Origin: an uncultured bacterium
Lineage (GTDB): Bacteria; Patescibacteriota; Minisyncoccia; Phycocordibacterales; PALSA-1337
NCBI GenBank assembly: GCA_903825415.1
Contig: CAIKAN010000028.1
Coordinates: 3,474-67,473 of the forward strand
Direction: 5' to 3'
DNA length: 64,000 nucleotides
A model generated the notes under the pieces. The model was not told where the DNA came from. It saw nothing but the letters and a program-made list of their open reading frames with translations, and ran no database searches. The translations under genes were made by a program, and so were the position numbers. Of the stretch, positions 1 through 64,000 are shown piece by piece. Each line of letters starts with the position of its first letter. Within the stretch, counting starts at the first letter, position 1.

Positions 1-170
1 TTCGGAGTTATTGTCAGCATTATGAATGCGGCCCTCTCGTTTTTCTACAACGTTTTCAAGTTGGTCCTATACATTTCACCGGGAATCGGAATATTCCTGA
101 TCCTTACCGTAGTTGGCGCATACGGCATAGCTTTAGCCAAAAAGAGGCTTAAGTTACCCCATAATTAGCC
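1..170 (+). CDS. C-terminal fragment of a hydrophobic (membrane) protein running in from upstream of the window
   Basis: Frame 1 is open from position 1 to a TAG at 168-170 and translates to a hydrophobic peptide (…VFKLVLYISPGIGIFLILTVVGAYGIALAKKRL). No homology recognised. Confidence 0.3.
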
Positions 171-183
171 CCTAAATGCCCCT

Positions 184-438
184 GTGTACGCTTTTCAGGC
201 GAGGTTCGGGGGTAATTACAAACATATGATTTCAAAACAAGCGTTAGAAGAATTCAAAGAGATTTGGCGAAAGGAAAACCCTGGCCAAGATATCGACGAT
301 GCGACTGCGATGGATCAGGCAGTAGCTTTGCTTACTCTCATGGATACAGTCTACAGACCAGTGAAGAAAGAATGGTTCGAGAAGTACAAAGATGAAGTCG
401 ACGAAGAAAATAGTGAAGATAAGGGTGGGGTGAAATAA
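184..438 (+). CDS. hypothetical small acidic protein; its 3' end carries box copy 1 of the ATAGTGA…GGGGT repeat
   Basis: 84-aa ORF in the track. No recognisable motif. It ends inside the 24-nt box at 411-434. Confidence 0.3.
   Translation: MYAFQARFGGNYKHMISKQALEEFKEIWRKENPGQDIDDATAMDQAVALLTLMDTVYRPVKKEWFEKYKDEVDEENSEDKGGVK
411..434 (+). repeat. ATAGTGA-N10-GGGTGGGGT box, copy 1 (ATAGTGAAGATAAGGGTGGGGTGA), followed by a GGGT/ACCC hairpin
   Basis: Matches 3393-3416 at 22 of 23 positions. Related copies start at 617, 3473 and 3680. Confidence 0.6.
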
Positions 439-616
439 CCCAAGGTCGTTATTTACAGTAAAACTTTATAATTTGATAACGCCTGATCATGCCTGTTAAC
501 TCCTGACCGTTAATACGGTTAAATTACGGTGGTCGACCTGATAGAACAGGAAAATAACAGGTGAGCTGGTCCGCAAAGAATTTACGGTGATTACGGTCAC
601 TTAGAAGTAGTCCGAA

Positions 617-640
617 ATAGTGAATGAGACTGTAGGGTAA
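617..640 (+). repeat. ATAGTGA…GGGTAA box, copy 2 (ATAGTGAATGAGACTGTAGGGTAA), followed by the hairpin GGGTAAT…ATTACCC
   Basis: Direct sequence comparison. It starts 206 nt after copy 1. Confidence 0.5.
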
Positions 641-679
641 TAGCCTAAATTACCCATATTTGTCTGCGTTTTATCGGTA

Positions 680-708
680 TTGACAATAGTGCAATATGGG
701 TGTATAAT
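680..708 (+). promoter_or_regulatory. Consensus sigma70-type promoter TTGACA-N17-TATAAT for the DGR target gene; the spacer ATAGTGCAATATGGGTG resembles a degenerate ATAGTGA…GGGTG box
   Basis: TTGACA at 680-685, a 17-nt spacer, TATAAT at 703-708. A 5'-UTR hairpin follows (TCACAGCAGA…TCTGCTGTGA, 746-791), then the RBS AAGGAA before the ATG at 852. Confidence 0.5.
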
Positions 709-851
709 AGTTACATAGTTCTTTGATAGGAAATTGCGAGTTTTATCACAGCAGAAAGTGGCTCATACACATAGGCCATTCTCTGCTGTGATGAAACCAA
801 TGTGGCCAAATCGACAGCGAATCAAACAATGTAAGAAAGGAACAGCTCATC

Positions 852-1583
852 ATGAGTACAGCCTTGAATGAAGTCCCGGGATGGTATATCGAATTCCAAG
901 CGGCGCTTTTGCGCCAAGCTCCTCGCCCGGGGGAGATTGATCAGATGACGGCCGAAGGATGGACCAGCAATCAAAAGGGTCTCAAAAAGAACCTGGCGAA
1001 TTGCCTCCTTCCTCAAACGTCCGTCGTCCCTGTCGAACCGGCCAAGCTCGAGCTTTTGCTCGATCTGGTTGGAACGGTTACAACATCGGCAACCACCAGC
1101 AAGTTCGTCGCCAAAGACAAGTTCGTGGTCAACACCAAGTGCAACGCTCCGGTGAAGATCTCGGCAGTCTGGGACAACTTCACCAGCTGGTTCCTGTCGG
1201 GCGACGGCAAGACCGAAGACCCTATCAGCGAACAGACGCTCCGCTACCACAAATTGCGGAAGTCTTCAGTTGATGGTCCCATCATTACCGAACTGGGTGG
1301 CGAGGAGAAATCCGAAACCACTTTGACGGAAATGTTCTCCTTGATGGAGAAGCAGAAGAATGGTGAAGACGGTGTTCTCCTGAACAACGGCTACGCCAAC
1401 ATCTTCTACATTCGGGACCAGAATGGTGTGCTTCGCGCGGTCTACGTGCGCTGGGACGACGACGGCTGGCGCGTCAGTGCGTTCTCCGTCGAGCTCCCGG
1501 ACGGGTGGGGTGATGGCGACCAGGTGTTCTCTCGCAATTCTGTTCTCGAATCCTCGGAACCTTCGGCTCCGGCGCAAGCCTGA
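852..1583 (+). CDS. DGR target (variable) protein with a C-terminal variable region, presumably a C-type-lectin/FGE-like fold
   Basis: The C-terminal segment …GVLRAVYVRWDDDGWRVSAFSVELPDGWGDGDQVFSR is the nucleotide-level homolog of the downstream template repeat. All mismatches fall at template adenines. Confidence 0.65.
   Translation: MSTALNEVPGWYIEFQAALLRQAPRPGEIDQMTAEGWTSNQKGLKKNLANCLLPQTSVVPVEPAKLELLLDLVGTVTTSATTSKFVAKDKFVVNTKCNAPVKISAVWDNFTSWFLSGDGKTEDPISEQTLRYHKLRKSSVDGPIITELGGEEKSETTLTEMFSLMEKQKNGEDGVLLNNGYANIFYIRDQNGVLRAVYVRWDDDGWRVSAFSVELPDGWGDGDQVFSRNSVLESSEPSAPAQA
1425..1536 (+). repeat. DGR variable region (VR)
   Basis: A roughly 112-nt stretch aligns with 1902-2013. About 17 mismatches, every one at a TR adenine, in the first and second positions of AAC codons. 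The shared 3' end CCAGGTGTTCTCTCG is IMH-like. A GC hairpin (CGGAACC…GGCTCCG) lies at about 1552-1574. Confidence 0.65.
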
Positions 1584-1901
1584 TCCTTTGTCCCTTGGAC
1601 CCTTTGACCCTCGGTCTGCTTCGGCGGATTGGGGGTCAATTTTTTTATATTTAAATTTCTCTTGCTATACTTATTTCCGAAATCATGTGTTACGTGACGG
1701 TCATGGCTTTCACGTCATGGTCTTAGGATATTTTTCTCGAGAGTCATACTGGGTACGCCTTGTATGAGAGTGGGGAAAGTCTCTTCAAAAAAATAACAAG
1801 AATTGGTATATGAGATTAGCGGACTTTGATGTCCCGGATAAAATTCAGCTGGTCATGGTTTGGCTGGCGGTGATATAGATGATCTTGTATACGATAACGC
1901 T

Positions 1902-2013
1902 GGTGTGCTTCGCGCGGTCAACGTGAACTGGAACGACGACGGCTGGAACGTCAATGCGAACTCCGTCGAGAACCCGAACAGGTGGAATGATGGCAACCAG
2001 GTGTTCTCTCGAA
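1902..2013 (+). repeat. DGR template repeat (TR); A-rich with many AAC codons
   Basis: Encodes …NVNWNDDGWNVNANSVENPNRWNDGN; the corresponding positions in the VR differ. ORFs in the track that overlap this repeat on either strand are judged to be translation artefacts. Confidence 0.65.
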
Positions 2014-2034
2014 ACTGTTGGTTTTCTCCTCGGC

Positions 2035-2429
2035 TTAAGGTCGGGGAGTTTTTGCTTGCAAACCCTTCTTCCAACCACCAAGTTGTCGCCCTATTTCCTC
2101 AAGTCTTCCGATTAAGTCCGAGTATGTATCAGTTGGAATAATTTTACTTTCCCATGCGAGTTGCACAAAGAACTTCACAATATCAAGTTTTGTGATGGCT
2201 TTGTTTAATATTGGTATTTTGTGTTCAGGTGGGAGATAAGAAAGACAGAATGTGTATTCAAGTACATCAAGAAAAGCCTGTTCAATTCTGTTTCCAATTC
2301 CATACCGTTCGACTTTCGGAAAATCACGATAGATAGAGAGCCAAAAACGATATGTCTCTTTCGATTTGAGAATTACCTGTGGTAATTCTCGGGGGGGGGG
2401 GTAATATGATCCTTATTAGTATGAGTCAT
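2035..2429 (-). CDS. avd: Avd-like four-helix-bundle protein (accessory variability determinant / 23S-IVS protein family); frame interrupted at the G11 (C11 on this strand) tract
   Basis: The minus-strand frame is open from 2412 to a TAA at 2035-2037. It translates to …ELPQVILKSKETYRFWLSIYRDFPKVERYGIGNRIEQAF…LDIVKFFVQLAWE…LIGRLEEIGRQLGGWKKGL. These match the FPxxERFGL…A.GS…EIGKML.GL family pattern and the Bordetella phage Avd EVGRILGSW. The only upstream ATG (plus coordinates 2429-2427) is out of frame by one nt. A 12-nt tract would give a protein of about 125 aa, MTHTNKDHITPPPPRELPQV…. Confidence 0.55.
2391..2401. repeat. G11/C11 homopolymer tract at the avd/RT junction
   Basis: Eleven consecutive G residues. 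The tract lies 4 nt upstream of the RT ATG at 2406, so it may act as the Shine-Dalgarno element. On the minus strand it lies inside the N-terminal coding region of the avd-like gene. Confidence 0.8.
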
Positions 2430-3416
2430 GAGTATAAGAATATCATATCCATCAAAAATCTATGCGATGCGTGGACCGAATTTATATGTGGCAAGAAATC
2501 TAAAAAGGACGTTGCTGAATTTTCTCTGAATCTCTCTCAAAACATTTTCAAATTGCACGAGGAACTGCGAACAAAAATGTATAGACATGGTGCATACGAA
2601 GCTTTTTCGATAAGTGATCCGAAACCGAGAAGTATTCACAAGGCTACGGTCCGAGATAGATTATTGCATCATGCTATTTACAGGATTTTGTATCCCTATT
2701 TTGATAAAAAGTTTATTTATGATTCCTACTCCTGTCGACAGTTCAAAGGAACACATCGAGCGTTAAATCGGTTCAATGATTTCATGATGAAAGTATCACA
2801 AAGTAATAGTAGGGCATGCTGGGTTCTGAAATGCGATGTAAGAAAGTTTTTCGCATCTATTGATCATGAAAAGCTTATTGAAATATTCAAGCGACATATT
2901 AATGATATGGAAACGATCTGGCTTGTTGAACGCATTGTTGAGAGTTTTCAAAGTACTGGTCCAGGTAAGGGTTTGCCTTTAGGTAACCTGACCTCGCAAC
3001 TTTTGGTAAATGTTTACATGAATGAGTTTGACCAGTTTGTGAAGCACAAGCTCAAAGCTAAGTATTATATTCGGTATGCCGATGACTTCGTTATTATGCA
3101 CCATGAGAAAGATGTGTTGGTGGATATTCTGCCAAAGGTCCAGAGCTTTCTCAGTGAGCAACTAAAGCTGTCTCTTCATCCAGATAAGGTGTTTATAAAG
3201 ACAGCTTCATCAGGCGTAGATTTTCTGGGATGGGTCCATTTTCCGCACCATCGAGTGATACGGATAACAACAAAAAATCGTATGTTCAAGAAAATCAAAG
3301 ATTCTCAAGAAAAGCCGGAAGTCGTCCAGTCGTACCTCGGACTTTTGAGTCATGGTAATGGTTGGAAATTGAAACAGAGAGTTAAGGATAAAATAGTGAA
3401 GACAAGGGTGGGGTAA
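2406..3416 (+). CDS. DGR reverse transcriptase
   Basis: RT motifs are present: N-terminal NLCDAW…GK, motif 4 LPLGNLTSQLL (the DGR-diagnostic [ILV]GxxxSQ), and motif 5 YADD. Size is about 337 aa with no maturase/X domain. The track ORF starts at GTG 2379; ATG 2406 or 2421 is more likely. Confidence 0.85.
   Translation: MILISMSHEYKNIISIKNLCDAWTEFICGKKSKKDVAEFSLNLSQNIFKLHEELRTKMYRHGAYEAFSISDPKPRSIHKATVRDRLLHHAIYRILYPYFDKKFIYDSYSCRQFKGTHRALNRFNDFMMKVSQSNSRACWVLKCDVRKFFASIDHEKLIEIFKRHINDMETIWLVERIVESFQSTGPGKGLPLGNLTSQLLVNVYMNEFDQFVKHKLKAKYYIRYADDFVIMHHEKDVLVDILPKVQSFLSEQLKLSLHPDKVFIKTASSGVDFLGWVHFPHHRVIRITTKNRMFKKIKDSQEKPEVVQSYLGLLSHGNGWKLKQRVKDKIVKTRVG
3393..3416 (+). repeat. ATAGTGA…GGGGTAA box, copy 3 (ATAGTGAAGACAAGGGTGGGGTAA); it overlaps the RT stop codon
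   Basis: Near-identical to copy 1 but read in a different frame. A GGGTAA…TTACCC hairpin follows it. Confidence 0.6.
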
Positions 3417-3472
3417 CTCAATAATTTTACCCGTAATAACGGGAAATTAACGGGAAGTCACTTTTTCGCAAC

Positions 3473-3496
3473 ATAGTGAGTGAGAGTGTGGGGTAA
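3473..3496 (+). repeat. ATAGTGA…GGGGTAA box, copy 4 (ATAGTGAGTGAGAGTGTGGGGTAA)
   Basis: Sequence comparison. Confidence 0.5.
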
Positions 3497-3679
3497 GACT
3501 GATAAAGCAGTTAAAAAGCAGTCTCGCACTCCGTTGTTAATACAACGTGAAAACAACGGCAGTTATTGCCGTTAAAAAACGGTGAAAAAACGGTTAACAC
3601 CCGCCCTTTAAAAAGGGTAAAAAAGGGCGTAGTTATTATAAATACAGATCTGATACAGAGAAGAAATTACTTTTTAGAT

Positions 3680-3703
3680 ATAGTGAGTGCTGGTGTAGGG
3701 TAA
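3680..3703 (+). repeat. ATAGTGA…GGGTAA box, copy 5 (ATAGTGAGTGCTGGTGTAGGGTAA)
   Basis: Sequence comparison. It starts 207 nt after copy 4, mirroring the 206-nt spacing between copies 1 and 2. Confidence 0.5.
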
Positions 3704-3865
3704 CAATCTTTGAAGCTCGGAATGTAGATCGTAGCATCGTCAATTTTTCGGAATATTTCTGTAACTTGAGCGACCACGCGACCCCGAGAAAATGACAGAA
3801 TATTGCGCGATATACCTATTACCTTCTGTGGAGACGGAGAAGAAGTTAGGCTATAATGGCTGATC

Positions 3866-4276
3866 ATGATCTATTTCATCCGTCATGGCGAAAGCGAAGC
3901 CAATCTCAGGGAGGTGTTCGCGGGACAGAAAGACGATTCAGCATTGACCGAAAAAGGCCGTGAACAGGCCAGAGAGGCTGGCAACAAGATCAAGAGCCTC
4001 GGTTTGAATATCGATATCATAGTGAGCTCTCCGCTCATCCGAGCTTTTGATACAGCAAAGATCGTGGCGCAAATCATCGGTTATTCCAAGGAGATCGTCA
4101 TCGATGGCCGCATAACAGAATATGATATGGGAATACTTACAGGTACTCCGGGACATCAGATCACTTCAAAGGCGCTGGTGTCTGCGGAAAATGCCGAAGA
4201 CCCAGAAGCTTTTTGTAGCAGTGGTCGAGCTCATTTGATGGTCTGTGATGTTGTCTATAAACTGACTCTATGCTAA
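3866..4276 (+). CDS. histidine phosphatase (phosphoglycerate-mutase-like) family protein, apparently C-terminally truncated
   Basis: N-terminal FIRHGESEAN (the RHG catalytic motif), …SSPLIRAFDTA and E..MG.LTG are present. At 136 aa it lacks the C-terminal second-His region. Confidence 0.5.
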   Translation: MIYFIRHGESEANLREVFAGQKDDSALTEKGREQAREAGNKIKSLGLNIDIIVSSPLIRAFDTAKIVAQIIGYSKEIVIDGRITEYDMGILTGTPGHQITSKALVSAENAEDPEAFCSSGRAHLMVCDVVYKLTLC

Positions 4277-4493
4277 TTTAGATATCGGTTTAACTGGTCT
4301 TGATGGACGAAAGGTCAGCTCGTTCGTTAATTCAGCCGTCCAAGAAAGGATATCTTATGACGCCCGGAAGAGCCTGTGAAAGATTAAGTTTCCAGTAACA
4401 GAAGCGTCCGGGGACAGACCTTTGATTATATGTTTGTCAGTCTATCCATAATCGAGGAGGTTAGCAGCTGACTCGTGTCTTGGGTAGACGGAA

Positions 4494-4535
4494 TGGCCGC
4501 TGTTTCGCTCGGTGGCCATTTTTATTTCTTAATAG
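4494..4535 (+). terminator. rho-independent terminator candidate
   Basis: ATGGCCGC…GGTGGCCAT stem followed by TTTTTATTT. Confidence 0.4.
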
Positions 4536-4724
4536 GGCTAAGAATCTCTATTTCTGAGATTGTAATGCTGTAATGGCTAGTCGATTCAAACGGCATTATG
4601 GCATATGAAAGCTCTCGCTGTATCCTTCAGAATATCTGAACAGCAAGGGAGATTATTTTTTGGACAAAACCATATCGTGGCTCTATACTTACTCATAGCC
4701 AAATAAGCTTAATCTCTAATAACC

Positions 4725-7700
4725 ATGAATAAAACAAAACTCGCGCGGGTGGGGATCGTTGTGCTGGTCGTGGTCCTCTGTGTCGCTGCGTATGCGGTGT
4801 TTCATGGTTTGATAGGGAATCCTTTTCATATCCCAGCCAAGAATTATCAGGCCGCCTATCGTTTGGTCCCCGAGAAAGTCTCGCTATCGGCCGCCATCTC
4901 CGTCTCTTTGCCAACGGGAACGAGCATGCAGAATTTTGATCCGACGAAGCAGGTGATGTTCGACCCAAAGATAGAAGGAAGATGGATCGATGGTAAAGTC
5001 GCCTCGATCATACCGAGCGCGCATGCTGCTGAGGCGGAGCCTGTATATTATTTCCAGCCAAATAAAACGTTGGCTTTGAACAAGCATTATTCGGTGACCT
5101 TGGCGCTCTCTGAAGGGAAGACGATGCAGTCTGATTTTCTGGTCGTGCCTGATCCGGCTGTCATATCGATCTTGCCGCACGATGGAGAAGTTGTGACTGA
5201 TACCAAGATCAGTATCGTCTTCAATCGTCCGATGGTGCCCTTGAGCACGATAGATGAGATGTCACCGACAGATCCGCCCGTTTCTATTTCTCCGAACACG
5301 GCCGGCCGATTCAAGTGGATCAGCACCAACACCTTGCAATTCATATCCGATAGCGGTTTGATCGGATCAGCCAAATACACTGTTTCAGTCAAGGCCGGTC
5401 TCAAATCTCTCGAGGGGCTCGATGTGAAGCCGTTCACTGCATCATTTACGACCCGACATCTCCGATTTTGGACGGATCCTTCTTCGTATAGCGATAGCAA
5501 AGCGACTACCGCAGTAAGAGGCTATAATCAGCCATTCTTGATCAGATTCAATCAGGCCGTCGATCTGGATCGCACCAAAAATTCTGTGACTGTGAATGAT
5601 GGCGAAAAGAATATACCTTTCTCTGTGCAAGAAGGGAAGATCGATGGTCCGCTAGACCCTAGCATCATGGCTATCTATCCAGCTGGCGGAGATAGCGGAG
5701 TTTGGCAGCTACATCGCACTTATACCGTGACCGTCACCCATGCCTATCCAGCATCCCATGGAGATATCAGTCTCGATGCCCCTGGCACATTTTACTTTTC
5801 GGTAGATAATATCTATTCAAGCCTGACCGTTCTCTCACCGAGGACTAGCGATGCCAGTCTAGACCGCTTCGATCCACAGGGACAGCTAGCTATGCATTTT
5901 TATGAAGATATCGATCTGGCCAAAAGCAAGATCACTGGTCCAGCAGTCAACTCTGTAGTTTATGGAGAAAAGTGCAAAGATGATGTCAATACCTCGAAAT
6001 GTACAAAGGTTCCCGATCAGTCTCTTCTCCTTGTCTCTTTCGATGCTGACAAACTGAAGACTGGCGATACGACTGAGGTTGATCTCGATTCGATCGCTTC
6101 AGCCTCAGGAAATTCTCTGAGCTCTACTCGCACACCCATCAGTCTCAGTGTATACGGTCCTTTGGCTATATTTGATGTGAAATCTGGCGATTCTTTGAAT
6201 ACGCTCACAATCTGTTCCAATAATCCTTTGCAGACTGATAGCGCCAAGCAAAAGATCGATTCTACTCCAGTTGTTAAGCCTCTATCTTGGTCGCACTCTT
6301 ACAGATCAGATGTGAATCATTATGGCACGATCAGCCCTTGCGCGGTCGGTCAATTTATCACCTCGGTCTCTGGATATCTATTGCCTCAGGCTGGATATCA
6401 AGGAAAGATCGAAGCAGCCGATGTATTCGGAGGCTCAGCTAGCAAAGCTTTTGATTTCAGTACAAGAGATGCGACTGACAATGATTACGAGCTGCATAAT
6501 TATCAGAGCACGGACATCGTAGCTGTGCCAGGAAAGACCAAGATGACCTTTGCTGAGACATTCTTGCCGAGGATCACATCTACAGTCTGCCGCCTGTCTC
6601 CTTATGATTATTATCGAGTGCGACAAGATTATAAGCTCGACGCCAGAGACTATTGTCAGGAGACTGTTTCCAAAACGATAGAACTGCCGACTGATCAACC
6701 AGGCAGAGTCTTCTTTGGTGTCGATATCGCCGATTATTTTCCGGATCAGATCGGGAATTATGCCGTGCTCCTATCCAGCCCATTGTTGGCGGTGAATCGC
6801 AATAATTCATGGAGATATTCGACGGTCTCATATATCTCAGTGACGAATCTGGTCGTGACACAGAAGAGCATCAACCCTTCTTTGACTGCTGGTTATAATG
6901 GCGCCATTTTGAGAGGCGATCAGATCAATAAGCTGCAGAATATGTATTGGGTCATCGATGCTCGCACGCAAGGTCCGGTGGCAGGAGCATCTGTCAAAAC
7001 ATATAAAGATGGCAGTGTCGTGGAAACAGCTACGACCAATGATCAAGGCCTGGCATATCTCGTCCCGATCGCTGATCCTGAGATGACCGTCGTCTCGTTA
7101 GGCGGCGATAATGCTGTCATGGCTGGCGGCGCAACGGTTCTCAACTATGCTGAGAGCGCGAGCAATGCCCAAAAGACTTTCCTGTATACGGATAAACCGA
7201 TCTATCGACCTGGCCAAGAAGTAGATATCAAGGGCCTTTTACGAGCGGGGTATGACGGCTATTATGAAGCCCCGTCGGCTACTCCTATGACTCTCACTGT
7301 AACTGACCCTTCGAATGCAGCCGTGAAGCAAGTCCAATTGACACCCAACGGCTTCGGATCGATCAGTACTATTCTCGATCTCGACCCTTCAGCGAAGCTG
7401 GGAACATATAGCGCCTGTATCAAATATCAATGCGCCTATTTTGACGTCTTGGATTATGCCCCGGCAGCATTCAAGGTGGACATGACGACGGCTAAGGATG
7501 AGTATAATAAAGGCGATGATCCGGCTATCCAAGTCAGTTCCAATTATTATTTTGGCATCCCCGTCTCTAATGTGGCGTTGAATTATCATGTAAGCAGCCA
7601 ATATTATTATTTCGACAAGTACACCAAGGAATATCTCAACTTCAATAATCTAAGCGATGATATGGGGCAGGGTTATTATTATGGCGATCGCTATATAAGC

Positions 7701-10700
7701 AGCGGTCAAGCGACGCTCGATCAGAATGGTCAGACGACGATCAAGCCGACGGGCTCAGTCTTCTCAGGCACCGGCCAAGACCAGAGCAAGATCGTAGTGA
7801 TCGATTCGACGGTCAAGAATCAAGAAGGGAGGAGCATATCGGCGCAGAAATCATTCATCATGCATGCCGCACCGATATATATCGGAAGCAAGATCGTAGA
7901 GCCATTCATCGGCAAAGGAGAAGCGATCTCGCTCAAATTGAAGACTGTCGATACCGCTGCTAACCCAAGATCGCTCGGAGTCAAGGTCAATCTGTATCAC
8001 GTCTATTGGACGAGCACCAAGAACGGCAATGGCAATATGATCTGGGATCAAAAGCGCGATCTAGTCAAAGCCATTGACGCCAGCACGGATTCCAATGGCG
8101 ATGGCAGCCTTGCTCTGCCGCAAGTCGATGAAGGAGAATATGCCGTCGATGTCACCTCAGGGCAGGATGGCGCGGCAGTCGGCAGCCGATCTTGGTTCTA
8201 TGTCTATGGAGACCAGAATGTCTCTGTGAGGGGCAGCGACGATACATCGCTTGAAATGGTCTTGAATGATACCACGGTCAAGAGTGGCACTACGGCAGAA
8301 GTCCTGATCAAAATGCCGGAGGGGAAAGGCAAGGCGCTAGTGACGATCGAGCGAGGCAGCATCTATAGTTACAAGATCATAGATCTTACTGGGTCACTGA
8401 CTCGTTTTCAATTTCCCGTTGAGCAGAGATATTATCCCAATGTCTATGTGAGCGTCGTAGCCTATGCTCCGAACAGGGCAGTGCGCTTCGGCAGTCAGAA
8501 TATAAAGGTAGATAGCGATCAAAAGAAGCTCGATCTGACCATCTCTCCCGATAAGCAGCAATATAGCCCTGGCGATAAGGTGACATTGAATATCCGCTCT
8601 ACTGATTCCAGCGGCAAGCCTGTCATCGCTGATGTCTCATTAGCCGTTGTCGAGATGAATGTGCTCGCGCTTCGAGGCAATCCTCACAAGGACCCGCTCC
8701 AATATTTTTACGGGAATATCCCGCTCACAATTGGAACAGCGTCGAATTACAAGAGCTTGCTCAAGGATATACCTTGGCAAAGCAGTGACGGCAAGGGAGG
8801 GGGAGGTGGAGACCTAGACAAGCAGAAGAGCCGCGGCAATTTCAAGGAAGTGGCCTATTGGAATGCTGATATCATGACGGATCAAGGCGGCAATGCTGTC
8901 CTCTCATTCGTTTTGCCGGACAATCTGACGACTTGGCAAGCAGAGGCAGTCGGCATCACACAGGATACGAGCCTCGGAGTGGCTTATAAGGAATTCATCT
9001 CGAGCAAAGAGCTGATGATCGTTCCTCTCGAGCCGCGATTCGTATTGCCTGGCGATAAGTTCTCTCTGGGGGCGACTATCTTCAATAATAGCCGAAATGA
9101 TTTCAAGGGGAGCGTCGCTTTGACGGTCCCATCTACACTAGATTCTTCAAAAGCCTCTCTGAAGAGCGACATGAGCTTGAAGGCGGGGGAATCAAAAGAT
9201 GTATATTTTGATCTGTCTGTGCCTGAAACAGCTCAGCCTGGAGATATCCCTTATACTATCGAGGCCTCTGGATCAGGCTTATCGGATTCGGTCGTGGACA
9301 CGATCAAAGTCAATCCGAGCAGCGCATACGAGGTGACTGCGACGGCCGGTCAAACCGATTCTTCCGCCAGCGAATCAATATATGTTCCTACTACCATAAT
9401 CCCGAATATGGGCGAATTGTCTGTCAGAAGCTCGGCCACTCTAGCTATGTATCTGCCTCAGGCTTTGAATTATATGATCGATTATCCTTATGATTGCACT
9501 GAACAGATGGGGAGCCAGATCCAAGCGATAGCGCTCATGGATAAGGCACATCTGCTTTTCACCAACGGGACTTCTACTTATACAGGGAAGATCTTGTTCG
9601 ATGGAAAGGAACAAAAAGCTCAGGATATCATCCAGAGCCGATTGCAATCGATATATAACAGGCAGAGCTCCGATGGAGGATTCAGGCTCTGGTCCGAAAG
9701 CTATAGTTCGAGCTTATTCGCGACCGAGGAAGCTTTGAAGGCTTTTGACACCCTGAAGAGCGCTGGCTATAGCATCGATGAGACTGCTTGGGATAAGGGC
9801 GCAGATTATCTGTACAGTCAATATTCACATTCGAATATAGTATATTCAGACGAAGAGATCATTGCTTTTGCGGAAGCCCTATACACGAGGCCGCGATATG
9901 TCTCTGATCTATCCTTCGCGAAAGATTTCAATTCTGCCGTAGATCGTATCCTTAAAAATGAAACTGTCTCTACCGGCACCTTGCTCTCCATTAGCGGATT
10001 GTCGCATCGATACGGATTCTTGGCTTCGCAATCAAAAAAGATCGATCTCACGCTTGAGAACAGGGTGATAGTCGATTCTCGAGGCAGTTTCCTTGATGCT
10101 TCTAGTGGCGGCTATCGCTATGAGACTGCTATATCTAATACAGCTCGCTATATAGAATTGCTCTCCATGGAAAAGCAAAATCAGGCCGAATTGCCAAATC
10201 TATTGCGCTGGCTGACCCTGTCGCGCTCGAAAGACGGCTCATGGGACTCGACAGAGAATAATCTGGCTGTGATCAAGGGTTTCACCCAGTATCTCGATTG
10301 GCAGCCTGAGACATCTGCTGTCTTCATGGAAACCAATTCCTTGAATGGGGAGACGATCGATACCTTCTCTTATAAGCCTGAAAATATCCTGACCACGATC
10401 TCGAAGACTCTGCCTATGAGCCGATTGCAGTTCGGTGGCATGAATACGGTGGCCTTCGCCAGATCGGCCGATGGAGCCGCTTCAAAAGGCAAGATCTATT
10501 ACGACCTTAGCTTGAAGTATTATCTTCCGGCCGATACTATGGGACCGCGTGATGAGGGCTTTGCTATCTCGCATGGATTCTATGCTCTATCCGATACCAA
10601 AGGGCAGACCCCCATCAACCAAGCGCATGTTGGAGATGTTCTGCGGGAGCATATCGAATTCACCGTGCCGGTGACCAGGAATGATGTATCGATCGAAGAC

Positions 10701-11039
10701 TTCATCCCTGCAGGAATGGAGATAGTCGATACTAGTCTAGCGACTGAAGATAAGACCCTTTCTAACGACGTCGTTCGTTCGGCGTATGAAGATCAAGATA
10801 TTTCCAACAGTGAACAGGATGTGCAAGATTCGACATTCTGGCCAGACCATCAGGAGTGGAAGGATGATCGAGCTTTTCTCTATAAAGAGAGCCTTAGCCC
10901 AGGCACCTATTCATTCGATTATAAAGTGAGAGCGCTCGTTCCGGGCAAATATCTGCGCCTGCCAAGCCAGATCTCTGAATTATACACGCCTGAGAATTTC
11001 GGTCGCACAGGAGCAGGATCATTTACTATCGATAAATAG
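4725..11039 (+). CDS. alpha-2-macroglobulin family protein with a thioester, N-terminally membrane-anchored
   Basis: 2104 aa. N-terminal TM helix. Thioester motif DYPYDCTEQMG (CxEQ). Large beta-rich body. Confidence 0.85.
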   Translation: MNKTKLARVGIVVLVVVLCVAAYAVFHGLIGNPFHIPAKNYQAAYRLVPEKVSLSAAISVSLPTGTSMQNFDPTKQVMFDPKIEGRWIDGKVASIIPSAHAAEAEPVYYFQPNKTLALNKHYSVTLALSEGKTMQSDFLVVPDPAVISILPHDGEVVTDTKISIVFNRPMVPLSTIDEMSPTDPPVSISPNTAGRFKWISTNTLQFISDSGLIGSAKYTVSVKAGLKSLEGLDVKPFTASFTTRHLRFWTDPSSYSDSKATTAVRGYNQPFLIRFNQAVDLDRTKNSVTVNDGEKNIPFSVQEGKIDGPLDPSIMAIYPAGGDSGVWQLHRTYTVTVTHAYPASHGDISLDAPGTFYFSVDNIYSSLTVLSPRTSDASLDRFDPQGQLAMHFYEDIDLAKSKITGPAVNSVVYGEKCKDDVNTSKCTKVPDQSLLLVSFDADKLKTGDTTEVDLDSIASASGNSLSSTRTPISLSVYGPLAIFDVKSGDSLNTLTICSNNPLQTDSAKQKIDSTPVVKPLSWSHSYRSDVNHYGTISPCAVGQFITSVSGYLLPQAGYQGKIEAADVFGGSASKAFDFSTRDATDNDYELHNYQSTDIVAVPGKTKMTFAETFLPRITSTVCRLSPYDYYRVRQDYKLDARDYCQETVSKTIELPTDQPGRVFFGVDIADYFPDQIGNYAVLLSSPLLAVNRNNSWRYSTVSYISVTNLVVTQKSINPSLTAGYNGAILRGDQINKLQNMYWVIDARTQGPVAGASVKTYKDGSVVETATTNDQGLAYLVPIADPEMTVVSLGGDNAVMAGGATVLNYAESASNAQKTFLYTDKPIYRPGQEVDIKGLLRAGYDGYYEAPSATPMTLTVTDPSNAAVKQVQLTPNGFGSISTILDLDPSAKLGTYSACIKYQCAYFDVLDYAPAAFKVDMTTAKDEYNKGDDPAIQVSSNYYFGIPVSNVALNYHVSSQYYYFDKYTKEYLNFNNLSDDMGQGYYYGDRYISSGQATLDQNGQTTIKPTGSVFSGTGQDQSKIVVIDSTVKNQEGRSISAQKSFIMHAAPIYIGSKIVEPFIGKGEAISLKLKTVDTAANPRSLGVKVNLYHVYWTSTKNGNGNMIWDQKRDLVKAIDASTDSNGDGSLALPQVDEGEYAVDVTSGQDGAAVGSRSWFYVYGDQNVSVRGSDDTSLEMVLNDTTVKSGTTAEVLIKMPEGKGKALVTIERGSIYSYKIIDLTGSLTRFQFPVEQRYYPNVYVSVVAYAPNRAVRFGSQNIKVDSDQKKLDLTISPDKQQYSPGDKVTLNIRSTDSSGKPVIADVSLAVVEMNVLALRGNPHKDPLQYFYGNIPLTIGTASNYKSLLKDIPWQSSDGKGGGGGDLDKQKSRGNFKEVAYWNADIMTDQGGNAVLSFVLPDNLTTWQAEAVGITQDTSLGVAYKEFISSKELMIVPLEPRFVLPGDKFSLGATIFNNSRNDFKGSVALTVPSTLDSSKASLKSDMSLKAGESKDVYFDLSVPETAQPGDIPYTIEASGSGLSDSVVDTIKVNPSSAYEVTATAGQTDSSASESIYVPTTIIPNMGELSVRSSATLAMYLPQALNYMIDYPYDCTEQMGSQIQAIALMDKAHLLFTNGTSTYTGKILFDGKEQKAQDIIQSRLQSIYNRQSSDGGFRLWSESYSSSLFATEEALKAFDTLKSAGYSIDETAWDKGADYLYSQYSHSNIVYSDEEIIAFAEALYTRPRYVSDLSFAKDFNSAVDRILKNETVSTGTLLSISGLSHRYGFLASQSKKIDLTLENRVIVDSRGSFLDASSGGYRYETAISNTARYIELLSMEKQNQAELPNLLRWLTLSRSKDGSWDSTENNLAVIKGFTQYLDWQPETSAVFMETNSLNGETIDTFSYKPENILTTISKTLPMSRLQFGGMNTVAFARSADGAASKGKIYYDLSLKYYLPADTMGPRDEGFAISHGFYALSDTKGQTPINQAHVGDVLREHIEFTVPVTRNDVSIEDFIPAGMEIVDTSLATEDKTLSNDVVRSAYEDQDISNSEQDVQDSTFWPDHQEWKDDRAFLYKESLSPGTYSFDYKVRALVPGKYLRLPSQISELYTPENFGRTGAGSFTIDK

Positions 11040-12881
11040 GTCTCTGGCTTTCTCGATATCATCGCCGGATATCTCGTAGGCAGAGTTTGTCGTCCCTCCG
11101 ATCGGGCGGATCTTATCAAAAGCGAAAGGAGTCTTCTTGTTGTATGTAGAATGCGACATGAGCTCCATGACCTGACTCCAAATCTCGCCGGCGCCGCTCT
11201 GTCCGGACAATCTCTTTGTAGATTTGTTATCGGCATTGCCGACCCATACTCCTACCAAGAAATCTGGCGTGAATCCTATAACCCAACTATCATGATAATC
11301 GTCGGATGTCCCAGTTTTCAGCGCGTAATTATCTAGAGGAATATTCAGATCGCTCCTGTAGCCGAATTGATCCGTAGCGAGATGGCGGTCGGATAGGATC
11401 TTTGTCACTAGCTGGGTGTATTGTGGTTCTATGACTTGTCTTGAGCTTTGCGGAAAGAAGCTGGAATTCAAACTTTGATCGGAGAATAGATGCATTGAAT
11501 TCAGTTTTCCTTGATTGGGGAAGATGGTATAGAGATGAGCCAGATCCGGAAGGGTCATATCGATGGTACCGAGAGCGGCGCCTATGCCGAGAGCATGCAC
11601 TTTTTTCGTATCTGCATATCCAAGGGTGCTCAAAAAATCGGCAAAATGATCTACTCCTACAAAAGAGAGCGTCTTGACTGCGGGAATATTTATGCTGTTA
11701 TCTAGAGCATACGCTGCTGTGATCCTGCCGTGGAATTTCCCATCATAATTCCTAAGATAGAACGATTGGCCATCGTCAGTCTTGTACTCATACTCCTCGT
11801 CGTCGATCAGGGTATATGGCCTGGCTCCCATCTCAAAAGCTTTAGCATAGACTAGAGGCTTTATGGTCGAAGCGACTTGGCGCGGTTCTTGGAGCATGTT
11901 GATCTGTTGGCCATAGCTAATGCCTGTCGGGTCCGGGCTTCCGATGAAAGTCAGGATCTCATTCTCAGGCAGCTTCATGATCACGATAGCCATATTGTGC
12001 GCATCGCGATCTGATAGAGAGGGGACTATTGATCCGAGGATCTGCCGAACATTCGTGGTTAATTTTGAATCGATCGAGGTCTTGATCTCTTTGGGCATAT
12101 CTTTCATCGACTGGATATATGGCCTGAGCTCGAAGCTATCTTCCTTTTCTTGAAATGAAGACAGATTCTGTTTGACTGTATCTGGACTAGCGAAGCTCTG
12201 ATCTACTGTTTGTACGCCGAGCTGCTTTGCCAGGATTCTCGACTTGCGGATGTTGCTCTCGGATAAGGGATTATCGAAACTGGGATCGCTCAATGTTCCT
12301 AATAATTGGACTATCTCCTCTGTCGAGAGCTTCTCAGGAGATTTATTGAAATATGCCTTACTAGCCGTTTTCAGACCTTGAATATGATTGCCGAAATAGG
12401 CCGTATTGCAGTAGGCGAGGAGGATGGAGGATTTCGGCATATAGAGGTCATACATCATCGCATCCATTGTCTCAATCGCTTTATTAGAAATGGTTCGCCT
12501 AGTCTCGTTCCCAAGCAGCATCTTGGCGAGCTGCTGATCGATGGTGCTAGCGCTGCGGCGATTCCCGATCCCCATTTTAGTGAGGATGAGCTGTGTGGTC
12601 CCAATCGGATTCATGCCAGGATGAGAGTAGAAATGCTTGTCTTCTTTGCTCAGCAAAAGCTCAGCGAATCTTTGCGGTACGCTCGTCGCGAATATCGAAT
12701 AGTTGCCTCTGCTATTCGGCAAGATCCAGATCGGTTCGCCGCTCCTATCAACGACGACTGTCGACTGAATATCTTCATACGCTCTATTGAGCCCTCGGCT
12801 GATCATGGCGGTGAGGACTATGAGAATGAAAATGATGAGCAGGCTTGCTTTCAGTACGGTTTTTTTCAGGGAAATCTTCAT
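11019..12881 (-). CDS. pbpC: class A penicillin-binding protein (PBP1C-like transglycosylase/transpeptidase)
   Basis: N-terminal TM. Glycosyltransferase motifs EDKHFYSHPG and RSASTIDQQ. Transpeptidase motifs STIKP (SxxK) and KTGT. Convergent with the A2M gene, overlapping its end by 21 nt. Confidence 0.85.
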   Translation of the reverse strand: MKISLKKTVLKASLLIIFILIVLTAMISRGLNRAYEDIQSTVVVDRSGEPIWILPNSRGNYSIFATSVPQRFAELLLSKEDKHFYSHPGMNPIGTTQLILTKMGIGNRRSASTIDQQLAKMLLGNETRRTISNKAIETMDAMMYDLYMPKSSILLAYCNTAYFGNHIQGLKTASKAYFNKSPEKLSTEEIVQLLGTLSDPSFDNPLSESNIRKSRILAKQLGVQTVDQSFASPDTVKQNLSSFQEKEDSFELRPYIQSMKDMPKEIKTSIDSKLTTNVRQILGSIVPSLSDRDAHNMAIVIMKLPENEILTFIGSPDPTGISYGQQINMLQEPRQVASTIKPLVYAKAFEMGARPYTLIDDEEYEYKTDDGQSFYLRNYDGKFHGRITAAYALDNSINIPAVKTLSFVGVDHFADFLSTLGYADTKKVHALGIGAALGTIDMTLPDLAHLYTIFPNQGKLNSMHLFSDQSLNSSFFPQSSRQVIEPQYTQLVTKILSDRHLATDQFGYRSDLNIPLDNYALKTGTSDDYHDSWVIGFTPDFLVGVWVGNADNKSTKRLSGQSGAGEIWSQVMELMSHSTYNKKTPFAFDKIRPIGGTTNSAYEISGDDIEKARDLFIDSK

Positions 12882-12990
12882 GGCTTTGACGATAGCGGTT
12901 TAGAACGAGCGCGTAGAATATAGTGTACGTGCTCCTTGTGATTATTTCAATCTTTGCGGCTTAAATCCGTTCGAATAATGCTCACACGGC

Positions 12991-13830
12991 ATGCTAGTAA
13001 GTGCTATACTGTCTCCCATGAGTTTTTTCAAATTCAACAAAGAAATAAAGACGGAGGATTTGAAACTTTCAGATTACGATCAAATCTGGACAAAGTTTTG
13101 TTTTCTGGATGAGACAGGGAGTCTGAACAATCTAACAGACCCGTTTTTCAGCGTCGGCATCATTAAATTGAGTCAGCCGTATTATTTGATGAATAAGATC
13201 CTCTATGAGAGAAACAAGAGGAATTTTCATGATGAGATGCATTTCAACAAATTATCGAGGAAGAATATTGAATTTGCGAAGTTTGCGTTAGGAGCATTTT
13301 TTGATGCGAAAAGCACACATTTTTATTCATATTCTATCGATAAGGAAGGGGAATATTTCAAGAAAGAATTTGGCAACGATCCATGGCAGGCGTATGAGCA
13401 ATTGACGATGCGATTGATTGAAGCCGCGCTAGCGGAAAAAGAGATTCTTATCTTACTTGCTGATCATGTCACAACGCCGAAAGATGTTCGATTCGAAGTG
13501 AATGTAAAGAAGAATGTTAACAGTAAGCTGGGCAGATTGGCTTTGGCTGGGGTGTGTCGAATCAATTCGCGCTCTAATGATTTGTTACAGTTAGTTGACC
13601 TCATAATTGGAGCAATCAGTTATGACTTGAAAATCAAGACAGGTGCGATAGAGGGTAATAGTCGCTGTAAAAGAGAATTGCTCAATTGTCTGAAAAAGAA
13701 TCTAGGGACTGATACTCTTATAAATGGATTCAAAAATAGGAATTTCAATATATTTGTCGATAAGGATATGAAGCAAAGGTTGCCGTTGCCGCCAAATACT
13801 GAGGTAAATGAAAAAGAGCAATCATCCTAA
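12991..13830 (+). CDS. hypothetical protein, DUF3800-like (FLDETGS motif)
   Basis: N-terminal …CFLDETGSL… resembles the DUF3800 'FIDESG' signature. Nothing else recognised. Confidence 0.35.
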   Translation: MLVSAILSPMSFFKFNKEIKTEDLKLSDYDQIWTKFCFLDETGSLNNLTDPFFSVGIIKLSQPYYLMNKILYERNKRNFHDEMHFNKLSRKNIEFAKFALGAFFDAKSTHFYSYSIDKEGEYFKKEFGNDPWQAYEQLTMRLIEAALAEKEILILLADHVTTPKDVRFEVNVKKNVNSKLGRLALAGVCRINSRSNDLLQLVDLIIGAISYDLKIKTGAIEGNSRCKRELLNCLKKNLGTDTLINGFKNRNFNIFVDKDMKQRLPLPPNTEVNEKEQSS

Positions 13831-13955
13831 CGGTTGACGCCCTTTCTCGGTACATTTACTATACTAGCGTATGTAAGAAAAAGGTGCAAGAGAGAGGGTA
13901 ATCGGTTACTCTTCTATGATAGTATTCGTATATTACAGAATAACTATAAAACCCT

Positions 13956-14621
13956 ATGAAAAAGAACAAAGACGTACAGATCGAAGAAGAATGCATGTGC
14001 GCAGGCGATGATAGCTGTTCATGCGATGATCTGCTCTCATGCGGCTGCGCTCCATTGTCAGCGACTGATAGGATTATGGACATGAAGCTCAAGGCCTTCT
14101 ACAAAGGCGCCGAGAAGGAGATATCTCTTTCCGATTATCGTGGAAAATGGCTGATCCTCTTCTTCTATCCGGCCGATTTCACTTTCATCTGTCCCACCGA
14201 GCTCGAAGAGATGGCGGATATGTATCCAGAATTCCAGAAAGAGAAAGCTGAAGTCTTGAGCGTCAGCACTGATACGGTCTATACGCATAAGGCTTGGCAG
14301 GATGCTTCTCCGGCCATCAAGAAGATAAAATTCCCCATGATCGCTGATCGCGCAGGCGAGCTTTCTAGGATGATGGGCGTCTATATCGAGGAAGAGGGGA
14401 ATGCCCTGCGCGGCAGCTTCATCATCGACCCTGAAGGAGTGATCAGATCGGTGGAGATCAATGACAATAGCATCGGCAGGAATGCCAAGGAGCTCCTCCG
14501 GAAATTGCGCGCTGCGAAATTCGTCTATGAGCACAAGGACGCTGGTCTAGTTTGTCCAGCTAGCTGGAATCCTGGAGATGATACCTTGAAGCCGGGGATG
14601 GATCTGGTAGGGAAGATCTAA
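13956..14621 (+). CDS. 2-Cys peroxiredoxin (AhpC/Prx1 type); probable true start at ATG 14076
   Basis: Peroxidatic Cys in FTFICPTE and resolving Cys in GLVCPASW. The upstream in-frame extension (13956-14075) is Cys-rich and may be non-coding. Confidence 0.8.
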   Translation: MKKNKDVQIEEECMCAGDDSCSCDDLLSCGCAPLSATDRIMDMKLKAFYKGAEKEISLSDYRGKWLILFFYPADFTFICPTELEEMADMYPEFQKEKAEVLSVSTDTVYTHKAWQDASPAIKKIKFPMIADRAGELSRMMGVYIEEEGNALRGSFIIDPEGVIRSVEINDNSIGRNAKELLRKLRAAKFVYEHKDAGLVCPASWNPGDDTLKPGMDLVGKI

Positions 14622-14682
14622 TCAACCATTGTTTTGTAATGAGCTGATATCTTGTATTAAGAACATCCTGTATACTTAACCC

Positions 14683-15708
14683 ATGAATTTCCAACTCAAA
14701 AGATATCCCAGCAATAAGGACGCCAAGCCGATCTTGGTTCCGAGGCAAGATATCGACTGGGAAGTCAAAGCAGTCTTCAATCCTTCGGTCGTATATGACA
14801 AAGGGGTATTCAAGATGCTCTATCGGACTTATCCGGCGAGGCTGGGGTTGACGACTCCAAAGATGTTCTGCCCGGGATATTTCTTTCGGAATCAGACTTC
14901 CTACATCGGTTATGCGGAAAGCAAAGACGGCATCAATTTTGAGAGGAGGGATACTCCATTCATTTCGCCTGATACGGCATACGATGGATTCGGCTGTGAA
15001 GACCCGAGAATAACCAAGATAGGCGATACCTTCTATATCACCTATACAGCCATAGACGGCTCTCTCGAGCGCATTGAAAAAGGCCAGAGAAGCAAGACGA
15101 ATGTCCGGATCGCCATGGCTTCCACAAAAGATTTCATCACTTTAAAAAAGCATGGCATCATCGGCCCGCCGACATGGTCAAAGGCGGCGGCATTCTTCCC
15201 GGAGAAGGTTAAGGGAGGGAAGATCGGCTTGCTCATGACGATCGGTTCTGATACAGCCAACTCGCAGGTGATGGCAAGATATTATGACTCTATGGAAGAC
15301 GTGGTCTCCTCTTCTGTTGCTCAATGGGACGAATTATTAAAGAGCGGTAAGCCAACTCTGCGCACATATTCATGGCTTCATCGCGGGCCGGAATTAGGCG
15401 CAGCTCCGGTGAAGACAGACAGAGGGTGGCTGCTCATCTATTCCACAGAGTCCATGGGAAGTATTTGGACCGTCGGAGCCGCTCTCCTCGATATTGATAA
15501 CCCCGATATTTTGTTAGCGAAATCCGCCGGCAATATCTTGCAGCCGGCGACTCTCTATGAGAGGGATGGGCTAGTGCCCAATGTGACTTTTCCAGAAGGC
15601 GCAGTGATTGTGGAAGACGAGCTGTATGTATATTATGGTGCAGCTGATACAGTCATAGGCTTGGCGACTTGCAAGCTTGATGAGCTATTAGGTAGTCTCA
15701 AAAGCTAA
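14683..15708 (+). CDS. GH130-family glycoside phosphorylase/hydrolase-like protein (DUF377 beta-propeller)
   Basis: Motifs FNPSVVYDKG…, GCEDPRITKIGDTFYITYTA and YYGAADT are typical of GH130/GH43-like five-bladed propellers. Confidence 0.55.
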   Translation: MNFQLKRYPSNKDAKPILVPRQDIDWEVKAVFNPSVVYDKGVFKMLYRTYPARLGLTTPKMFCPGYFFRNQTSYIGYAESKDGINFERRDTPFISPDTAYDGFGCEDPRITKIGDTFYITYTAIDGSLERIEKGQRSKTNVRIAMASTKDFITLKKHGIIGPPTWSKAAAFFPEKVKGGKIGLLMTIGSDTANSQVMARYYDSMEDVVSSSVAQWDELLKSGKPTLRTYSWLHRGPELGAAPVKTDRGWLLIYSTESMGSIWTVGAALLDIDNPDILLAKSAGNILQPATLYERDGLVPNVTFPEGAVIVEDELYVYYGAADTVIGLATCKLDELLGSLKS

Positions 15709-15775
15709 AAATAGCAAAAAATCAGTACAACACATGTTTACCCAAGTAAAGCATTGACATTAAATTTAATAGTGC

Positions 15776-15985
15776 TAGTCTACTCAACTAGACAGCTGGT
15801 GAGAAGATAGCGTCAGGCCGCAAGGCCACTTGAATAGGCCCCTCCCTATGAGGCGCTACAATACAATTAAGACGCTTGAAACTTCCAGTAGCGGTATGCT
15901 GGGACAATACCAGTAACTTAGCTTGGATGCACATCGGCTGTCTGTTCTTTCGCCTCCTCCCCCTGGGTGGAGGTTTTTTATTTGG
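15776..15985 (+). ncRNA. candidate small ncRNA of about 200 nt with its own promoter and terminator (6S-like or unknown)
   Basis: TTGACA (about 15758) and a TAGTCT-like -10 lie upstream. The 5' end AGACAGC can pair with a 3' GCTGTCT. It ends in a CCTCC…GGAGG hairpin plus a T-run (about 15950-15985). A GNRA-capped helix GTCAGGCCGCAAGGCC is present. There is no ORF. Confidence 0.35.
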
Positions 15986-16082
15986 AGATCATGTTTCGGA
16001 ACGGAATGAATGAGCCTGCATTTGGAAACTGCAGGGGTGATTTTTTGTATATGAAATGATTCGATTGTGATAGACTCCTAAT

Positions 16083-16322
16083 ATGAAGAAACACGATATC
16101 AAAATATATTCGACCCCTACTTGTCATTATTGCACTGAGGCAAAGAGCTATTTGAAAGAGAAAGGGATCGCTTTCACGGAGATAGATGTCGGCGCTAGAA
16201 AAGAGATGATCAAGGAGATGGTCGAAAAGAGCGGACAGATGGGAGTGCCGGTTATCGATATAGACGGCACTATCATAGTCGGATTCAGGCAGGATCTGAT
16301 CGATGCTTCTCTCGCAAAATGA
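16083..16322 (+). CDS. glutaredoxin/NrdH-like small redox protein (CxxC)
   Basis: 79 aa with TCHYCTEAK (CxxC) in a thioredoxin-fold context. Confidence 0.75.
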   Translation: MKKHDIKIYSTPTCHYCTEAKSYLKEKGIAFTEIDVGARKEMIKEMVEKSGQMGVPVIDIDGTIIVGFRQDLIDASLAK

Positions 16323-16356
16323 ACCATCATCTCATGGATGCGCGATGGGAATGAGA

Positions 16357-17457
16357 TCAAATGAAAGTGATCTTCACTATCTCCGCCCTTGTCCCTACTC
16401 GTAGCGGCGGTCCCCAAGTGCCTGCACCGCTTGAAGTATAGACCTGCATTTTGCCGTAGCTGTGAAGCCCATAATCGTATCTTCTATATATCCACTTGGT
16501 GATGAAATTTAAGGGAAAGATCTGGGCGCGATGGGTATGTCCAGAGAGCTGTAGAGATATGCTGTGCTTCTCGGCGATGCTGAGAAGATCTGGTCGATGC
16601 TTGAGAAGTATTGAAGGTTCTCCATCATCTATATCTAGCCCCGCCAAATTATCTTCGAATCGCTTTGTTTTCGTCGAATCCTTGTCATTGACTCCTATGA
16701 TACGCAGTCCATCCAGATTCACAGCTTCATTGGCTAGGACATGGATACCAGCGCCACGTATGGCATCAGTGAATCTATCGCTGCTGCGGAATTCTTCATG
16801 GTTTCCGGTGATGAAATATGTGCCGAATGGGGCGCCTATCGTGGAGAGAGGGAAGATGATATCTTCGACATCGACCTTGACCCCATCATAGAGGTCTCCA
16901 CCGATGAAGACGATATTGGGATGCAGGCTCTTGATCATATCGGCTATCTTTTTCGCGAAGGCTTTGCCGCGGATCTGTCCGAGATGTAGGTCACTTACGA
17001 AGACGGCTGTCCTATTCTTCCAAGATAAAGGCAGATTGGGTATGGTTATAGAAATCTCTTTTTTGTATATATGCTTGGCATGGATCATCCCGTATATGGT
17101 CAAGACTGCGGAGATACAGATGAGGAAGATGCCGAATGATGACGGATTTGATCCAGGAGAGAAGATATTGCTGAGGGCAAAAGCGATGCTATATAGAAAG
17201 GAAGAGATGAATAGATAAGCGGATAGCCCGAGCCATATCGATGATGCTAGATATAATTTCCTTGAAGTCGCGCTATTAACGAAGCTTATCAGGAGAGATG
17301 AATATATGAAGCTGATCCAGAGGATGATGAATATCGCGCGTAATGTCCAAATCAGAGCAGGAGATTGGATAGCGAATATGCTGACGAACATGGCGTATAT
17401 GATCAAATGAAGCAGTGCTAGGAATGCTGTCGCTATGAAAATAAAGAGGATGATCAT
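16357..17457 (-). CDS. membrane-anchored calcineurin-like metallophosphoesterase
   Basis: Multi-TM N-terminus followed by VSDLHLG, GDLYD and GNHE phosphoesterase motifs. Confidence 0.75.
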   Translation of the reverse strand: MIILFIFIATAFLALLHLIIYAMFVSIFAIQSPALIWTLRAIFIILWISFIYSSLLISFVNSATSRKLYLASSIWLGLSAYLFISSFLYSIAFALSNIFSPGSNPSSFGIFLICISAVLTIYGMIHAKHIYKKEISITIPNLPLSWKNRTAVFVSDLHLGQIRGKAFAKKIADMIKSLHPNIVFIGGDLYDGVKVDVEDIIFPLSTIGAPFGTYFITGNHEEFRSSDRFTDAIRGAGIHVLANEAVNLDGLRIIGVNDKDSTKTKRFEDNLAGLDIDDGEPSILLKHRPDLLSIAEKHSISLQLSGHTHRAQIFPLNFITKWIYRRYDYGLHSYGKMQVYTSSGAGTWGPPLRVGTRAEIVKITFI

Positions 17458-17613
17458 AGGTTTGTTGAACGGTCTATACCTCTATCATATCATGTACTTC
17501 TTACACATGCGGCTTGTTAATGCTTTTTAACATTTACGGCTTCTTGCTTTATCAGTCAATGGGGAGTAGAATCTGAATAGGAACATAAAATATCATTAAT
17601 ACATAATAAATAT

Positions 17614-19614
17614 ATGAAGAAATACATCATTCTTTCAGTTTTTGTATCTACCTTGCTGGTGGCCGGATCGCTAATGGCCGTTCCAGCCCATGCGCAAGAA
17701 GCTTCTACAACTACTACGACTAGCTGCTATGCATTAACGAGAAATCTCGGTGAAGGCCGATCTATCAATTCTCAGGAAGCAGCGACTCTGGCCAAGGTCT
17801 TGAGCGATGCCGGTGTTTGGGATGCTGGGACTCCAATTACGGCATATACGGAAGAGGTCGCTTCAGCTGTTTCTGGATTCCAGCAAAAATATGCTTCTCA
17901 GATTTTGACTCCCAACAAGCTCACTTATGGCACAGGCTTTGTCGGTGCTTCGACTAGGGCAGAGATCAATAGTTTGTCAGGCTGTACAGTAACGAGCACA
18001 GCAGCTGATTCAAATGATACAATCGCTGCTTCCACGGCGAATATAGATCCCTATGCCTTCAGTGCCATGAATAGAGGGAATGGCGCAGCTCGATGCCCAG
18101 CGGGATATACCTGTACGCGTAAAGATGCGGCTCCGGCTCCCTTTGTTTGTCCAGCTGGATACACATGCAACCCTATAGGTTCCAAAGATAGTCAGCCTAC
18201 GAATGTGAGCCCTGTATCTGACTATACCAATAATTCATATAGTTATTCAAAAACATATTACTCCTCATCTATCGCATATCAGGGACCAACATTCACAACT
18301 GCTGACGGAGTCACTCTAGACACCAAGCTTGTCGACGCTTCGCAGGATAAGATCAGCGGCGATTTCAATCTAGGCGCTGGATTCGGCAATAGGAATCCGA
18401 ACGATTGGCATTGGTCCGCTTCCATCTCTTCTTCGCAAGCCAAGACGATCAGTACTATATTCATCCAGTCGAATACCGGTGGAGAGGGATGGTCGACTAC
18501 TGATAGCAACGCTTTGATGGGCAAGGTCTTGTATCCGATCAAGGTATTGCTCAATAGCTCTCCTTTGAACAGCTCGTATAATCAGAATTTCTCTTTGCCT
18601 TCTGGCCATACTTCATATGATCTATATGGACAACCAGAGACTACTCCTTTTGCTGGAGGGACTATCACCATTATTTTCTCTGATGGTACCGGCATAAGCT
18701 CAAATATACAGCCGTCTAGCATCACTCAATCATGGGCTAATATACAATCTACTCCGCCTATCCCGACTACTCCATATATCACCCCGATCAATCCGGTTAA
18801 CGCTTGTCCTACAGGATATAATTGTTCATCAACGACAAATAACAATTCAAACAATCAGACTCAGCTCTACATAAGCAGCATCAGTCCAGCCTTCGCAAGT
18901 TTTGCTGCCGGTCAATCAGGAACGTGGATAGTCAATAGCATCGATACCAAGCCCAATTACGGTGGCGTGTTATATTCAGCTGATTGGGGAGATCAGAGCA
19001 CGACTCCTGGACAATCCATCAATTCCTTCACTCATACGTATGCGAATCCTGGAGTCTATACTGCTACATTCACAGTGAGAGAGATCGTTTCGGGCATCAG
19101 CGTTCAAGCGACATCGGTCGTAAAGGTCGGAAATCCGGTACAAACTCAGACAGCCAAAGCTAGTCTTTCAGTCGATGCTTCGAATCCACCGACCGTCACG
19201 GTTGCCGTCTCAGATACTACCAACGGCCAATACCTAGCCTTGCCGATTTTGACCTTCGATATTAACTCACAGACGATGGCAGCTTTGAAAGCCGCGTCAG
19301 TACAGGTCACATCCTCACGGATATCGGCTGTAACGGCTGCATATCTCTATCAAGGCAGCAATCTGATCGCTTCAGCTTCGGTCTCTGGAGGCGTGGCTAG
19401 CTTCAGTAATATCAATGGCGTGAAGCTTCAGACGAATACAGCTACGCCATTCACAGTCAAAGTCGATATCTCCGGTATTCCGCCAAAAGATACATCGACA
19501 ACTGTTGTAGCCAGCGTCAGCTCTGATATGGTGACATTACAAGATACAAATGGCACTGCTGTGGTGCTATCTGGCAGCGTCTCGGGCAATACCATAACAG
19601 TCACCAATAATTAA
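17614..19614 (+). CDS. secreted Ser/Thr-rich protein with a PKD-like segment
   Basis: Signal peptide. Low-complexity S/T-rich repeats. GVYTATFTVREI is PKD-like. Confidence 0.45.
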   Translation: MKKYIILSVFVSTLLVAGSLMAVPAHAQEASTTTTTSCYALTRNLGEGRSINSQEAATLAKVLSDAGVWDAGTPITAYTEEVASAVSGFQQKYASQILTPNKLTYGTGFVGASTRAEINSLSGCTVTSTAADSNDTIAASTANIDPYAFSAMNRGNGAARCPAGYTCTRKDAAPAPFVCPAGYTCNPIGSKDSQPTNVSPVSDYTNNSYSYSKTYYSSSIAYQGPTFTTADGVTLDTKLVDASQDKISGDFNLGAGFGNRNPNDWHWSASISSSQAKTISTIFIQSNTGGEGWSTTDSNALMGKVLYPIKVLLNSSPLNSSYNQNFSLPSGHTSYDLYGQPETTPFAGGTITIIFSDGTGISSNIQPSSITQSWANIQSTPPIPTTPYITPINPVNACPTGYNCSSTTNNNSNNQTQLYISSISPAFASFAAGQSGTWIVNSIDTKPNYGGVLYSADWGDQSTTPGQSINSFTHTYANPGVYTATFTVREIVSGISVQATSVVKVGNPVQTQTAKASLSVDASNPPTVTVAVSDTTNGQYLALPILTFDINSQTMAALKAASVQVTSSRISAVTAAYLYQGSNLIASASVSGGVASFSNINGVKLQTNTATPFTVKVDISGIPPKDTSTTVVASVSSDMVTLQDTNGTAVVLSGSVSGNTITVTNN

Positions 19615-19668
19615 ACGGGGGATACCTAGAGGCTTTACTTAAATCCGTTCCTGTTTTATATTGGACTA

Positions 19669-19983
19669 ATGAAACCAGATTTCAAGAAGATGGGTGGGCT
19701 TTTGCCAGCGATCGTTCAGGATTCCGAGACCAAGGAAGTCTTGATGCTCGGATTTATGAATGAAGAAGCTTGGAAAAAGTCTTTCGAGACCGGCAGGGTC
19801 ACATTCTTCAGCAGGACTAGGAATAAGCTCTGGACCAAAGGCGAGACCTCAGGAAATTTCCTTCTGATCAAGGAGGCCTTCTTGGACTGTGACGATGATA
19901 CCGTTCTCATAAGAGTCGAGGCACAAGGACCTACTTGCCATACGGGAAGCGCTTCTTGTTTCTTTAAGGCAATAAAAAAATAA
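19669..19983 (+). CDS. hisI: phosphoribosyl-AMP cyclohydrolase
   Basis: LLPAIVQD…VLMLGFMN…[24 protein letters not shown]…CDDD…CHTG. Confidence 0.85.
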
Positions 19984-19984
19984 T

Positions 19985-20860
19985 ATGAAGAAGATCTTAA
20001 AATTGGGGATCCCGAAAGGAAGCTTGCAAGAAGCGACTATAGACCTGTTCAAAAAGGCCGGCTTCAATATCCGTATCAGCGAGCGGTCGTACAAGCCGAC
20101 CATCGACGATGATACTATAGAATGCCGTTTGATCAGGGCGCAAGAGATACCGAAATACGTCGAGCAAGGAGTATTGGATGCTGGGCTTTCCGGAGAAGAT
20201 TGGATTCAGGAGACGAGCGCTGATGTGCATGGAGTGTCGGAGTTGGTGTATTCCAAGACTGGATTCGGCAAGATCAGGCTGGTCATCGCCGTCCCTGAGA
20301 GCTCGTCCATCAAGAGGGTCGAGGATCTGGAAGGCAAGAGGATCGCAACTGAGCTCGTGAATGTCACGAAATCATATCTGAAGAAGCATAAAGTCAAAGC
20401 GGAAGTCGAATTCTCATGGGGAGCTACGGAAGTCAAGGTCCCTGAATTGGTAGATGCCATCTCTGAGCTCACTGAGACTGGCTCTTCTCTGCGCGCCAAT
20501 AATCTGCGTGTCGTCGATGTGGTCATGGAATCCAGCACGAAATTCATAGCCAATAAGGCATCGATCAAGGATGCTTGGAAGAAGCAGAAGATAGATGATA
20601 TGGCCATGCTCCTCAAAGGCGCCTTGCTCGCTGCTGGCAATGTCGGACTCAAGATGAATGTGAGCAAAAAGAATCTGGCTTCTGTCATCTCCATGCTCCC
20701 AGCCATGAAAGATCCGACGGTCTCCAATCTCTATGGTGGAGATTCGGTGGCGATCGAGGTAGTGATCGAAGAAAAGACGGTCAGGGATATCATACCGAAG
20801 CTTATCAAAGCGGGTGCGGAGGGGATAGTAGAGTATCCGCTGAATAAGGTCATCCGTTAA
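19985..20860 (+). CDS. hisG: ATP phosphoribosyltransferase (long form)
   Basis: 291 aa. [10 protein letters not shown]…[23 protein letters not shown]… plus a C-terminal regulatory domain. Confidence 0.85.
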
Positions 20861-20910
20861 AGCCCTTTTGCTCGATATAGGTAGAGCGGGTATCTGATAT
20901 AATCTCTGTT

Positions 20911-21639
20911 ATGACGACTTTCCAAAAAATATTCAATGCTACAGTTTTTGTTGTATTTGCTTTTATCCTCATAGGTGGCTTCATCTGGTACAGGCATGAT
21001 TCCGAAGTCCTGCAGGACGGTCACGATATTTCTGGAGCTGTATCGTCGTCTGGCATGGCCAATCAAAGTCCAACGACGGTGCCTGTAAAATTGAGCCATC
21101 ATGATATCAGCATGAACTCTCCCTGGGGGGCTGAGATGAGCTATAAAGGCGGAAAGGGTATCGGCCAGTACACTTTCGCTAGTGGAGCCAAGATGGCGGT
21201 ACTTGTTTACAAAAATGGCCCGAGGGAGCAGATAGAACAGGATACTAGCCTTACTGCTTCTGAAAAAGAGAGCTATGAGCCCCTGTTCCAGCTGCTTTCA
21301 TCTAAATTCGGCCACGATTTTACTTCGTATGAGTTTTTGCGATTAGTCATGGAAACAAAGCAAAAGGATATCGATGATGCAACGTCTACTATGGCGAGAC
21401 AGGGTTATGCGAAAGCGCTAGAGCTCAAGCCAGATCTTCTATTCGGATCTGATTCACCTTTCAAATTCGCCAACAGGAGCGGTGGCGGATTCATTTACAT
21501 GACCAAGGATTATTCAGTGCCCATAGGACTCGATTATTTTGATAAGAATGATGATAGGTTCACTTTCATGTTCCCAAGGATGAAAGAGATAACAAAGCCA
21601 GATATAGAGATCATGATGAATTCTGTGACAGGCTTATAG
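20911..21639 (+). CDS. hypothetical membrane-anchored protein
   Basis: N-terminal TM. No motif recognised. Confidence 0.4.
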   Translation: MTTFQKIFNATVFVVFAFILIGGFIWYRHDSEVLQDGHDISGAVSSSGMANQSPTTVPVKLSHHDISMNSPWGAEMSYKGGKGIGQYTFASGAKMAVLVYKNGPREQIEQDTSLTASEKESYEPLFQLLSSKFGHDFTSYEFLRLVMETKQKDIDDATSTMARQGYAKALELKPDLLFGSDSPFKFANRSGGGFIYMTKDYSVPIGLDYFDKNDDRFTFMFPRMKEITKPDIEIMMNSVTGL

Positions 21640-21855
21640 CGGTTGGGGGATGGAATGCTTTAGCTTGGATACGAAATAGCCTTATTTATAGGGCTATTAC
21701 AGCATACAATACTCTCGCGAATATACTTGACAAACGATACCAATATGTGCTAGTATACAAGCAGATCACAACAGCTTATTGAAAGACTCGCTCGTAGAGA
21801 GGGGTCAACAAATAAGTGGTAAAACGCCCAGTTGTGAACAACAAACCAGAGTTCT

Positions 21856-22482
21856 ATGAAATCAATTCGTCAATTCGTTCTCGCGGCGGTCTTTTCCGCC
21901 GCCCTGTCCTTCACCGCCATCGCCCAAGAAATTCCCACCGGGTCGTATGTGGCCCATCCCACTCCAGACGGCATCGGTGTCGTTTGGAACGACACCAATT
22001 ATTTGTCAGTCGAGTTCGGCACAAATATTGTCATGTCGTTCGCCGTCGATGGTGGGGAAAACTATGTCTGGGATCAGTCGGGGAAAGTGACAGGCACACG
22101 AGTGTTCGCTGACCCCAGTAAATGGTTAAAGTTCGCGTCGAACGTCCTGGCGGACTTCTACCTTTCCCCTACGGGGGACTGGTATGTCGAGAAGACCCCT
22201 TGGGTCTTCATGGGTAAATCCGTGCTCGTCGAGCACGGGGAGACACCCGATAGTCGCAGGGCTCTGGTTTTTGCCAGATCAAGCGACTATAAGTCCATTC
22301 CGCTCCCCGAATGGATGGGGCCGATTCCGAAGAAACTCGAGGCGGTGACAATCGGCCAGACCGACAGCGGGGACCTCTACTTCTTCCCCGCGACTGCGAC
22401 ATTGGATGGCAGGTTCATGCCGTCCGACGCGCTGCTGAAGCAGCTTGAAAAAGACAGAAAGGAAGTAGCCGGCGAAAAGTAG
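21856..22482 (+). CDS. hypothetical secreted protein (signal peptide) in a locally GC-rich patch
   Basis: Signal-peptide-like N-terminus. GC content is visibly higher than in the flanks. Confidence 0.4.
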   Translation: MKSIRQFVLAAVFSAALSFTAIAQEIPTGSYVAHPTPDGIGVVWNDTNYLSVEFGTNIVMSFAVDGGENYVWDQSGKVTGTRVFADPSKWLKFASNVLADFYLSPTGDWYVEKTPWVFMGKSVLVEHGETPDSRRALVFARSSDYKSIPLPEWMGPIPKKLEAVTIGQTDSGDLYFFPATATLDGRFMPSDALLKQLEKDRKEVAGEK

Positions 22483-22864
22483 CTTCGCGGAACTTGCGTT
22501 TCGAACCCCTCGGGCAATCCGGCCTGGGGGGTTTATTATTTATATGTAATGAAATACCAACTTACCATGGTCTATTGACATGTAGTCAGTGGAGAGGTAG
22601 CCTTAAAGTGAAGTGATCTTTGTCAAGGTCATTCCTAGTAGAAACAAAAACAGTATTTCTCGCGGAAGCGGGAACATGGAAGGAATAAATCTATGAAGAA
22701 GCTGATAGCAGCTTATGACAGGCTTGATGCTTGGGTGGACAAGCGCCTGTCACGCAAACAGCAAGTCGTTCTCTCGGGCATCGCAATCCTCTTGTTTATT
22801 TGGGGGATTGTGGAGTTTAACAACTACACCAACCATCAAGCGGTTAAAGAGTACAGGCTTCACC

Positions 22865-23437
22865 ATGAAAATAAAGCTGGGTAGGATCATTGGCTCTGTT
22901 CTCGTGGTTGTAGTCGTCTCCATTGCAGTTGTTGCTGTGGGAACTGTTGCAGTTACTTGTGCCATAAGATGGTGCAGAACACTTGATAACTCACCATTAC
23001 CCAATCGTTTCAAGAACGACGACACGATGAGAGCACCAGCACCAGCAGGTACTAATGGTATTATGGTCTTGTCTCAAATCGGCCATTATTTCATTGTGGT
23101 CACAGATGAAGTCTCGCTTTTATCTGTAGACTTGCCACAGGTTCATCCAGTCGTTCAGATGACGATAGTGACCAATAGGGTCGTATTGTCTATGACGAAC
23201 GATGCCTCATGGCAAACGCCCGACCTCCAGCGGTATTTCGACAAGAACGGCTTTCCCGTCAATTCAGCTTGGGGTTCGGTGAGCGGCGATATGACTGTCG
23301 CCATTCAAAGGACTACCAACTTCATGTACTGGGAGACGCTCGCTTCGGGAGTGCCTATCTGGTTGAACAAGACCAACTTCTACCAGGACTTATCCGCTAC
23401 GAATGGCTCTTTTTACTTCTATCGGACAGTTCAATAA
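22865..23437 (+). CDS. hypothetical membrane-anchored protein (the track ORF starts at 22715; the internal Met before the TM helix is more plausible)
   Basis: MKIKLGRIIGSVLVVVVVSIAVVAV… TM anchor. A terminator follows. Confidence 0.3.
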   Translation: MKIKLGRIIGSVLVVVVVSIAVVAVGTVAVTCAIRWCRTLDNSPLPNRFKNDDTMRAPAPAGTNGIMVLSQIGHYFIVVTDEVSLLSVDLPQVHPVVQMTIVTNRVVLSMTNDASWQTPDLQRYFDKNGFPVNSAWGSVSGDMTVAIQRTTNFMYWETLASGVPIWLNKTNFYQDLSATNGSFYFYRTVQ

Positions 23438-23461
23438 CAATGAGCAATGATCTTGCTCGGC

Positions 23462-23493
23462 AGGGCGGCAGTGTATCGCCGCCCTTTTATAAT
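23462..23493 (+). terminator. rho-independent terminator
   Basis: GGGCGGCagtgtatCGCCGCCC followed by TTTT. Confidence 0.6.
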
Positions 23494-23733
23494 ACCCGGA
23501 AAATTTACGGTTTGTGCTTCACGTTAGAATTTACCCCCCACTCCTTGACAACCAATCCATACATGTTACACTCATGCGGTAACTCAATCTCACGGTTTTT
23601 CTTTTTAGGAGATACTCTTAAATCGTTCAAGTTAGGGCCTACAAGCTTTATCTAAAAAACTCTCAGACAACCGATTAGCATAACTACGGTATGAGGATTA
23701 AGTTATCGGACGAGAGTCCCTAAAAGAAATACT

Positions 23734-24978
23734 ATGTTCAGACAATCATCAGGGTCACATTTTCGTGCTGCTGGAAGCCATGCACCCGCAAGGTCTTTCA
23801 ATTATCGCGCACCGAAGCGCTCTTTCGGAGGGCGGGGCGGAGGGGGCAGGAATGGTAATAACAGGAATATGGGGGATCGTATAGATCCAGCCAGATTCGT
23901 GAATAAGGCGGTCATCACTGAGACGGCCGATCATTTCATTCCCGTGAATAAATTCCAGGATTTCAAGATCGATGAGACTTTGAAACAGGCTATTATTAAA
24001 AAAGGTTACATTGATCCGACACCTATTCAAGACAAGGCTATACCGCATGTCTTACAAAATGTAGATGTCATAGGCATTGCCAATACGGGTACAGGCAAGA
24101 CGGCGGCTTTTCTCATACCGCTAATAAATAAAGTTCTCCATAACAGGCAGGAACAGATCATGATAGTTGTGCCAACGAGGGAATTGGCGATTCAGATAGA
24201 CCAAGAATTCAAAGGCTTCGCAAAAGACCTGAAAATGTATTCAGTCTGTTGTGTTGGCGGCATGAATATCTTCCCGCAGATCAAGCAGCTGCGCTATTTG
24301 AATAACTTCGTGATCGGTACGCCAGGACGCCTCAAGGATCTTATAGACAGGAAGAACATAACCCTTTCGAAATTTAATACCATCGTTCTCGATGAAGCTG
24401 ATCGCATGCTCGATATGGGATTCATTCAGGATATGCGTGCCATCATGGCAGGAATGCCCAAGACTCGTCAGACGCTATTCTTCTCCGCGACGGTATGTCC
24501 AGAGATCGAAAAGCTCATCAAGGAGTTCTTGAAGGAGCCAGTCAGGATCTCGGTCAAGAATAGGGATACGGCCAAGAATGTCGATCAGGATGTGATCAGG
24601 GTCAATGTGGGCAAGAATAAATTCGACGTTCTGAGCGATCTTTTGAAACAAAAAGAATTTTGCAAGGTCCTTGTCTTCGGACGCACCAAGCATGGAGTGG
24701 AAAGGCTTTCCAAGCTGCTTTCGGATAGGGGATTCAAGGCGGAGTCGATTCACGGAAATAAGAATCATTCAGGACGCCAGCGAGCACTCAAATCATTCAA
24801 GGAAAATCAGATCCAAGTCTTGGTGGCGACTGATGTGGCCGCCCGCGGTCTCGATATACCAGACGTAAGCCACGTGATCAATTTCGATCTGCCAGCTACT
24901 TATGATGACTATGTGCATCGTATCGGCAGGACGGGGAGGAGTAATAAGATGGGAAAGGCGCTCACTTTTGTCGACTAA
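23734..24978 (+). CDS. DEAD-box ATP-dependent RNA helicase with a Gly/Arg-rich N-terminal tail
   Basis: Motifs GKTAAF (Walker A), DEAD, SAT and HRIGRTGR. Confidence 0.85.
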   Translation: MFRQSSGSHFRAAGSHAPARSFNYRAPKRSFGGRGGGGRNGNNRNMGDRIDPARFVNKAVITETADHFIPVNKFQDFKIDETLKQAIIKKGYIDPTPIQDKAIPHVLQNVDVIGIANTGTGKTAAFLIPLINKVLHNRQEQIMIVVPTRELAIQIDQEFKGFAKDLKMYSVCCVGGMNIFPQIKQLRYLNNFVIGTPGRLKDLIDRKNITLSKFNTIVLDEADRMLDMGFIQDMRAIMAGMPKTRQTLFFSATVCPEIEKLIKEFLKEPVRISVKNRDTAKNVDQDVIRVNVGKNKFDVLSDLLKQKEFCKVLVFGRTKHGVERLSKLLSDRGFKAESIHGNKNHSGRQRALKSFKENQIQVLVATDVAARGLDIPDVSHVINFDLPATYDDYVHRIGRTGRSNKMGKALTFVD

Positions 24979-25000
24979 GATTCTCAGTACCAGCAAGTTG

Positions 25001-25135
25001 GCGCATATCATTTTCTCTGCATTGGTTAAAATCGCCTCCGCCGACTGCATCCATATCTTGCCTTACCGGAGGCGGCAAGATATGGGCAATTGTAGTTTCG
25101 GCTCAATCGCATTAACCCATGCGAAAGAAACTACA
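25001..25135. repeat. palindromic element, family 2, copy 1 (MITE/RPE-like)
   Basis: Conserved core AATCGCCTCCGCC…ATATCTTGCCTTACCGGAGGCGGCAAGATATGGGCAATTG…ATCGCATT. It is flanked by a copy-specific inverted repeat GCATTGGTTAA / TTAACCCATGC. Confidence 0.6.
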
Positions 25136-25192
25136 TTCACGAAGCTCGCAGGGAGGAGCGTTTACACATCATTCGGAGATTCGGCCTGAAGC

Positions 25193-26002
25193 GTGTTAGA
25201 ATATGGCAAAACAATCATGGCCAAATCGTTGAAAAGAGAGCAGAAGAACAAAAGGGAGGAGAATTGGCTTCATAGGCGCGTACATTGGCGATCCGCAGCT
25301 ATCGCTCTCACGATAGTTACAATAGCAGGAGTGCTCATCTTAAATAGAGGGATCACGATCATCATATCTAGCGATCAATATCCTACATACGCCTCTATGC
25401 CCATAAAGGAGATAGTTCGTGGCGATGCGACCAAAAAACAGGTCATCTTTACTTTCGATGGAGGAGATGGAGTGCAATCAGCAGATAAGATCATGACGGT
25501 TCTAGCGGAGCATAAGGTTACGGGCACTTTCTTTTTGACAGGAAAATTCGTCGAGAAGAATCCTATACTCGTGAGAAAAATGGCTTTATCGGGAAATGAG
25601 ATATTCAATCATACTTATGATCATCCGCATCTGCCGGAATTATCTGCCGAAGAGATCGGGCGTGAATTGGCGATGATGGATCAAACTACAGAAAGAGTGA
25701 GTCGTTATATTCCAAGGAAATATTTTCGTGCTCCCTATGGCGATCGTGATCAGAGGGTCTTGGCGGCCGCGCAGGCAGCAGGTTATGAATCGATTTATTG
25801 GACAGTCGATGCCCGCGATTGGCAAGAACCGGAGGGGGAGACTGATGCCTCGGTCAAGGCGCGTATCCTCTCGACCCTTGCTCCAGGAAATATCTATCTC
25901 ATGCATATAGGCGATAATATCACTGGCAATATACTCGATAGCGTTTTTACCGAGATCGAGAAGCGCGGATACAAGATCGTTTCTCTCACACAGGGGTTGT
26001 AA
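25193..26002 (+). CDS. polysaccharide deacetylase (NodB-type carbohydrate esterase family 4)
   Basis: FTFDGGDG and HTYDHPH motifs. N-terminal TM. Confidence 0.75.
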   Translation: MLEYGKTIMAKSLKREQKNKREENWLHRRVHWRSAAIALTIVTIAGVLILNRGITIIISSDQYPTYASMPIKEIVRGDATKKQVIFTFDGGDGVQSADKIMTVLAEHKVTGTFFLTGKFVEKNPILVRKMALSGNEIFNHTYDHPHLPELSAEEIGRELAMMDQTTERVSRYIPRKYFRAPYGDRDQRVLAAAQAAGYESIYWTVDARDWQEPEGETDASVKARILSTLAPGNIYLMHIGDNITGNILDSVFTEIEKRGYKIVSLTQGL

Positions 26003-26227
26003 TAGCTGGATTTTCTTCGCAGACGAAAGCGTAGGTTTGTCTTAGTTTTGGATCTGCGGGACTCGCGTCTTAAATTGCAAGGTTTTTCGGCTCGACGGAG
26101 CGACCAAAAAACCTAGCAATTTTACGACGCTCAAACACCGTCCTCGATCCAAAACTAAGACAAACCTCCGCTTTCGTCCGCGGCACGGGTTTGCTCTTTA
26201 TCATTTGTTCACTTATAATCAAGCCCT

Positions 26228-26878
26228 ATGAATACAAAAAGAATCGTCTTCTGGCTCATATTCGCCGTAGTTATAATCTTGATAGTTTGGGGTCTCATCG
26301 TTGCTATGAATAAGCCGCCCAAAGGCAGCAGTTTTGGCATACCGGCGCCTGTGACTTTGGCTGATCATATCACTGGCCCTGCGAATGCTCCTGTTACTCT
26401 GATCGAATATAGCGACTTCCAATGTCCAGCTTGCGAGAATTATTATCCGGTCGTCGAAAGGCTCCTTTCGGAGAGTTCGACTACTCTACGTGTCGTCTAT
26501 AGGCAATTTCCTCTTTCACAGCATGCCAATGCTATGCCTGCCGCTATGGCCTCCGAAGCAGCTGGCGCGCAAGGCAAATTCTGGGAGATGTATCGTGAAT
26601 TATTCTCGAATCATACCGATTGGACCGAGCTGACAAATCCTACGGATGTATTCGTAGGCTATGCTACGAAGATCGGTCTCGATATCCCCAAATTCAAGGC
26701 TGATCTGGCTAGCTCGACTCTTCGAGATATCGTGAATGCCGATGAGCAGGAGGGTATATCTTTGGGAATCAATTCTACGCCCACATTCTTTGTGAATGGA
26801 AAAGTCCTCGTTAATCCGGAAAATTATGACCAATTTAAAGCCATTATTGACTCGGCCGCTCAGGCCAGTGTCCAATAA
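26228..26878 (+). CDS. DsbA-like thiol:disulfide oxidoreductase
   Basis: N-terminal TM and CPAC active site (YSDFQCPACENYYP). Confidence 0.7.
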   Translation: MNTKRIVFWLIFAVVIILIVWGLIVAMNKPPKGSSFGIPAPVTLADHITGPANAPVTLIEYSDFQCPACENYYPVVERLLSESSTTLRVVYRQFPLSQHANAMPAAMASEAAGAQGKFWEMYRELFSNHTDWTELTNPTDVFVGYATKIGLDIPKFKADLASSTLRDIVNADEQEGISLGINSTPTFFVNGKVLVNPENYDQFKAIIDSAAQASVQ

Positions 26879-27296
26879 GATAATCATCTTCGCCTTTCTT
26901 GTGGCGCTCATCGGCTTTTGCGATGCCACATATCTCTCCATCGAGCATTTCCGGGGAGTGGTTCCGCCTTGCTCCATTACTGCAGGCTGTGAAAAAGTCT
27001 TAACCAGCTCATATGCAGTTGTCGCAGGTATTCCTGTTTCGCTGGCCGGGTCTTTTTATTATCTTGTTGTTCTTATCGGGCTCCTTGCTTATTTGGAAAG
27101 CGGCAATCTCAAGATACTCAAACAGACTCTATTTTTGACCTTCTTGGGATTGTTGGCTTCTCTCGGCTTCATCTATGTTCAAGTGTTCATAATCGGCTCA
27201 TATTGTTTATATTGCATGGGCTCGGCCATCACATCTACGATCCTATTCGTTACAGCGGTGGGTATTATCAATAGTCAGCCTCATTTCCATGAATGA
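26865..27296 (+). CDS. vitamin K epoxide reductase (VKOR) family protein, a DsbB-like partner for the adjacent DsbA
   Basis: TM helices with the CDATYL…C and CLYCMG (CxxC) VKOR signatures. The track ORF starts at 26796 inside dsbA, so a later alternative start (GTG at about 26866) is likely. Confidence 0.55.
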   Translation, partial: PVSNKIIIFAFLVALIGFCDATYLSIEHFRGVVPPCSITAGCEKVLTSSYAVVAGIPVSLAGSFYYLVVLIGLLAYLESGNLKILKQTLFLTFLGLLASLGFIYVQVFIIGSYCLYCMGSAITSTILFVTAVGIINSQPHFHE

Positions 27297-27434
27297 TCGG
27301 GTGTTCATGCGTGCATCGATTGAATTTTCAATTTACAAATTCCAATTTTCAATCAATTTCCAATATTCAAATTTTCAAATAGAAACATGCAATAATTATT
27401 GTCATATTTACAAGTCTTAGATTAATAATGAAAT

Positions 27435-28457
27435 ATGGAAATCTTGATCACAAAACCTAGCGCCGATTATGAGCTTCTAGATTCTGGAGAAGGGGAGAAA
27501 CTGGAACGATTCGGTGAGATAATATTGGCGCGACCAGATCCTCAAGCTCTCTGGAGAAAGAACGATCCTGCTTCTTGGAAAAAGGCGGGAGGGACATTCT
27601 CGCGCGACGGGAAAGGCGGAGATTGGTCTATGAAGAAGGATACGCCCGACAAATGGCAGATCGATCTGGCGGGACTGAAGTTCGTGATCAAACCGACGGC
27701 TTTCAAGCATGTGGGGGTGTTTCCCGAGCAGGCGGGGAATTGGGAGTGGGTTGAAGAGAAAATTTCAAAATCCAAAATCCAAATTTCAAATCAAATCCAA
27801 AATCCAAATGACGAATCGCGTCAGCCGCGACCGTCGCAGGCGGCGACAAGTGGCGACTTTGGCGGAGCGCAGCGGAGCCAAACGAAGGCACTTCGTCGCG
27901 CCGAGGAGGGAGCGGGGTACGAAGCAAACGATGAGATTGAAGTGCTTAATTTGTTCGGTTACACAGGCGGGGCGACTCTTGCTTGCGCAAAAGCTGGAGC
28001 CAAGGTAGTGCATGTCGATGGATCGAAATCAGCGATCGCTTGGGCCAGAGAGAATGCCGAGCTTTCAGGCTTAAAAGACAAGCCGGTGCGTTGGATCCTG
28101 GAAGATGCGCGCTCTTTCGTGAAGAGGGAATTGAAGCGCGGAAGGAAGTATGCTGGCATCATCATGGATCCTCCTGCCTTCGGCCATGGTCCGGACAATG
28201 AGCTGTGGAAGATTGAGGATGATTTCCTCCCTCTCATCGATGATTGCATGAAGCTCCTTTCGGATGCGCCGCTCTTCTTCATCATCAATGGGTATTCTGC
28301 TGGCTATTCCGCCATTGCTTATGAAAATAATTTGAAACCTTTACAGGAAAGATATGGGGGAGATATCGAGATGGGTGAGTTGGCTATTCAGGAATCCAAG
28401 ACCGATAGGCTCTTGCCTTGTGGGATATTCGCGAGATGGAGCGCAAAGAATAATTAG
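27435..28457 (+). CDS. RlmI/YccW-family SAM-dependent rRNA (m5C) methyltransferase carrying an in-frame repeat-element insertion
   Basis: The C-terminal half NLFGYTGGATLACAKAGAKVVHVDGS…IIMDPPAFG is a class I MTase. Residues encoded by 27757-27925 are low-complexity plus a GC-rich element. Confidence 0.7.
   Translation: MEILITKPSADYELLDSGEGEKLERFGEIILARPDPQALWRKNDPASWKKAGGTFSRDGKGGDWSMKKDTPDKWQIDLAGLKFVIKPTAFKHVGVFPEQAGNWEWVEEKISKSKIQISNQIQNPNDESRQPRPSQAATSGDFGGAQRSQTKALRRAEEGAGYEANDEIEVLNLFGYTGGATLACAKAGAKVVHVDGSKSAIAWARENAELSGLKDKPVRWILEDARSFVKRELKRGRKYAGIIMDPPAFGHGPDNELWKIEDDFLPLIDDCMKLLSDAPLFFIINGYSAGYSAIAYENNLKPLQERYGGDIEMGELAIQESKTDRLLPCGIFARWSAKNN
27808..27925 (-). repeat. GC-rich element, family 1, copy A (inverted orientation, inside a CDS)
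   Basis: Its reverse complement matches 53444-53552 and 54982-55100 (CCGCTCCCTCCTCGGCGCGACGAAGTGCCTTCGTTTGGCT…CGCCAAAGTCGCCACTTGTCGCCGCCTGCGACGGTCGCGGCTGACG…ATTCGTCATT). Confidence 0.65.
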
Positions 28458-28555
28458 AAAGGCATATTACGATGCCGTTAGAGAGTTTGGTGGGCATATC
28501 GCCTAATCACCAAAGTCGAATTTAGCAAGTCTCAGTTTTATGCTATGCTCATCCC

Positions 28556-29383
28556 ATGTCTGCCTTGATCATCGATGGCAAGAAGGCTCGAGAAGCTCTG
28601 CTCCTAGAGTTTGAGAAAAAGATAAAGGCCCTTTCTCGCGTGCCGACTTTGGCTATCATACAGGTAGGAGATCGCCCGGATTCTTCTTCATTCATTCGGG
28701 CCAAGAAATCATTTGCCAAGAAGATAGGCGTGAATGAAAGGCATATCCAATTACTGGAGAATGTTTCCCAGGAAGAGTTGATCGCTGAAATTGAGAAGTG
28801 CAATACCGATGAAGCCATTCAAGGAATAATCTTACAATTGCCTATACCGGATCATTTGAATAAAAGGGCTGCCATCGATTCCATTGATCCCAAGAAAGAT
28901 GTAGATGCTCTGACTTCCAAGAGTGTGGCGTTATGGACGGCTGGGAAAGGTATATTACCGGCTACCGCCAGAGGTATCCGCGAATTATTGAGATTTTACA
29001 AGATCGATTTGGAAGGGAAGGAGGTGACAGTTGTAGGGCGTTCTGAATTAGTAGGCACTCCCATAGCGGTGATGTGCAGGAATGAGGGAGCGATTGTGAC
29101 GGTCTGTCATAGCAAGACGGTTTCTTTATCAGAAGGGACTAGGCCGGCTGATATCTTGATCGTGGCGGTTGGAAAGCCGAAACTTATCGGCTTAGAACAT
29201 GTGAATAGCGGGCAAATCGTGATAGATGTGGGAATCTCTCGTATCGGGGAGGGAACATTGGCAGGCGATGTAGATTTTGAATCCGTGAAGGATGTGGTGG
29301 CGGCTATCTCTCCTGTACCAGGAGGAGTCGGGCCTATGACAGTCTTTGGATTATTCGAAAATCTGGTTGACTTGTCAAAATAA
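28556..29383 (+). CDS. folD: bifunctional methylenetetrahydrofolate dehydrogenase/cyclohydrolase
   Basis: IIDGKK…PTLAIIQVGDRPDSSSFIRAKKSFAKKIG…VVGRSELVGTPIAVM…. Confidence 0.85.
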   Translation: MSALIIDGKKAREALLLEFEKKIKALSRVPTLAIIQVGDRPDSSSFIRAKKSFAKKIGVNERHIQLLENVSQEELIAEIEKCNTDEAIQGIILQLPIPDHLNKRAAIDSIDPKKDVDALTSKSVALWTAGKGILPATARGIRELLRFYKIDLEGKEVTVVGRSELVGTPIAVMCRNEGAIVTVCHSKTVSLSEGTRPADILIVAVGKPKLIGLEHVNSGQIVIDVGISRIGEGTLAGDVDFESVKDVVAAISPVPGGVGPMTVFGLFENLVDLSK

Positions 29384-29532
29384 CCATCTTTGTGATAGGG
29401 TATCTCTCGGACATAGATCGCTCTCCTAGGTATAGCATCCGGCACAATGAATCCATGCAAGTCCTCTCGGATGCGTATCTCATGTTCGGTGCGAGGCAAC
29501 TCGCCTTCCCTTGCTCCGACAGATCATGGCCA

Positions 29533-29570
29533 AAGCCGGCACTGCCCTCGGGTGCCGGCCTTTTTTCTTG
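29533..29570 (+). terminator. rho-independent terminator
   Basis: GCCGGCACtgccctcggGTGCCGGC followed by TTTTTT. Confidence 0.6.
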
Positions 29571-29859
29571 CATACTAATAGCGCTTATTGTAGAGTTGCC
29601 ATGAATCCCTTGTCCCACCTTATCCTGCATGTAAGCATTTGCACCTACATTTGCTGACCGTCTTCGTTTCGGGCTGAATAACCAGAGTTACCACTGCTCT
29701 ACTCGACACTAGAAATGTGTCGCCCACAGTCATTATCTCCAACAAAAAGAGCTTCACGGGGATCATCCGACACCTAGGTGGGTGTCGGATTTTTCATTCA
29801 TAGCCTCGCATGCTAGTATTAGTCCATTACCATTATTGCTAATAAATATCATGAATATC

Positions 29860-30639
29860 CAAGAAAAATTCTGGAAATCAGCTTCGCTAGCATGTCTACT
29901 TTTGGTTATATTCCTCGCAGTCATATCTATCAAAGAGTTGAAATCTATAGGCTATGTCGGCAAGAATCTTCAGACAACGAATACCATTTCAGTCGAGGGG
30001 ACTGGCGACGCCGTGACTATCCCCGATATCGCCACTTTCTCATTCATGGTGACCGAGACGGCGAAGACTGTCGCTGACGCTCAGACTCAGGCTACTGCCA
30101 AGATCGATAATGCCCTCAAGGCCGTCAAAGATGCTGGCGTCGATGATAAGGATATCCAGACTATCTCTTACAATATCAATCCTCACTATGAATATCAGGG
30201 GGTGGCATGCAGTACGAATTATTGCCCTCAGGACAAACAAGTTCTAACTGGTTATGATGTGAGCGAGAGCATCCAGGTCAAGGTGAGGGATCTAGCCAAG
30301 GCTGGGACCATATTCAGCTCAATCGGTTCTATCGGGGTTCAGAATGTAAATGGCTTGAATTTCTCAGTGGACAAGCCAGATGCAGTTCAAGCAGAAGCGC
30401 GCGCCAAGGCGATCGCTAACGCTCAAGCCAAGGCTGATAAGCTCGCTGATCAATTGGGGGTATCGTTAGTCAGGATCACTAGCTTCAATGAATCTACAGG
30501 CGGACGTCCTGGAGTCACATATGGAATGGCATATTCTTCTGCAAGAGCGATGGATTCTGTCGTTGTCCCAGCACCGGCCATTCCGACAGGGGAACAGAAG
30601 GTTACTAGTGATGTGACGATAACGTATGAAATTAAATAG
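29860..30639 (+). CDS. SIMPL/DUF541 (BP26/OMP28-like) periplasmic protein
   Basis: Signal/TM N-terminus, then ISVEGTGDAVTIPDIATFSFMVTE…, typical of the SIMPL domain. The track start at 29782 overlaps an upstream terminator, so ATG 29860 is preferred. Confidence 0.6.
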   Translation, partial: QEKFWKSASLACLLLVIFLAVISIKELKSIGYVGKNLQTTNTISVEGTGDAVTIPDIATFSFMVTETAKTVADAQTQATAKIDNALKAVKDAGVDDKDIQTISYNINPHYEYQGVACSTNYCPQDKQVLTGYDVSESIQVKVRDLAKAGTIFSSIGSIGVQNVNGLNFSVDKPDAVQAEARAKAIANAQAKADKLADQLGVSLVRITSFNESTGGRPGVTYGMAYSSARAMDSVVVPAPAIPTGEQKVTSDVTITYEIK

Positions 30640-30721
30640 GTATAAAGATCTTGTCTAGGATAAAAAAACCAGAGGCATGCCCCTGGTGTTCTTGCGGATC
30701 ATGATAGACCTTCGGTGTTCA

Positions 30722-31039
30722 TTATGCCGGTCTGCTTTGCTTGCCGCAACTTGGACAAGTGTAGACCAACTTCTGACCGCAGTCCGTAGCGGTCATCCGA
30801 GAATGATCTCTGTACAAGCTGGTCGAGCAATCTGAACAATAGCCGTAGTTTCTGGGTAGTTGGTGATACTCGACCAAAGGAACTTGTACGGATTTCTCAG
30901 CGATTGGCTGTGCAGGAGCGCTTTGACGTGCCCCATAAGCCTGAATGACTGACTGGAGGGTGCAGACGATAGGCTGGAATAATCCGTCGGTTAGATAGCC
31001 TATACGACAGCCTCTCGGGTCAACGATCTTTTGTATCAT
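30722..31039 (-). CDS. hypothetical Cys-rich (zinc-ribbon-like) small protein
   Basis: CxxC…CxxC pattern (CSDC…CPSC). No further assignment. Confidence 0.3.
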   Translation of the reverse strand: MIQKIVDPRGCRIGYLTDGLFQPIVCTLQSVIQAYGARQSAPAQPIAEKSVQVPLVEYHQLPRNYGYCSDCSTSLYRDHSRMTATDCGQKLVYTCPSCGKQSRPA

Positions 31040-31238
31040 AGTCTGTATTTAGTTTTGGTTTGCGCTGTACAAATCATCCAGCCTTTTGCTGGTAGATTCT
31101 GAATTGATACTACTTCTCGTGACCAATCTAGTCAAGAAAGATACCCCGCCTCATTTATTTGACTCCTGAATCTCCGTTATGGTAGGATACCCTTATCAAC
31201 TCCTGCCAGGGGTTTTTTAATACAAGAATACAAAAGCC

Positions 31239-31415
31239 ATGAAAATGACCGAATACATCAAGGAAACAAGATCAGAGATGAGCCATGTCAATTGGCCGAG
31301 CCGCGAACAGACCATCCGATATACAGTCTTGGTCATCGTCACGTCTATCGCTACCGCCGCTTTGCTTGGGGTGGCTGACCTCGTGTTCTCCAAGCTCTTG
31401 ACTCTGCTATTTTAA
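31239..31415 (+). CDS. secE: preprotein translocase subunit SecE (58 aa; below the ORF-track length cutoff)
   Basis: MKMTEYIKETRSEMSHVNWPSREQTIRYTVLVIVTSIATAALLGV… lies immediately upstream of nusG, the conserved secE-nusG-rplK order. Confidence 0.7.
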   Translation: MKMTEYIKETRSEMSHVNWPSREQTIRYTVLVIVTSIATAALLGVADLVFSKLLTLLF

Positions 31416-31427
31416 ACTTAAATCAAC

Positions 31428-31973
31428 GTGTCAAAACAAATCACAACCGGTGAGCGAGCGTGGTATGCCATTCATACCTATTCAGGCTATGAGAATGCCG
31501 TTGCTCGCAACTTGAAACAGCGCATCGAGTCTCTCGGCATGGAGGACAAGATATTCAACGTGATCGTACCGACCGAGAAGAAGATCAAGATCAAGGGCAG
31601 CAAGAGGGTGGAGGAGGAAGAGAAGATTTATCCCGGCTATGTCCTCGTAGAGATGATAGTCACGGACGATTCATGGTATATCGTGCGCAATACTCCTCGC
31701 GTTACCGGCTTCGTCGGTTCAGGGGTCTTCCCAGTACCTCTCGACAAGGCAGAGATCGATTCTCTCTTCGCTAGGATGTCCAAGAGCGATACCGAGCACA
31801 CGATCGACCTTTTGCCAGAAGATCTGGTCAAGATCGTGGATGGCCCATTCAAGGACTTCGAAGGCAAGGTTTCGGAGATAGACAATCAGAGGGGCAAGAT
31901 CAAGGTTCTAGTGTCTATGTTCGGTCGCGAGACTCCGGTCGAGCTTGACTTCTTGCAGGTCAAAAAGGTATAA
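31428..31973 (+). CDS. nusG: transcription termination/antitermination factor NusG
   Basis: WYAIHTYSGYENAV…KIFNVIVPTE… NGN domain plus a KOW region. Confidence 0.85.
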   Translation: MSKQITTGERAWYAIHTYSGYENAVARNLKQRIESLGMEDKIFNVIVPTEKKIKIKGSKRVEEEEKIYPGYVLVEMIVTDDSWYIVRNTPRVTGFVGSGVFPVPLDKAEIDSLFARMSKSDTEHTIDLLPEDLVKIVDGPFKDFEGKVSEIDNQRGKIKVLVSMFGRETPVELDFLQVKKV

Positions 31974-31982
31974 GGAGTAATA

Positions 31983-32100
31983 ATGTCAAAATCCAAATTT
32001 CAAATGCCAAATCAAATCCAAAGCTCAAAATCCAAATTAACCCATGTGTTTTTTGACATTTGGGTTTTGGATTTGATTTGACATTTGGATTTTGAGCTTT
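31983..32100. repeat. AT-rich 'caaaat/ccaaat' hexamer array arranged as a large imperfect inverted repeat (hairpin) between nusG and rplK
   Basis: The left arm CAAAATCCAAATTTCAAATGCCAAATCAAATCCAAAGCTCAAAATCCAAAT is mirrored by ATTTGGGTTTTGGATTTGATTTGACATTTGGATTTTGAGCTTTGAAATTT. Confidence 0.6.
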
Positions 32101-32129
32101 GAAATTTATTGTTAAAAATAGTAACTACC

Positions 32130-32552
32130 ATGGCAAAAAAGATAATCAAAACTGTAAAAGTCCTCGCCCCAGCCGGTAAAGCTACTCCAGCGCCTCCGCT
32201 CGGACCTACTCTCGGTCAGGCTGGCGTCAATATCGGTGATTTCACCAAGAAGTTCAATGATGCCACAAAAGACAAGATCGGAGATATGATCCCTGTGGTC
32301 ATCAATGTCTATGAAGACAGGACTTACGATTTTATTCTCAAGACCCCTCCGGCTTCTAGCCTTATCCTAAAAGCTATCAAGAAAGACAAAGGTTCAGGCA
32401 AGCCTAATACCAGCAAAGTCGGCACGATCACCAAAGCTCAGATCAAGGAAATCGCTGAGAAGAAGATGCAGGACCTCAATGCCAACGATATAGAAGCTGC
32501 CATGAAGATCATCGCGGGAACGGCTAGGCAGATGGGGGTGGAAGTCAAATAA
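32130..32552 (+). CDS. rplK: 50S ribosomal protein L11
   Basis: [35 protein letters not shown]…. The track start at 32109 is a TTG; ATG 32130 is preferred. A terminator hairpin plus T-run follows at about 32585-32615. Confidence 0.85.
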
Positions 32553-32903
32553 AAAGTCAAAAGTTAAAAGGCAAAAGTAAACAAAAATACCGTCGCATGA
32601 GTGGCGGTATTTTTGTATGATATAATGACTGTATTACAATTAAATTAACTAACATGGATTCATCTGAATTAGGCGTTGAAAAAGTTATTGTCGATATCGA
32701 ATTTACAGCGTTGGATGGGCGAGTAGAGTGGCACAAGAAATATGCAGATGGATCGCAGGGGCCGGATGTGGCAGCAGAGGTAGACACTGATGATAGGAAT
32801 AATATTTTGAGATTGATAGAACGATTGCGCAAAGAGAATAACTTAGAACAACCACCAGAATAGATTCAAGGTATGTATATCAGCCCTTGCTAATATATTT
32901 CGG

Positions 32904-33401
32904 TCAGCGAATGACTGTGTATTCAGTGAGCAAAGAACCGTTTTCTGTCCTTGTAGAATCTATCAACTGCAGCTTGAAATCCAACTCTTCTTTGAAAAGC
33001 TTGATCCCATCGCCGAAAACAATCGGTTCTATCGTCAGATAGAGGGTATCTACCAAACCAGATTTCATGAACATGGTATAGATCTGCGAACCGCCGCAGA
33101 TGGCGACCTCTTTGAATCCTCGAGATTCTAATTCTTGCAATAATTCTGCAGGGCTTTTCATGGTCGTTTCCATGCCTTGGACGGGAGGAAGAGGGGTAGG
33201 GGAATATACGATGTTTAAGCGGTCTTTTAATGGCTTGCCTAAGGTCTTCCAGGTATTAAGACCCATGATCATGACTCCTGCGCGCTTGGTGATCTCGACA
33301 AAGCGCTTCTTGTCCTCCTTGCTGGTCCACATGGCGGCATGAGAAGAGTTGCGGCCTATGTAGCCGTCAGTAGTCAGGGCGGAGATGATGAAACATTTCA
33401 T
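32904..33401 (-). CDS. dihydrofolate reductase (DHFR/RibD-C-like)
   Basis: MKCFIISALTTDGYIGRN…MGLNTWKTLGKPLKDRLNIVYS…. Confidence 0.7.
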   Translation of the reverse strand: MKCFIISALTTDGYIGRNSSHAAMWTSKEDKKRFVEITKRAGVMIMGLNTWKTLGKPLKDRLNIVYSPTPLPPVQGMETTMKSPAELLQELESRGFKEVAICGGSQIYTMFMKSGLVDTLYLTIEPIVFGDGIKLFKEELDFKLQLIDSTRTENGSLLTEYTVIR

Positions 33402-33454
33402 AGGAGATTAAAAATTATTGTCTGTCACTCTTTCATTTTAGCAGCTACGCGATA

Positions 33455-34142
33455 TACTACAAGCATGTCTCATTCATACGAAGTAGAAATTAAGAGCCTC
33501 TTGGGATCAAAAGAGAATGCAGATGCATTGATAGACAGTCTGAAGAAGCACGACAAAGGCTTGAAGCTTGCCGGACAAGGCAAGCAGCTCAATCATTACT
33601 TCAACTATCCTGAAGGAGCAGATCTGTATTCGGCTTTGAAAGGCAATATCTCAAAAGAAAAGCTTCCTGCCTTTGAACGCATCCTCAAAGAAGGCAAGAA
33701 GCTCTCTGTCCGTACCCGCGATGCCGATGGCAAGGTCATTTTCGTAGTCAAAGCCTCGGTGGGTGATGATACCAGTTCCAATGGCGTGAAGAGGATAGAA
33801 TTCGAAGAGACTGTGAAGATGTTTCTCAAGGAATTAGATGTTCTACTTCTCAAAGCGGGTCTCACTTATCAGGCAAAATGGTCTAGGGAAAGGCAGGAGT
33901 ATGTGAGCAAGGATACGCATATCTGTCTGGACAAGAATGCCGGCTATGGATATCTGGCGGAATTTGAGAAAGTTACGGATGATGAATCGTCTTTGGAGAA
34001 TGTCCGTAAAGAGCTTCTGGCTTTCATGAAAGAGATGGGCGTAGAAGAATTGCCGCAAGACCGTTTGGAGAGGATGTTCGCTTTTTACAATGCCAACTGG
34101 CCCAAATATTACGGGACTGATAATATATTCACAATTAAATAA
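33455..34142 (+). CDS. CYTH-domain protein (CyaB/thiamine-triphosphatase-like)
   Basis: YEVEIKSLL (ExExK) near the N-terminus. The track start at 33339 is probably too early. Confidence 0.55.
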
Positions 34143-34151
34143 TTCAATACC

Positions 34152-34733
34152 ATGTATCTATCCGATTTCGATATCAAGAAAGCGTTGAAGGCAGGCGATA
34201 TAATCATCCGGGATTTTGATAAGGATAGACTGGGCACAGTCAGCTACGACATTCTTCTAGGTAATAAATTCTTGATATCGACTACCCACGCCACCAAGCT
34301 CATCGATCCAGCCAACAAGCATTTCGGCAAATTACATGAAGTATCAGTAGATGATGGGGAAGAGTTCATTCTCCATCCGGGCGTCAGTCTTCTGGGAACC
34401 TCAAAGGATTACTTTGGCTCGAAGAAGTATCTAGTCCAGCTTCATGGCAAGAGCAGCTTGGCTCGTATTGGCCTTCTCGTCCACAATACTGCCGGACTCA
34501 TCAACCCGGGTCATTTCTTGAATATCACGCTCGAGCTGTGCAATTTGAATAGGGTACCCATAGTTTTGAGGCCTGGAATGGAGATCGGCCAGATCACATT
34601 CTGCCAGCTCACTTCGCCTGTGCAGACTGATTATGCGGAAATCGGCCGCTACTACAACAATGACTGGAATGGATTCATTCCTCCGAACAAGAAAAAGGCC
34701 AAAAAAGCGACCAAGAAGGCTTCAAAAAAGTAA
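34152..34733 (+). CDS. dcd: dCTP deaminase
   Basis: MYLSDFDIKKALKAGDIIIRDFD…GHFLNITLELCN… with a Lys-rich C-terminus. Confidence 0.8.
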   Translation: MYLSDFDIKKALKAGDIIIRDFDKDRLGTVSYDILLGNKFLISTTHATKLIDPANKHFGKLHEVSVDDGEEFILHPGVSLLGTSKDYFGSKKYLVQLHGKSSLARIGLLVHNTAGLINPGHFLNITLELCNLNRVPIVLRPGMEIGQITFCQLTSPVQTDYAEIGRYYNNDWNGFIPPNKKKAKKATKKASKK

Positions 34734-34751
34734 TTTCTAATAATAAATTTT

Positions 34752-35789
34752 ATGAAAAAGACAAAGCATCCAGAATATCAGTATCTCGATCTTTTGAAGG
34801 ATATCATGGAAAATGGCTTTGAGAAGAAAGAGTTCAATAGCGGGATCGCTATCAGGAGCGTCTTCGGTCGGACTATGCGCTTTGATCTTTCGAAGGGATT
34901 TCCTCTCCTCACGACCAAGAAGGTCTTCGTGAAGGGCATCATCCATGAATTGATCTGGTTCCTCCGAGGCTCGACGAATATAAAATATCTGGTAGATAAC
35001 GATGTCCACATCTGGGATGATTGGCCGTATAAGGAATACAAGAAGGCGGTGGAGAAGGGAGAGGCCCCTGCTATGACCATGGAAGAATTCATCGCCAAAA
35101 TGAAGGCTGACAAGCTGGATGGTGATTTCGTGAAGAAATGGGGAGAGCTCGGTCCAGTCTATGGTAGGCAGTGGAGGCGCTGGCCGGCTGCTGATGGGCG
35201 AGAGATCGATCAATTGGCATGGGCCATCGAGAAATCCAAGAAATATCCTGACAGGAAGCATGTGGTCATATCCGCTTGGAATCCGGAATATGTCTATGAA
35301 ATGGCCAAACCTGGCACTTCGATGGCTATACCTCCTTGTCATACGATGTTTAATCTGAATGTCACCAATGGCAAGCTATCTCTAGCTCTGTATCAGAGGA
35401 GCTGCGATACTTTCCTCGGCGTGCCATTCAATATCGCTTCATATTCTTTGTTGACCATGATCTTGGCGCAAGTCTGTGGATATAAGCCTGGAGAGTTCGT
35501 GCATTTCTTGGGAGATACTCATATCTACGGCAATCACTATGATCAGGTCAAGGAGCAGATGAAGAGGAAGCCTCGTCCTTTTCCTGTCATGAAGATCAAT
35601 CCGAATGTGAAGAATATCGATGATTTCAAGTATGAAGATTTCACGATCGAAGGATATGATCCGCATCCTCCTATAAAAGGGGAGATCACCGTCGTTGGTG
35701 GCTTCAATGAGAAAGACCGGAAAGATTTTACTTACAAAGGAAAAGGAGCCAAGAAGAAGGTTGTAATAAAGAAGGTCAAGTCTAAATAG
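34752..35789 (+). CDS. thyA: thymidylate synthase (ThyA) with a Lys-rich C-terminal extension
   Basis: [11 protein letters not shown] catalytic-Cys motif, [10 protein letters not shown] and [11 protein letters not shown]. Confidence 0.85.
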
Positions 35790-35964
35790 AATAGAGCAGC
35801 TTTGATGATGAATTTCTAAACGGGCATAACCCTGTGGATAAACTGTTGATAAACAGTTTATTTTAATTGACACTATTTTTTATAGGAGTACTCTTATAGT
35901 AGGTGACGATCGGTTCCTCATCCGTTAGATCTAACCTAGAGGAGGTTTGTTTGGTTGTTTAGGT

Positions 35965-36005
35965 TGACGGGCCGTCGGGCAGGCATGTTCGGCGGCCTTT
36001 TTTGT
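35965..36005 (+). terminator. rho-independent terminator
   Basis: GGCCGTCGG…CGGCGGCC followed by TTTTTT. Confidence 0.5.
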
Positions 36006-36169
36006 TTCTCATGGTGATCGTACCGGATAGTTTTTGACTCAAATGAAGGTTAATTGGACATGTCTCATTGACAGCATTATTCCAAGGTGTACGATTGAAC
36101 TGGTTGGGGTTGGATAAATAGTGTTCCGACCCTGCGAGTGGTTGAAGTGTGTTGTTCGGTTACTGCTAC

Positions 36170-36215
36170 TGCCGGACTTGGGTGGGTCCGGCGGTTTTTT
36201 ATTTTTCTAGACGCT
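36170..36215 (+). terminator. rho-independent terminator about 90 nt upstream of glyA
   Basis: GCCGGACttgggtggGTCCGGC followed by GGTTTTTTATTTTT. Confidence 0.6.
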
Positions 36216-36304
36216 TCCTGACTGGCTTGCGCGGTGGTACACTTAATTGGTCAATCTATTAATAATATAAATGGCGGAGAAAGCTTTTCATCGCCCAAAC
36301 TCTC

Positions 36305-37501
36305 ATGAAAGACACACAAATAAAGAAACTGATAGAAGCGGAGAAGAAGAGGCAGAAGAAAGTGATCAATCTGATACCATCGGAAAACTATCTTTCCAAA
36401 GATGTTTTGGAAGCTTTAGGATCTGAACTGAACGATAAATATTGTGAAGGCTATCCAGGCCGCCGCTATTATGGAGGTAATGGGATTATGGACAAGATAG
36501 AGCTGCTCTGCATCGATCGTGCGCTGAAAGCCTTCAAACTCGATCCAAAGGAGTGGCATGTAAATGTTCAACCGCATTCAGGTTCGCCAGCAAACTTGGC
36601 AGTGTATCTCGCGTGTGTGCCAAAGGAGGGGAAGATAATGGGTATGTCATTAGCTCACGGTGGACATCTCACCCACGGTCATAAAGTTTCGGCTACAGGC
36701 AAATTATGGACTCAGATACCTTACGGTCTTGAACCGGTCACTGAGGTGCTGAATTACGATCAGTTGCGTGAAATGGCTATGAAAGAAAAGCCTGTTATTA
36801 TCGTGGCTGGGTATACGGCTTATTCACGGTTCATTGATTGGGCGAAGATGAGGGAGATAGCGGATGCTGGAAATTCACTTTTAATGGTCGACATGTCCCA
36901 TATTGCAGGTTTGGTAGCAGGAGGGGCGTATCCGTCGCCTTTTCCATTTGCAGATATCGTCACCACGACGACGCACAAGACTTTGCGCGGTCCGCGCTCA
37001 GCGATCATCTTCATGAGGAAGGACGAGCGCGAGCTAGACAAGAAGATTGACAAAGCAGTCTTTCCTGGGCTTCAAGGCGGTCCTCACATGAATCAGATCG
37101 CGGCTGTGGCTGTAACATTGAAAGAAGCCAGCTCTCCATCTTTCAAAAAATACGCTGCCCAAGTCGTGAAGAATACGAAAGTCTTGGCTGATGAATTGCA
37201 TAAGTACGGTTGGCGGGTAGTTTCTGGAGGCACTGATTCGCATCTTTTCTTGTTGGATACATGGAATAATGGCGTAAATAACGAGAAAGGCGCCGGAGGC
37301 GTTTCTGGAAAGGATGCCAGCGACAAGCTGGAGAAGGAGGGCATCATCGTGAATAAGAACGCTATACCATTCGATACGCGCCCGCCGGCTGATCCTTCAG
37401 GGATACGCTTGGGCAGTGCCGCTGAGACGACCAGGGGGCGCAAGGAGAAGGATTTCAAGGCTATAGCCAAGAGGATTGACAAGATTTTGAGGAAGGCGTA
37501 G
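36305..37501 (+). CDS. glyA: serine hydroxymethyltransferase
   Basis: LIPSENY…GYPGRRYYGG…HLTHGH…MSHIAGLVA…TTTHKTLRGPR. Confidence 0.9.
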   Translation: MKDTQIKKLIEAEKKRQKKVINLIPSENYLSKDVLEALGSELNDKYCEGYPGRRYYGGNGIMDKIELLCIDRALKAFKLDPKEWHVNVQPHSGSPANLAVYLACVPKEGKIMGMSLAHGGHLTHGHKVSATGKLWTQIPYGLEPVTEVLNYDQLREMAMKEKPVIIVAGYTAYSRFIDWAKMREIADAGNSLLMVDMSHIAGLVAGGAYPSPFPFADIVTTTTHKTLRGPRSAIIFMRKDERELDKKIDKAVFPGLQGGPHMNQIAAVAVTLKEASSPSFKKYAAQVVKNTKVLADELHKYGWRVVSGGTDSHLFLLDTWNNGVNNEKGAGGVSGKDASDKLEKEGIIVNKNAIPFDTRPPADPSGIRLGSAAETTRGRKEKDFKAIAKRIDKILRKA

Positions 37502-37855
37502 TATTCTTCCAGACCATTTGCCTGAGTGACTTGGTTTTAGTCGAGGGAACCGTACAGGCTGATGTCTCCATTGGAGATCATGACCATCGGTTGTATGGGT
37601 TGGATCCTCGTAAAACCTCGGAGGACCTATGAGCATTGCAGTGTTCCTTGCCGACTGCTTCGCGCGCGGCCCGTAGGGGGACCTCGCCGGTAGTTATCGC
37701 TCAACTCGAGTTTCTATCGTTAGAATCACGTGGCCGCCGCCCTGGCTCCTATGGGTTGCGGCCGCTTTTTTTGTACATTTATTGATTTTTGGAAAGGGGG
37801 ATGTGGCCAAAACACACTTGACAAGAACATGTGGAGTATGGTATACTAGCAAAAG

Positions 37856-38126
37856 AGAACAGAGTGCAGGAAGCAGCTATGGATGCGGGTTCCCCGTACA
37901 GGGTACGGTAAGGGTCGAATTCCCTTGATGGTCTGATTCCGAGATAGTCTTTCTGGTCATAGAGTAGGCGGGAGGATGGTTGCTCTTTCGCGGAAGAGCG
38001 AATCGCCGACAATGTAACACCGCCACCGATAGATGAATGGGAGCATGATATAACAAATAGATTGCATGCTCTCTCGAAGGATCCCTGCACCTCTCTTTCT
38101 CCCAAGCCGGTTCGCCGGCTTTTTTG
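37856..38126 (+). ncRNA. candidate ncRNA of about 270 nt, bounded by a consensus-like promoter and a terminator, in a GC-rich 700-nt intergenic region
   Basis: TTGACA-N18-TATACT at 37819-37848. The terminator AGCCGGttcgCCGGCT plus T6 is at about 38104-38126. Internal hairpins (AAGGGTCGAATTCCCTT). No convincing ORF. Confidence 0.3.
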
Positions 38127-38210
38127 CGTATACGATCACAACCACCGTTCACCGTATCACAACTCATCTGTCTCATTTTTCTTTGAAGCTCTTTCTGCTA
38201 GAATGACGTC

Positions 38211-39920
38211 ATGAAAGAACAGATCCTAGAATGCCTGAAAAAGGCAGTTACAAAGCTTGGAATAGATGCGTCTGACGCGAATTTGAGCTTTCCTGATAAT
38301 GTCGATCATGGCGATTATACGACCAATATCGCTCTCATAAGCGCTGGAAAAAGCAAAACCAATCCGAGAAAACTAGCGGAAGAGATAGTCAAAGAGATAG
38401 AGATCAAAACACCTGACTTCTTGGAATCTGTCACTATCGCCGGGCCAGGGTTCATAAATTTCAAGATCAAAGAAGGGATTTTGGCGAAAGAGGTCGTTAA
38501 GCTTTCTGAGGCAGGAGATGATCTCGGTAAATCTCAAACTGAGGCTGGCAAAAAGATCCTGATCGAATATACGGATCCAAATACATTCAAAGCTTTCCAT
38601 ATCGGCCATTTGATGGCGAACGCCATAGGTGAGTCGTTGTCTCGGCTCATTGAATGCTCCGGCGCCTCAGTCACTCGCCTGTGCTATGCGGCAGATATAG
38701 GTTTGCATATCGCGAAAGCTATTTGGGCTTGGCAAAGACATTTGAATGAGACTCCAGCTGACGATGCTGATATCATTCCACGCACCGCATTTCTGGGAAA
38801 GATGTATGTCGAGGGGACGAAAGCTTACGATGATGATCCCATCGCAAAAAAAGATATCGATGCCCTGAATAAAGTCATTTACGATAAGTCTGATGACAAA
38901 GTGATGGCCTTATATGAAAAGGGCAGGAAGTGGAGCCTCGATCATTTCGAGCTTTTGTATAAGCTATTGGATACGAAATTTGACGCTTATCTTTATGAGA
39001 GCGAGATGGCTACGGTCGGCTTAAAGATCGTGAAAGAGAATATGAGCAAGGTATTCAAAGAAAGCGATGGAGCGATAGTCTTCCATGGTGAAGATTACGG
39101 TCTTCATACCAGAGTATTCATAAACTCTGTCGGCTTGCCTACATACGAGGCAAAAGATATGGGGTTGAATGCCACGAAATTCTCAAAGTATCCTGACATT
39201 GACCAGTCTATTATAGTCACCGCGAGCGAGCAGAACGAGTATTTTAAAGTCATCCTCAAGGCGCTTTCCTTATTTGATAAGGAAGCCGCAGCCAAGACTA
39301 TGCACATAGGGCATGGAATGATGCGCTTTGCTTCCGGTAAGATGTCTTCGCGTACAGGAAATGTCATCACTGCGGAATCCTTACTCGCTGATGTGAGAGA
39401 GATGGTTGCTGAGAAAATAGCAAGCCGAGGATTCGGTGAAGGGGAAGCGACCGAGATATCGGATATTATCGCTGTAGGTGCTATAAAATATTCCGTTCTC
39501 CGTTCAGCGATCGGCAGCGATATCATCTTTGATTCAGCAAAATCTATCTCCTTCGAAGGCGATTCTGGTCCATATCTACAATATTCTGCCGTGCGAGCCG
39601 CTTCTATATTAGAAAAGGCTAAGCAGGAAGGGGTGTCGCAGACTGTCAATTCATTGCCGGAAAAAGTCTCTTTGGTTGAAAAGCTTTTGATCAGATTCCC
39701 GGAGATCATCTCTAGAGCCAAAGCCGAATATGCTCCACAAGGAGTCGCCAATTATCTGATGAGCTTGGCGGGAGCATTCAATAGTTTCTATGCTTCGCAA
39801 GTCATCGTAGACAAGAATGATAAGCTCTCTCCGTACTATGTAGCGCTTACTAAGGCATTCAGACAGACGATGGTGAATGGGTTGTGGGTGCTGGGAATAA
39901 AAGTCCCTGAGAAGATGTAG
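38211..39920 (+). CDS. argS: arginine--tRNA ligase
   Basis: Class I HIGH-type motif region (…FHIGHL…) and a KMSSR-like GKMSSRTGNV. Confidence 0.85.
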   Translation: MKEQILECLKKAVTKLGIDASDANLSFPDNVDHGDYTTNIALISAGKSKTNPRKLAEEIVKEIEIKTPDFLESVTIAGPGFINFKIKEGILAKEVVKLSEAGDDLGKSQTEAGKKILIEYTDPNTFKAFHIGHLMANAIGESLSRLIECSGASVTRLCYAADIGLHIAKAIWAWQRHLNETPADDADIIPRTAFLGKMYVEGTKAYDDDPIAKKDIDALNKVIYDKSDDKVMALYEKGRKWSLDHFELLYKLLDTKFDAYLYESEMATVGLKIVKENMSKVFKESDGAIVFHGEDYGLHTRVFINSVGLPTYEAKDMGLNATKFSKYPDIDQSIIVTASEQNEYFKVILKALSLFDKEAAAKTMHIGHGMMRFASGKMSSRTGNVITAESLLADVREMVAEKIASRGFGEGEATEISDIIAVGAIKYSVLRSAIGSDIIFDSAKSISFEGDSGPYLQYSAVRAASILEKAKQEGVSQTVNSLPEKVSLVEKLLIRFPEIISRAKAEYAPQGVANYLMSLAGAFNSFYASQVIVDKNDKLSPYYVALTKAFRQTMVNGLWVLGIKVPEKM

Positions 39921-39950
39921 GGTATTCCACTCGAACCCGATTTTGGTTTC

Positions 39951-40229
39951 TTGAGAAGTAGTAAAATAAATAAAAAGTGCTACTATCATTCTATGACTAC
40001 AAAGAATCAATTCAATATCATCATAAAGAGGACCAGAAAATGGTTCATCGGTTGGGTGGAAGAGATTCCAGGAGTTAATTCTCAGGGTAAATCTCTCAGA
40101 GAGCTGCGACAGAACCTTCATGATGCATTGCTCATGATTATTGATGCCAACAAGACTATTGCTCGGGAAAATATCAGTAAAAGCAAGAATTACCGCAGAG
40201 AGCTATTGAATATTCAAGTCCCGGCTTAA
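39951..40229 (+). CDS. hicB: HicB-family antitoxin
   Basis: FIGWVEEIPGVNSQGKSLRELRQNLHDAL matches the HicB N-terminal (UPF0150) pattern. The start is probably at an internal Met. Confidence 0.6.
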   Translation: MRSSKINKKCYYHSMTTKNQFNIIIKRTRKWFIGWVEEIPGVNSQGKSLRELRQNLHDALLMIIDANKTIARENISKSKNYRRELLNIQVPA

Positions 40230-40235
40230 TTCGAT

Positions 40236-40430
40236 ATGAAAAGGCTAGACTTGATGAAGCACTTGAAAGAAAATCATTGCGAACTCTTTAGGGAAGGGGC
40301 AAAACACTCTGTGATCAAGAATATATTGAACAATAAGGTATCTTCGATCCCAAGACATTCAGAAGTCGAAAACCATCTTGCGAGGAAAATTTGTAGGGAC
40401 CTCGGTGTAATTGAGATCACAAAGAAATAG
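40236..40430 (+). CDS. hicA: HicA-family mRNA interferase toxin
   Basis: MKRLDLMKHLKENHCELFREGAKHSVIKN…IPRHSEV… (HicA/YcfA pattern). Confidence 0.6.
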   Translation: MKRLDLMKHLKENHCELFREGAKHSVIKNILNNKVSSIPRHSEVENHLARKICRDLGVIEITKK

Positions 40431-40470
40431 CTAGAATTAAGGCGGCAAAAGATGTTAAGATAACTTCATC

Positions 40471-43400
40471 ATGGATGAGTTAAAACCAAACAAAAGCCCG
40501 CATGCCGAGCGCGAAGAGCGCATTTTGGCGTCATGGAAAGAGAAGGGAATATTCGAGAAGAGCTTGGAGAAGAACAAGGGCAAGGGTAAAGATTTCCTCT
40601 TCTATGAGGGTCCTCCCACTGCCAATGGCCGTCCAGGCATCCACCATCTCGAAGCTCGCGCTTTCAAAGACGCTATACCTCGATACAAGACCATGCGGGG
40701 ATTTTATGTGCGCCGCAAGGGAGGGTGGGATACTCACGGCTTGCCTGTAGAATTACAGGTTGAAAAGGAGCTTGGTCTCAAGTCCAAGAAAGAGATCGAA
40801 CAATATGGCATAGGCGCATTCAATGATAAATGCAAAGAGAGCGTCTGGAAATATGTCCATGAATGGGAGGGCTTCACCGATCGCATGGGGTATTGGGTCG
40901 ATCTCAAGAATCCGTATATCACATACAAGCCCGAATATATCGAATCTGTCTGGAATGTGATCAAGACTGTCGGTGACAAAGGCTTGCTCTACAAAGATTA
41001 CAAAGTCGTGCCATGGTGCCCTCGTTGCGGTACGGCATTGTCTTCGCATGAATTGGCGCAGGGGTATCAGGACGTGAAGGATCTGGCGGTCACGGTGAAA
41101 TTCAGAATCAATAATCAAAAGGCAAAAGGCAAAAATGAAAGTCAAAACTCAAAAGTAGAAGACACTTACTTGCTAGCTTGGACGACGACACCTTGGACGT
41201 TACCGGGGAATGTGGGGTTGGCAGTTAATTCAAAAATTGAATATGTGAAGATAAAAGTCGAAGATGATGGTTTCTATATTCTTGCGAAATCTCGTCTGGC
41301 GGTCTTGAAAGATACGAAATATTCGACCGTTGAAACAATGAAAGGTTCAGAGCTTGTCGGTATGGAATATGAGCCTCTTTATCCGTTTTTGAAGGACAAT
41401 ATCTCCGGTCCCGAAAAAGAGAAATTGGGCAACGCTTACAAAGTCTATGCCGCTGATTTCGTCACCACCGAAGATGGCACGGGCATAGTCCATACAGCCG
41501 TGATGTATGGCCAAGACGACTTTGAATTGGGAACGAAAGTAGGTCTGCCCAAATATCATTTGGTGAACGAAGATGGGACATTCAAAAAAGAGGCCGGATT
41601 CTTGGCGGGTGCTTTTGTTAAAGATCCAGGTACAGATGTCGCTATCATCAAGGATCTAGCTGGCAGGGGATTATTATTCGCAAAAGAAAAGTATGAGCAT
41701 AGCTATCCTTTCTGTTGGAGATGCCATACCCCTCTCATTTATTTTGCGCGCGATTCTTGGTATATCAAGATGTCGGCCCTGAGGAATGACCTGGTCAAAG
41801 AGAATGAAGGCATACACTGGGAACCTGGGCATATCAAAGAAGGGCGCTTTGGCGAATGGCTATCCGAGGTCAAGGACTGGGCTATTTCTCGTGAGCGCTA
41901 TTGGGGCACACCTTTGCCTGTCTGGTCATGTGAAAAGTGTAAGAAGATAAAGGTTGTAGGTTCGAAGGCGGATGTCTCTCAAAAGCCGAAAAATAGCTAT
42001 TCCATCATGAGGCATGGACAGGCTGAGAACAATACTCTCGGTATCATAAGCGATAAGCCTGAATATCCGCATCATTTGACGGATTTGGGCAGGCAACAAG
42101 TGGCTGAGACTGCTGAATCTCTGAAGGGTTCGAAATTTGATTTGATATTCGTATCTCCATTTGTGCGCACGATGGAGACGACGCAGATCCTGAAGGGTAA
42201 GCTCGGCTGGAAAGATGAGCAGATCCATGTCGATAGCCGCATCCACGAAGTTGGGGTCGGTGATTGGAGCGGCAGGAAGGTCGCGGATACCATGAAGGAG
42301 TTCAAGTATGAAGATAGATTCGAGCGTTGTCCGAAAGGAGGGGAGACTTATGCTGACGTAAAAAAGCGCATGGGAGATTTCCTGTATGACCTTGAATCAA
42401 AATATGAAGGCAAGAAGATTTTGATCATCTCTCATGAGACGCCGTTGTTCCTATTAGTCGCTGTAGCCAAAGGTTTGGACCGCAAACAATCTCTCGATCT
42501 GCGAGGAGATAAAGAATATATCGCCAATGCCCAAGAACAGGATCTTGATTTTGAGATCATTCCACATAATTCTGAGTATGAGCTCGACCTGCATCGTCCA
42601 TTCATAGATGAGGTAAAGTTGGCCTGCGAGTGCGGAGGCACCATGAATCGTGCCAAGGAAGTTTTGGATGTCTGGTTCGATTCCGGGTCTATGCCTTTCT
42701 CGCAGGACCATTATCCATTTGAGAACAAAGAATTGATCAATGGCAAAGGCTATCCAGCCGATTTCATTTCCGAAGCCATAGATCAGACTCGTGGTTGGTT
42801 CTACACTCTCCATGCTATCGGCATTCTGATGGGCAAAGGCAAGGCTTTTAAGAATGTCATTTGCTTGGGCCATATCTTGGATGCCAAAGGCAAGAAGATG
42901 TCCAAGTCGATCGGGAATGTGGTCAACCCTTGGGAGATGATGGATAAATACGGAGCCGATGCTTTGCGCTTTTGGATGTATTCGGTAAATCAGCCGGGAG
43001 ATTCCAAGAATTTTGAGGAGAAGACTGTAGATGAGATCGTGAAGAAGGTGTTTAATCTGGCGGCGAATGTATTGTCTTTTTATAAATTGTATGAGGATGA
43101 TGAAATCAAAAATCAAAAATCAAAAATCAAAAATACAGATAAAAAAGTCAAAAATAATCAATCGCAAAATGTTTTGGATCAATGGATTGTTGCTAGGTTG
43201 AATCAATTAATAAGCACGATTACAAAAGGACTGGATGGTTACATATTCATGGAACCAGCTAGGGCGATACGTGATTTTATGGCGGATCTATCGCAGTGGT
43301 ATCTCCGGAGATCGAGAGATAGATTTAAAGAGGAAGGGGAGGACAAAGAACAGGCTCTGGCGACAACCAGATTCATACTGATCACTTTAGCAAAGGTGAT

Positions 43401-44001
43401 GGCGCCATTCACGCCATTCTTCGCCGATTATCTGTACGAAGAGGCGGGCGGTGGATTGGAGAGCGTTCATCTTGAGAATTGGCCGGAGGCGAGCGAAATT
43501 GATATAAGTATCTTAAAGGATATGGAAACAGTAAGATATTTTTCTTCGAAAGGACTTGAGGCGCGATCACTTGCAAGGATAAATGTTCGGCAACCGCTTA
43601 AGACATTCCATATCAACGAATATAAATCATACATGCTCAAGCACGATTCAAATGGCTCCAATAAGGTTCCTAGTAGTGAGAAGATATCTCTGTCAGAAGA
43701 TATGGTCAATCTGATTCGTGATGAAGTAAATGTTAAGAATGTCTTATTTGATTCGACTATAGAAGAAGAGGTAAAACTAGACCTGATCATCACTCCTGAA
43801 TTAAAAGAAGAAGGCGATCTGCGAGAGCTTCTCCGCAAAATCCAAGACTTACGCAAGGAGAAAGGCTTAACTGTCGGTGACTTGGCGGTTTTGATGGTCA
43901 CGGATGAATTCAAGGCTATCGTTACCAAGAATGGAGACGCTATCAAGAAGGCTACGAATCTTAAGAGTATTGAATTTGGCGCAAAGTTGGAGATAAAATA
44001 G
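40471..44001 (+). CDS. ileS: isoleucine--tRNA ligase with an embedded histidine-phosphatase (PGAM-like) domain and low-complexity in-frame inserts
   Basis: HHLEAR (HIGH-like), WCPRCGT, the editing-domain region, DWAISRERYWGTPLPVW, DVWFDSGS, DQTRGWFY and KMSKS. Residues about 508-668 (nt about 41992-42474) read SIMRHGQAENN…SPFVRTMETT…EVGVGDWSG…GGETYADV…ISHETPLF, a histidine-phosphatase fold. Confidence 0.9.
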   Translation: MDELKPNKSPHAEREERILASWKEKGIFEKSLEKNKGKGKDFLFYEGPPTANGRPGIHHLEARAFKDAIPRYKTMRGFYVRRKGGWDTHGLPVELQVEKELGLKSKKEIEQYGIGAFNDKCKESVWKYVHEWEGFTDRMGYWVDLKNPYITYKPEYIESVWNVIKTVGDKGLLYKDYKVVPWCPRCGTALSSHELAQGYQDVKDLAVTVKFRINNQKAKGKNESQNSKVEDTYLLAWTTTPWTLPGNVGLAVNSKIEYVKIKVEDDGFYILAKSRLAVLKDTKYSTVETMKGSELVGMEYEPLYPFLKDNISGPEKEKLGNAYKVYAADFVTTEDGTGIVHTAVMYGQDDFELGTKVGLPKYHLVNEDGTFKKEAGFLAGAFVKDPGTDVAIIKDLAGRGLLFAKEKYEHSYPFCWRCHTPLIYFARDSWYIKMSALRNDLVKENEGIHWEPGHIKEGRFGEWLSEVKDWAISRERYWGTPLPVWSCEKCKKIKVVGSKADVSQKPKNSYSIMRHGQAENNTLGIISDKPEYPHHLTDLGRQQVAETAESLKGSKFDLIFVSPFVRTMETTQILKGKLGWKDEQIHVDSRIHEVGVGDWSGRKVADTMKEFKYEDRFERCPKGGETYADVKKRMGDFLYDLESKYEGKKILIISHETPLFLLVAVAKGLDRKQSLDLRGDKEYIANAQEQDLDFEIIPHNSEYELDLHRPFIDEVKLACECGGTMNRAKEVLDVWFDSGSMPFSQDHYPFENKELINGKGYPADFISEAIDQTRGWFYTLHAIGILMGKGKAFKNVICLGHILDAKGKKMSKSIGNVVNPWEMMDKYGADALRFWMYSVNQPGDSKNFEEKTVDEIVKKVFNLAANVLSFYKLYEDDEIKNQKSKIKNTDKKVKNNQSQNVLDQWIVARLNQLISTITKGLDGYIFMEPARAIRDFMADLSQWYLRRSRDRFKEEGEDKEQALATTRFILITLAKVMAPFTPFFADYLYEEAGGGLESVHLENWPEASEIDISILKDMETVRYFSSKGLEARSLARINVRQPLKTFHINEYKSYMLKHDSNGSNKVPSSEKISLSEDMVNLIRDEVNVKNVLFDSTIEEEVKLDLIITPELKEEGDLRELLRKIQDLRKEKGLTVGDLAVLMVTDEFKAIVTKNGDAIKKATNLKSIEFGAKLEIK

Positions 44002-44028
44002 AGACATGCCGAGCGCGCGATTCCCATA

Positions 44029-44757
44029 ATGTATAGCATCCAAACTACCCCTGGTTTCATCATCGATTCGCGGGCATACGGCGAAGCGGGGAAGATGTTA
44101 TTCATTTTCACGAGAGATCTGGGTTTGGTCATGGCGGTGGCGCAGGGGATACGCTTCGAAAGATCGAAGCTGCGGCCTTTCACGCAAGACTATTCATTCG
44201 GGGAATTCTCATTTGTCAGAGGGAAAGAGATGTGGAGATTGACGAGCGCGCAGGAATTCGATGAGTCCGGCGAGCTCGGTGAATATCATTTTCCCTTGTC
44301 AGGTAAAATCGCCTGCTCCAATTGCAACCGTATCATGGCTTGCCAGAGGCGCCAAGATACGGGCAATTGTAGCAGGCTCGAATCGCATTACCTGACAAGG
44401 GAAAATGATATTCACCGAGCTCGCCTACGCTCTGAATTGATAGCACGAGTAGCTTCGCTCCTTCGGCGATTCCTTCGAGGGGAAGAAGCGCATCCTGAAT
44501 TATTCGAATGTGTGAGGGCTTGTGGCGTCTTCTTGGCTAGCGATGAAGGCGACCTGACTTCAGAACAAATGGAGACACTTGAATCGTTGATCGTGATCCG
44601 CATCTTGCATAATCTAGGATATGTGGGGGATGTCTCGGGTTTGAATGGGGAAGTCTCTTCCAATGAGATCAGTCTGAGCTTGCTCGATGGCTTGAAACAA
44701 CATAGGGTGGCGATGAATAGGCATATAAACAAAGCGTTGAAGGAATCGCATTTATAA
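44029..44757 (+). CDS. recO: DNA repair protein RecO carrying an in-frame palindromic-element insertion
   Basis: N-terminal OB-fold region (…GKMLFIFTRDLGLVMAVAQGIRFERSKLRPFTQ…) and a C-terminal helical domain. Residues encoded by 44281-44413 correspond to the repeat element. Confidence 0.65.
   Translation: MYSIQTTPGFIIDSRAYGEAGKMLFIFTRDLGLVMAVAQGIRFERSKLRPFTQDYSFGEFSFVRGKEMWRLTSAQEFDESGELGEYHFPLSGKIACSNCNRIMACQRRQDTGNCSRLESHYLTRENDIHRARLRSELIARVASLLRRFLRGEEAHPELFECVRACGVFLASDEGDLTSEQMETLESLIVIRILHNLGYVGDVSGLNGEVSSNEISLSLLDGLKQHRVAMNRHINKALKESHL
44281..44413. repeat. palindromic element, family 2, copy 2, with perfect 26-bp terminal inverted repeats, located inside recO
   Basis: GAATATCATTTTCCCTTGTCAGGTAA … TTACCTGACAAGGGAAAATGATATTC are perfect reverse complements. 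The core AAAATCGCCTGCTCCAATTGCAACCGTATC…GGCGCCAAGATACGGGCAATTGTAGCAGGC…ATCGCATT has nested inverted repeats. Confidence 0.75.
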
Positions 44758-44901
44758 ACGTTGATTGTTATAAACAGTAGCGGCAAGAGAGGAGGAGACT
44801 GAGAGGCTTGACTTCTATCTAATATTTGCTAACCTTTTAGATGAAGAAAACTTTCGGCCGCAGTTCTATACGACTGCAACTTGGCGGAGGGTTTTTTTCT
44901 T

Positions 44902-45306
44902 TTAAGCCGGAAAGACTGACATAAAATACTTTTGCTTGTGCTTATTCTCTTTGATCTGAACATAGAATAACTCTCCAGTATGAATTTGACCGATAAATCT
45001 ATGGAGTATCTCTGATTTTCTCATGGGATTTGTCTGAGAATACGGTTTTAACATTGTATTCTCAATGAGATCTAGAGCACAAAGATAATATTTGAGACGG
45101 CGTACGCGATCATGCATATTCTTTTCTCTAAGATGTGCCCAGAAATAATCTAGTAATATCTTCTCTTTTTTGAAATATTTCGATCTGATATATGGCCGCC
45201 TTTTGGTTCTGGATTCGATATCCTTGTATATAGATAATGCCGTCGGATAGATTTCCGAATATTTTGTTCCAGCAAGCGGCCGCATCATCGTCTTGAATAT
45301 ATTCAA
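44902..45306 (-). CDS. hypothetical protein
   Basis: ORF only. Basic and Tyr-rich. No motif recognised. Confidence 0.3.
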   Translation of the reverse strand: MNIFKTMMRPLAGTKYSEIYPTALSIYKDIESRTKRRPYIRSKYFKKEKILLDYFWAHLREKNMHDRVRRLKYYLCALDLIENTMLKPYSQTNPMRKSEILHRFIGQIHTGELFYVQIKENKHKQKYFMSVFPA

Positions 45307-45777
45307 GGTTTCCAGATTCTATCAAACCATTATGAAAAAACGCTGAATTTTTGTTCAAAAAAGGATAAAGTTTTTGTGAGCTATTGGTTTTCAATAATAT
45401 CTGGGGAGGGAATATCAGATAGGAGCAATGAAAGATCCCCATAGGGCTACGGATATGGTATGGAGTGCGATCAAGAAGCGGTGTTTAGAGGAGAGAGGCC
45501 TTGCGGTCTCTCACACTGCTTCCTTATCTGATCCCAAGTTATATCCATAGCCCCATGGGGACTAGGTTTCAGCTTTCGCTGATCGAGGTGATGGTGACTC
45601 TATGAGCCTACAGATCCCAGATCCTATAAGCTCATTAAAGTGGAGTAATTTTTGACAAGTTTTACTCCGTGATCAGTACGGATACCGATCAAACTTGCCA
45701 AGGAGGCGATCCTTGGGGTCGTGCCGCTGCGCTCTGCGGCCGAGGTTATGGAAGGTTTATTTACGACCTATAAAGAA

Positions 45778-47364
45778 CTACAATTTGAGACCGTCTAAGA
45801 CACCCCAGACTTCTTTTCCCAGACCAAAACCCTCTGTATTCTGCCCGACCAAAGGTGTGGATGCCTCCGAAGTCTCTTCTATCGACTGTGGCGGTTCAGG
45901 ATCTGATGGTGTCGTTACGGTTTTGGTCAACTGTAGAAGCAACTTTTTCTCATACACCTTTGCTAGCGCTTCCACATGAGCCACTGTTGGACTACTCATC
46001 CCTGACTCCCAAAGCGCTCGATTGGCCAGCTCCTTTGGATCTGTCCACTGAACGAGGTCCACCCTTTTATTCTCCTGTTGTTTTCCATTCAGGGTGACGC
46101 TTTTGATCTTTCCCATCGTTCCTTTGTCTCCAAAAGGAATCTGACACTTTGAAGGATGGCCTCGGAACCACTCACCGTAGCTCCATTCGCCTCTCCTGCT
46201 ACCTGTCTTTCCCACGATAACCAAGACGTCGTTTTGTCCCGGCATTTCAAGAATGGGCAAGAGGTCGTTAGTGCCGCAACTGACGCGGACGAATCCTTCT
46301 GGTGCAGTCGGGATTTCGTTCAGGCGGCTTTGCAGCCACTTGTATTCATCAGGCGACAGACGCTCGCCTTTGACAAAGTAAACGATCTCCTTGCATTTTC
46401 CATCGTCGTCATAACGATCTTCGGCGGTGCTCGTCAACACACCCTGTGTTTCGATGAACAGTTGCCAGAGATGATCGAGGCGGTCTTGGCGGATCTTTTC
46501 CGCACCGAACACCAACCGTTCCAATTCCGAGATATCCTCTTTATTGAACCGATAGAAGCGTTCGCGTTTTCCCGGCCAATTCTTCTCGTAACGGATGGTA
46601 TGGGCCGATTTTAACCCTGGAGACATCGGGAAATAACTGATGTCTCCGTTTATTTCTCCACCCAATGTCTCAAATATCAGGCCATAGTGGCCATTGGGAC
46701 ATGAATGGTCTCTCAGTGCTGTCCCATCTCTCCTGGCCACTTCCTCCAACCGCGCCATGAACTGCTGGCGCAGGGGAAAGACTTCTGCTTCGGTTTGGAG
46801 AAATTTCTCAACCTCTTCGAGAGGTGCGACCCATAGCCGGCTTTCTAATTTGCCTCGTATGCGCTCTTTCCTAAGAAGAAATGCTGCGGCGTTGCCAAAA
46901 GCGAGCAGGGTATTGGTCTCCACATCTGAGTTCGGAGTGTCACTGAGGACTTCCGAAATCACTGCACCCCATGATGGGTTGCCGGATTCAGACGCGCACT
47001 CAACGATCCCGAGTCCGGGAATACCGTACTGGCCAAGAAGGCGAGTAACCTTGCCCAAGTATGATTGCTTGGCGCTCTCGCGCTCCTCCTGCACAGCTTT
47101 GACCGTATCATTCCGACGCTCAGCAAGGATGCCTCGCCCTTCGTCGAGCACCTTTCTGAGAGTTTCTGGTTCCGCGTCCGGGATGATCATTCCGCCTTTT
47201 GACAAGACGATCCCAAACTTACGGAACTCATCGGGTGCGATTTCGTAGTTACCTACGAATGTACCACCCTTCTTTGCGGCGGCGATTGAACCGCCCCACA
47301 GATATTTTGCGAACGATTCGTTCGCAACAATAACATCCGTGGTAATTTTTTCAAATTTCGGCAT
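45778..47364 (-). CDS. hypothetical 528-aa protein at the distal end of a higher-GC island
   Basis: Long ORF with GC richer than the flanks. No motif recognised by eye. Confidence 0.4.
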   Translation of the reverse strand: MPKFEKITTDVIVANESFAKYLWGGSIAAAKKGGTFVGNYEIAPDEFRKFGIVLSKGGMIIPDAEPETLRKVLDEGRGILAERRNDTVKAVQEERESAKQSYLGKVTRLLGQYGIPGLGIVECASESGNPSWGAVISEVLSDTPNSDVETNTLLAFGNAAAFLLRKERIRGKLESRLWVAPLEEVEKFLQTEAEVFPLRQQFMARLEEVARRDGTALRDHSCPNGHYGLIFETLGGEINGDISYFPMSPGLKSAHTIRYEKNWPGKRERFYRFNKEDISELERLVFGAEKIRQDRLDHLWQLFIETQGVLTSTAEDRYDDDGKCKEIVYFVKGERLSPDEYKWLQSRLNEIPTAPEGFVRVSCGTNDLLPILEMPGQNDVLVIVGKTGSRRGEWSYGEWFRGHPSKCQIPFGDKGTMGKIKSVTLNGKQQENKRVDLVQWTDPKELANRALWESGMSSPTVAHVEALAKVYEKKLLLQLTKTVTTPSDPEPPQSIEETSEASTPLVGQNTEGFGLGKEVWGVLDGLKL

Positions 47365-47612
47365 ATAGCCTTTCCACCTCCTCCCAGCATCTTTGATGGA
47401 AGAGATTGTTCTGTTGTCGGGATGCTCCGACTGTTGTTGACTAACTGATCAACCCGCGATTCCTATCGTGGGCTGAAAAAGTTTGGTGAATGTCCGCATA
47501 CATTCACCATTGGGAACCGCATTATGCATCAAGCGGGATGCAAGAGGTTTTTTCAATGAGTCCTTCTAAACTCATAAATGTTTTCAGCGTGTACATTCAA
47601 CGTCTCGTTTCT

Positions 47613-48146
47613 TTAGCCTGCGATCTGACCGAGCAGGTGGCGGTACACCATAGCTGCTACCGCCGAATCGTAGAGGGGATTATGCGTCCCACCCTCGAAC
47701 TCGCCGACGGACAGATTGTGTTTCTTCACATATCCATCCACCGAGGTCGCATCCTCGCCTGCCTGTTGCAGGTTTCCGCTTACATCGTAGAGCGGGTAGG
47801 GTGCATCCCAGTCGCCAATGAGCTTCTGGGTGTGCATGTCGCGAAGAACTTTCGTCTCTACGATGTAGCCCATGTGAACGACCACATCGGCTCCCTCCTT
47901 GTTGGCTTTGTAGAAGGCCGCGAAGGCAGCGAGGAGTGCCTCGTACGTGTCGTGGGTCACGGGGATGTTTGCGATCTTGGGGAGGACGTTCTCCTTGACC
48001 CAAGGGTCGGTGACTTCCGTGTCCGGGAGCCGTCCGACAAACCGAGCGATTTCGGAGCCTTTCTCGTCATAGACGAGCGCACCGATGGCGAACGCCCGTC
48101 CCCACAGCCCGTTTGTTTCGGCGTCAAAACTAAACAATGTCTTCAT
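47613..48146 (-). CDS. DEDDh-type 3'-5' exonuclease (DnaQ/oligoribonuclease-like fold)
   Basis: Exo I motif FSFDAETNGL (D-x-E) and Exo III motif H-x4-D (THNPLYDSA). 177 aa. Confidence 0.55.
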   Translation of the reverse strand: MKTLFSFDAETNGLWGRAFAIGALVYDEKGSEIARFVGRLPDTEVTDPWVKENVLPKIANIPVTHDTYEALLAAFAAFYKANKEGADVVVHMGYIVETKVLRDMHTQKLIGDWDAPYPLYDVSGNLQQAGEDATSVDGYVKKHNLSVGEFEGGTHNPLYDSAVAAMVYRHLLGQIAG

Positions 48147-48515
48147 ACTGTAATTCCATTTCTTTTCCTGATTTTTCCGCCGGAATCGCGGTCAAGCCAT
48201 CATGCTCCTGCGTTAGGTTTCACGCAGAAACAGGTTGCTGCCAGACAAGCAACACCGGACAAGAGCCGAAGCTCCACATGCGAGCTGATGGTTGAAACAA
48301 TCTTCTTGAACACCTCCTTTGAAGAGAGATGCTCAAGATACTGTTCCAACGATAAACACCTATGTTATGAACAAAGGCTCTACCGACCGCCGAGATCTCT
48401 CTCAGCAAGCGGATAAAGTCCAGCACCGATCTTTCGATGGTGCTGGGAATTAATGAACGCCGCAGCGTTCATTGTGATGGTGATCAAGCAACTATGAGCC
48501 TGCGGGCTCACTGGA

Positions 48516-49238
48516 CTATTCGCTGGAGTAGAGCAGTGCCTCGAGCTGCCCTATGGTTTTGGCTTTTTCCGATGCGTACTGAGGATTGCCGAGCCAACCG
48601 AGACTCGGGTCCTTCCAGATGGAAAGAGCGACCGACCCTCCAGCGTTTGGAGAATCATTCTCCAGTGATTCCGCGAAATCCGCCGCGGGGCGAATCTCTT
48701 CGGAGACGAGACGGTTGAGTAGGTGACCAAGGTCACCCAGGGCGGCCATGAGGCCATCCCAAATCTGGGTGTGTCTCTTGGCCGATTTGAGGGAGACGAT
48801 GCCCTCAATGTAGTCGTTGAAGTCTCCGGCGCCGTCGTCTTTCTCGCCTTTCTTGGCGCAGAGGGAGAGTCGGAATCCGTATTCGTCTTCCAAGGAGGTG
48901 ACGATGTCTTTGATGGGCACGCCGGCTCGGATTTTCGACGACAGGCCGTCGAAGGTCATGTGGCCGATGGTCACCTGACCTTTCAATACGGCCACCTCGC
49001 CGGGAAAGTTGCCCCTCCCGGCGATTGGATTCCAGAACTTATATCCGCTGTCGGTCTTGTAGACCTCTTCATGGATATCGAGCCTGATGGTGGAATTCAA
49101 GTTGCACTTTTTGGCCCACGCACGGACGATCTTCTCGTCCGCCGAACCCCACTTTCCATCTCGTTCAATGGCGACATCGATGTCGCCTGCGGCCGTCGTA
49201 GAAACAGAACTGCCGAATATTACAATGATTCTTGCCAT
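48516..49238 (-). CDS. nucleotidyltransferase-fold (Pol-beta superfamily) protein with an unknown C-terminal domain
   Basis: N-terminal IIVIFGSSVSTTAAGDIDVAI matches the hG[GS]-x9-13-DhD minimal NTase signature. The rest is unassigned. Confidence 0.5.
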   Translation of the reverse strand: MARIIVIFGSSVSTTAAGDIDVAIERDGKWGSADEKIVRAWAKKCNLNSTIRLDIHEEVYKTDSGYKFWNPIAGRGNFPGEVAVLKGQVTIGHMTFDGLSSKIRAGVPIKDIVTSLEDEYGFRLSLCAKKGEKDDGAGDFNDYIEGIVSLKSAKRHTQIWDGLMAALGDLGHLLNRLVSEEIRPAADFAESLENDSPNAGGSVALSIWKDPSLGWLGNPQYASEKAKTIGQLEALLYSSE

Positions 49239-49542
49239 AAGTACTCTTTGATTTTTGTTGTTGATGTTTAACTGCGGATTTCAAACCTGAATGATCAGGC
49301 CTAAAATCCGTAGTTAAAATTTGTAACAACAAATAGCTATGGCAGAACGATTAGACTTACGAACACGGTCGAATCACTCTACCGGATGCCGAGATCTTCC
49401 TCAACGGCCGGATAAAGTGGAGAAGTGACCATACTTTAATGAACACTTCTCCGACATTCATCAAAGGCAAGAGCTCGCAATACCGCTCTTGCTGTTAACC
49501 AAAGAACCATTTGCGCATTGCGATACGCACCCCGGAAAGGGA

Positions 49543-49779
49543 CTATTTGAGCAGGGCGGTCAGCTCGCTAGCCGCCTCACCACCACCGTTGTGATCGAGC
49601 CATTCGACCACCCGGTCGAACACTTCGCGAGGCACCGTAACAGGCGCCACCGCCTTCGCCCATCCGGCTGCCAATTGGTTCCCAAACTGCCGGAGAGTTT
49701 GCGGGTCGACCACCTCGGCGACCCCGAAGCTGCCGTCAGCCGCTCCAGTTTCCCGGAGAATTTTTGTTGTGATCATCAA
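49543..49779 (-). CDS. hypothetical small protein
   Basis: 78-aa ORF. GC-rich. No motif. Confidence 0.25.
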   Translation of the reverse strand: MMITTKILRETGAADGSFGVAEVVDPQTLRQFGNQLAAGWAKAVAPVTVPREVFDRVVEWLDHNGGGEAASELTALLK

Positions 49780-49887
49780 CTCTCATTCACCACACGGCGG
49801 TGAGACTCTTTGATCATTCAAACTACAGCTCGCACTTGCGAGCAAATCAAATAGTAGAAGCTCCAGATGGCCTTCTACTATAGGGGA

Positions 49888-49918
49888 TCTTGCGACCCCT
49901 CTTGTCTTGCCGACCTAG
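49888..49918. repeat. 31-nt direct repeat TGCGACCCCTCTTGTCTTGCCGACCTAGAAG, copy 1, part of a roughly 75-nt repeated unit
   Basis: Identical 31-mer at 50519-50549. The extended units share …GTCAGCA…AAGAGGRRTAACATT. Confidence 0.65.
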
Positions 49919-50100
49919 AAGCCCAGTATGCTTCAAGTCAGCAGTAAAAGAGGGGTAACATTTTGACTCTACTGTTTTCGTCCTTTAGGACTCATCAGTC
50001 GGGATACGCATCCCGAGAACAGTGGGGGAGATGGATTGAACATCTCCCCGTCACGATCTAAAAAGAACTATTTTTTGCCAGTGTGGCGGTGACGGGAGTT

Positions 50101-50367
50101 CTATAGATAATGTTCTTTTCTGTAGAACTCTTCGGTAGCGTAGGATATTCTCCCCATTCCTACCTCCACTTGGTAACGGGCGTGTGCTCGTCCCAGATCC
50201 CACCTGAGGGTGGAATCCAACCTTGCCTTCTTCCTCAGGATTGCGTGACGCAGTCCTGAGATCCATGTGGTCGCTGCCCACATGATGGCCCAAACAGCCG
50301 CCATGATAGCAACCATCGCCACCAGCCCCATCAAACCACCGACGAAAGCTTTAAATAGCATGAACAT
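50101..50367 (-). CDS. small membrane protein (single TM); start chosen at the internal Met with a good RBS
   Basis: MFMLFKAFVGGLMGLVAMVAIMAAVWAIMWAATTW… is preceded on the minus strand by AGGAGaaaagttATG. Flanked by the 31-nt direct repeats. Confidence 0.4.
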   Translation of the reverse strand: MFMLFKAFVGGLMGLVAMVAIMAAVWAIMWAATTWISGLRHAILRKKARLDSTLRWDLGRAHARYQVEVGMGRISYATEEFYRKEHYL

Positions 50368-50518
50368 AACTTTTCTCCTCCCAGTATTATTCGGCATACT
50401 GGAGCCGTTTTGAAGATGTTTGAATGCCGGCACATCTTCGTAAGCCGGAAGACTTCCGCTATACTTATTCGTATAGTCTTTTGCTAGGATCACTACCCAG
50501 GCTACTCGCCTAGGAATT

Positions 50519-50549
50519 ATGCGACCCCTCTTGTCTTGCCGACCTAGAA
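50519..50549. repeat. 31-nt direct repeat, copy 2
   Basis: Identical to 49888-49918. Confidence 0.65.
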
Positions 50550-51284
50550 GTATTTTACGCTATCGGTCAGCACGACGAAGAGGAATAACATTGCAGAACT
50601 ATTTGTTCCGCGTTTTCCCATTCAAGGAAATGCAAAGCATCTCGCTTGAACTTTATCTTCGCTATTCTACTGTCAAACATCATCCTTGTCTTTTACCTTC
50701 ACTTTCCTTCTTCGCATAAAGCCTTGAAGGACTTCAGGTCACAAGGACATTTCCGTCAAGAAAGCATACCTTCTTGTCTAGTCTGTCCTCACGACTGCGG
50801 ATTTTCAAAAGGGAAGTGATGTCGTCTTGCCATCATAGTTCGATGAAATCACTATAATAAACAAAAGCGGTCCATATATCCCTTCAAATCAAATAGAGAA
50901 GAGATATATAGACCGCCTTTCTTGTGATGAGCATATCAATAATGCCCCAAAGCGATGTTATAGGACTCTCCTCTAAGAAAATCCATGTATTCGTTTGTTA
51001 TGTACATACCGTACTCTGACTCATATAGTCTAGCATACCCTGTACAAACTGTCAAGTATATTTCATTATGTTTATGTAGTCATGAGAGTATGGCTCAGAA
51101 TATGGGTATTTTGAGAGGCCTATTTCATATTCTCTTGAGCATTTTTTTGTGGTTGTTGAAATAGGTTGCATCTCCATGAATTTTCTCCGCCAATCGGCGG
51201 ATTCAAATTCCCCTTCTTCGCTCCTCGTGGTTCGACTAGCTCACCACAAGTTACCTCGGAGCTTCGCAGGGCAAGCAAATTCCA

Positions 51285-51410
51285 ATTTTCAATCAAATTT
51301 CAATGAAATAATCTCCAATCGATCGGTCATGGTTCTTTCTAATGAAAATTTGAGACTTGTAAATTGATTGAAAATTGGAATTTGAAAATTGGTCATTCGA
51401 CCATATTCAA
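51285..51410. repeat. AT-rich 'ccaatt/ttcaat' hexamer array with inverted-repeat symmetry
   Basis: TTCCAATTTTCAATCAA … TTGATTGAAAATTGGAA. Confidence 0.5.
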
Positions 51411-51470
51411 CACACAGCCTTTTGGTTACCAGACGGATTTGTAGTCTAAATATATGTTATAATCTGACAA

Positions 51471-53417
51471 ATGCTTCCCGAGAATAAAAGCAGCATCGAG
51501 GAACTGAAGAATTCCTTGTATTCGAGGAATGCGCCGGAGGTGCGCACTAGGAGGAAGCTTCGATATGCAGATATCAAGGACGATGTACAGAAGGGATGGG
51601 AGCCTCCCAAGGAAGAAAAGCCCCCGGAACCGGTCGCCGCGCCGGAAGCGAGAGTAAGCGGACACCCTATGTCATTTTTCACAAAGATATTCATCGGTTC
51701 GATCTTCTTCTTCATTGCAGCAGTGGGGATTGGCCTCTATCTTTTCTTGAACGGCGCCAATCTGATCTCTGCCAATAATATAGACATCTCAGTGAGCGGT
51801 CCGGTATCTGTGCCTGGAGGCACGCCGGTCACATTCAATGTGATGGTGACAAATAACAACAGCGTCGATCTTCAGTTGGCCGATCTACGCATCGATTTTC
51901 CGGCCGGCACGACGGATCCCAAGGACCCGACTCAAGATTTTTCTACATACAAACAGCTGATAGGCGATATACCGGCCGGAGGCAGCGTCAAACGCACGGT
52001 GCAAGCGATAGTTTTTGGAGAGGAGAATATGCAAAAACAAGTGATGGTCTCGCTCTCTTACAACGTCAAGGGATCTTCTTCCATATTCACCAAGGAGAAG
52101 TCGTATGACATCCTCATCAATTCCTCGCCAGTGACTCTGGCGGTCGATTCCTTCAAGGAAGTGTCTTCGGGACAAGAATTCGATATGAAGGTCAGCGTTA
52201 GATCGAATTCTCAGGACGTTCTGAAGAATGTGCTATTGACTGCCACTTATCCTTTCGGTTTCAGCTATATATCCTCTGATCTAAAGCCTCTATCAGACAA
52301 TGCTACGTGGCGTATCGGCGATATACCGGCTGGCAGAGAGCGCACGATCACTATACATGGAAAGCTCACTGGAGTTGATCAGGATAATCGCAGTTTCCAT
52401 TTTTCCGTAGGTTCGCAGAGCTCGCGCAATCAGAATGCGATAGGCACGGAGTTCATGTCTGCCGATCAAGAGGTGGCTCTAAAGAAGCCGTTCATGACTA
52501 TAGGGTTGTCCGTCAACGGCGATAAGCAGCAGACAAGCGATGCTATTGGGCAATTCAATCAACCCATATCTATGGAAGTATCTTGGTTCAATAATCTGCC
52601 GACGGCGATATCAGATGCAGAGATAGTCGTGAAGCTGTCCGGCTCAGCCTATGACAAGACCATGGTCCAACAAAATGAAGGGTATTTCCGCTCATCGACT
52701 GATGAGATGGTCTGGAATCAGCAGTCTACTCCGGTATTGGCGTCTATAGGTGCTGGACAGGGAGGCAAGGTCAATTTCTCTATCACCCCGCGCGATCTAG
52801 GTGCATCTGGCAGGCCTCTGGTCAATCCGACAGTTTCATTCACCGCCAATGTGACCGCAAAACATACGCAGGAATCAGGAGTCGCGGAATCTCTAGCTTC
52901 AGCTGCGGCTCGAAATGTCAGGATATCGTCGTCGGTATCGTTGTCGGGACAGGTGGTCAGAACCATTGGCCCATTCGTAAATACCGGGCCCGTTCCTCCG
53001 AAGACCGATCAGAAGACCACTTATACTATCGTCTGGTCTCTGGATAATACTGTCAACCCTGTAGAAAACGGTCAGGTGACTGCGACCTTGCCTCTCGGTG
53101 TCAAGTGGCTGAATGTGATCAGTCCGACGACTGAAGATTTGAGCTATGACGAAAGCACGGGTATAGTCACTTGGAATACAGGTGCTCTGGGTACGAATAT
53201 CGCTGCAAGCGGTTCACGCAAGCAGGCTTCTTTCCAGGTGTCATTCGAGCCGAATTCAAACATGGTCGGAAGCGCCCCAACTCTTATCAATGATGCGACA
53301 TTCACCGGAACAGATTCATACACAGGCGCCAATCTGATGAGTAAGCAGACTTATCTGACGACTAGCTTCAGTACGGATCCGGCATTCAAGGATGGGGACC
53401 AGAGAGTGGGGAATTGA
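51471..53417 (+). CDS. hypothetical membrane-anchored extracellular protein (beta-rich, CARDB/DUF11-like repeats)
   Basis: Charged N-terminus, a TM helix (FTKIFIGSIFFFIAAVGIGLYLFL) and a long Ser/Thr/Val-rich beta region. Confidence 0.45.
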   Translation: MLPENKSSIEELKNSLYSRNAPEVRTRRKLRYADIKDDVQKGWEPPKEEKPPEPVAAPEARVSGHPMSFFTKIFIGSIFFFIAAVGIGLYLFLNGANLISANNIDISVSGPVSVPGGTPVTFNVMVTNNNSVDLQLADLRIDFPAGTTDPKDPTQDFSTYKQLIGDIPAGGSVKRTVQAIVFGEENMQKQVMVSLSYNVKGSSSIFTKEKSYDILINSSPVTLAVDSFKEVSSGQEFDMKVSVRSNSQDVLKNVLLTATYPFGFSYISSDLKPLSDNATWRIGDIPAGRERTITIHGKLTGVDQDNRSFHFSVGSQSSRNQNAIGTEFMSADQEVALKKPFMTIGLSVNGDKQQTSDAIGQFNQPISMEVSWFNNLPTAISDAEIVVKLSGSAYDKTMVQQNEGYFRSSTDEMVWNQQSTPVLASIGAGQGGKVNFSITPRDLGASGRPLVNPTVSFTANVTAKHTQESGVAESLASAAARNVRISSSVSLSGQVVRTIGPFVNTGPVPPKTDQKTTYTIVWSLDNTVNPVENGQVTATLPLGVKWLNVISPTTEDLSYDESTGIVTWNTGALGTNIAASGSRKQASFQVSFEPNSNMVGSAPTLINDATFTGTDSYTGANLMSKQTYLTTSFSTDPAFKDGDQRVGN

Positions 53418-53443
53418 TAGAAAAAATTAATATAGTAAATTAC

Positions 53444-53552
53444 TCCGCTCCCTCCTCGGCGCGACGAAGTGCCTTCGTTTGGCTACGCTACGCTCCGCCA
53501 AAGTCGCCACTTGTCGCCGCCTGCGACGGTCGCGGCTGACGAGATTCATTTT
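53444..53552 (+). repeat. GC-rich element, family 1, copy B (intergenic, upstream of glyS)
   Basis: CTCCGCTCCCTCCTCGGCGCGACGAAGTGCCTTCGTTTGGCTACGCTACGCTCCGCCAAAGTCGCCACTTGTCGCCGCCTGCGACGGTCGCGGCTGACGAGATTCATTTTTGG. Confidence 0.65.
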
Positions 53553-53586
53553 TGGTAATTATGCGGTTTTAGTATAGAATACCCTC

Positions 53587-54972
53587 ATGTCTAACCAAAC
53601 CAAACCCGATCTCATGGAATCTTTGATTTCGCTATGTAAGAGGCGCGGCTTCATCTTTCAAGGTTCCGATATATATGGCGGTTTGGCAGGTACTTGGGAT
53701 TATGGTCCGCTCGGTGTAGCTATAAAGAACAATATCAAGAAGCTGTGGTGGAAGCGTTTTGTAGATGATCGTGACGATATGTTCGGCATGGATGCCGCCA
53801 TACTCATGAATCAGAATGTCTGGAGGGCTAGCGGCCATGTAGCCGGCTTTTCTGATCCTCTGGTCGAATGCAAGAAATGCAAGAACCGTTTCCGATTCGA
53901 TCAATTGCCGGGGGTGACTATGGCAAAGAATGCCGAAGGCAAGAATTCATGGCAGATGTCCAAGGAGACTGTCTGTCCGAGCTGTGGTTCAGAGGGTTCG
54001 AAGTTCCTGAGCGAGCCGCGCGATTTCAATATGATGTTCCAGACTCATGTCGGAGCGGTTCAGGATGATTCTTCTATCTCATATTTGCGCCCGGAGACGG
54101 CCCAAGGCATGTTCGTGAATTTCAAGAATATCATGGATTCGCAGCATCCCAAGCTGCCATTCGGCATGGCCCAGATCGGCAAAGCCTTCAGAAACGAGAT
54201 CGCGCCGCGCGATTTCCTATTCAGGGTCAGGGAATTCGAGCAGATGGAGATCGAGTATTTCGTCCATCCGAAGGAGTGGGAGAAGGTCTTCGAGGATTTC
54301 AGATCGGAGACCAAAGCCTTCTTTTCAGATCTAGGATTGGGTATGTCCAAAGTCCATGAATTGGAAGTGCCAGATGGCGAGCGCGCTCATTACTCCAAGA
54401 GGACTATAGATTTTGAATTTGATTTCCCATTCGGCCGGAAAGAATTGAGCGGTCTGGCATACAGGACAGATTTTGACCTGAAGCAGCATTCGGAATTCAG
54501 CAAGGTCGATCTCTCATATTACGATGAAGCGAACAAGGAGAGATTCCTGCCGCATTGCATTGAGCCGTCGTTCGGATTGGATCGGGCGGTCTTGGCGGTT
54601 TTGGCGGATTCGTATACCGAAGATAGTCTTGGCGGAGAGACTAGAGTCTATCTCAAACTTTCGCCGGCTGTGGCGCCATTCAAGGTGGCAGTTTTTCCGC
54701 TCCTCAGGAATAAGCCCGAGCTGATCAAGAAAGCAGAAGAGATCTTCAAGGCTATAAAGAAAGAGATACCCGCAGCGACCTTCGATGATAATGGCAATAT
54801 CGGCAAGCGCTATCGCCGCCAAGACGAGATAGGTACTCCTTATTGTGTGACTATCGACTTTGATACGATCGAGAAGGGCGCAGGCGTTACAGTCAGGGAT
54901 AGGGATAGCGGGAAGCAGGAGCGCGTCGGTGAAAAAGAGCTTGTGGCGTATTTGAAGTCGAAAATTAATTAA
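53587..54972 (+). CDS. glyQS: glycine--tRNA ligase (dimeric class II GlyQS type)
   Basis: 461 aa with class II motifs (…FRNEIAPRDFLFRVREFEQMEIEYF…, a GLDR motif). Confidence 0.9.
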   Translation: MSNQTKPDLMESLISLCKRRGFIFQGSDIYGGLAGTWDYGPLGVAIKNNIKKLWWKRFVDDRDDMFGMDAAILMNQNVWRASGHVAGFSDPLVECKKCKNRFRFDQLPGVTMAKNAEGKNSWQMSKETVCPSCGSEGSKFLSEPRDFNMMFQTHVGAVQDDSSISYLRPETAQGMFVNFKNIMDSQHPKLPFGMAQIGKAFRNEIAPRDFLFRVREFEQMEIEYFVHPKEWEKVFEDFRSETKAFFSDLGLGMSKVHELEVPDGERAHYSKRTIDFEFDFPFGRKELSGLAYRTDFDLKQHSEFSKVDLSYYDEANKERFLPHCIEPSFGLDRAVLAVLADSYTEDSLGGETRVYLKLSPAVAPFKVAVFPLLRNKPELIKKAEEIFKAIKKEIPAATFDDNGNIGKRYRRQDEIGTPYCVTIDFDTIEKGAGVTVRDRDSGKQERVGEKELVAYLKSKIN

Positions 54973-54981
54973 ATGCAAAAT

Positions 54982-55152
54982 CACCCCGCTCCCTCCTCGG
55001 CGCGACGAAATGCCTTCGTTTGGCTCCTCCGCCAGCCGGCGGATCCGCCAAAGTCGCCATTTGTCGCCGCCTGCGACGGTCGCGGCTAACGCAATTCGTC
55101 ATTTTTGCATTTTACATTGTCATTTTCCATTTTGATTTTTACATTTTACATT
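54982..55152 (+). repeat. GC-rich element, family 1, copy C, plus an AT-rich CATTTT-type tail (between glyS and the peptidase gene)
   Basis: CACCCCGCTCCCTCCTCGGCGCGACGAAATGCCTTCGTTTGGCTCCTCCGCC…GCCAAAGTCGCCATTTGTCGCCGCCTGCGACGGTCGCGGCTAACGCAATTCGTCATTTTTGCATTTTACATTGTCATTTTCCATTTTG…. Confidence 0.65.
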
Positions 55153-55159
55153 AACAAAC

Positions 55160-56434
55160 ATGCAATTCAAAAAGACCACCCTCAAGAACGGCTTGCGCGT
55201 TATAACCGTGCCGATGGCTGATAATCCTTCGGTGACTATACTTGTGGTGGTCGAAGCTGGCTCGGAATATGAGACCAAGGAGCTTAATGGCATCTCGCAT
55301 TTCTTGGAGCATATGGTCTTCAAGGGGACGACGAAAAGGCCCAAAGCGATCGATATCTCGAGAGAGCTGGATGGGATCGGGGCCATATATAACGCATTCA
55401 CCTCTGCAGAATTCACTGGGTACTATGCCAAGGCTGATTCCAAGCGCGTGGACGATATCTTGGATGTGGTCTCTGATATGTATCTCGATCCTCTATTCGA
55501 TGAAGCAGAGATGGAAAGAGAGAAGGGTGTCATTGTCGAGGAGATACGCATGTATCGCGATCTGCCGCAGAGACATGTACAGGATGTATTCACTGCTTTG
55601 TTGTATGGAGAACAACCAGCCGGCCGGCATGTTGTAGGAACAGAAGCGAATGTAAGATCATTCTCTCGCGAAGCCCTGGTCAAATATCGTAAAGAGCGAT
55701 ATGTGAGCTATACGACCACGGTCATGGTGGCGGGTTCTTTTGATGAGGCTGAAATGATAAAAAAGATCGAAAGGACTTTTTGTTCGATCTCTCCTGAAAA
55801 GGCGGAAAATAAATCCCAGGTGACTGAGAGCCAGAAGTCGCCAGCGATAAGCATAGAATTCAAAGAGACGGATCAAACCCATCTGGTCATCGGGGTCCGC
55901 ACCTTTCCCGTCACTGACAGAAGGATGCCGGCGATGTCTGTGCTATCAACCCTGCTCGGCCATGGCATGAGCTCGAGGCTATTTTCCAAGATGAGAGACG
56001 AGTTGGGCATCTGCTATTATATCAAGGCTGACGACGACCCATCGACTGATCATGGCTCATTCTCTATCTCCGCAGGAGTTGATAATTCTAGGATAGAAGA
56101 AGGTATCAGGGGTATTCTGGCTGAATGCGATAGGCTCAAGAAGGAGCTGGTATCGGAAAGCGAGCTCAAGAAGGTCAAGGACTATATCGCCGGTACGACC
56201 ATTCTCGGTCTGGAGACATCAGAGGCGCGTGCGGAATTCTTTGGTCTGCAGGAGGTCTTGAAGAAGGACATCGAAAGCCTGGACGAATTGATCGCCAAGA
56301 TCAATAGCGTGACAGCGGAAGATGTGCGCGACTTGGCTAGGTCTATATTTGTAAATGAGAACTTGAATATGGCGCTCATCGGTAGGGTTAAGGATGATTC
56401 GATATTCAAAGTGTATTTCAGATTCAGTGACTAG
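55160..56434 (+). CDS. M16-family (insulinase/pitrilysin-like) zinc peptidase
   Basis: HFLEHMVFKGT (the inverted HxxEH zinc motif) and a roughly 420-aa two-domain layout. Confidence 0.8.
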   Translation: MQFKKTTLKNGLRVITVPMADNPSVTILVVVEAGSEYETKELNGISHFLEHMVFKGTTKRPKAIDISRELDGIGAIYNAFTSAEFTGYYAKADSKRVDDILDVVSDMYLDPLFDEAEMEREKGVIVEEIRMYRDLPQRHVQDVFTALLYGEQPAGRHVVGTEANVRSFSREALVKYRKERYVSYTTTVMVAGSFDEAEMIKKIERTFCSISPEKAENKSQVTESQKSPAISIEFKETDQTHLVIGVRTFPVTDRRMPAMSVLSTLLGHGMSSRLFSKMRDELGICYYIKADDDPSTDHGSFSISAGVDNSRIEEGIRGILAECDRLKKELVSESELKKVKDYIAGTTILGLETSEARAEFFGLQEVLKKDIESLDELIAKINSVTAEDVRDLARSIFVNENLNMALIGRVKDDSIFKVYFRFSD

Positions 56435-56547
56435 CCACTAGTGATTAGCTAATAGTCTTTGCTTCTGGCGTTTCACTAGTGGCTAATCACTAGTGGCTAG
56501 GACCTAACTCGTTGGACTAATTTTACTTACGGTATTATACTCAAACC

Positions 56548-57654
56548 ATGTTCGACTTGAATCAAGGCCAGCATATGTCTATCAGTACGGGCACGATCAT
56601 CCGTTTCTTTGTGATAGCCATCCTCTTGGTTGCTCTTTATTATCTATCAAGCGTTGTCCTTGTAGTCTTGTCTGCAGTGGTCTTTGCATCATCTATCGAG
56701 CCGGTTGTTCGCCGATTGAGGCGGTTGAGATTCCATAGGACGGTGGCCGTCGTAACGATATATGTGGTGATATTGTTGTTAGTCGTAGGTATCTTCGTAT
56801 TCTTTATGCCGATGGTCATCAATGACATTTCTTCTTTCTTGAATGATCTGCCAAAGACCATAACCTTAGAGGAACTTTGGAGCCCGATCCGTGATATCGG
56901 GCTGAATTTCGGCCAGATGTCGCAGTCACTATCGACGCACACTATATCGCTGACTGATTTCGTGAATGGCTTGAAGTCCGACATTGGCGGGTCGAGCGCG
57001 AGCGTCTTCCATACGGCCAGCGTCATCTTTGGAGGCCTTCTTTCCCTGATCCTCATCATCGTGCTTTCGTTCTATCTCATAGTCCAGGAGGAGGGGGTCG
57101 ACGATTTCTTGCGCATCGTAACTCCGGTGAGGCGTCACGACTATATCATCAACCTTTGGAAGAGGTCGCAGAGAAAGATCGGTCTTTGGCTTCAAGGCCA
57201 GATACTTCTGGGTATCGTCGTTGGGGTTCTGGTCTACATCGTCCTTGTGATCGTCGGCATTCCTCACGCCCTGTCTCTAGCAGTCTTGGCGGGTCTCTTT
57301 GAGATCATCCCTGTATTCGGGCCGATCATATCTTCTATACCGGCCATCTTGGTAGCCTTTTCAGATAAAGGCGTTGGTACAGGTATTTTGTTGGTGGTGC
57401 TATATTTGGTCATATATCAGCTTGAGAGCCAGCTTTTCTATCCTCTGGTGGTGAGAAAGGTTGTCGGCATCAATCCGGTCGTGGTCATACTCGCTTTGAT
57501 CATCGGCGCAAAATTAGCGGGAGTCTTGGGCGCCTTGATCGCTGTTCCGCTATCCGCAGCTCTCATGGAATATGTGAATGATATCGAGAAACACAAGAAG
57601 GCAGAGGTGGCAGAGAGAGATGGGACTGGCAAACAACCGCTATTGGGATTTTAG
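56548..57654 (+). CDS. AI-2E family transporter (PerM/UPF0118)
   Basis: Multi-TM protein, 368 aa, with an organisation typical of AI-2E/YhhT-like permeases. Confidence 0.7.
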   Translation: MFDLNQGQHMSISTGTIIRFFVIAILLVALYYLSSVVLVVLSAVVFASSIEPVVRRLRRLRFHRTVAVVTIYVVILLLVVGIFVFFMPMVINDISSFLNDLPKTITLEELWSPIRDIGLNFGQMSQSLSTHTISLTDFVNGLKSDIGGSSASVFHTASVIFGGLLSLILIIVLSFYLIVQEEGVDDFLRIVTPVRRHDYIINLWKRSQRKIGLWLQGQILLGIVVGVLVYIVLVIVGIPHALSLAVLAGLFEIIPVFGPIISSIPAILVAFSDKGVGTGILLVVLYLVIYQLESQLFYPLVVRKVVGINPVVVILALIIGAKLAGVLGALIAVPLSAALMEYVNDIEKHKKAEVAERDGTGKQPLLGF

Positions 57655-57656
57655 TT

Positions 57657-57686
57657 AAGGACTAGCCACTAGTGGCTAGTCCCTTG
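57657..57686. repeat. perfect 20-nt palindrome ACTAGCCACTAGTGGCTAGT (probable terminator hairpin); the related GCCACTAGTG motifs are at 56440-56520
   Basis: Self-complementary sequence. The motif recurs 3 times around the transporter gene. Confidence 0.5.
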
Positions 57687-57728
57687 CGCGCGCTTGGTTT
57701 TTGGGCCTTTTCCATGTAGACTTTCATC

Positions 57729-59237
57729 ATGTCTAAGGAAACAAAGATGAAGCCTTTCTATATAACTACTACGATTCCGTACGTGAACGCGGAAGCCCAT
57801 ATAGGCCACGCCCTTGAATTTGTCCGTGCGGATATCATCGCGCGCTCAAAGCGATTGTCGGGCTATGAGGTATTTTTTAACACTGGAACCGATGAGCATG
57901 GCATCAAAGTCTTTAAAATAGCTGAACAATTAGGTCTCGAACCACAGGTCTATGTCGATCAGATATCGATTAAATTCAGAGAGATCATGCCTTTATTGGG
58001 TATCAGCGATGATGTGAATTTCATCCGTACTACGGATGCTCATCATATCAAGGCTGCGCAAGAGTTCTGGAATATCGTTAAAAAGAACGGCTATATCTAC
58101 AAGAAAGATTATTCCATAAAATACTGCATCGGTTGCGAGCTGGAGAAGACCGATTCTGAATTGGTGGACGGGCATTGTCCTCTTCATCCGAATCAGGATA
58201 TCGAGATCGTCAAAGAAGAGAATTACTTTTTCAAATTCAGCGCTTTTCAGAGACAGCTACTTGAATTATATTCATCACATCCGAAACTGGTGATCCCTGG
58301 TTCGCGACTGAATGAGATCAGAGCTTTCGTGGAAAGAGGACTGGAAGATTTCAGCATTTCCAGACTGAAGAGCAAAATGCCTTGGGGTGTTCATGTGCCG
58401 GATGATGACCAGCATGTGATGTATGTCTGGTTCGATGCTCTGGTGAATTATATCTCGGCGATAGGTTGGCCAGACGATGTGATTCAAGAAAAAGAAGCCC
58501 CCGGATCATTCAAGAAATGGTGGATAGAGAGCGGCGGGGTAGTGCAATATTGCGGCAAAGACAATCTCCGTCAGCAATCGGCGATGTGGCAGGCAATGCT
58601 CATGGCGGCGGGATTGACGCAGTCGCAGACCATCATCATCGATGGATTTGTGACCGGTGAAGGCGGTATCAAGATGTCGAAGTCTCTGGGCAATGCCGTC
58701 GACCCTCTTGAGATCGTCAGAGAATATGGCGCCGACGTCTTCCGATATTATGTGGCTCGTGAGCTTTCTCCCTTTGAAGACAGCCCATTTACGGTTGATA
58801 AATTCAAGGAAGCCTACAATGCTCATCTGGCGAATGGTTTAGGCAATCTAGTGAGCCGGGTCATGAAGATGGCTACCGCGAATGGTATAGCGCTCTATGA
58901 AGGAGATAAGTCTCGATCAGATTTCTCCAGCACAGACGAGGGGGTGGCTGCGATCAAGGGGTATGGAGAAGGCTTCAATGGATTCGATCTGCAAAGCGCT
59001 TCGAATGTGATCTGGAGCTTGATATCGAAAGCGGATTCGATCATCCAAGAGCGCCAGCCTTTCAAGAAGATAAAGACGGATCGAGCAGAAGCGGAGAGAG
59101 ATATCCTTGAATTGTTGGGCCGCCTTGAATTTATCGCCAAATCATTGTTACCTATAATGCCTGAAACAGCGCGCAAGATCATCGAACTCATTCGGAAAAA
59201 TGAAATGCCAGCATCTCCGCTATTCGCAAGGAAATGA
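57729..59237 (+). CDS. metG: methionine--tRNA ligase (short form)
   Basis: TTTIPYVNAEAHIGHALEF (HIGH), CxxC knuckles (CIGC…CPLH) and KMSKSLGN. Confidence 0.9.
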   Translation: MSKETKMKPFYITTTIPYVNAEAHIGHALEFVRADIIARSKRLSGYEVFFNTGTDEHGIKVFKIAEQLGLEPQVYVDQISIKFREIMPLLGISDDVNFIRTTDAHHIKAAQEFWNIVKKNGYIYKKDYSIKYCIGCELEKTDSELVDGHCPLHPNQDIEIVKEENYFFKFSAFQRQLLELYSSHPKLVIPGSRLNEIRAFVERGLEDFSISRLKSKMPWGVHVPDDDQHVMYVWFDALVNYISAIGWPDDVIQEKEAPGSFKKWWIESGGVVQYCGKDNLRQQSAMWQAMLMAAGLTQSQTIIIDGFVTGEGGIKMSKSLGNAVDPLEIVREYGADVFRYYVARELSPFEDSPFTVDKFKEAYNAHLANGLGNLVSRVMKMATANGIALYEGDKSRSDFSSTDEGVAAIKGYGEGFNGFDLQSASNVIWSLISKADSIIQERQPFKKIKTDRAEAERDILELLGRLEFIAKSLLPIMPETARKIIELIRKNEMPASPLFARK

Positions 59238-59275
59238 TCATTTTAGAACTCAGCACATATCGTTTCTTTGGATCA

Positions 59276-59330
59276 AGCAAAATCGCCTCCGCCAATTGCA
59301 ACCATATCGAAAACGCCTTCCAATTTACTT
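59276..59330. repeat. palindromic element, family 2, truncated copy (left half only)
   Basis: AAAATCGCCTCCGCCAATTGCAACCATATCG… matches the core 5' half and lacks the 3' half. Confidence 0.5.
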
Positions 59331-59339
59331 CATAGTCAA

Positions 59340-60158
59340 ATGAAATACATCGATATCCACAGCCACATAAATTTTGCCGCTTATGATGCCGATAGGGAGG
59401 CGGTGATAGAGCGCGCACGGAATGCGGGCGTCGCCATGATAGATATCGGCACGAATCTGGAAACCTCAAAGAAGGCGGTGGAATTGGCGGAGAAGCATCC
59501 TGACCTTTACGCGACTGTAGGATTGCATCCTGTGCACACTTCAAGTCATCCCCATCCTGATCCGCATGAATCAGTGGAGGCGGGCGATGGCTTCTTCGAG
59601 GTGCCTGATATGGACGCCTATAGGGCATTGGCTGCCAAAGATAAGGTCGTTGCGATCGGCGAATGCGGGCTGGATTTTTTTCATCTTGATGAAGATCAGA
59701 CATCGCTTCAAAAGAAAGTATTTGAATCGATGGCAGACCTTTCCTTGGAAGTTAACAAACCATTGATGCTTCATTTGAGGAGCGAATCTGGCCGTTCGGC
59801 CTATAATGAAGCATTCGATATCTTGAAATCCAAACCGGGTATCGCTGGCAACCTGCATTTCTATGCAGGGAGCATTGAAGAGGCGAAACCATTTTTGGAT
59901 ATGGGATTTACTTTTTCGTTTACAGGAGTTATCACTTTTGCCAGGAATTATGACGAAGTCATCAAGTATCTGCCGATGGATAGTATAATGTCCGAGACCG
60001 ATTGCCCTTATGTGGCTCCGAAGCCATATCGTGGGAAAAGGAATGAGCCGGCTTATGTCATTGAAGTTGTCAGGGCTTTGGCGGGGATAAAAGGAGTAGA
60101 TGAAGCTGTTATGGCAGGGCAGATCATGGAAAATGCGAAGAGGGTATTCGGAGTGTAA
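59340..60158 (+). CDS. tatD: TatD-family metal-dependent deoxyribonuclease
   Basis: MKYIDIHSHINF…GLHP…ECGLDF…SFTG…ETDCPY. The track start at 59268 would include the repeat remnant, so ATG 59340 is preferred. The terminator GCGGAGGtcagaCCTCCGC plus a T-run follows at about 60161-60205. Confidence 0.8.
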   Translation: MKYIDIHSHINFAAYDADREAVIERARNAGVAMIDIGTNLETSKKAVELAEKHPDLYATVGLHPVHTSSHPHPDPHESVEAGDGFFEVPDMDAYRALAAKDKVVAIGECGLDFFHLDEDQTSLQKKVFESMADLSLEVNKPLMLHLRSESGRSAYNEAFDILKSKPGIAGNLHFYAGSIEEAKPFLDMGFTFSFTGVITFARNYDEVIKYLPMDSIMSETDCPYVAPKPYRGKRNEPAYVIEVVRALAGIKGVDEAVMAGQIMENAKRVFGV

Positions 60159-60389
60159 GCGGAGGTCAGACCTCCGCGGAAATTTTATCCTTTTTTTATC
60201 AGAAATTCAGCGTTTTTTCATAATGATCTGATACACTTTGAATAGCTTTGTGTATGATTGTTCACAGTAACAATTCTTGCGCAAAGCAGCGTTCCGTGAT
60301 AGTCTCATTTCATTATAAGTAATCGTGATCAGTCCCTGTCCTAGGCGGGGTTCCGAGCATCATGGCGAGGATCACTGGTCGCATACAAA

Positions 60390-60905
60390 ATGAACGAAAC
60401 TACCAACGAGCGCGCGTCCGTTTATGAAGTCAGCTATCTCATCGCTGATTCGGTGCCTGAGGAGAAGGTCCAGACCGAGTCTGATGCGGTCAAGAAGATT
60501 GTCCTCGATTCGGGGGCGACGGTGATAGCCGAGGAGAATCCTCATCGGGAGAGCTTGGCTTATTCTATCCGCAAGAAGACCGTATCGGGTGCTTATGATT
60601 CTTATGATAAGGCGTATTTCGGCTGGATCAAATTCGAGGTCGGATCTGACAAAGTCGAAGCTATACGCAAGTCTGTAGAGCTATACCCAGCAGTCTTGAG
60701 GGCGCTAGTCATATCGACAGTCCGTGAGAATACCTATCTGGGAAAGAGGGCAACTATGATCGCGGCATCATTCGCTCCCAAGATGGATACTCTGGTCACC
60801 AGAGCTGAAGTCAAAGAGGAAAAGAAAGAGCCCAAGAAAGAGGTCGTTCACGCTTCTGTCGAGGATATGGACAAGAGCATCGATGAGATGGTCAAGGAGT
60901 CATAG
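60390..60905 (+). CDS. rpsF: 30S ribosomal protein S6 (with a long acidic C-terminal extension)
   Basis: YEVSYLI…; rpsF-ssb-rpsR context. Confidence 0.8.
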   Translation: MNETTNERASVYEVSYLIADSVPEEKVQTESDAVKKIVLDSGATVIAEENPHRESLAYSIRKKTVSGAYDSYDKAYFGWIKFEVGSDKVEAIRKSVELYPAVLRALVISTVRENTYLGKRATMIAASFAPKMDTLVTRAEVKEEKKEPKKEVVHASVEDMDKSIDEMVKES

Positions 60906-60959
60906 TAGTTATAAAAATATCGGTCAGTCAGGCCGATATCTAGTGGGCGATCACAATAT

Positions 60960-61427
60960 ATGTATCTAAACAAAGTGTTCATTATAGGGAATCTGACTCG
61001 CGATCCTGAGCTCAAGGCACTGCCTTCAGGGAGCAAGGTCTGCAGTTTCGGAGTCGCTACCAATCGCGTCTTCAAGGACAAGGAGGGCGCCAAGCAAGAA
61101 TTGACAGAATTCCACAATATCTCAGCCTTCAACAAGCTCGGGGAATTGTCTGGACAATATCTCAAGAAAGGCCAGCAGGTATTGATCGAGGGAAGGATAC
61201 AGACTCGTTCATGGGATGGACAAGATGGACAAAAGAGGTATCGCACTGAGATCATTGCCGACAATATCCAGTTCGGCCCCAAGGGCACAGGGTCCGGCAG
61301 CTCAGCAGGAGCTTCATCGTCACAGGCTCCATCTTCTGGAAAGAATACCGAGATGCCAGCTTCGGAACCTGGAGAGAAGATCGATTATCCGCAAGAAGAG
61401 ATCAATCCAGACGATATACCATTTTAA
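60960..61427 (+). CDS. ssb: single-stranded DNA-binding protein
   Basis: MYLNKVFIIGNLTRDPEL… OB fold, Gly/Ser-rich linker and an acidic C-terminal tip DDIPF. Confidence 0.85.
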   Translation: MYLNKVFIIGNLTRDPELKALPSGSKVCSFGVATNRVFKDKEGAKQELTEFHNISAFNKLGELSGQYLKKGQQVLIEGRIQTRSWDGQDGQKRYRTEIIADNIQFGPKGTGSGSSAGASSSQAPSSGKNTEMPASEPGEKIDYPQEEINPDDIPF

Positions 61428-61461
61428 TCAAATAGCAGCATAAACCATAATCAGCAATCAT

Positions 61462-61665
61462 ATGAAAAAGCAATGTTATTTCAGCCAGCATAATATCAAG
61501 TATATAGATTACAAGGATACAGAGATCCTCAAGCGCTTCATCAATCCGCATGGCCGCATTGTGAGCCGCAAAAGGACAGGCATCTCAGCCAAGTTCCAGA
61601 GGCAATTGGCTACAGCTATCAAGCGCGCTCGTTTCATGGGTCTTATCCCATACGTAGCGAATTAG
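61462..61665 (+). CDS. rpsR: 30S ribosomal protein S18
   Basis: …[39 protein letters not shown]. Confidence 0.85.
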
Positions 61666-61684
61666 TGGGGTTACGTTGCATGTA

Positions 61685-61839
61685 AAATCCCCTCACATAT
61701 TCTTTCTTTGGGTATGGCAAGGTCGCCTGCGCCAATTGCAACCGTATCTTGCCTTACCGGAGGCGTCAAGATACGGGCAATTGTTGCTTCGGCTCAGATC
61801 ACATTGCCATACCCAAAGAAAGAATATGTGAGGGGATTT
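61685..61839. repeat. palindromic element, family 2, copy 4, with perfect 36-bp terminal inverted repeats, between the convergent rpsR and efp (candidate bidirectional terminator)
   Basis: AAATCCCCTCACATATTCTTTCTTTGGGTATGGCAA … TTGCCATACCCAAAGAAAGAATATGTGAGGGGATTT are exact reverse complements. The core is GGTCGCCTGCGCCAATTGCAACCGTATCTTGCCTTACCGGAGGCGTCAAGATACGGGCAATTG…. Confidence 0.75.
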
Positions 61840-61848
61840 CGTGTTGCT

Positions 61849-62415
61849 TTAAACCCTCTCTCGATATTCTCCGGTCTCTGTATTGATCCTGATAACATCT
61901 CCTTTGTTGACGAAGAGGGGAGCGTTGATGGTTGCACCAGTCTCCAAGGTGATGACTTTGCTGCCGCCTGTCGCGGTATCTCCTTTGATGCTTGGGGGAG
62001 CATCGACTACCTTGAGGTCGGCGGTGATAGGAAACTTGAAACCCATAGGCCTTTCTTGGAAGAGTAATTGAGTCACGACGGTATTGGCGGTAAGGAATCG
62101 GCCTCTTTCACCGATGACTTCTTCGTTGACATTGAAGCGCTTTGAAGGATCTGTAGGGTCTGCGAACCAGTATTCTCCGCGGCTGTTATAGAGATATTTC
62201 AGCTCTCGCGAATCGATCTCGGCCTCTTCGATCTTCTCTGATTGATGGAATGAGTATTCTGTGACTTTGCCAGTCATGAGGTTCTTGAGCTTGGTGGCAT
62301 TGACCGGCTTCCTCTGTTGCTTGCGGAAAACATGAGAAGTGATGACTTCATAGGGTTGACCGTCAAGGACGATGTATTTCTTTTCTGTGACTTCGTTGTA
62401 TTCAAGTAAAGACAT
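61849..62415 (-). CDS. efp: elongation factor P
   Basis: MSLLEYNEVTEKKYIVLDGQPYEVI… 188 aa, three OB-like domains. Confidence 0.85.
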   Translation of the reverse strand: MSLLEYNEVTEKKYIVLDGQPYEVITSHVFRKQQRKPVNATKLKNLMTGKVTEYSFHQSEKIEEAEIDSRELKYLYNSRGEYWFADPTDPSKRFNVNEEVIGERGRFLTANTVVTQLLFQERPMGFKFPITADLKVVDAPPSIKGDTATGGSKVITLETGATINAPLFVNKGDVIRINTETGEYRERV

Positions 62416-62584
62416 AGTTTAAGCATTCTATAGGAGTTTGACGGAAAAAGCAAAAACATTAATTCCATTCTAGTTTCGTTTCACAACGCGCACATCTGAT
62501 CCGTACCCCCCATAAGGTGGACACGGTACAGTGCTTTTTAGTTGTATTCTGTAATGTTTCAACCTGTTGGACGGCATCTTAATT

Positions 62585-64000
62585 ATGAAAAACTCACAAA
62601 AAGTCATCGCACCCATTATCATGGTTCTTATCGTTGCGGTTATTCTTGGCGGGGTGTATCTTCTCGTCAGACAGCAAGGAAATAAAAAGACAGAAGTGCC
62701 TATCATATCCGCCGATGTTTTTAAAAATGCCGTATATCGCATTGTTTTTCCTGGTAAAGATGTCACTCCTCCAAGGGAATTTACGATGATTGATGGTTTT
62801 GCTCAGAATATTGACAAGGTCGAAGGTGGTTGTAACATTGTTGATGCCATTTCCAATAAATATCTCCATCCAGATTCTAAAGAACTTTTGGTCGCCACGA
62901 TTGATCAAAGTGGAAATAAAGGCGTGGTCGCTGTCTATTGCAATTACGGCGCAAGTGCTAATGATATATTTTTTGTTGCATTTAAAAACTTGAACGGCGT
63001 TCCTGCGCAAACTGACGCGGTTGATCTTCGAAAGCATCCTGATTTGCAATCTCGCAACCTTTATCGAGTTGGTGTAAAACAAATCGCTCTTGACGCAAAT
63101 GGAGTGCTTACGGTTACCGCACTCGTTGTACCGGATGCGCTTCGTAACGCACCGGGTGTTCAACAAAATGCGAGTGAATCGGTCGCTATTAGTTATAGTC
63201 TGGACAATCAAGGGAAACTTATATCTACCCCAACGTTAACTATCGATTCAACTAATCAGAAAATCCTTAGCAGTTTAGTAACTAATTGGAAAAAGATTGG
63301 TCATGATATTATTCCCGGTTTTCCTGATCCAAGCAAAACTTTTTATGGCTATCCATATATAATCCAATTCATAGGAAACAATCGCATTGTTATCGCGTAC
63401 GAAAATGATTCTAATCCTCTTTTTGCTGTATTGAGTTATGATCCCGCTCAACAAAAGTTTTCTTATCTTGACAAACACGGGTCTCCTGATTTTGAGCTTA
63501 ATGAAACACTCTGGAATGTCTGGAGAAATAAATATGGTGACATTTCCGTTACCCCGCAGTCCTATAAGTATTCTTCAACGAGAACCGGAGACGCTGTTAT
63601 TTTGTCTGATTGGAAACCGATCATTGAAAACCCTTTTGCTTCTTTACCCTCTCCCGCCGTAACGACTGATTGGAAAACATACACAAATGAGAAATATGGT
63701 TTTTCAGTTCAATATCCAACAGGAACCCAGATAGATCTGAGTGATACAAGTAGCAAAAAAGTAGGCTTTCAGCCAATCACAACAAAAGGTAATTTGAGTA
63801 TAGATGTTATACAATCATCAGCGAATTGCTTTGATACTACTTCTGGTGCAGATCCAACATATAAAACAATCGGTGGTATTAATTTTACAGTGTGGAGTGA
63901 GAGTAAGGGATATAGTACCGGATCAGACACTTGGGCTTCAGCTGTGCGGTATTGCACAGCTCGTAACGGCTACGAATATAATCTGATCGCTAAACTCTCA
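62585..64000 (+). CDS. partial (runs off the window end) membrane-anchored secreted hypothetical protein; not in the ORF track
   Basis: ATG at 62585 followed by an uninterrupted frame to position 64000 (MKNSQKVIAPIIMVLIVAVILGGVYLL… TM anchor). The antisense ORF 62594-63211 in the track is probably spurious. Confidence 0.5.
   Translation, partial: MKNSQKVIAPIIMVLIVAVILGGVYLLVRQQGNKKTEVPIISADVFKNAVYRIVFPGKDVTPPREFTMIDGFAQNIDKVEGGCNIVDAISNKYLHPDSKELLVATIDQSGNKGVVAVYCNYGASANDIFFVAFKNLNGVPAQTDAVDLRKHPDLQSRNLYRVGVKQIALDANGVLTVTALVVPDALRNAPGVQQNASESVAISYSLDNQGKLISTPTLTIDSTNQKILSSLVTNWKKIGHDIIPGFPDPSKTFYGYPYIIQFIGNNRIVIAYENDSNPLFAVLSYDPAQQKFSYLDKHGSPDFELNETLWNVWRNKYGDISVTPQSYKYSSTRTGDAVILSDWKPIIENPFASLPSPAVTTDWKTYTNEKYGFSVQYPTGTQIDLSDTSSKKVGFQPITTKGNLSIDVIQSSANCFDTTSGADPTYKTIGGINFTVWSESKGYSTGSDTWASAVRYCTARNGYEYNLIAKLS

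Follow-up and report, generated by a model that had tools for sequence, protein, structure and literature searches.

Boxes around a DGR are best explained as repeated cis-acting sites of a mobile integrative Patescibacteria island

Introduction

The stoperator/operator sites of temperate mycobacteriophages, such as those of L5 gp71, are asymmetric and 13 bp long. Like the boxes analyzed herein, they are multicopy, keep one orientation to transcription, lie at gene boundaries where they overlap stop or start codons, and place one copy at a regulatory promoter; the boxes differ in their length of 24 nt with a variable middle, and in forming a terminal cluster instead of being spread along the element. 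A second parallel is offered by the iterons and Rep-operator sites known from the origins of plasmids, phages and satellites. Like the boxes, which number 3-6 per array, they are co-oriented direct repeats of ~20 nt with A-tracts and hairpins nearby, and a further copy marks the promoter of the operon for replication genes, a copy that the present island family shows in relatives together with a helicase gene. In contrast, the boxes are spaced at 80, 207 and 136-457 nt with no regular helical phasing, an irregularity unlike classical iterons that speaks against a binding-site reading. The array moreover lies at the island end opposite the helicase gene and tolerates kilobase-sized interruptions (2.8-6.4 kb), an unusual property for an origin.

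Composite islands of the staphylococcal cassette chromosome (SCC; ISS direct repeats, Ccr large serine recombinases) share with this island family a large serine recombinase, found here in relatives (loci L131-L134) in a region outside the window, short direct repeats of one orientation that mark modules, some without a recombinase of their own, and one repeat overlapping the 3' end of a gene; unlike in SCC, the box is not the attachment core of the recombinase and has no dyad symmetry. Integron attC arrays are similar in that a gene is followed by a 3' recombination-site-like element with a hairpin, in the common orientation of all sites, in non-coding 'cassettes', and in gain, loss and reordering at the sites. 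However, the boxes are accompanied by neither IntI nor an attI/Pc platform, and are conserved in sequence, not in structure. Gene tables covering 6-10 kb around each array contained no Phage_integrase match, and no attC R''/R' core pair (RYYYAAC/GTTRRRY, 40-140 nt apart, imperfect palindrome) was found on either strand of either array half. Islands that integrate into tRNA genes with defence cargo likewise insert at the tRNA gene 3' end, with an integrase at one end and variable defence genes; the present family departs from them in its integrase, a large serine recombinase and not the usual tyrosine type, and in the complete diversity-generating retroelement (DGR) within its cargo, the terminal box array and the Patescibacteria host. 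A CRISPR array was rejected because the box repeats have a variable 8-nt middle and spacers of 56 nt to several kb; the gene tables of the array loci contained no cas genes. Nor does the box fit the Xer/dif-type design of IMEX and pdif modules (two inverted 11-nt arms with a 6-nt centre).

Boxes in the window

The window, i.e. the whole 64-kb stretch of DNA that was analyzed, contains five copies of a 24-nt box with the consensus ATAGTGA-N8-GTRGGGTAA, all on the + strand.

410-433, + strand: box 1, b1 type, ATAGTGAAGATAAGGGTGGGGTGA, one mismatch, TGA for TAA
617-640, + strand: box 2, b2 type, left flanking copy of the DGR insertion
3393-3416, + strand: box 3, b1 type, right flanking copy of the DGR insertion
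3473-3496, + strand: box 4, b4 type
3680-3703, + strand: box 5, b5 type

No other copy was found in the 64 kb at up to two mismatches, in good agreement with the original prediction of five locus-specific copies; the one additional match at three mismatches (58524) is within chance. The chance expectation for the box was 0.04, and a count of five was reached in 0 of 100 shuffles. The prediction had recognized the family itself, although its spacer of N10 should read N8 and its pattern as written matches one site only; the first copy starts at 410, not 411. Two of the 24 positions distinguish boxes 1 and 3 (24/25 if the AAA prefix is included), which close two ORFs in different reading frames, ...NSEDKGGVK* and ...KIVKTRVG*, respectively; the RT gene takes its final eight codons and its stop from box 3. 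Their near-identity across frames was confirmed, as was conservation of the DNA itself, whatever the reading frame. On the minus strand, box 5 encodes YPTPALTI of a micro-ORF. The top strand of the boxes is nearly free of C (G50 A39 T28 C3), and dyad symmetry is absent, with 4-8 of 24 positions self-complementary, the chance level.

The array and its distribution

The boxes are members of an array with the following further parts.

154-225, + strand: leader of the 70-aa gene, TTACCCCATAATTAGCCCC...GGGGGTAAT, whose first bases repeat the box 3' half in inverted orientation
226-438, + strand: ORF70, 70 aa, conserved domain at aa 1-52, C-terminal tail from box 1
433-454: hairpin 3' of box 1, AAATAAC/GTTATTT stem
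434-616: inter-box spacer c1, with units made of an inverted repeat and a third, direct copy, for example 506-531 (ACCGTtaatACGGTtaaattACGGT)
635-655: hairpin 3' of box 2, GGGTAAT...ATTACCC, where array homology stops
3410-3432: hairpin 3' of box 3, GGGGTAA...TTACCC
3430-3455: CCCGTaataACGGGaaattaACGGG unit, CCCGT/ACGGG stem and a second ACGGG copy
3497-3679: spacer between boxes 4 and 5, with phased A-tracts and four inverted+direct repeat units (3498-3525, 3532-3560, 3569-3597, 3604-3630)
3667-3777, - strand: micro-ORF, 36 codons from GTG, VAQVTEIFRKIDDATIYIPSFKDCYPTPALTISKK
3768-3791: right terminus of the island, GAGCGACCACGCGACCCC and then flank; homology to all relatives stops here

The leader is kept in all ORF70 loci, and a diverged copy of it lies 3' of the RT stop codon in L002, L007, L019 and L121. 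A GGGTAA...TTACCC-type hairpin, predicted to follow every box, follows boxes 2 and 3 but not boxes 1, 4 and 5. The box 1 hairpin shows a compensated pair in L101 (AATAAT/ATTATT), the CCCGT/ACGGG stem and second ACGGG of the 3430-3455 unit are invariant in 15 arrays, and box 4 continues into an AGACTG/CAGTCT unit. Six of the 11 inverted+direct repeat units of the whole window are located within the ~450 nt of spacers (3.8 expected window-wide). Coding-like sequence comes after box 5.

The same boxes were found in about 20 distinct Patescibacteria loci, amounting to 81 distinct contexts (60-nt flanks) from many samples and MAGs, against which chance or a recent local duplication confined to the strain, an outcome considered beforehand, has next to no probability. 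The claim that the boxes occur only in this locus is accordingly valid for the window but fails beyond it, where DGR-less loci also carry them. Relative to ORF70 or the RT, the box orientation was the same in 108 cases and opposite in none (~110 loci). A typical array is non-coding, comprises 3-6 boxes in 0.4-0.7 kb and lies 3' of ORF70; most follow restriction-modification or toxin cargo and have no DGR in their vicinity. ORF70 and the array are preceded by R-M, Fic, HigB/M78, GmrSD, PDC-S46 or a phage-like region (L101-L113, L127-L130), and in L111 by just the end of a 48-aa ORF. At least 12 array loci of this set are free of a DGR across the 6 kb analyzed on each side; L121, the 10-kb flank of one such context, has an RT gene ~9 kb upstream.

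Array identity across loci is 71-87%, spacers included, with the spacing box 1-207-box 2-80-box 4, and spacer c1 is 75-87% conserved in DGR-less arrays; this conservation of the spacers favours a functional cis region over mere scars. The distance between boxes 1 and 2 is 205-208 nt in other loci (L107 excepted, 111 nt), whereas that between boxes 4 and 5 varies from 136 to 457 nt. The proposed mirrored spacing of 206 and 207 nt, both in fact 207 nt start to start, is therefore a coincidence. In L119, L124, L131, L133 and L019, one box lies in the divergent promoter region of a helicase/recombinase operon, ~55 nt upstream of its first gene (in relatives, outside the window).

The DGR core as an insertion

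The DGR interrupts the array between boxes 2 and 3, and consists of the following features.

656-3392, + strand: DGR core, an insertion into the array
680-708: DGR promoter
852-1583: DGR target gene, with VR at 1424-1537
1604-1639: terminator in the DGR core
1901-2014: TR
~2035-2432, - strand: avd, Avd identified, with a G11 tract at 2391-2401
2406-3416: RT gene, RVT_1 match

TR and VR differences fall at TR adenines in 17 of 17 cases. DGR-less arrays align to 156-640/655 of the window and then to 3391-3495, with one box common to both parts; since they run from 156-655 straight into 3391 and share this box, the ~2.78 kb in between is an insertion. The inserted unit of 2,776 nt comprises the DGR core, one box and a hairpin, and the duplicated part around it is a box plus hairpin of ~39 nt. 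As judged from these alignments, the DGR is evidently spliced into the non-coding array of an island at a box. The arrangement represents a single lineage (the window, L001, L114, L115 and L118). Of the predicted mobile DGR cassette of ~3 kb delimited by boxes, the presence of boxes at the joints of a DGR-containing insertion stood up; its bounds are boxes 2 and 3 instead of 1 and 3, as the DGR-less relatives showed, the boxes are not the DGR's own, and what actually moves is a far larger island. A supposed sixth box in the promoter spacer (686-702) had to be abandoned, since the spacers of L002, L006, L007 and L019 have no ATAGTG and conserve only the extended -10 (TAGGTGTATAAT).

Box edges as module joints

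Homology breakpoints gathered at the box edges, 90 of 124 at positions 21-24 and 85 of 176 at -1 to +3, in counts over pairs of loci that are not phylogenetically independent. Unrelated flanks begin exactly at the box 3' edge in L101, L111, L122, L127, L129 and L019. Other box-flanked inserts, of 4.1 kb in L113 and 6.4 kb in L119/L101, hold ordinary housekeeping-type genes, and the duplicated part flanking the L113 and L119 inserts coincides with the box (24-36 nt). Three genes end in a box, namely ORF70, the RT and DUF2726, the last fused to a b1-type box in L124, and the cassette order is permuted in L128. At the DGR insertion, the middle (N8) of box 2 is that of the recipient and the middle of box 3 that of the donor, and the identity blocks in the box measure only 7 and 9 nt. 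Such lengths fall short of the minimal homology with which RecA recombines efficiently, and the sharp junctions therefore agree no less well with a site-specific enzyme.

The mobile island

In the relatives, one end of the island is formed by tRNA-His followed by a leftward-transcribed block with one box at its promoter, which encodes a large serine recombinase, a helicase, a putative winged-helix protein and two further small genes. Beyond this promoter box come sometimes a DGR and then variable defence or metal-resistance cargo, and the far end consists of the leader with ORF70, 3-6 arrayed boxes with hairpin-rich spacers, the micro-ORF and the terminus. The protein adjoining tRNA-His has 535 aa (Resolvase/Recombinase/Zn_ribbon_recom), the recombinase lies beside the helicase in L131-L134, the helicase belongs to the toprim primase-helicase family, and the putative winged-helix protein matches Trans_reg_C below the Pfam cut-off (19.8 and 22.4 bits vs 26.2). 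The window starts inside the island and holds its right-hand 3.8 kb, up to an end at ~3786-3791; it does not reach the recombinase, the helicase or the promoter box, whose presence in this genome we infer from the relatives. At one island end, tRNA-His ...CACCCCA is followed by TTCGAGAAT, and the other end reads ...GCGACCCC(A) before the flank; the attachment core, ACCCCA at tRNA-His, is a different sequence from the box. In L103, the array tail and recombinase-proximal sequence are connected through an attP-like joint.

Interpretation of the boxes

The boxes are best explained, on the sequence comparisons above, as repeated cis-acting sites of a mobile integrative Patescibacteria island and not as DGR components. 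More specifically, we assign a probability of roughly 0.5 to the reading in which the island uses them as asymmetric sites for protein binding and crossovers also take place at them. Each box would be an orientation-specific site for an island-encoded DNA-binding protein, and the boxes may serve as operator, iteron or 'stoperator'-like sites controlling island transcription or replication, an operator role being, in our view, the more likely primary function. Because they are the sole sequence common to otherwise unrelated modules, they would be points of repeated crossover, through which modules may be gained, lost and reordered. The DGR core could have entered the array by the same route, with an exchange point probably within GTRGGGTAA and a donor of box 3 in which the RT gene was already fused to an ORF70-type box. 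The comparisons show directly that the boxes belong to the array, that the DGR is inserted, that junctions fall at boxes and that all this is set in an island; protein binding, the binder and the exchange enzyme are what we infer here, and no box-binding protein or box-acting recombinase was identified. Counting against this reading, the candidate binders were limited to the putative winged-helix protein, with its sub-threshold Trans_reg_C match, and ORF70, which gave no fold match, and the recombinase, helicase and promoter box are known from relatives.

Alternatively, the boxes might be dedicated attachment sites of a cassette-capture system comparable to integron attC or SCC direct repeats, a possibility we regard with some doubt. 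Either circular one-box segments would integrate at a resident box, or an enzyme would cut both box edges and duplicate the box, as happens to the CRISPR repeat when a spacer is integrated. The DGR would then count as one such cassette of 2,776 nt, and recombination would depend on an enzyme supplied in trans, which may be the large serine recombinase of the island or another. The inserts of 2.8, 4.1 and 6.4 kb between direct boxes with box-sized duplications, the unrelated flanks starting at the 3' edge and the permuted order in L128 all agree with this, as do the genes ending in a box like ORF + 3' site cassettes, the hybrid middles of boxes 2 and 3, which fit reciprocal exchange, the short identity blocks and the recombinase of the island family. 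Nevertheless, most arrays have no recombinase within 10 kb (Pfam gene tables), the box lacks the dyad symmetry typical of tyrosine or serine recombinase core sites, and the island's own core lies elsewhere. Furthermore, the majority of 'cassettes' are short non-coding segments whose sequence and order are conserved, the larger inserts carry housekeeping-type genes, and a single deletion between directly repeated boxes in tandem islands would also yield the single-lineage DGR arrangement.

It appears improbable that boxes and hairpins constitute a structured RNA or RNA processing/termination signals in the transcript leaving ORF70 or the RT. Such a role, also raised by the original prediction, would suit the co-orientation with upstream genes, the overlapped stop codons and the hairpin-rich arrays (z = -3.6 and -2.2 vs shuffles). 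However, no Rfam match was obtained at any box (E up to 1), the RNAalifold consensus of 15 arrays contained invariant pairs only, with no compensatory change, and one box belongs to a divergent promoter region and not to a 3' UTR. The complementary strand folds equally well (z = -3.9 and -1.9), and the hairpin signal therefore reflects DNA dyad symmetry; of conservation at the 'DNA/RNA level', only the DNA part was retained. Even less credible is that the boxes are working DGR parts (homing/target-recognition signals, RT-Avd binding sites or DGR RNA elements). While boxes stand on both sides of the DGR in the window, one giving the RT stop codon, and a box is near 7 of 80 related DGR loci, the distribution already contradicts this: arrays occur in the 12 or more loci described above that show no DGR within 6 kb on either side, the DGR cores of L004, L006 and L007 (RT identity 81-94%) are without any box, and the box shares nothing with TR, VR or their 3' ends.

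Small ORFs of the array

ORF70, previously counted from ATG as an 84-aa ORF, has homologues in 68 clusters (51-100% identity) and belongs to no Pfam family. Its AF2 model, a helix-loop-long helix with a pLDDT of 84, gave no fold match and no recognisable DNA-binding fold; a longer variant bears a DUF7695 zinc ribbon. The micro-ORF has only three homologues, all tiny, among the 5.8e9 proteins searched, and contains stop codons in L003 and L049. Its substitutions are of the coding type, with third-codon positions varying at 31/40 sites vs 19/40 and 14/40.

Box family in the window

A scan of the 64-kb window for the 24-nt box ATAGTGA-N8-GTRGGGTAA identified five copies, all on the + strand (410, 617, 3393, 3473 and 3680; boxes 1-5), against a chance expectation of 0.04 copies in a dinucleotide-preserving shuffle. 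No box beyond these five was found in the window, and a scan relaxed to three mismatches yielded one further match at 58524, which is at the chance level. The five-copy family of the original prediction was accordingly real and confined to these sites within the window, but its N10 spelling matches one site only and N8 is correct. A scan of IMG/VR gave only 20 matches, all single and chance-like.

Boxes 1 and 3 are identical at all but 2 of their 24 positions, the former constituting the end of a small ORF (ORF70, window 226-438) and the latter that of the RT gene. Since they close these ORFs in different frames, the conservation lies at the DNA level, as had been claimed. Other features ascribed to the boxes did not hold. 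The GGGTAA/TTACCC hairpin, described after every box, follows boxes 2 and 3 only, and the mirrored 207-nt spacings are a coincidence, as the distance between boxes 4 and 5 ranges from 136 to 457 nt across the related loci fetched for comparison (L-numbers hereafter). The distance between boxes 1 and 2 is usually kept at 205-208 nt, with L107 (111 nt) as the exception. In the promoter spacer, where a sixth box had been suspected, relatives keep the extended -10 element TAGGTGTATAAT alone.

Organization of the DGR

The DGR in the window was canonical in layout:

680-708, perfect sigma-70 promoter
852-1583, DGR target gene, with the variable repeat (VR) at 1424-1537
1901-2014, template repeat (TR)
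minus strand, avd (NCBIfam DivGenRetAVD, E 1e-16)
2406-3416, RT gene (RVT_1)

All TR/VR differences (17/17) are located at TR adenines. The host belongs to the Patescibacteria (Paceibacteria), and the closest related locus is L001, with an RT identity of 99%.

Several minor features were also observed. A G11 homopolymer (window 2391-2401) is situated between avd, on the minus strand, and the divergently oriented RT gene; avd joins the frame of the sole upstream ATG (~2432) only with a tract length of 12 or 9, and relatives have 8, 9, 10 or 11 G. The tract could reflect slippage or phase variation of avd, or else homopolymer assembly noise. Just upstream of TR, window 1690-1801 gave a weak, sub-threshold match to the Rfam RT-9 RNA (30.5 vs 46.1 bits, E 0.046). 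The 5' UTR of the target gene carries a 23-nt inverted repeat (740-797, 87% complementary), which is kept in L006 and L007 and replaced by a different hairpin in L001, L002 and L019. The G+C content of the target gene is ~52-58%, as compared with ~36-40% in the RT gene and the array of boxes. The target gene could not be aligned to L001 over its N-terminal portion (765-1086), the remainder being 98% identical.

Separate occurrence of the boxes and the DGR

Among 80 related DGR loci fetched as a comparison set, the box was present only in the closest relatives L001, L002, L003 and L005, and in L019, L049 and L051; L004, L006 and L007 have the same DGR core (RT identity 81-94%) but no box. In L002, ORF70 is located downstream of the RT gene and runs straight into the sequence found after box 3 in the window, which showed that ORF70 and the boxes together constitute a separate unit. 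ORF70 was mostly encountered downstream of defence-type cargo, as listed below. No DGR was found within the 6 kb fetched on either side of such contexts; when the L103 context is extended (L121), an RT gene appears ~9 kb upstream.

Table. Cargo accompanying ORF70 in related loci
L101: HinfI, two methylases and HigB/M78
L103, L107: type III-like methylase and ResIII
L113: EcoRI methylase, GmrSD and PDC-S46
L127, L129: Fic and type I R-M
L128: phage-like region with terminase genes

After each ORF70 example (L101, L103, L107, L113 and L127-L129) lies an array of 0.4-0.7 kb of non-coding DNA with 2-6 boxes. In ~110 loci oriented by ORF70 or RT, 108 boxes were on the + strand and 0 on the - strand; the boxes are strictly polar, and the array is conserved as a whole. 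The following types were distinguished:

b1, at the 3' end of ORF70
b2 and b4, both inside the array
b5, preceded by ttatttttagat
left-hand box, preceded by ttttccaat

The bracketing of the DGR that underlay the original prediction was thus a sound observation with a wrong assignment, since boxes occur without a DGR and the DGR core occurs without boxes. The boxes are cis elements of an island family, and they bracket the DGR because it was inserted into the pre-existing box array of a mobile island. Repeats beside a DGR need not be DGR parts.

Insertion of the DGR into the array

The DGR-less arrays of L127, L130, L117, L103, L113 and L111 align contiguously to window 156-640/655 and then resume at 3391-3495, and the lone b2 box of a DGR-less locus has its match in box 2 as well as in box 3 of the window. 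Because DGR-less arrays share a single box at this point, the inserted DNA amounts to 2,776 nt, comprising the DGR core, one box and the hairpin, and its boundaries are boxes 2 and 3 instead of the originally proposed boxes 1 and 3. The middle sequence of box 2 is of the recipient type and that of box 3 of the b1 type, while the hairpin and spacer downstream of box 3 match the "short array" of L002, L116, L128 and L129. The fusion of the RT gene to a box is best explained by a deletion between AAGATAG (RT end) and AAAATAG (ORF70 end), through which an L002-like order of RT, leader, ORF70 and box would have lost the leader and ORF70. The arrangement in the window could then have arisen from a circle integrating by box x box exchange, or from a single deletion that joined direct boxes belonging to two tandem islands; either route would require exchange at a box.

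Structure of the island

An upstream block consisting of a 449-aa P-loop protein, a ~190-aa protein and a box is common to L119, L124 and L019. Of these loci, only L119 and L124 yielded the ~190-aa protein (putative winged-helix protein; L124, 2299-2868, minus strand), with a sub-threshold Trans_reg_C match in both. The P-loop protein is the helicase moiety of a toprim primase-helicase family. In L131-L134, the helicase is adjacent to a large serine recombinase of 535 aa (Resolvase, Recombinase, Zn_ribbon_recom), and the 3' end of the recombinase gene abuts the 3' end of tRNA-His(gtg). L131 represents a complete island of ~9.6 kb, with the following order:

recombinase
helicase
two small genes
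~200-aa protein
left-hand box
copper-resistance cargo
degenerate box
b5
tail

In L019 and L133, a DGR directly follows the left-hand box. The right end of every island reads ...GCGACCACGCGACCC(C), and in L103 it is joined to TTCGAGAATCAGTTGTTGAAAAGCGA. Since TTCGAGAATCAGTTGTTGAAAAGCGA is the sequence next to tRNA-His at the recombinase end, this joint is attP-like; a whole-island attP joint would read ...GCGACCCCA-TTCGAGAATCAGTTG. The island therefore terminates at window ~3786-3791. The first 153 nt of the window match the gene upstream of ORF70 in L101, indicating that the window begins inside the island. L001 has the same 3.6-kb module with unrelated flanks.

The leader (window 154-160, also 208-215) starts with TTACCCCAT, which is the reverse complement of the box 3' half and is also similar to CACCCCAT, the attachment core of the island at the 3' end of tRNA-His (L131, ~13000-13010); the homology of L001 and L002 to the window starts at this motif. 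Directly after the left-hand box or a DGR RT gene, a ~118-aa protein family (MK.FIKAG...TIYDYK) with a leader-like element before it was observed in L119 (2676-3032), L124, L121, L130, L007 and L019; it had no match in Pfam or NCBIfam.

Module junctions at boxes

Modules, the DGR included, join at boxes. In L113, two b1-type boxes enclose 4.1 kb of DNA with four ordinary genes, and ~30 nt is duplicated. L119/L101 has a b5-type box on either side of a 6.4-kb segment; here the duplication covers ~36 nt, and the tail follows only the right-hand copy. The DUF2726 gene of L124 terminates in a b1-type box, the first two spacers of L128 are in permuted order relative to L101, and unrelated flanking DNA starts right after GGGTAA in L101, L111, L122, L127, L129 and L019.

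Breakpoints were surveyed by pairwise comparison of 81 distinct box contexts. In pairs homologous upstream and unrelated downstream, they fell at box positions 21-24 in 90 of 124; in the converse pairs, they fell at -1 to +3 in 85 of 176 and just 5' of GTRGGGTAA in 42, these figures being descriptive because the pairs are not phylogenetically independent.

Array spacers and tail

The spacers are 71-87% identical between islands and are packed with units of one geometry and different sequences, each an inverted repeat whose 3' arm recurs ~11 nt further along as a third, direct copy (e.g., CCCGTaataACGGGaaattaACGGG and CCGTTaaaaaACGGTgaaaaaACGGT). Six of the 11 units in the window lie within the ~450 nt of spacer, with 3.8 expected window-wide, and the CCCGT/ACGGG stem and second ACGGG copy of CCCGTaataACGGGaaattaACGGG are invariant in 15 arrays. 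Folding relative to shuffles was about equal on both strands of the array, and no compensatory pairs were found in it; the signal is therefore one of DNA dyad symmetry rather than demonstrable RNA. A-tracts phased at 10-11 nt were also seen in the spacers (window 434-616 and 3417-3679).

The ~90-nt tail after box 5 can be read on the minus strand as a micro-ORF of 36 codons (window 3667-3777, overlapping box 5). Its substitutions are of the coding type, third positions varying in 31/40 vs 19/40 and 14/40 at the first two; it is interrupted by stop codons in L003 and L049 and has almost no homologues. The possibility that the tail is a displaced 3' fragment of a host gene, of the kind left by classical integration at tRNA genes or gene ends, was rejected, as a search of 5.8e9 proteins returned no full-length homologue and only three ORFs of 45-57 aa. 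Since the region upstream of the micro-ORF is host flank when the island is integrated, one might speculate that it is expressed only from the excised circle.

Possible function of the boxes

This element has its parallels among repeated cis sites already described from mobile DNA, and searches of a paper library on integrons, serine recombinases or islands in Patescibacteria and on mobile DGR cassettes returned no description of it. In relatives, one box is located at the promoter of the recombinase/helicase operon. We favour the reading, with a probability of roughly one half, that the boxes are primarily asymmetric sites for protein binding, of the operator, iteron or stoperator-like type, and at the same time serve as crossover points. 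This reading covers the polarity of the boxes and their lack of dyad symmetry, as well as the copy at the promoter and the conservation of the non-coding spacers. The main rival, which we regard as possible though doubtful, is that they are dedicated attachment sites of a cassette-capture system in Patescibacteria, by which defence genes and even a whole DGR would be gathered in a terminal array of a serine-recombinase island, an asymmetric site being cut or exchanged at the box edges with no recombinase beside the array. The box-sized duplications, and the sharpness of junctions where the identity blocks measure only 7 and 9 nt, are more readily accounted for in this way. Against it stand the absence of an enzyme, of a symmetric core and of coding cassettes. 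A role at the RNA level, which had been considered originally, is very unlikely: the boxes gave no Rfam match, no covariation or compensatory pair and no strand preference. Still less probable is a DGR-specific role, despite the position of the boxes around the DGR. Readings as integron attC, Xer/dif or CRISPR sites were rejected since box tests and gene tables revealed none of the defining features, and so was a phage-type (T7-like) minus-strand promoter (TTACCC...TCACTAT), whose orientation would yield antisense transcripts and against which the isolated, chance-like matches of the IMG/VR scan also spoke.

The mobile elements of Patescibacteria (candidate phyla radiation) are poorly charted. 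Here, a complete and apparently active DGR is part of the cargo of an island which uses a serine recombinase to integrate at tRNA-His and also holds restriction-modification, toxin and other defence genes, and a short asymmetric box marks the points at which such cargo is exchanged. As protein-binding control sites, the boxes would offer a handle on island silencing or replication. As attachment sites, they would define a new mode of gene-cassette assembly, in effect adding a third type of cassette array to integrons and SCC elements, with a 24-nt site compact enough for recombination study in vitro.

ORF70 and its relatives

ORF70 comprises 70 aa from ATG and belongs to a narrow family of 68 clusters without a Pfam domain. 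The protein has a helical domain of 52 aa, which is conserved, and a variable C-terminal tail, which is simply box sequence in translation. Searches for its function in Pfam, PHROGs and PADLOC, and a PDB fold search with its AF2 model (pLDDT 84), returned no match; NCBIfam gave one far sub-threshold match (E 0.028, 14 bits vs a cut-off of 100), PDB sequences nothing meaningful (best E 0.013), and viral contigs no relatives. A longer variant (P0063, in L111) has a DUF7695 zinc ribbon, and there the first box lies immediately 3' of the stop codon.

DUF7695 zinc-ribbon proteins were also seen at the left edge of defence cargo (L103, 2-193; L113, 1-242), and in L111 (230-568) this domain is fused to the ORF70 domain. 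The phage-like contigs L126 and L128 are 99.98% identical over 10 kb and part inside ORF70, ~34 codons in (L128, 10102; codon 18 is the last shared in the printed sequences), with a box array past the split in one and unrelated small genes in the other, which could represent an alternative integration state or an assembly chimera.

What the first reader, a model, noticed from the sequence alone, without database searches (positions are those of the whole stretch)
852..3416. Complete diversity-generating retroelement: target gene VR differs from TR only at adenines, with a DGR-type RT
Nucleotides 1425-1536, at the 3' end of CDS 852-1583, align with 1902-2013. About 17 mismatches fall exclusively at template-repeat adenines, at AAC codon positions 1 and 2 (TR protein NVNWNDDGWNVNANSVENPNRWNDGN versus VR YVRWDDDGWRVSAFSVELPDGWGDGD). 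This is the signature of mutagenic retrohoming. The downstream RT (2406-3416) carries LPLGNLTSQ, the DGR-specific [ILV]GxxxSQ replacement of the group II QG motif, and YADD, with no maturase domain. The shared 3' ends (CCAGGTGTTCTCTCG) and a GC hairpin just after the VR (about 1552-1574) fit the IMH/hairpin architecture. The target has its own consensus promoter at 680-708 and a 5'-UTR hairpin, but no signal peptide, so the diversified protein may be cytoplasmic.
Basis: seen in the sequence. Interest (0 to 1): 0.75.

Follow-up and report, generated by a model that had tools for sequence, protein, structure and literature searches.

The report
Active diversity-generating retroelement, Patescibacteria type
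This is a real, complete and recently active diversity-generating retroelement of the layout already known from Candidate Phyla Radiation bacteria; it rewrites 17 codons of a small protein of unknown function, and its template sits in a large structured RNA that I did not find described in the papers and libraries I could search.

Summary
VR 1424-1537 and TR 1901-2014 differ at 17 of 114 positions, all at TR adenines (chance about 7e-13). The RT (2406-3416) is closest to the Bordetella phage DGR RT. That gives the TR-(avd)-RT 'B3' layout reported for 90% of CPR DGRs.

About 40 related Patescibacteria loci share the layout and the adenine-only pattern. Near-identical cassettes have the same TR but VRs that differ only at TR-adenine sites, so the element was active recently.

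Three further features emerged:
- A covariation-supported structured leader RNA of about 225 nt lies upstream of TR.
- A stem-loop plus U-tract follows TR in 38 of 38 loci.
- A G8-11 run of variable length sits at the avd/RT junction, and avd has no canonical start codon.

The claimed hairpin after the VR is not supported.

Verdict: a new member of a known kind, of moderate interest.

The parts
680..708 (+). Promoter-like site of the target gene (TTGACA-17-TATAAT)
   Evidence: 12 of 12 consensus match. This is a consensus match only; transcription was not shown.
740..797 (+). Long hairpin in the 5' UTR of the target gene
   Evidence: 23-nt arms, 87% complementary. Fold energy -16.8 kcal/mol, z = -5.9. 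Function unknown.
852..1583 (+). Target (variable protein) gene, 243 aa, acidic (pI 4.8). It has a helical N-terminal module (about residues 1-55), a linker, and a conserved domain (about 70-230) that carries the VR
1424..1537 (+). Variable repeat (VR), codons 192-229 of the target
   Evidence: 17 mismatches to TR, all at TR adenines. It differs from near-identical cassettes only at TR-adenine sites.
1519..1541 (+). Constant 3' end of VR plus the VR-specific flank (…TTCTCTCG|CAATTC), the IMH-like boundary
   Evidence: 16 nt identical to TR. In related loci every VR is followed by CAATTC-like sequence and every TR by AAACT-like sequence. The role in directionality is inferred by analogy with BPP-1.
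1604..1648 (+). Intrinsic-terminator-like hairpin and T-run after the target gene
   Evidence: 16-pair stem plus T7. Compensatory changes across 31 loci (helices 1-2). Homology of orphan target loci to this window ends here.
1663..1671 (+). Conserved extended -10 element (TGCTATACT), the putative promoter of the TR RNA
   Evidence: Listed as promoter-like with TG. TTG(N)TATA(C/A)T is conserved across 31 loci in alignment A5. The start site near 1678 is inferred.
1679..1724 (+). Leader RNA domain A (nested stems)
   Evidence: Helices 3-4: 16 pairs, 12 with compensatory changes, 91-96% of cells paired. Part of a sub-threshold match to Rfam RT-9 at 1690-1801.
1733..1777 (+). Leader RNA domain B (stem, conserved GAGAG internal loop, stem)
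   Evidence: Helices 5-6: 15 pairs, 13 with compensatory changes.
1806..1892 (+). Leader RNA domain C. A 12-bp closing stem (1806-1817 with 1881-1892) ends 8 nt before TR and encloses two inner stems (1821-1834; 1848-1868)
   Evidence: Helices 7-9: 22 pairs, 18 with compensatory changes, 95-99% of cells paired. Invariant G-U pairs show that the + strand is the folded strand.
1901..2014 (+). Template repeat (TR), 29 adenines, 11 AAY codons
   Evidence: Identical (0 of 114 differences) in cassettes L010 and L022 whose VRs differ.
2026..2053 (+). Stem-loop (10 bp, CUCC…GGAG) plus U5, starting 10 nt after the TR-specific flank …CGAAAC
   Evidence: Terminator-like; z = -2.4. A stem was found in all 38 loci. 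In 34 it is a 6-12 bp stem starting 8-12 nt after …GAAAC, nearly always CUC…GAG followed by UUUU (the scan picked a different stem in 4 loci). There are 30 distinct stem sequences. It matches the 'Avd-binding stem-loop just downstream of TR' predicted for 207 DGRs in bioRxiv 10.1101/2023.10.23.563531.
2035..2373 (-). avd (accessory variability determinant), at least 112 aa, basic (pI 9.4); start codon uncertain
   Evidence: Open frame on the minus strand. Pfam bAvd 46.8 bits (cut-off 40). NCBIfam DivGenRetAVD 60 bits (below its cut-off of 80). Conserved in about 35 loci in the same position and orientation. No ATG, GTG or TTG before residue 66.
2368..2401 (.). Hairpin (GAGAATTACC-TGT-GGTAATTCTC, 2368-2390) followed by a G11 run (2391-2401) in the 32-nt gap between the avd and RT starts
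   Evidence: z = -5.4. A G-run of 8-11 is present in 19 of 23 loci and a hairpin in 13 of those, with compensatory variants. Run length differs between near-identical cassettes. L070 has a 32-nt TC dinucleotide repeat, (TC)16, instead.
2406..3416 (+). DGR reverse transcriptase, 336 aa
   Evidence: RVT_1. Best PDB match is bRT 8ub7, E = 2.3e-39, with KPR (the bRT R74 equivalent), LPLGNLTSQ (aligned to bRT IPIGSLTSQ) and YADD.

Best explanation
This is a chromosomal, recently active diversity-generating retroelement of the Patescibacteria (CPR) class. Its layout is target(VR) – TR – avd (reverse strand) – RT.

Proposed mechanism:
1. A non-coding RNA is transcribed from a conserved extended -10 promoter near 1663-1671.
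2. That RNA consists of a structured leader of about 225 nt in three domains, the 114-nt TR, and a stem-loop with a U-tract.
3. The RT, together with Avd, copies the TR into cDNA and misincorporates opposite the 29 template adenines.
4. The cDNA replaces the VR at the 3' end of the target gene. The invariant 3' block and the VR-specific flank set the boundary and the direction of transfer.
5. This recodes 17 codons, giving about 10^16 possible peptides. The codons lie on two beta-strands and a loop of a small acidic protein that has no signal peptide. Its conserved domain is a remote C-type-lectin-like fold, and its N-terminal helical module is exchangeable.

Related genomes show that one TR can also serve paralogous targets elsewhere in the genome.

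Shown here: the repeat pair and its adenine bias, the RT type, Avd, turnover of the VR between strains with an unchanged TR, and the RNA structures (by covariation).

Inferred from the Bordetella phage paradigm: cis-primed cDNA synthesis, Avd binding to the post-TR stem-loop, the leader acting as a scaffold for the RT-Avd complex, and the closing stem of domain C acting as a stop for reverse transcription.

The ligand and biological role of the target are unknown.
For: - Adenine-only VR/TR mismatches, chance about 7e-13.
- A DGR-type RT and Avd above the Pfam cut-off.
- The same gene order in about 35 of 80 related loci, and the same adenine bias in about 40.
- Against L010 the TR is identical, and all 15 VR differences lie at TR-adenine sites. 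Flanking sequence differs by only 1-2.5%.
- Strain variants of the protein differ almost only at AAY-coded positions.
- A trans target sits on another contig of one genome (L011 TR against L007). Two loci, L058 and L062, have two targets each.
- Leader RNA: 64 pairs, 52 with compensatory changes; 93.8% of cells paired against 41-48% when partners are slid; 0 of 500 shuffles reach the observed score.
- A post-TR stem-loop in 38 of 38 loci.
- CPR DGRs form their own clade, and their targets lack recognisable domains (PMC8144416).
- The genomic context is chromosomal.
Against: - avd has no canonical start codon. With the 11-base run its frame has no start candidate upstream. Gene callers skip it in public contigs. 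Avd may therefore not be made from this allele.
- No partner strand for the TR 3' end was found, so the priming step is unexplained.
- If the post-TR hairpin with its U-run terminates transcription, RT expression needs read-through or an unidentified promoter.
- There are no reads, RNA or cDNA data from this organism.
Confidence: 0.88

Rival explanations
1. The cassette in this genome is intact in sequence but currently switched off. The 11-base homopolymer puts the avd reading frame out of register with any start codon. No Avd is made, and the VR is frozen until the run changes length.
For: With runs of 11 or 8 bases there is no in-frame start between the upstream stop and the conserved Avd helix 1. 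With 10 bases ATA or ATC (GTG in L002) come into frame. Loci without the run have an ATG 8-21 codons upstream. Run length differs among cassettes that are 95-98% identical: 11, 10 and 8. In L070 a 32-nt TC dinucleotide repeat, (TC)16, replaces the run.
Against: An ATT codon at 2373 gives a protein that covers positions 14-106 of the 107-position Pfam bAvd profile. Most loci have ATT, ATC or GTG at or next to that position. About 40% of the G-run loci examined here would be 'off'. Homopolymer lengths in metagenome assemblies are error-prone, and L010 comes from a hybrid assembly. The VR has clearly turned over in this lineage.
Confidence: 0.2
2. The conserved structured RNA upstream of TR is not a scaffold for reverse transcription. 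It is a separate cis-regulatory leader or small RNA, for example a sensor that controls transcription into TR and RT.
For: It begins right after a conserved promoter. It shows a sub-threshold resemblance to Rfam RT-9, whose function is unassigned. No pairing between the leader and the TR 3' end is supported by covariation.
Against: The closing stem of domain C always ends 8-10 nt before TR. In the Bordetella phage element, RNA on both sides of TR is essential and wraps the RT-Avd complex (bioRxiv 10.1101/2023.10.23.563531). Homology of orphan targets that lack an RT stops at the terminator, before the leader.
Confidence: 0.15
3. The VR/TR pair is an ordinary partial gene duplication, and the neighbouring RT belongs to a group II intron or retron that is unrelated to it.
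For: The RT gives sub-threshold matches to group II, retron and DRT models.
Against: All 17 mismatches are at template adenines. The same bias is seen in about 40 independent loci. All non-DGR RT models score far below their cut-offs. The best solved relative is the DGR RT. No Rfam group II intron or retron RNA was found.
Confidence: 0.01

Closest known systems
Bordetella phage BPP-1 DGR (mtd – avd – TR – brt)
   Same: Adenine-specific transfer from TR to VR. The RT has the [I/L/V]GxxxSQ motif and the fingertip Arg (KPR), and aligns to bRT at E = 2.3e-39. There is a basic Avd accessory protein. A stem-loop of about 9-10 bp follows directly after TR. An invariant 3' block is shared by VR and TR, with diverging flanks.
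   Different: avd is inverted and lies between TR and RT, so no 140-nt non-coding spacer can follow TR. The conserved structured RNA lies upstream of TR instead. No GC hairpin lies next to the VR. The element is chromosomal and the target is a small non-phage protein without a signal peptide. The priming site is unknown.
CPR/Patescibacteria DGRs: architecture B3 of Wu et al. 2018 (PMC5758913) and clade 2 of Roux et al. 2021 (PMC8144416)
   Same: The gene order TR-(avd)-RT. The host group. Targets without transmembrane or known domains. Frequent multiple or remote targets.
   Different: Nothing in the layout differs. I could not check whether this VR class is one of the 'UVR1-6' classes, because the supplements are not held. 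I did not find the leader RNA, the post-TR hairpin statistics or the homopolymer at the avd/RT junction described in the papers I could read.
C-type-lectin-fold DGR variable proteins (Mtd, TvpA 2y3c, TaqVP, archaeal AvpA)
Rfam RT-9 RNA (RF03080) and the RT-1 to RT-19 motifs of Weinberg et al. 2017 (PMC5737381)
   Same: These are structured RNA motifs found next to RT genes. RT-10 is the BPP-1 spacer, and the authors speculated that others belong to DGRs. Window 1690-1801 aligns to the whole RT-9 model.
   Different: The score is 30.5 bits against a gathering score of 46.1. None of 12 related loci reaches the threshold. RT-9 covers only domain A and part of domain B of the leader described here.

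Membership tests
Diversity-generating retroelement | A TR/VR repeat pair whose differences fall (almost) only at template adenines | tested here: met
   17 of 17 mismatches at TR adenines and 0 of 85 at other bases. The same holds in about 40 related loci.
Diversity-generating retroelement | A reverse transcriptase of the DGR clade with the [I/L/V]GxxxSQ motif in place of the group II QG motif | tested here: met
   LPLGNLTSQ aligns to bRT IPIGSLTSQ. The best PDB hit is bRT at E = 2.3e-39, against about 1e-21 for others. No DGR-RT profile library was available, and no phylogeny was made.
Diversity-generating retroelement | VR at the 3' end of a protein-coding target, and a TR that is not part of a conserved gene | tested here: met
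   The VR covers codons 192-229 of 243. The TR lies in the non-coding RNA between the terminator and avd.
Diversity-generating retroelement | The VR varies between strains at adenine-matched sites while the TR stays constant | tested here: met
   Against L010 and L022 the TR shows 0 of 114 differences, while the VR shows 15 and 18 differences, all at TR-adenine sites. Cluster members show the same pattern.
Diversity-generating retroelement | Accessory protein Avd (present in most DGRs, not all) | tested here: met
   Pfam bAvd 46.8 bits against a cut-off of 40. NCBIfam DivGenRetAVD 60 bits, below its cut-off of 80. The start codon is unresolved.
Diversity-generating retroelement | IMH/IMH* elements at the 3' ends of VR and TR that set directionality | tested here: inconclusive
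   A shared 16-nt block is followed by the VR-specific flank CAATTC or the TR-specific flank AAACT, conserved across loci. The function is not testable here.
Diversity-generating retroelement | A GC-rich hairpin or cruciform just downstream of the VR (a BPP-1-type target recognition element) | tested here: not met
   1552-1574 folds no better than shuffles (z = -0.72). The small stem at 1542-1560 is not conserved in distant loci. This is not a universal defining feature of DGRs.
Diversity-generating retroelement | Adenine-mutagenic cDNA synthesis and retrohoming | not testable with these tools
   This needs cDNA sequencing or reconstitution.
CPR DGR architecture B3 (Wu et al. 2018) | Core order TR – avd on the reverse strand – RT | tested here: met
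   TR 1901-2014 (+), avd 2373-2035 (-), RT 2406-3416 (+). Definition taken from PMC5758913.
C-type-lectin-fold variable protein | The VR-bearing domain adopts the C-type-lectin fold | tested here: inconclusive
Rfam RT-9 RNA (RF03080) | Score at or above the family's gathering threshold (46.1 bits) | tested here: not met
   30.5 bits, E = 0.005-0.009. There is no hit in 12 related loci at the gathering score.
Group II intron RT/maturase | The equivalog model TIGR04416 above its cut-off, a maturase (X) domain, and intron RNA domains | tested here: not met
   151 bits against a cut-off of 300. Only RVT_1 is found in Pfam. There is no group II intron RNA in Rfam searches.

The most novel reading that the evidence does not exclude
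Mutagenesis by this class of DGR may be phase-variable. A hypermutable simple repeat sits exactly where the avd and RT genes meet head to head. It is G8-11 in most loci and (TC)16 in one. Its length would decide whether the avd reading frame is joined to a start codon. Slipped-strand changes would then switch Avd production on and off, and with it rewriting of the target, within a population. The allele in this window (11 bases) would be an 'off' or low state.
Probability: 0.2. Interest if true: 0.65.

Novelty: new member of a known kind. Interest (0 to 1): 0.42.

Why it matters
DGRs are abundant in Candidate Phyla Radiation bacteria, yet almost nothing is known about how that class works or what its targets do. 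This locus, together with about 40 relatives, gives a well-defined and apparently active example.

- It has a compact 3.4-kb cassette.
- Its target family is very large (more than 3,700 clusters at 50% identity) and has no annotation.
- A confident structure model suggests a very divergent C-type-lectin-like scaffold.
- Its RNA anatomy differs from the Bordetella phage paradigm. The conserved structured RNA lies upstream of the template, because avd occupies the downstream side on the other strand.

This makes it testable how B3-type DGRs position and prime their template, and whether a simple repeat gates their activity. For genome annotation, the avd gene is missed by gene callers in the three public contigs examined, and no Pfam model matches the target family.

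Tried and rejected
- The first structure prediction used 37 close homologues and was unusable (pLDDT 49). It was repeated with 140 diverse sequences.
- Foldseek against PDB and BFVD gave nothing significant. AFDB50 was not installed.
- Pfam, NCBIfam and PDB sequence or profile searches of the target found nothing.
- A scan of the whole 64 kb for a second VR, treating TR adenines as wildcards, found none.
- RNAalifold on a MAFFT alignment of the post-TR hairpin under-called it because of indels in the loop. It was replaced by a per-locus stem scan.
- A search for a strand that pairs with the TR 3' end (a candidate primer) in the leader or downstream found no consistent position across loci. The GAGAG loop of domain B is complementary to CUCUC in TR, but both are invariant, and the variants that exist do not compensate.
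- I considered recoding or an alternative genetic code for avd. It is not needed, because the frame has no internal stop.
- I considered that the 24-nt flanking motif is a conserved RT C-terminus. This was rejected because other RTs of the family end differently.
- Exact look-ups of the RT protein (both the 336-aa and the 345-aa forms) found no record.
- Paul et al. 2017 could not be read. The supplements of Wu et al. 2018 are not held.
Full report
**The observation**

Window 1424-1537 aligns without gaps to 1901-2014, at an offset of 477 over 114 nt. The two copies differ at 17 positions. At every one the downstream copy has A, and none of its 85 non-A positions differs. With 29 A in that copy, the chance of this is about 7e-13. 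The upstream copy is the last part of ORF 852-1583, codons 192-229. Fifteen changes are in AAY codons, one is in an AGG codon, and one is silent in a CGA codon. No further copy exists in the 64 kb, even when the template adenines are treated as wildcards. The claimed GC hairpin at 1552-1574 folds no better than shuffled sequence (z = -0.72). It is not conserved in distant relatives.

**The proteins**

ORF 2406-3416 matches Pfam RVT_1 only. Its best match among all solved structures is chain 8ub7_A, at E = 2.3e-39 over nearly the full length. The residue numbering of that chain (R74, I181, Q187, D215/D216) is that of the Bordetella phage DGR RT described in bioRxiv 10.1101/2023.10.23.563531. 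Group II-type and retron-type RTs follow at about 1e-21. All NCBIfam group II, retron and DRT models score far below their cut-offs. KPR, LPLGNLTSQ and YADD align to the bRT residues that contact the incoming nucleotide.

The frame 2373-2035 is open for at least 112 codons and encodes a basic protein (pI 9.4). It matches Pfam bAvd above the gathering score (46.8 against 40). It also matches NCBIfam DivGenRetAVD, but below that model's cut-off (60 against 80). The order TR – avd (reverse strand) – RT is architecture B3 of Wu et al. 2018. That architecture accounts for 90% of their CPR DGR set and is nearly absent elsewhere (PMC5758913).

**Relatives**

The target has 857 homologues in the 90%-clustered collection. 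All are unnamed, none has a Pfam domain, and the named sources are Candidatus Paceibacterota and allied groups. A profile search of 1.84 billion cluster representatives finds 3,736 clusters at E ≤ 1e-3 and 1,034 at E ≤ 1e-30. One of these is a 926-aa protein with five copies of the domain.

Eighty loci were fetched from species-representative genomes. Nearly all are titled as Patescibacteria-type MAGs; a few carry other labels. About 35 have target(+), TR(+), avd(-), RT(+) in the same order and spacing. About 40 have a VR/TR pair whose mismatches fall almost only at template adenines. Two loci have two targets for one TR. In one MAG the TR on one contig matches an orphan target on another contig, with 1 non-A mismatch and 19 adenine-site mismatches. 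This family therefore often diversifies several paralogues, including remote ones.

**Evidence of recent activity**

L010 is 98% identical to window 1086-3791. Its TR is identical (0 of 114 differences). Its VR differs at 15 positions, all of them TR-adenine sites, while the rest of the cassette differs by 1-2.5%. L022 gives the same result: an identical TR, and 18 VR differences, all at adenine sites. The 90%-identity cluster that holds the window's own protein contains variants from other samples. These differ by 1-5 residues outside the VR and at nearly every AAY-coded position inside it.

**The target protein**

No sequence or profile method links it to any known family. With a diverse 140-sequence alignment, AlphaFold gives a confident model (mean pLDDT 88, above 95 over residues 70-220). 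The model has two N-terminal helices, a linker, and an alpha/beta domain whose last three strands and connecting loop carry the variable residues.

There is no signal peptide or hydrophobic segment, as reported for CPR targets generally. The first 60-80 residues are exchangeable. Homologues carry at least four unrelated N-terminal modules on the same C-terminal domain. In L010 the segment corresponding to window 766-1085 is replaced, inside an otherwise 94-98% identical cassette.

**RNA anatomy**

The intergenic region between the target's terminator (1604-1639 plus a T-run) and the TR is conserved in DNA even where the target gene is no longer alignable by blastn. An alignment of 31 loci shows the following elements:
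- a conserved extended -10 element (TGCTATACT, 1663-1671);
- domain A, 1679-1724;
- domain B, 1733-1777, with a conserved GAGAG internal loop;
- an A-rich linker with an invariant GAATTGG;
- domain C, 1806-1892, whose 12-bp closing stem ends 8 nt before TR.

Of 64 predicted pairs, 52 show compensatory changes. 93.8% of cells are standard pairs, against 41-48% when partners are slid by 1-3 columns. The covariation score is 0.617 against 0.12-0.17 for the slid controls, and no shuffle out of 500 reaches the observed values. Several invariant G-U pairs show that the + strand is the folded strand.

A stem-loop was found after the TR-specific flank …CGAAAC in all 38 loci examined. In 34 of them it has 6-12 bp and starts 8-12 nt after that flank. 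It nearly always opens CUC and closes GAG, followed by UUUU. There are 30 distinct stem sequences. In the window it lies at 2026-2048 plus U5. It corresponds to the 'Avd-binding stem-loop just downstream of TR', typically 9 bp, that Handa et al. predicted in 207 of 278 Avd-containing DGRs, CPR ones among them. It also looks like an intrinsic terminator.

Rfam has no family matching this region at its gathering thresholds. The only near-miss is RT-9 (30.5 against 46.1 bits) over 1690-1801. RT-9 is one of the motifs that Weinberg et al. 2017 found next to RT genes and suspected of belonging to DGRs. Twelve related loci also stay below threshold.

In the Bordetella phage element the essential flanking RNA is mostly the 140-nt spacer downstream of TR. 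It supplies the primer and, by pairing with sequence upstream of TR, a stop duplex. Here the downstream side is antisense avd, and the conserved structure lies upstream. By analogy I propose that the leader is the scaffold for the RT-Avd complex and that the closing stem of domain C is the stop. The primer remains unidentified: no consistent partner for the TR 3' end was found.

**The avd/RT junction**

The two genes start head to head, 32 nt apart. The gap holds a 10-bp hairpin (2368-2390, z = -5.4) and a run of 11 G (2391-2401). A G-run of 8-11 is present in 19 of 23 loci examined. The hairpin is present in 13 of those, with compensatory variants. One locus has a 32-nt TC dinucleotide repeat, (TC)16, in the same place. 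Run length differs among cassettes that are 95-98% identical: 11 in the window, L022 and L085; 10 in L086; 8 in L010.

avd has no ATG, GTG or TTG before residue 66. With 11 or 8 bases its frame is closed upstream without any start candidate. With 10 bases ATA or ATC (GTG in L002) come into frame. The three loci without a repeat have an ATG 8-21 codons upstream. Gene callers skip avd in public contigs.

Three possibilities remain open:
- translation starts at ATT 2373, inside the hairpin, which gives an almost full-length Avd domain;
- the repeat is a slippage-based switch;
- the run lengths in assemblies are unreliable.

I cannot decide between these.

**Context and mobility**

The rest of the window is ordinary chromosome: an alpha-2-macroglobulin gene with a PBP1C-like partner, a peroxiredoxin, a GH130 enzyme and others. 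Cassettes 95-98% identical to this one sit next to different genes in other genomes. In one of them the neighbour is a large serine recombinase gene. A 24-nt motif occurs five times in the window, only around the cassette. Its significance is unexplained.

**Verdict**

As a kind of system it is already known: a CPR DGR with the B3 layout. The additions from this analysis are the missed avd gene, direct evidence of recent activity, the size and probable fold of the target family, a covariation-supported leader RNA that I did not find described in the literature and libraries I could search, and an unexplained simple repeat at the avd start.

Noticed in passing
window 410-433, 617-640, 3393-3416, 3473-3496, 3680-3703: A 24-nt motif ATAGTGA-N8-GTNGGGT(A/G)A occurs five times (0.11 expected by chance). 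All copies are on the + strand and all lie around the DGR cassette. Each reads …IVxxxVG-stop in one frame. The copies at 617 and 3393 lie near the two ends of the stretch conserved with other cassettes (about 699-3390). Short TTACGGT/ACGGT repeats lie between the copies. The same five copies occur in L085. Other RTs of the family do not end with this motif.
   Followed up: partly
window 154-438; L022:8401-8678; L085:1203-3087: A small acidic ORF (184-438, 84 aa, no family match) lies upstream of the target here and in L010. Its homologue in L022 lies downstream of the RT, as if the unit were circularly permuted. In L085 a large serine recombinase gene (Resolvase/Recombinase/Zn_ribbon_recom) sits just upstream of the same unit. 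Near-identical cassettes have different neighbours in L085, L086 and L087. This suggests the cassette moves between genomes or sites.
   Followed up: partly
window 766-1085 versus L010: Inside a cassette otherwise 94-98% identical to L010, the 5' UTR end and the first 78 or so codons of the target are replaced by unrelated sequence. Across the family, at least four unrelated N-terminal helical modules are joined to the same VR-bearing domain.
   Followed up: partly
window 1584-1645 and the same position in related loci: Degenerate CTTTGACC / CTTGGACC-like units repeat two to four times between the target stop codon and the terminator in nearly all loci. Homology of orphan targets without an RT extends through this stretch and stops at the terminator. 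It may be a cis element for target recognition.
   Followed up: no
P0227 (926 aa) and P0228 (379 aa): Some members of the target family carry five or two tandem copies of the VR-bearing domain in one protein.
   Followed up: no
L081-L084 (contigs of 1.5-1.8 kb): The exact target protein of this window occurs in several other metagenome assemblies. There it is found only on short contigs that are 100% identical to the window and end at window positions 1742-1747 or 2266. This looks like assembly breakage around this cassette.
   Followed up: no
window 3866-4276: A histidine-phosphatase-family ORF of only 136 aa matches positions 1-96 of the 194-position profile. It is probably truncated, and it lies just right of the cassette.
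   Followed up: no
window 4725-12881 and 12991-13830: A 2,104-aa bacterial alpha-2-macroglobulin gene converges on a transglycosylase/transpeptidase (PBP1C-like) gene, the known A2M-PBP1C pairing. A DUF3800 protein gene is next to them.
   Followed up: no

What the first reader, a model, noticed from the sequence alone, without database searches (positions are those of the whole stretch)
2035..2429. Antisense Avd-like gene interrupted at a G11 homopolymer that doubles as the RT ribosome-binding region: a possible slipped-strand ON/OFF switch for diversification
Between TR and RT the minus strand carries a 120-codon open frame encoding a clear member of the Avd / four-helix-bundle family (FPKVERYGIGNRIEQAF…LEEIGRQLGGWKKGL). 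The frame has no in-frame start. The only upstream ATG (plus coordinates 2429-2427) is offset by one nucleotide across the C11 tract (2391-2401), and a 12-nt tract would give a normal Avd of about 125 aa (MTHTNKDHITPPPPRELPQV…). The same G11 tract lies 4 nt upstream of the RT ATG at 2406 and may serve as its Shine-Dalgarno element. So Avd (required for DGR homing in characterised systems) and RT are divergent, overlapping at their 5' ends, and coupled through one hypermutable homopolymer. An Avd on the strand opposite to TR/RT, antisense to the TR-RT spacer, is itself an unusual architecture.
Basis: partly seen in the sequence, partly recalled or inferred. Interest (0 to 1): 0.8.

Follow-up and report, generated by a model that had tools for sequence, protein, structure and literature searches.

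The report
Unstable repeat switch in DGR helper gene
The helper gene (avd) of a self-directed mutation machine (a diversity-generating retroelement) in a Patescibacteria genome is put out of frame by an unstable run of 11 G/C bases, and almost every related element carries an unstable repeat at the same spot, which points to a built-in reversible on/off switch for targeted hypermutation.

Summary
G11 (2391-2401) is the only G/C run of 7 or more in 64 kb. It separates a 10-codon leader (ATG 2429-2427, minus strand) from an intact Avd domain (2391-2035), one base out of frame.

It is neither an isolated error nor a pseudogene. In 80 related Patescibacteria DGR loci, avd is always divergent from RT. 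This is the published "B3" architecture, so that part is not unusual. Of 75 loci with avd, 68 carry a poly-C run of 6-14 at the same leader/Avd junction, and 64 of those runs are 8 or longer. Six carry another perfect non-triplet repeat there: (CTGG)10, (TGATTGC)11, (CA)9, (CT)9, (GA)6-11. One has an interrupted, in-frame tract.

Near-identical contigs differ only in tract length and in VR. Every complete avd is open for 116-186 codons. Only about 10-18% of alleles are in frame.

Best reading (about 0.6): a DNA slipped-strand phase switch on Avd, mostly OFF in population consensus, gating DGR mutagenesis. Main rival: RNA- or ribosome-level slippage on the C-run.

I found no description of this in the searched literature. 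Read-level proof is missing.

The parts
852..1583 (+). DGR target gene (243 aa, no Pfam hit) with the variable repeat VR at 1424-1537 near its C-terminus
1604..1639 (+). Hairpin plus T-run after the target gene (terminator-like). A promoter-like site follows at 1644-1671 and could start the TR transcript.
   Evidence: consensus scan only
1901..2014 (+). Template repeat TR. It is 85% identical to VR, and all 17 differences inside the repeat lie at TR adenines.
2026..2048 (+). Terminator-like hairpin CTCCTCGGC..GTCGGGGAG followed by TTTTTGCTTG, directly after TR and straddling the avd stop codon. 58 of 67 related loci have a comparable hairpin plus T-run.
2035..2391 (-). Avd domain ORF (118 codons from CGA at 2391-2389 to TAA at 2037-2035). 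Predicted four-helix bundle, pI 9.4. It has no start codon of its own.
2368..2390 (.). Perfect 10-bp hairpin GAGAATTACC-nnn-GGTAATTCTC abutting the tract (dG -12.9 kcal/mol, z about -5). Some other lineages have a hairpin of different sequence at this position, but it is not universal.
2391..2401 (.). G11 (plus strand) = C11 (avd sense). This is the hypermutable tract that encodes the PPP linker between leader and Avd. C9 or C12 would be in frame.
2373..2429 (-). Leader ORF MTHTNKDHITPPPENYHR*. Its ATG (2429-2427) is the proposed avd start. It overlaps the first 24 nt of RT in antisense.
2437..2445 (-). TGATATTCT, an extended -10-like element 7 nt upstream of the leader ATG. The TGATAT-N10-ATG pattern is found in about 45 related loci and suggests a leaderless avd mRNA. 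It is also the antisense of conserved RT codons, so this is inference only.
2406..3416 (+). DGR reverse transcriptase (336 aa). Start is placed at 2406 by homology (M-x6-H-x-Y). It carries LGNLTSQ and YADD motifs. The ATG lies 4 nt after the G-run.

Best explanation
The G11/C11 run is a simple-sequence contingency switch built into the 5' end of avd, the accessory gene of a Patescibacteria (CPR) diversity-generating retroelement.

Proposed mechanism:
- Translation of Avd starts at the leader ATG (2429-2427), runs through the C-run as a poly-proline linker, and continues into the four-helix Avd domain.
- Replication slippage changes the run length at high frequency. Only one length class in three (C9 or C12 here) joins the leader to Avd. 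The window allele (C11) is OFF.
- By analogy with the Bordetella phage system, Avd is needed for RT-driven cDNA synthesis and homing. The switch would therefore turn adenine mutagenesis of the target gene on in a minority of cells and lock it off again.
- Populations that have swept with a good VR variant would then be predominantly OFF.

Shown here: the tract is conserved in position, variable in length, replaced by other frame-shifting repeats, and sits in front of an intact avd. Inferred: the identity of the start codon, the dependence of this DGR on Avd, and reversibility within a population.
For: 1. Position is conserved. 68 of 75 related loci (RT identity down to 58%, Avd down to 30%) have a C-run of 6-14 exactly between a short leader and Avd helix 1, and 64 of those runs are 8 or longer. 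Such runs are almost absent elsewhere: 5 in 588 kb, 2 of them the same site on cut contigs, and none elsewhere in the 64-kb window.

2. Loci without poly-C carry other perfect repeats at the same spot, with unit sizes 2, 4 and 7 and never 3. These are (CTGG)x10.2, (TGATTGC)x11.1, (CT)x11, (CA)x9, (CT)x9 and (GA)x6. One locus (L016) has an interrupted CCCTCCC and is in frame. Ribosomes and RNA polymerase do not slip on 4- or 7-nt units, whereas DNA replication does.

3. The tract is the fastest-changing site. L093 (G8) and L107 (G9) are identical over 1124 nt downstream, and their 4 differences in 2014 nt upstream all lie in VR. L100 (G11) and L106 (G12) show 0 differences in 5282 nt downstream, and 3 of their 4 upstream differences lie in VR. 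In the window's own lineage, the same leader is seen with G7-G12.

4. Avd is maintained. Every complete locus has an open frame of 116-186 codons from the tract to a stop, whatever the leader frame. The frame opens at the tract, often within 0-5 nt of an upstream stop.

5. In-frame alleles exist and give the expected M-leader-PP(P)-Avd protein: L025, L007, L072, L082, L085, L097, L107.

6. In-frame alleles are a minority: 7 of 71 canonical-leader loci (binomial P=4e-6 against 1/3) and 6 of 34 in the window's lineage. This fits OFF-locked winners. It also fits the published finding that the Patescibacteria clade (DGR clade 2) shows lower-than-average DGR activity (PMC8144416).

7. G11 recurs in five assemblies of this sub-lineage.
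Against: - No reads were available, so length heterogeneity within one population is not shown. All alleles are assembly consensuses, and homopolymer calls can be wrong.
- The strong deficit of in-frame alleles could instead mean that the out-of-frame arrangement is itself the expressed state, that is, recoding.
- A C-run read as Pro codons followed directly by a stable hairpin resembles a ribosomal frameshift cassette.
- The start codon is inferred, not demonstrated.
- Avd dependence has been shown experimentally only for distant DGRs.
- The binomial tests assume that loci are independent draws.
Confidence: 0.6

Rival explanations
1. Programmed recoding. Avd is made from out-of-frame DNA by slippage during gene expression on the C-run. 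This would be either RNA polymerase stuttering on the homopolymer or ribosomal -1/+1 shifting of tRNA-Pro on CCC codons, helped by poly-proline stalling and the adjacent hairpin. DNA tract length would then tune the dose rather than switch it on and off.
For: - About 82-94% of alleles are out of frame, split roughly evenly between the two wrong frames, yet avd is intact everywhere.
- The run is 8 or more in most loci.
- A strong hairpin follows it directly in the window's lineage and in several others with different sequence: L028, L033, L034, L056, L067, L078.
- From general knowledge, CCC-C is a classic +1-prone site.
Against: - Sister loci have 2-, 4- and 7-nt repeats at the same place. These can act only at the DNA level.
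- No fixed shift direction is conserved, even among near-identical genomes, unlike known programmed frameshifts.
- The hairpin is absent in many loci (mean z only -1.5).
- From general knowledge, transcriptional slippage is documented mainly for A/T runs.
- Pure frame-agnostic slippage would predict about 1/3 in-frame DNA alleles, not 10%.
Confidence: 0.22
2. The run exists for the other strand. The G-run would be the ribosome-binding site of RT, or an element of the RT or DGR RNA. Avd would merely tolerate it as a proline linker, its length noise being a side effect.
For: - The G-run lies 4-16 nt upstream of the RT ATG in most loci, and no other SD-like sequence is obvious there.
- In L007 the closing pair of the hairpin is U-G in RT sense but C-A in avd sense.
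Against: - The distance to the RT start is not constant: 21 nt or more in L010 and about 55 nt in L054. The position relative to Avd helix 1, by contrast, is constant.
- Replacement repeats such as (GA)n and (GCAATCA)n in avd sense are not G-rich in RT sense.
- A frame-breaking side effect in an essential accessory gene would be selected against. An interrupted tract such as L016 costs nothing, yet is rare.
- In L078 the wobble pair favours avd sense.
Confidence: 0.1
3. Artefact or decay: a homopolymer miscall in the assembly (true C12) or a dead avd pseudogene.
For: - Homopolymers are error-prone in sequencing.
- The window allele has no usable start codon in frame.
Against: - The same G11 appears in five assemblies.
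- Lengths of 7-13 occur across 38 loci of the lineage from many projects.
- Avd is open and conserved in every complete locus, with no internal stops.
- The predicted fold is intact.
- The site specificity is extreme.
Confidence: 0.03

Closest known systems
Simple-sequence-repeat phase variation (contingency loci), for example poly-G/C tracts in Campylobacter, Neisseria and Bordetella pertussis genes, and the 7C tract of Mycobacterium tuberculosis glpK
   Same: - A homopolymer or short-unit repeat sits in the 5' coding region.
- The unit size is not a multiple of 3.
- Length is polymorphic among near-identical genomes.
- The ORF is intact in one length class.
(background in PMC2831843, PMC1891110, listed)
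   Different: - The gated gene is not a surface antigen or a restriction-modification gene. It is the accessory factor of a second, independent hypermutation system.
- The repeat site is conserved across a deep clade (Avd identity down to 30%), with turnover of repeat type.
- The hosts are free-living or episymbiotic Patescibacteria, not pathogens.
- In-frame alleles are rarer than chance.
CPR-type DGR cassette, architecture B3 TR-(avd)-RT (Wu et al. 2018, PMC5758913); DGR clade 2 of Roux et al. 2021 (PMC8144416)
   Same: - Target with a C-terminal VR, TR, reverse-strand avd, then RT.
- Patescibacteria hosts.
   Different: - The papers read here do not mention the repeat tract, the out-of-frame leader, the 24-nt antisense overlap of the avd and RT starts, or the hairpin after TR.
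- The CPR-specific paper (Paul et al. 2017) could not be read.
Bordetella phage BPP-1 DGR (mtd-avd-TR-brt; bAvd pentamer bound to bRT, PDB 4dwl and 8ub7)
   Same: - Avd fold (TM about 0.8) and basic pI of 9.4.
- RT motifs and adenine-specific TR/VR differences.
   Different: - In BPP-1, avd is co-directional and upstream of TR, with an ordinary start codon and no repeat tract (general knowledge).
- Avd sequence identity is only about 14%.
Programmed frameshifting or transcriptional slippage cassettes (dnaX, IS elements, prfB)
   Same: A slippery homopolymer is followed by a stem-loop. The upstream ORF is short and out of frame with the main ORF.
   Different: - No fixed frame relation and no fixed tract length.
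- The hairpin is not conserved.
- The homopolymer is interchangeable with 2-, 4- and 7-nt DNA repeats.

Membership tests
Diversity-generating retroelement (DGR) | TR/VR repeat pair whose differences fall on TR adenines | tested here: met
   114-nt repeat, 85% identical. All 17 differences inside the repeat are at TR A positions.
Diversity-generating retroelement (DGR) | RT of the DGR type (RVT_1 domain, [LI]GxxxSQ motif, YxDD) | tested here: met
   RVT_1 at 96 bits. LGNLTSQ ends at residue 198 (its SQ at 197-198) and YADD is at residue 224. 558 relatives were found in Patescibacteria, and the 80 kept loci have the same cassette.
Diversity-generating retroelement (DGR) | Evidence of ongoing mutagenic homing | tested here: inconclusive
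   Near-identical contigs of sister lineages differ almost only inside VR. This was not tested for the window's own population because no reads were available.
Avd (accessory variability determinant; Pfam bAvd PF22296 / NCBIfam NF033474) | Profile match above the curated threshold | tested here: met
   The Pfam match is met: PF22296 scores 46.5 bits against a cut-off of 40. NCBIfam NF033474 gives E=1e-16 but scores 61 against a cut-off of 80, so it falls below the equivalog threshold.
Avd (accessory variability determinant; Pfam bAvd PF22296 / NCBIfam NF033474) | Four-helix-bundle fold like bAvd, small basic protein next to a DGR RT | tested here: met
   pLDDT 89. TM 0.80-0.88 to 4dwl and 0.77-0.83 to 8ub7 Avd chains. 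pI 9.4. The gene is adjacent to RT in 75 of 75 loci. The pentamer and RT binding were not testable.
SSR-mediated phase-variable (contingency) gene | Perfect repeat with a unit not divisible by 3 inside the 5' coding region or promoter | tested here: met
   C11 lies between the leader and the Avd domain. Across the clade the repeats are C6-C14 or 2-, 4- and 7-nt units.
SSR-mediated phase-variable (contingency) gene | Repeat-number polymorphism among otherwise near-identical genomes | tested here: met
   L093/L107 (G8/G9), L100/L106 (G11/G12) and L096/L101 (G10/G8) have flanks 99.9-100% identical outside VR.
SSR-mediated phase-variable (contingency) gene | Heterogeneity within one population and reversible ON/OFF expression | not testable with these tools
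   This needs raw reads or single-cell or culture data. Exact-protein look-ups returned no further long contigs of this strain.
SSR-mediated phase-variable (contingency) gene | A full-length ORF is restored at some repeat numbers | tested here: met
   C9 or C12 would give a protein of 130 or 131 aa. Natural in-frame alleles are L025, L082, L085, L107, L007, L097 and L072.
Programmed ribosomal frameshift site | Conserved slippery site with a fixed direction of shift relative to the downstream ORF | tested here: not met
   Leader frames are +1, -1 and 0, and all occur within one lineage: 17, 11 and 6 of 34 loci.
Programmed ribosomal frameshift site | Conserved downstream stimulatory RNA structure | tested here: inconclusive
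   There is a strong hairpin in the window's lineage and in about 10 other loci, and none in many others.

The most novel reading that the evidence does not exclude
The out-of-frame arrangement is the normal working state. Avd would be produced only by programmed slippage on the C-run, either RNA polymerase stuttering or tRNA-Pro shifting at stalled poly-proline codons next to the hairpin. Avd dose, and therefore the rate of targeted hypermutation, would be set jointly by tract length and by the cell's proline-decoding capacity (EF-P, tRNA m1G37). That would make it a physiological, stress-responsive throttle on a mutator, layered on top of the DNA-level switch.
Probability: 0.18. Interest if true: 0.85.

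Novelty: new variant of a known kind. Interest (0 to 1): 0.75.

Why it matters
DGRs are the most extreme natural protein diversifiers, and they are especially common in Patescibacteria. How their activity is controlled is essentially unknown.

A hypermutable repeat that makes and breaks the reading frame of the essential accessory gene would be a two-tier evolvability circuit. In it, a stochastic, heritable and reversible switch decides which cells run a targeted mutator. Beneficial variants would then be fixed by locking the mutator off.

This reading would explain several things:
- why avd in CPR genomes often has no callable start codon;
- why CPR DGRs appear less active than others in population surveys (PMC8144416);
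- why OFF alleles dominate in assemblies.

It is directly testable with existing metagenomic reads, and it is relevant to engineering controllable DGR-based mutagenesis.

Tried and rejected
- **Exact-sequence look-ups of the RT.** All three possible starts returned nothing. The neighbouring His_Phos_1 gene brought only 1.3-kb contigs that end before the cassette. No same-strain tract alleles were obtained this way.
- **Other database searches.** A sequence search of PDB with Avd found nothing; the fold search was needed. Rfam and tRNA scans of the window were empty.
- **Alternative start codon.** I looked for one in the Avd frame. There is no ATG/GTG/TTG between 2412 and 2178. The only near-cognate candidate, ATT at codon 7 after the tract, has no convincing SD, so I rejected it.
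- **Universal RNA element next to the tract.** The hairpin is strong in some lineages but absent in many. It stays a lineage feature of unknown role.
- **G-run as a constant-distance SD for RT.** Spacing is variable, and the replacement repeats are not G-rich.
- **ON alleles and contig breaks at VR/TR.** Numbers are too small and show no pattern (coordinates).
- **Literature.** Searches for DGR with homopolymer, simple sequence repeat, phase variation or Patescibacteria found no description of this feature. Paul et al. 2017, the CPR DGR paper, could not be read, so prior mention there cannot be excluded.

Full report
**What is in the window.**
Positions 852-3416 are a complete diversity-generating retroelement. 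A 243-aa target gene (852-1583) carries a variable repeat (VR, 1424-1537). A template repeat (TR, 1901-2014) is 85% identical to VR, and all 17 differences inside the repeat fall on TR adenines. An RVT_1 reverse transcriptase (2406-3416) carries the DGR-type LGNLTSQ motif and YADD.

Between TR and RT, the minus strand has a frame open from 2412 to the stop at 2037-2035. Its product is an Avd. Pfam bAvd scores 46.5 bits against a gathering cut-off of 40. NCBIfam DivGenRetAVD gives E=1e-16 but falls below its equivalog cut-off. A confident model (pLDDT 89) is a four-helix bundle that matches Bordetella phage Avd (4dwl) and the Avd chains of the DGR ribonucleoprotein (8ub7) at TM about 0.8. Its pI is 9.4.

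G11 at 2391-2401 is the only G/C run of 7 or more in 64 kb. The Avd frame has no ATG, GTG or TTG until 2178. The upstream ATG (2429-2427) opens a short ORF, MTHTNKDHITPPPENYHR*, which needs one more C (C12) or two fewer (C9) to continue as ...HITPPPRELPQVILK... into Avd.

A perfect 10-bp hairpin (2368-2390, -12.9 kcal/mol) abuts the tract. The RT start, placed at 2406 by homology, and the avd leader ATG overlap by 24 nt on opposite strands. Each start codon is the antisense of a His codon of the other gene, and this arrangement recurs in related loci.

**The architecture is not unusual for this group.**
A scan of GTDB species representatives with the RT found 558 relatives. The 80 best are all Patescibacteria. 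In every one of the 75 loci with enough upstream DNA, avd lies on the opposite strand immediately upstream of RT. This is the published architecture B3, TR-(avd)-RT, which accounts for 90% of CPR DGRs (Wu et al. 2018, PMC5758913).

A terminator-like hairpin plus T-run follows TR directly (2026-2048). It is present in 58 of 67 related loci, with a conserved CTCyCC...GGrGAG outer stem and a varying inner stem. TR RNA may therefore end before it runs antisense through avd.

**The tract is a conserved, site-specific feature.**
In 68 of the 75 loci, a C-run of 6-14 (mode 10) lies exactly between a short leader and the first Avd helix, giving PP, PPP or PPPP. Runs of 8 or more occur 64 times at this site and 5 times elsewhere in 588 kb. 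Two of those five are the same site on truncated contigs.

Six loci that lack poly-C have another perfect simple repeat at the same place:
- (CTGG)x10.2 in L019
- (TGATTGC)x11.1 in L041
- (CA)x9 in L024
- (CT)x9 in L036
- (GA)x11 in L064
- (GA)x6 in L070

The unit sizes are 1, 2, 4 and 7, never a multiple of three. One locus (L016) has an interrupted CCCTCCC and an uninterrupted in-frame ORF, MLKFNSDHSHKVPSRQILPVL.... That ORF shows the leader really is the N-terminus of Avd when the frame allows it.

**The tract is the most mutable site in the locus.**
A metagenome scan with the hairpin-plus-tract pattern added 27 contigs of the window's lineage. Tract lengths there run from 7 to 13.

| Pair | Tract | Downstream | Upstream |
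|---|---|---|---|
| L093 / L107 | G8 / G9 | identical over 1124 nt | 4 differences in 2014 nt, all in VR |
| L100 / L106 | G11 / G12 | identical over 5282 nt | 4 differences in 874 nt, 3 in VR |
| L096 / L101 | G10 / G8 | 99.9% identical over 2445 nt | differences include a cluster in VR |

In these genomes the main things that change are the diversified codons and the repeat length. G11 itself recurs in five assemblies of the window's sub-lineage, which argues against a one-off miscall.

**Avd is maintained although mostly out of frame.**
Every complete locus keeps an open Avd frame of 116-186 codons from the tract to a stop. That frame typically opens at the tract itself, often within a few bases of an upstream stop.

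I defined the leader by the conserved TGATAT-N10-ATG pattern. Only 3 of 47 GTDB loci are then in frame, against 21 and 23 in the two other frames. In the window's lineage 6 of 34 are in frame. Pooled, 7 of 71 are in frame, with binomial P=4e-6 against one third. If any upstream in-frame ATG is counted, the figure is 11 of 66. The natural in-frame alleles give exactly the predicted M-leader-PP(P)-Avd proteins.

**Interpretation.**
Five features together are the signature of a contingency locus acting by replication slippage:
- a repeat fixed in position over deep divergence;
- free variation in length among near-identical genomes;
- interchangeability with di-, tetra- and heptanucleotide repeats;
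- location at the very 5' end of an otherwise conserved gene;
- full-length products at the right repeat numbers.

The 4- and 7-nt repeats are hard to reconcile with ribosomal or transcriptional slippage as the general mechanism.

The deficit of in-frame consensus alleles fits a "mutate, then lock" dynamic. Cells that found a good VR variant and switched Avd off would be the ones that sweep. This agrees with the report that Patescibacteria DGRs (clade 2) show lower-than-average activity in population data (PMC8144416).

I put this reading at about 0.6. The step from Avd OFF to DGR OFF is inferred from the Bordetella system. The start codon and a possibly leaderless avd mRNA are also inferences. 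The evidence for the latter is an extended -10-like TGATATTCT ending 7 nt before the ATG, but that element is also the antisense of conserved RT codons.

**Rivals.**
- *Recoding on the C-run (about 0.22).* The excess of out-of-frame alleles, the Pro codons and the adjacent hairpin suggest it. The lack of a fixed shift direction, the patchy hairpin and the non-homopolymer repeats count against it. The two mechanisms could also coexist.
- *A primary role in RT sense, as an SD or RNA element (about 0.1).* The 4-16 nt spacing to the RT ATG makes this plausible. However, the tract is anchored to Avd rather than to the RT start, and the replacement repeats are not G-rich.
- *Artefact or pseudogene (about 0.03).* This is essentially excluded by recurrence, site specificity and avd integrity.

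**Novelty.**
Full-text searches combining DGR with homopolymer, simple sequence repeat, phase variation or Patescibacteria found no description of a repeat-gated avd. The two large surveys I read do not mention it.

Both components, SSR phase variation and DGRs, are known. Their coupling, conserved across a large clade, appears to be new, so I classify it as a new variant of a known kind.

**Limits.**
All tract lengths are assembly consensuses. No reads, RNA or protein data were available. The binomial tests treat loci as independent, which is reasonable given how fast the tract changes but is not proven.

Noticed in passing
window 2026-2048 (+); related loci L006-L080: A conserved terminator-like hairpin (CTCyCC..stem..GGrGAG followed by TTTTGTTTT) sits directly after TR and straddles the avd stop codon in 58 of 67 loci. 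The inner stem sequence varies. TR RNA may be a discrete transcript of about 370 nt (promoter-like site at 1644-1671), or the hairpin may be a DGR RNA element.
   Followed up: partly
window 407-431 and 3390-3414; also 614-640, 3470-3496, 3677-3703: A 25-nt direct repeat (96% identical) flanks the cassette, at the 3' end of ORF 184-438 and at the 3' end of RT. A 27-nt family (ATAGTGArTGAG..TGTrGGGTAA) occurs three or four times around it. In L002 the homologue of ORF 184-438 lies downstream of RT instead of upstream. Other assemblies of the same strain break near 3780. The cassette looks recombined or mobile.
   Followed up: partly
window 852-1085 versus L001, L002, L007, L096: In cassettes with 83-98% identical TR-avd-RT, homology starts only at about 1086. 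The N-terminal third of the target gene is therefore swapped between relatives, which suggests modular targets.
   Followed up: no
window 2437-2445 (-) and about 45 related loci: The pattern TGATAT-N10-ATG in avd sense resembles an extended -10 element placed so that transcription would start at the leader ATG, giving a leaderless avd mRNA. It is also the antisense of the conserved RT residues Y-x-x-I, so the region may be dual-coded.
   Followed up: partly
window 2379-2405 (+): A GTG at 2379 opens a frame that reads through G11 (MVILGGGGNM...) in frame with RT in this allele only. This is probably coincidental, but tract length would also switch this N-terminal extension.
   Followed up: no
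L052 3404-3413 and 5253-5262; L013 7071-7079: Other G9-G10 runs lie near a DGR. One abuts a TATAAT box upstream of a signal-peptide protein gene just after RT. Another lies 12 nt upstream of a second Avd/S23-like gene. These may be further phase-variable sites in Patescibacteria.
   Followed up: no
L064 versus L070: These are related loci with the same leader (MNNLKTEITVERND) but (GA)11 versus (GA)6. Each has a second in-frame ATG just before the repeat, which could be an alternative start.
   Followed up: no
window 4725-11039 (+): A 2104-aa ORF with an N-terminal hydrophobic segment lies downstream of the cassette. It was not analysed.
   Followed up: no
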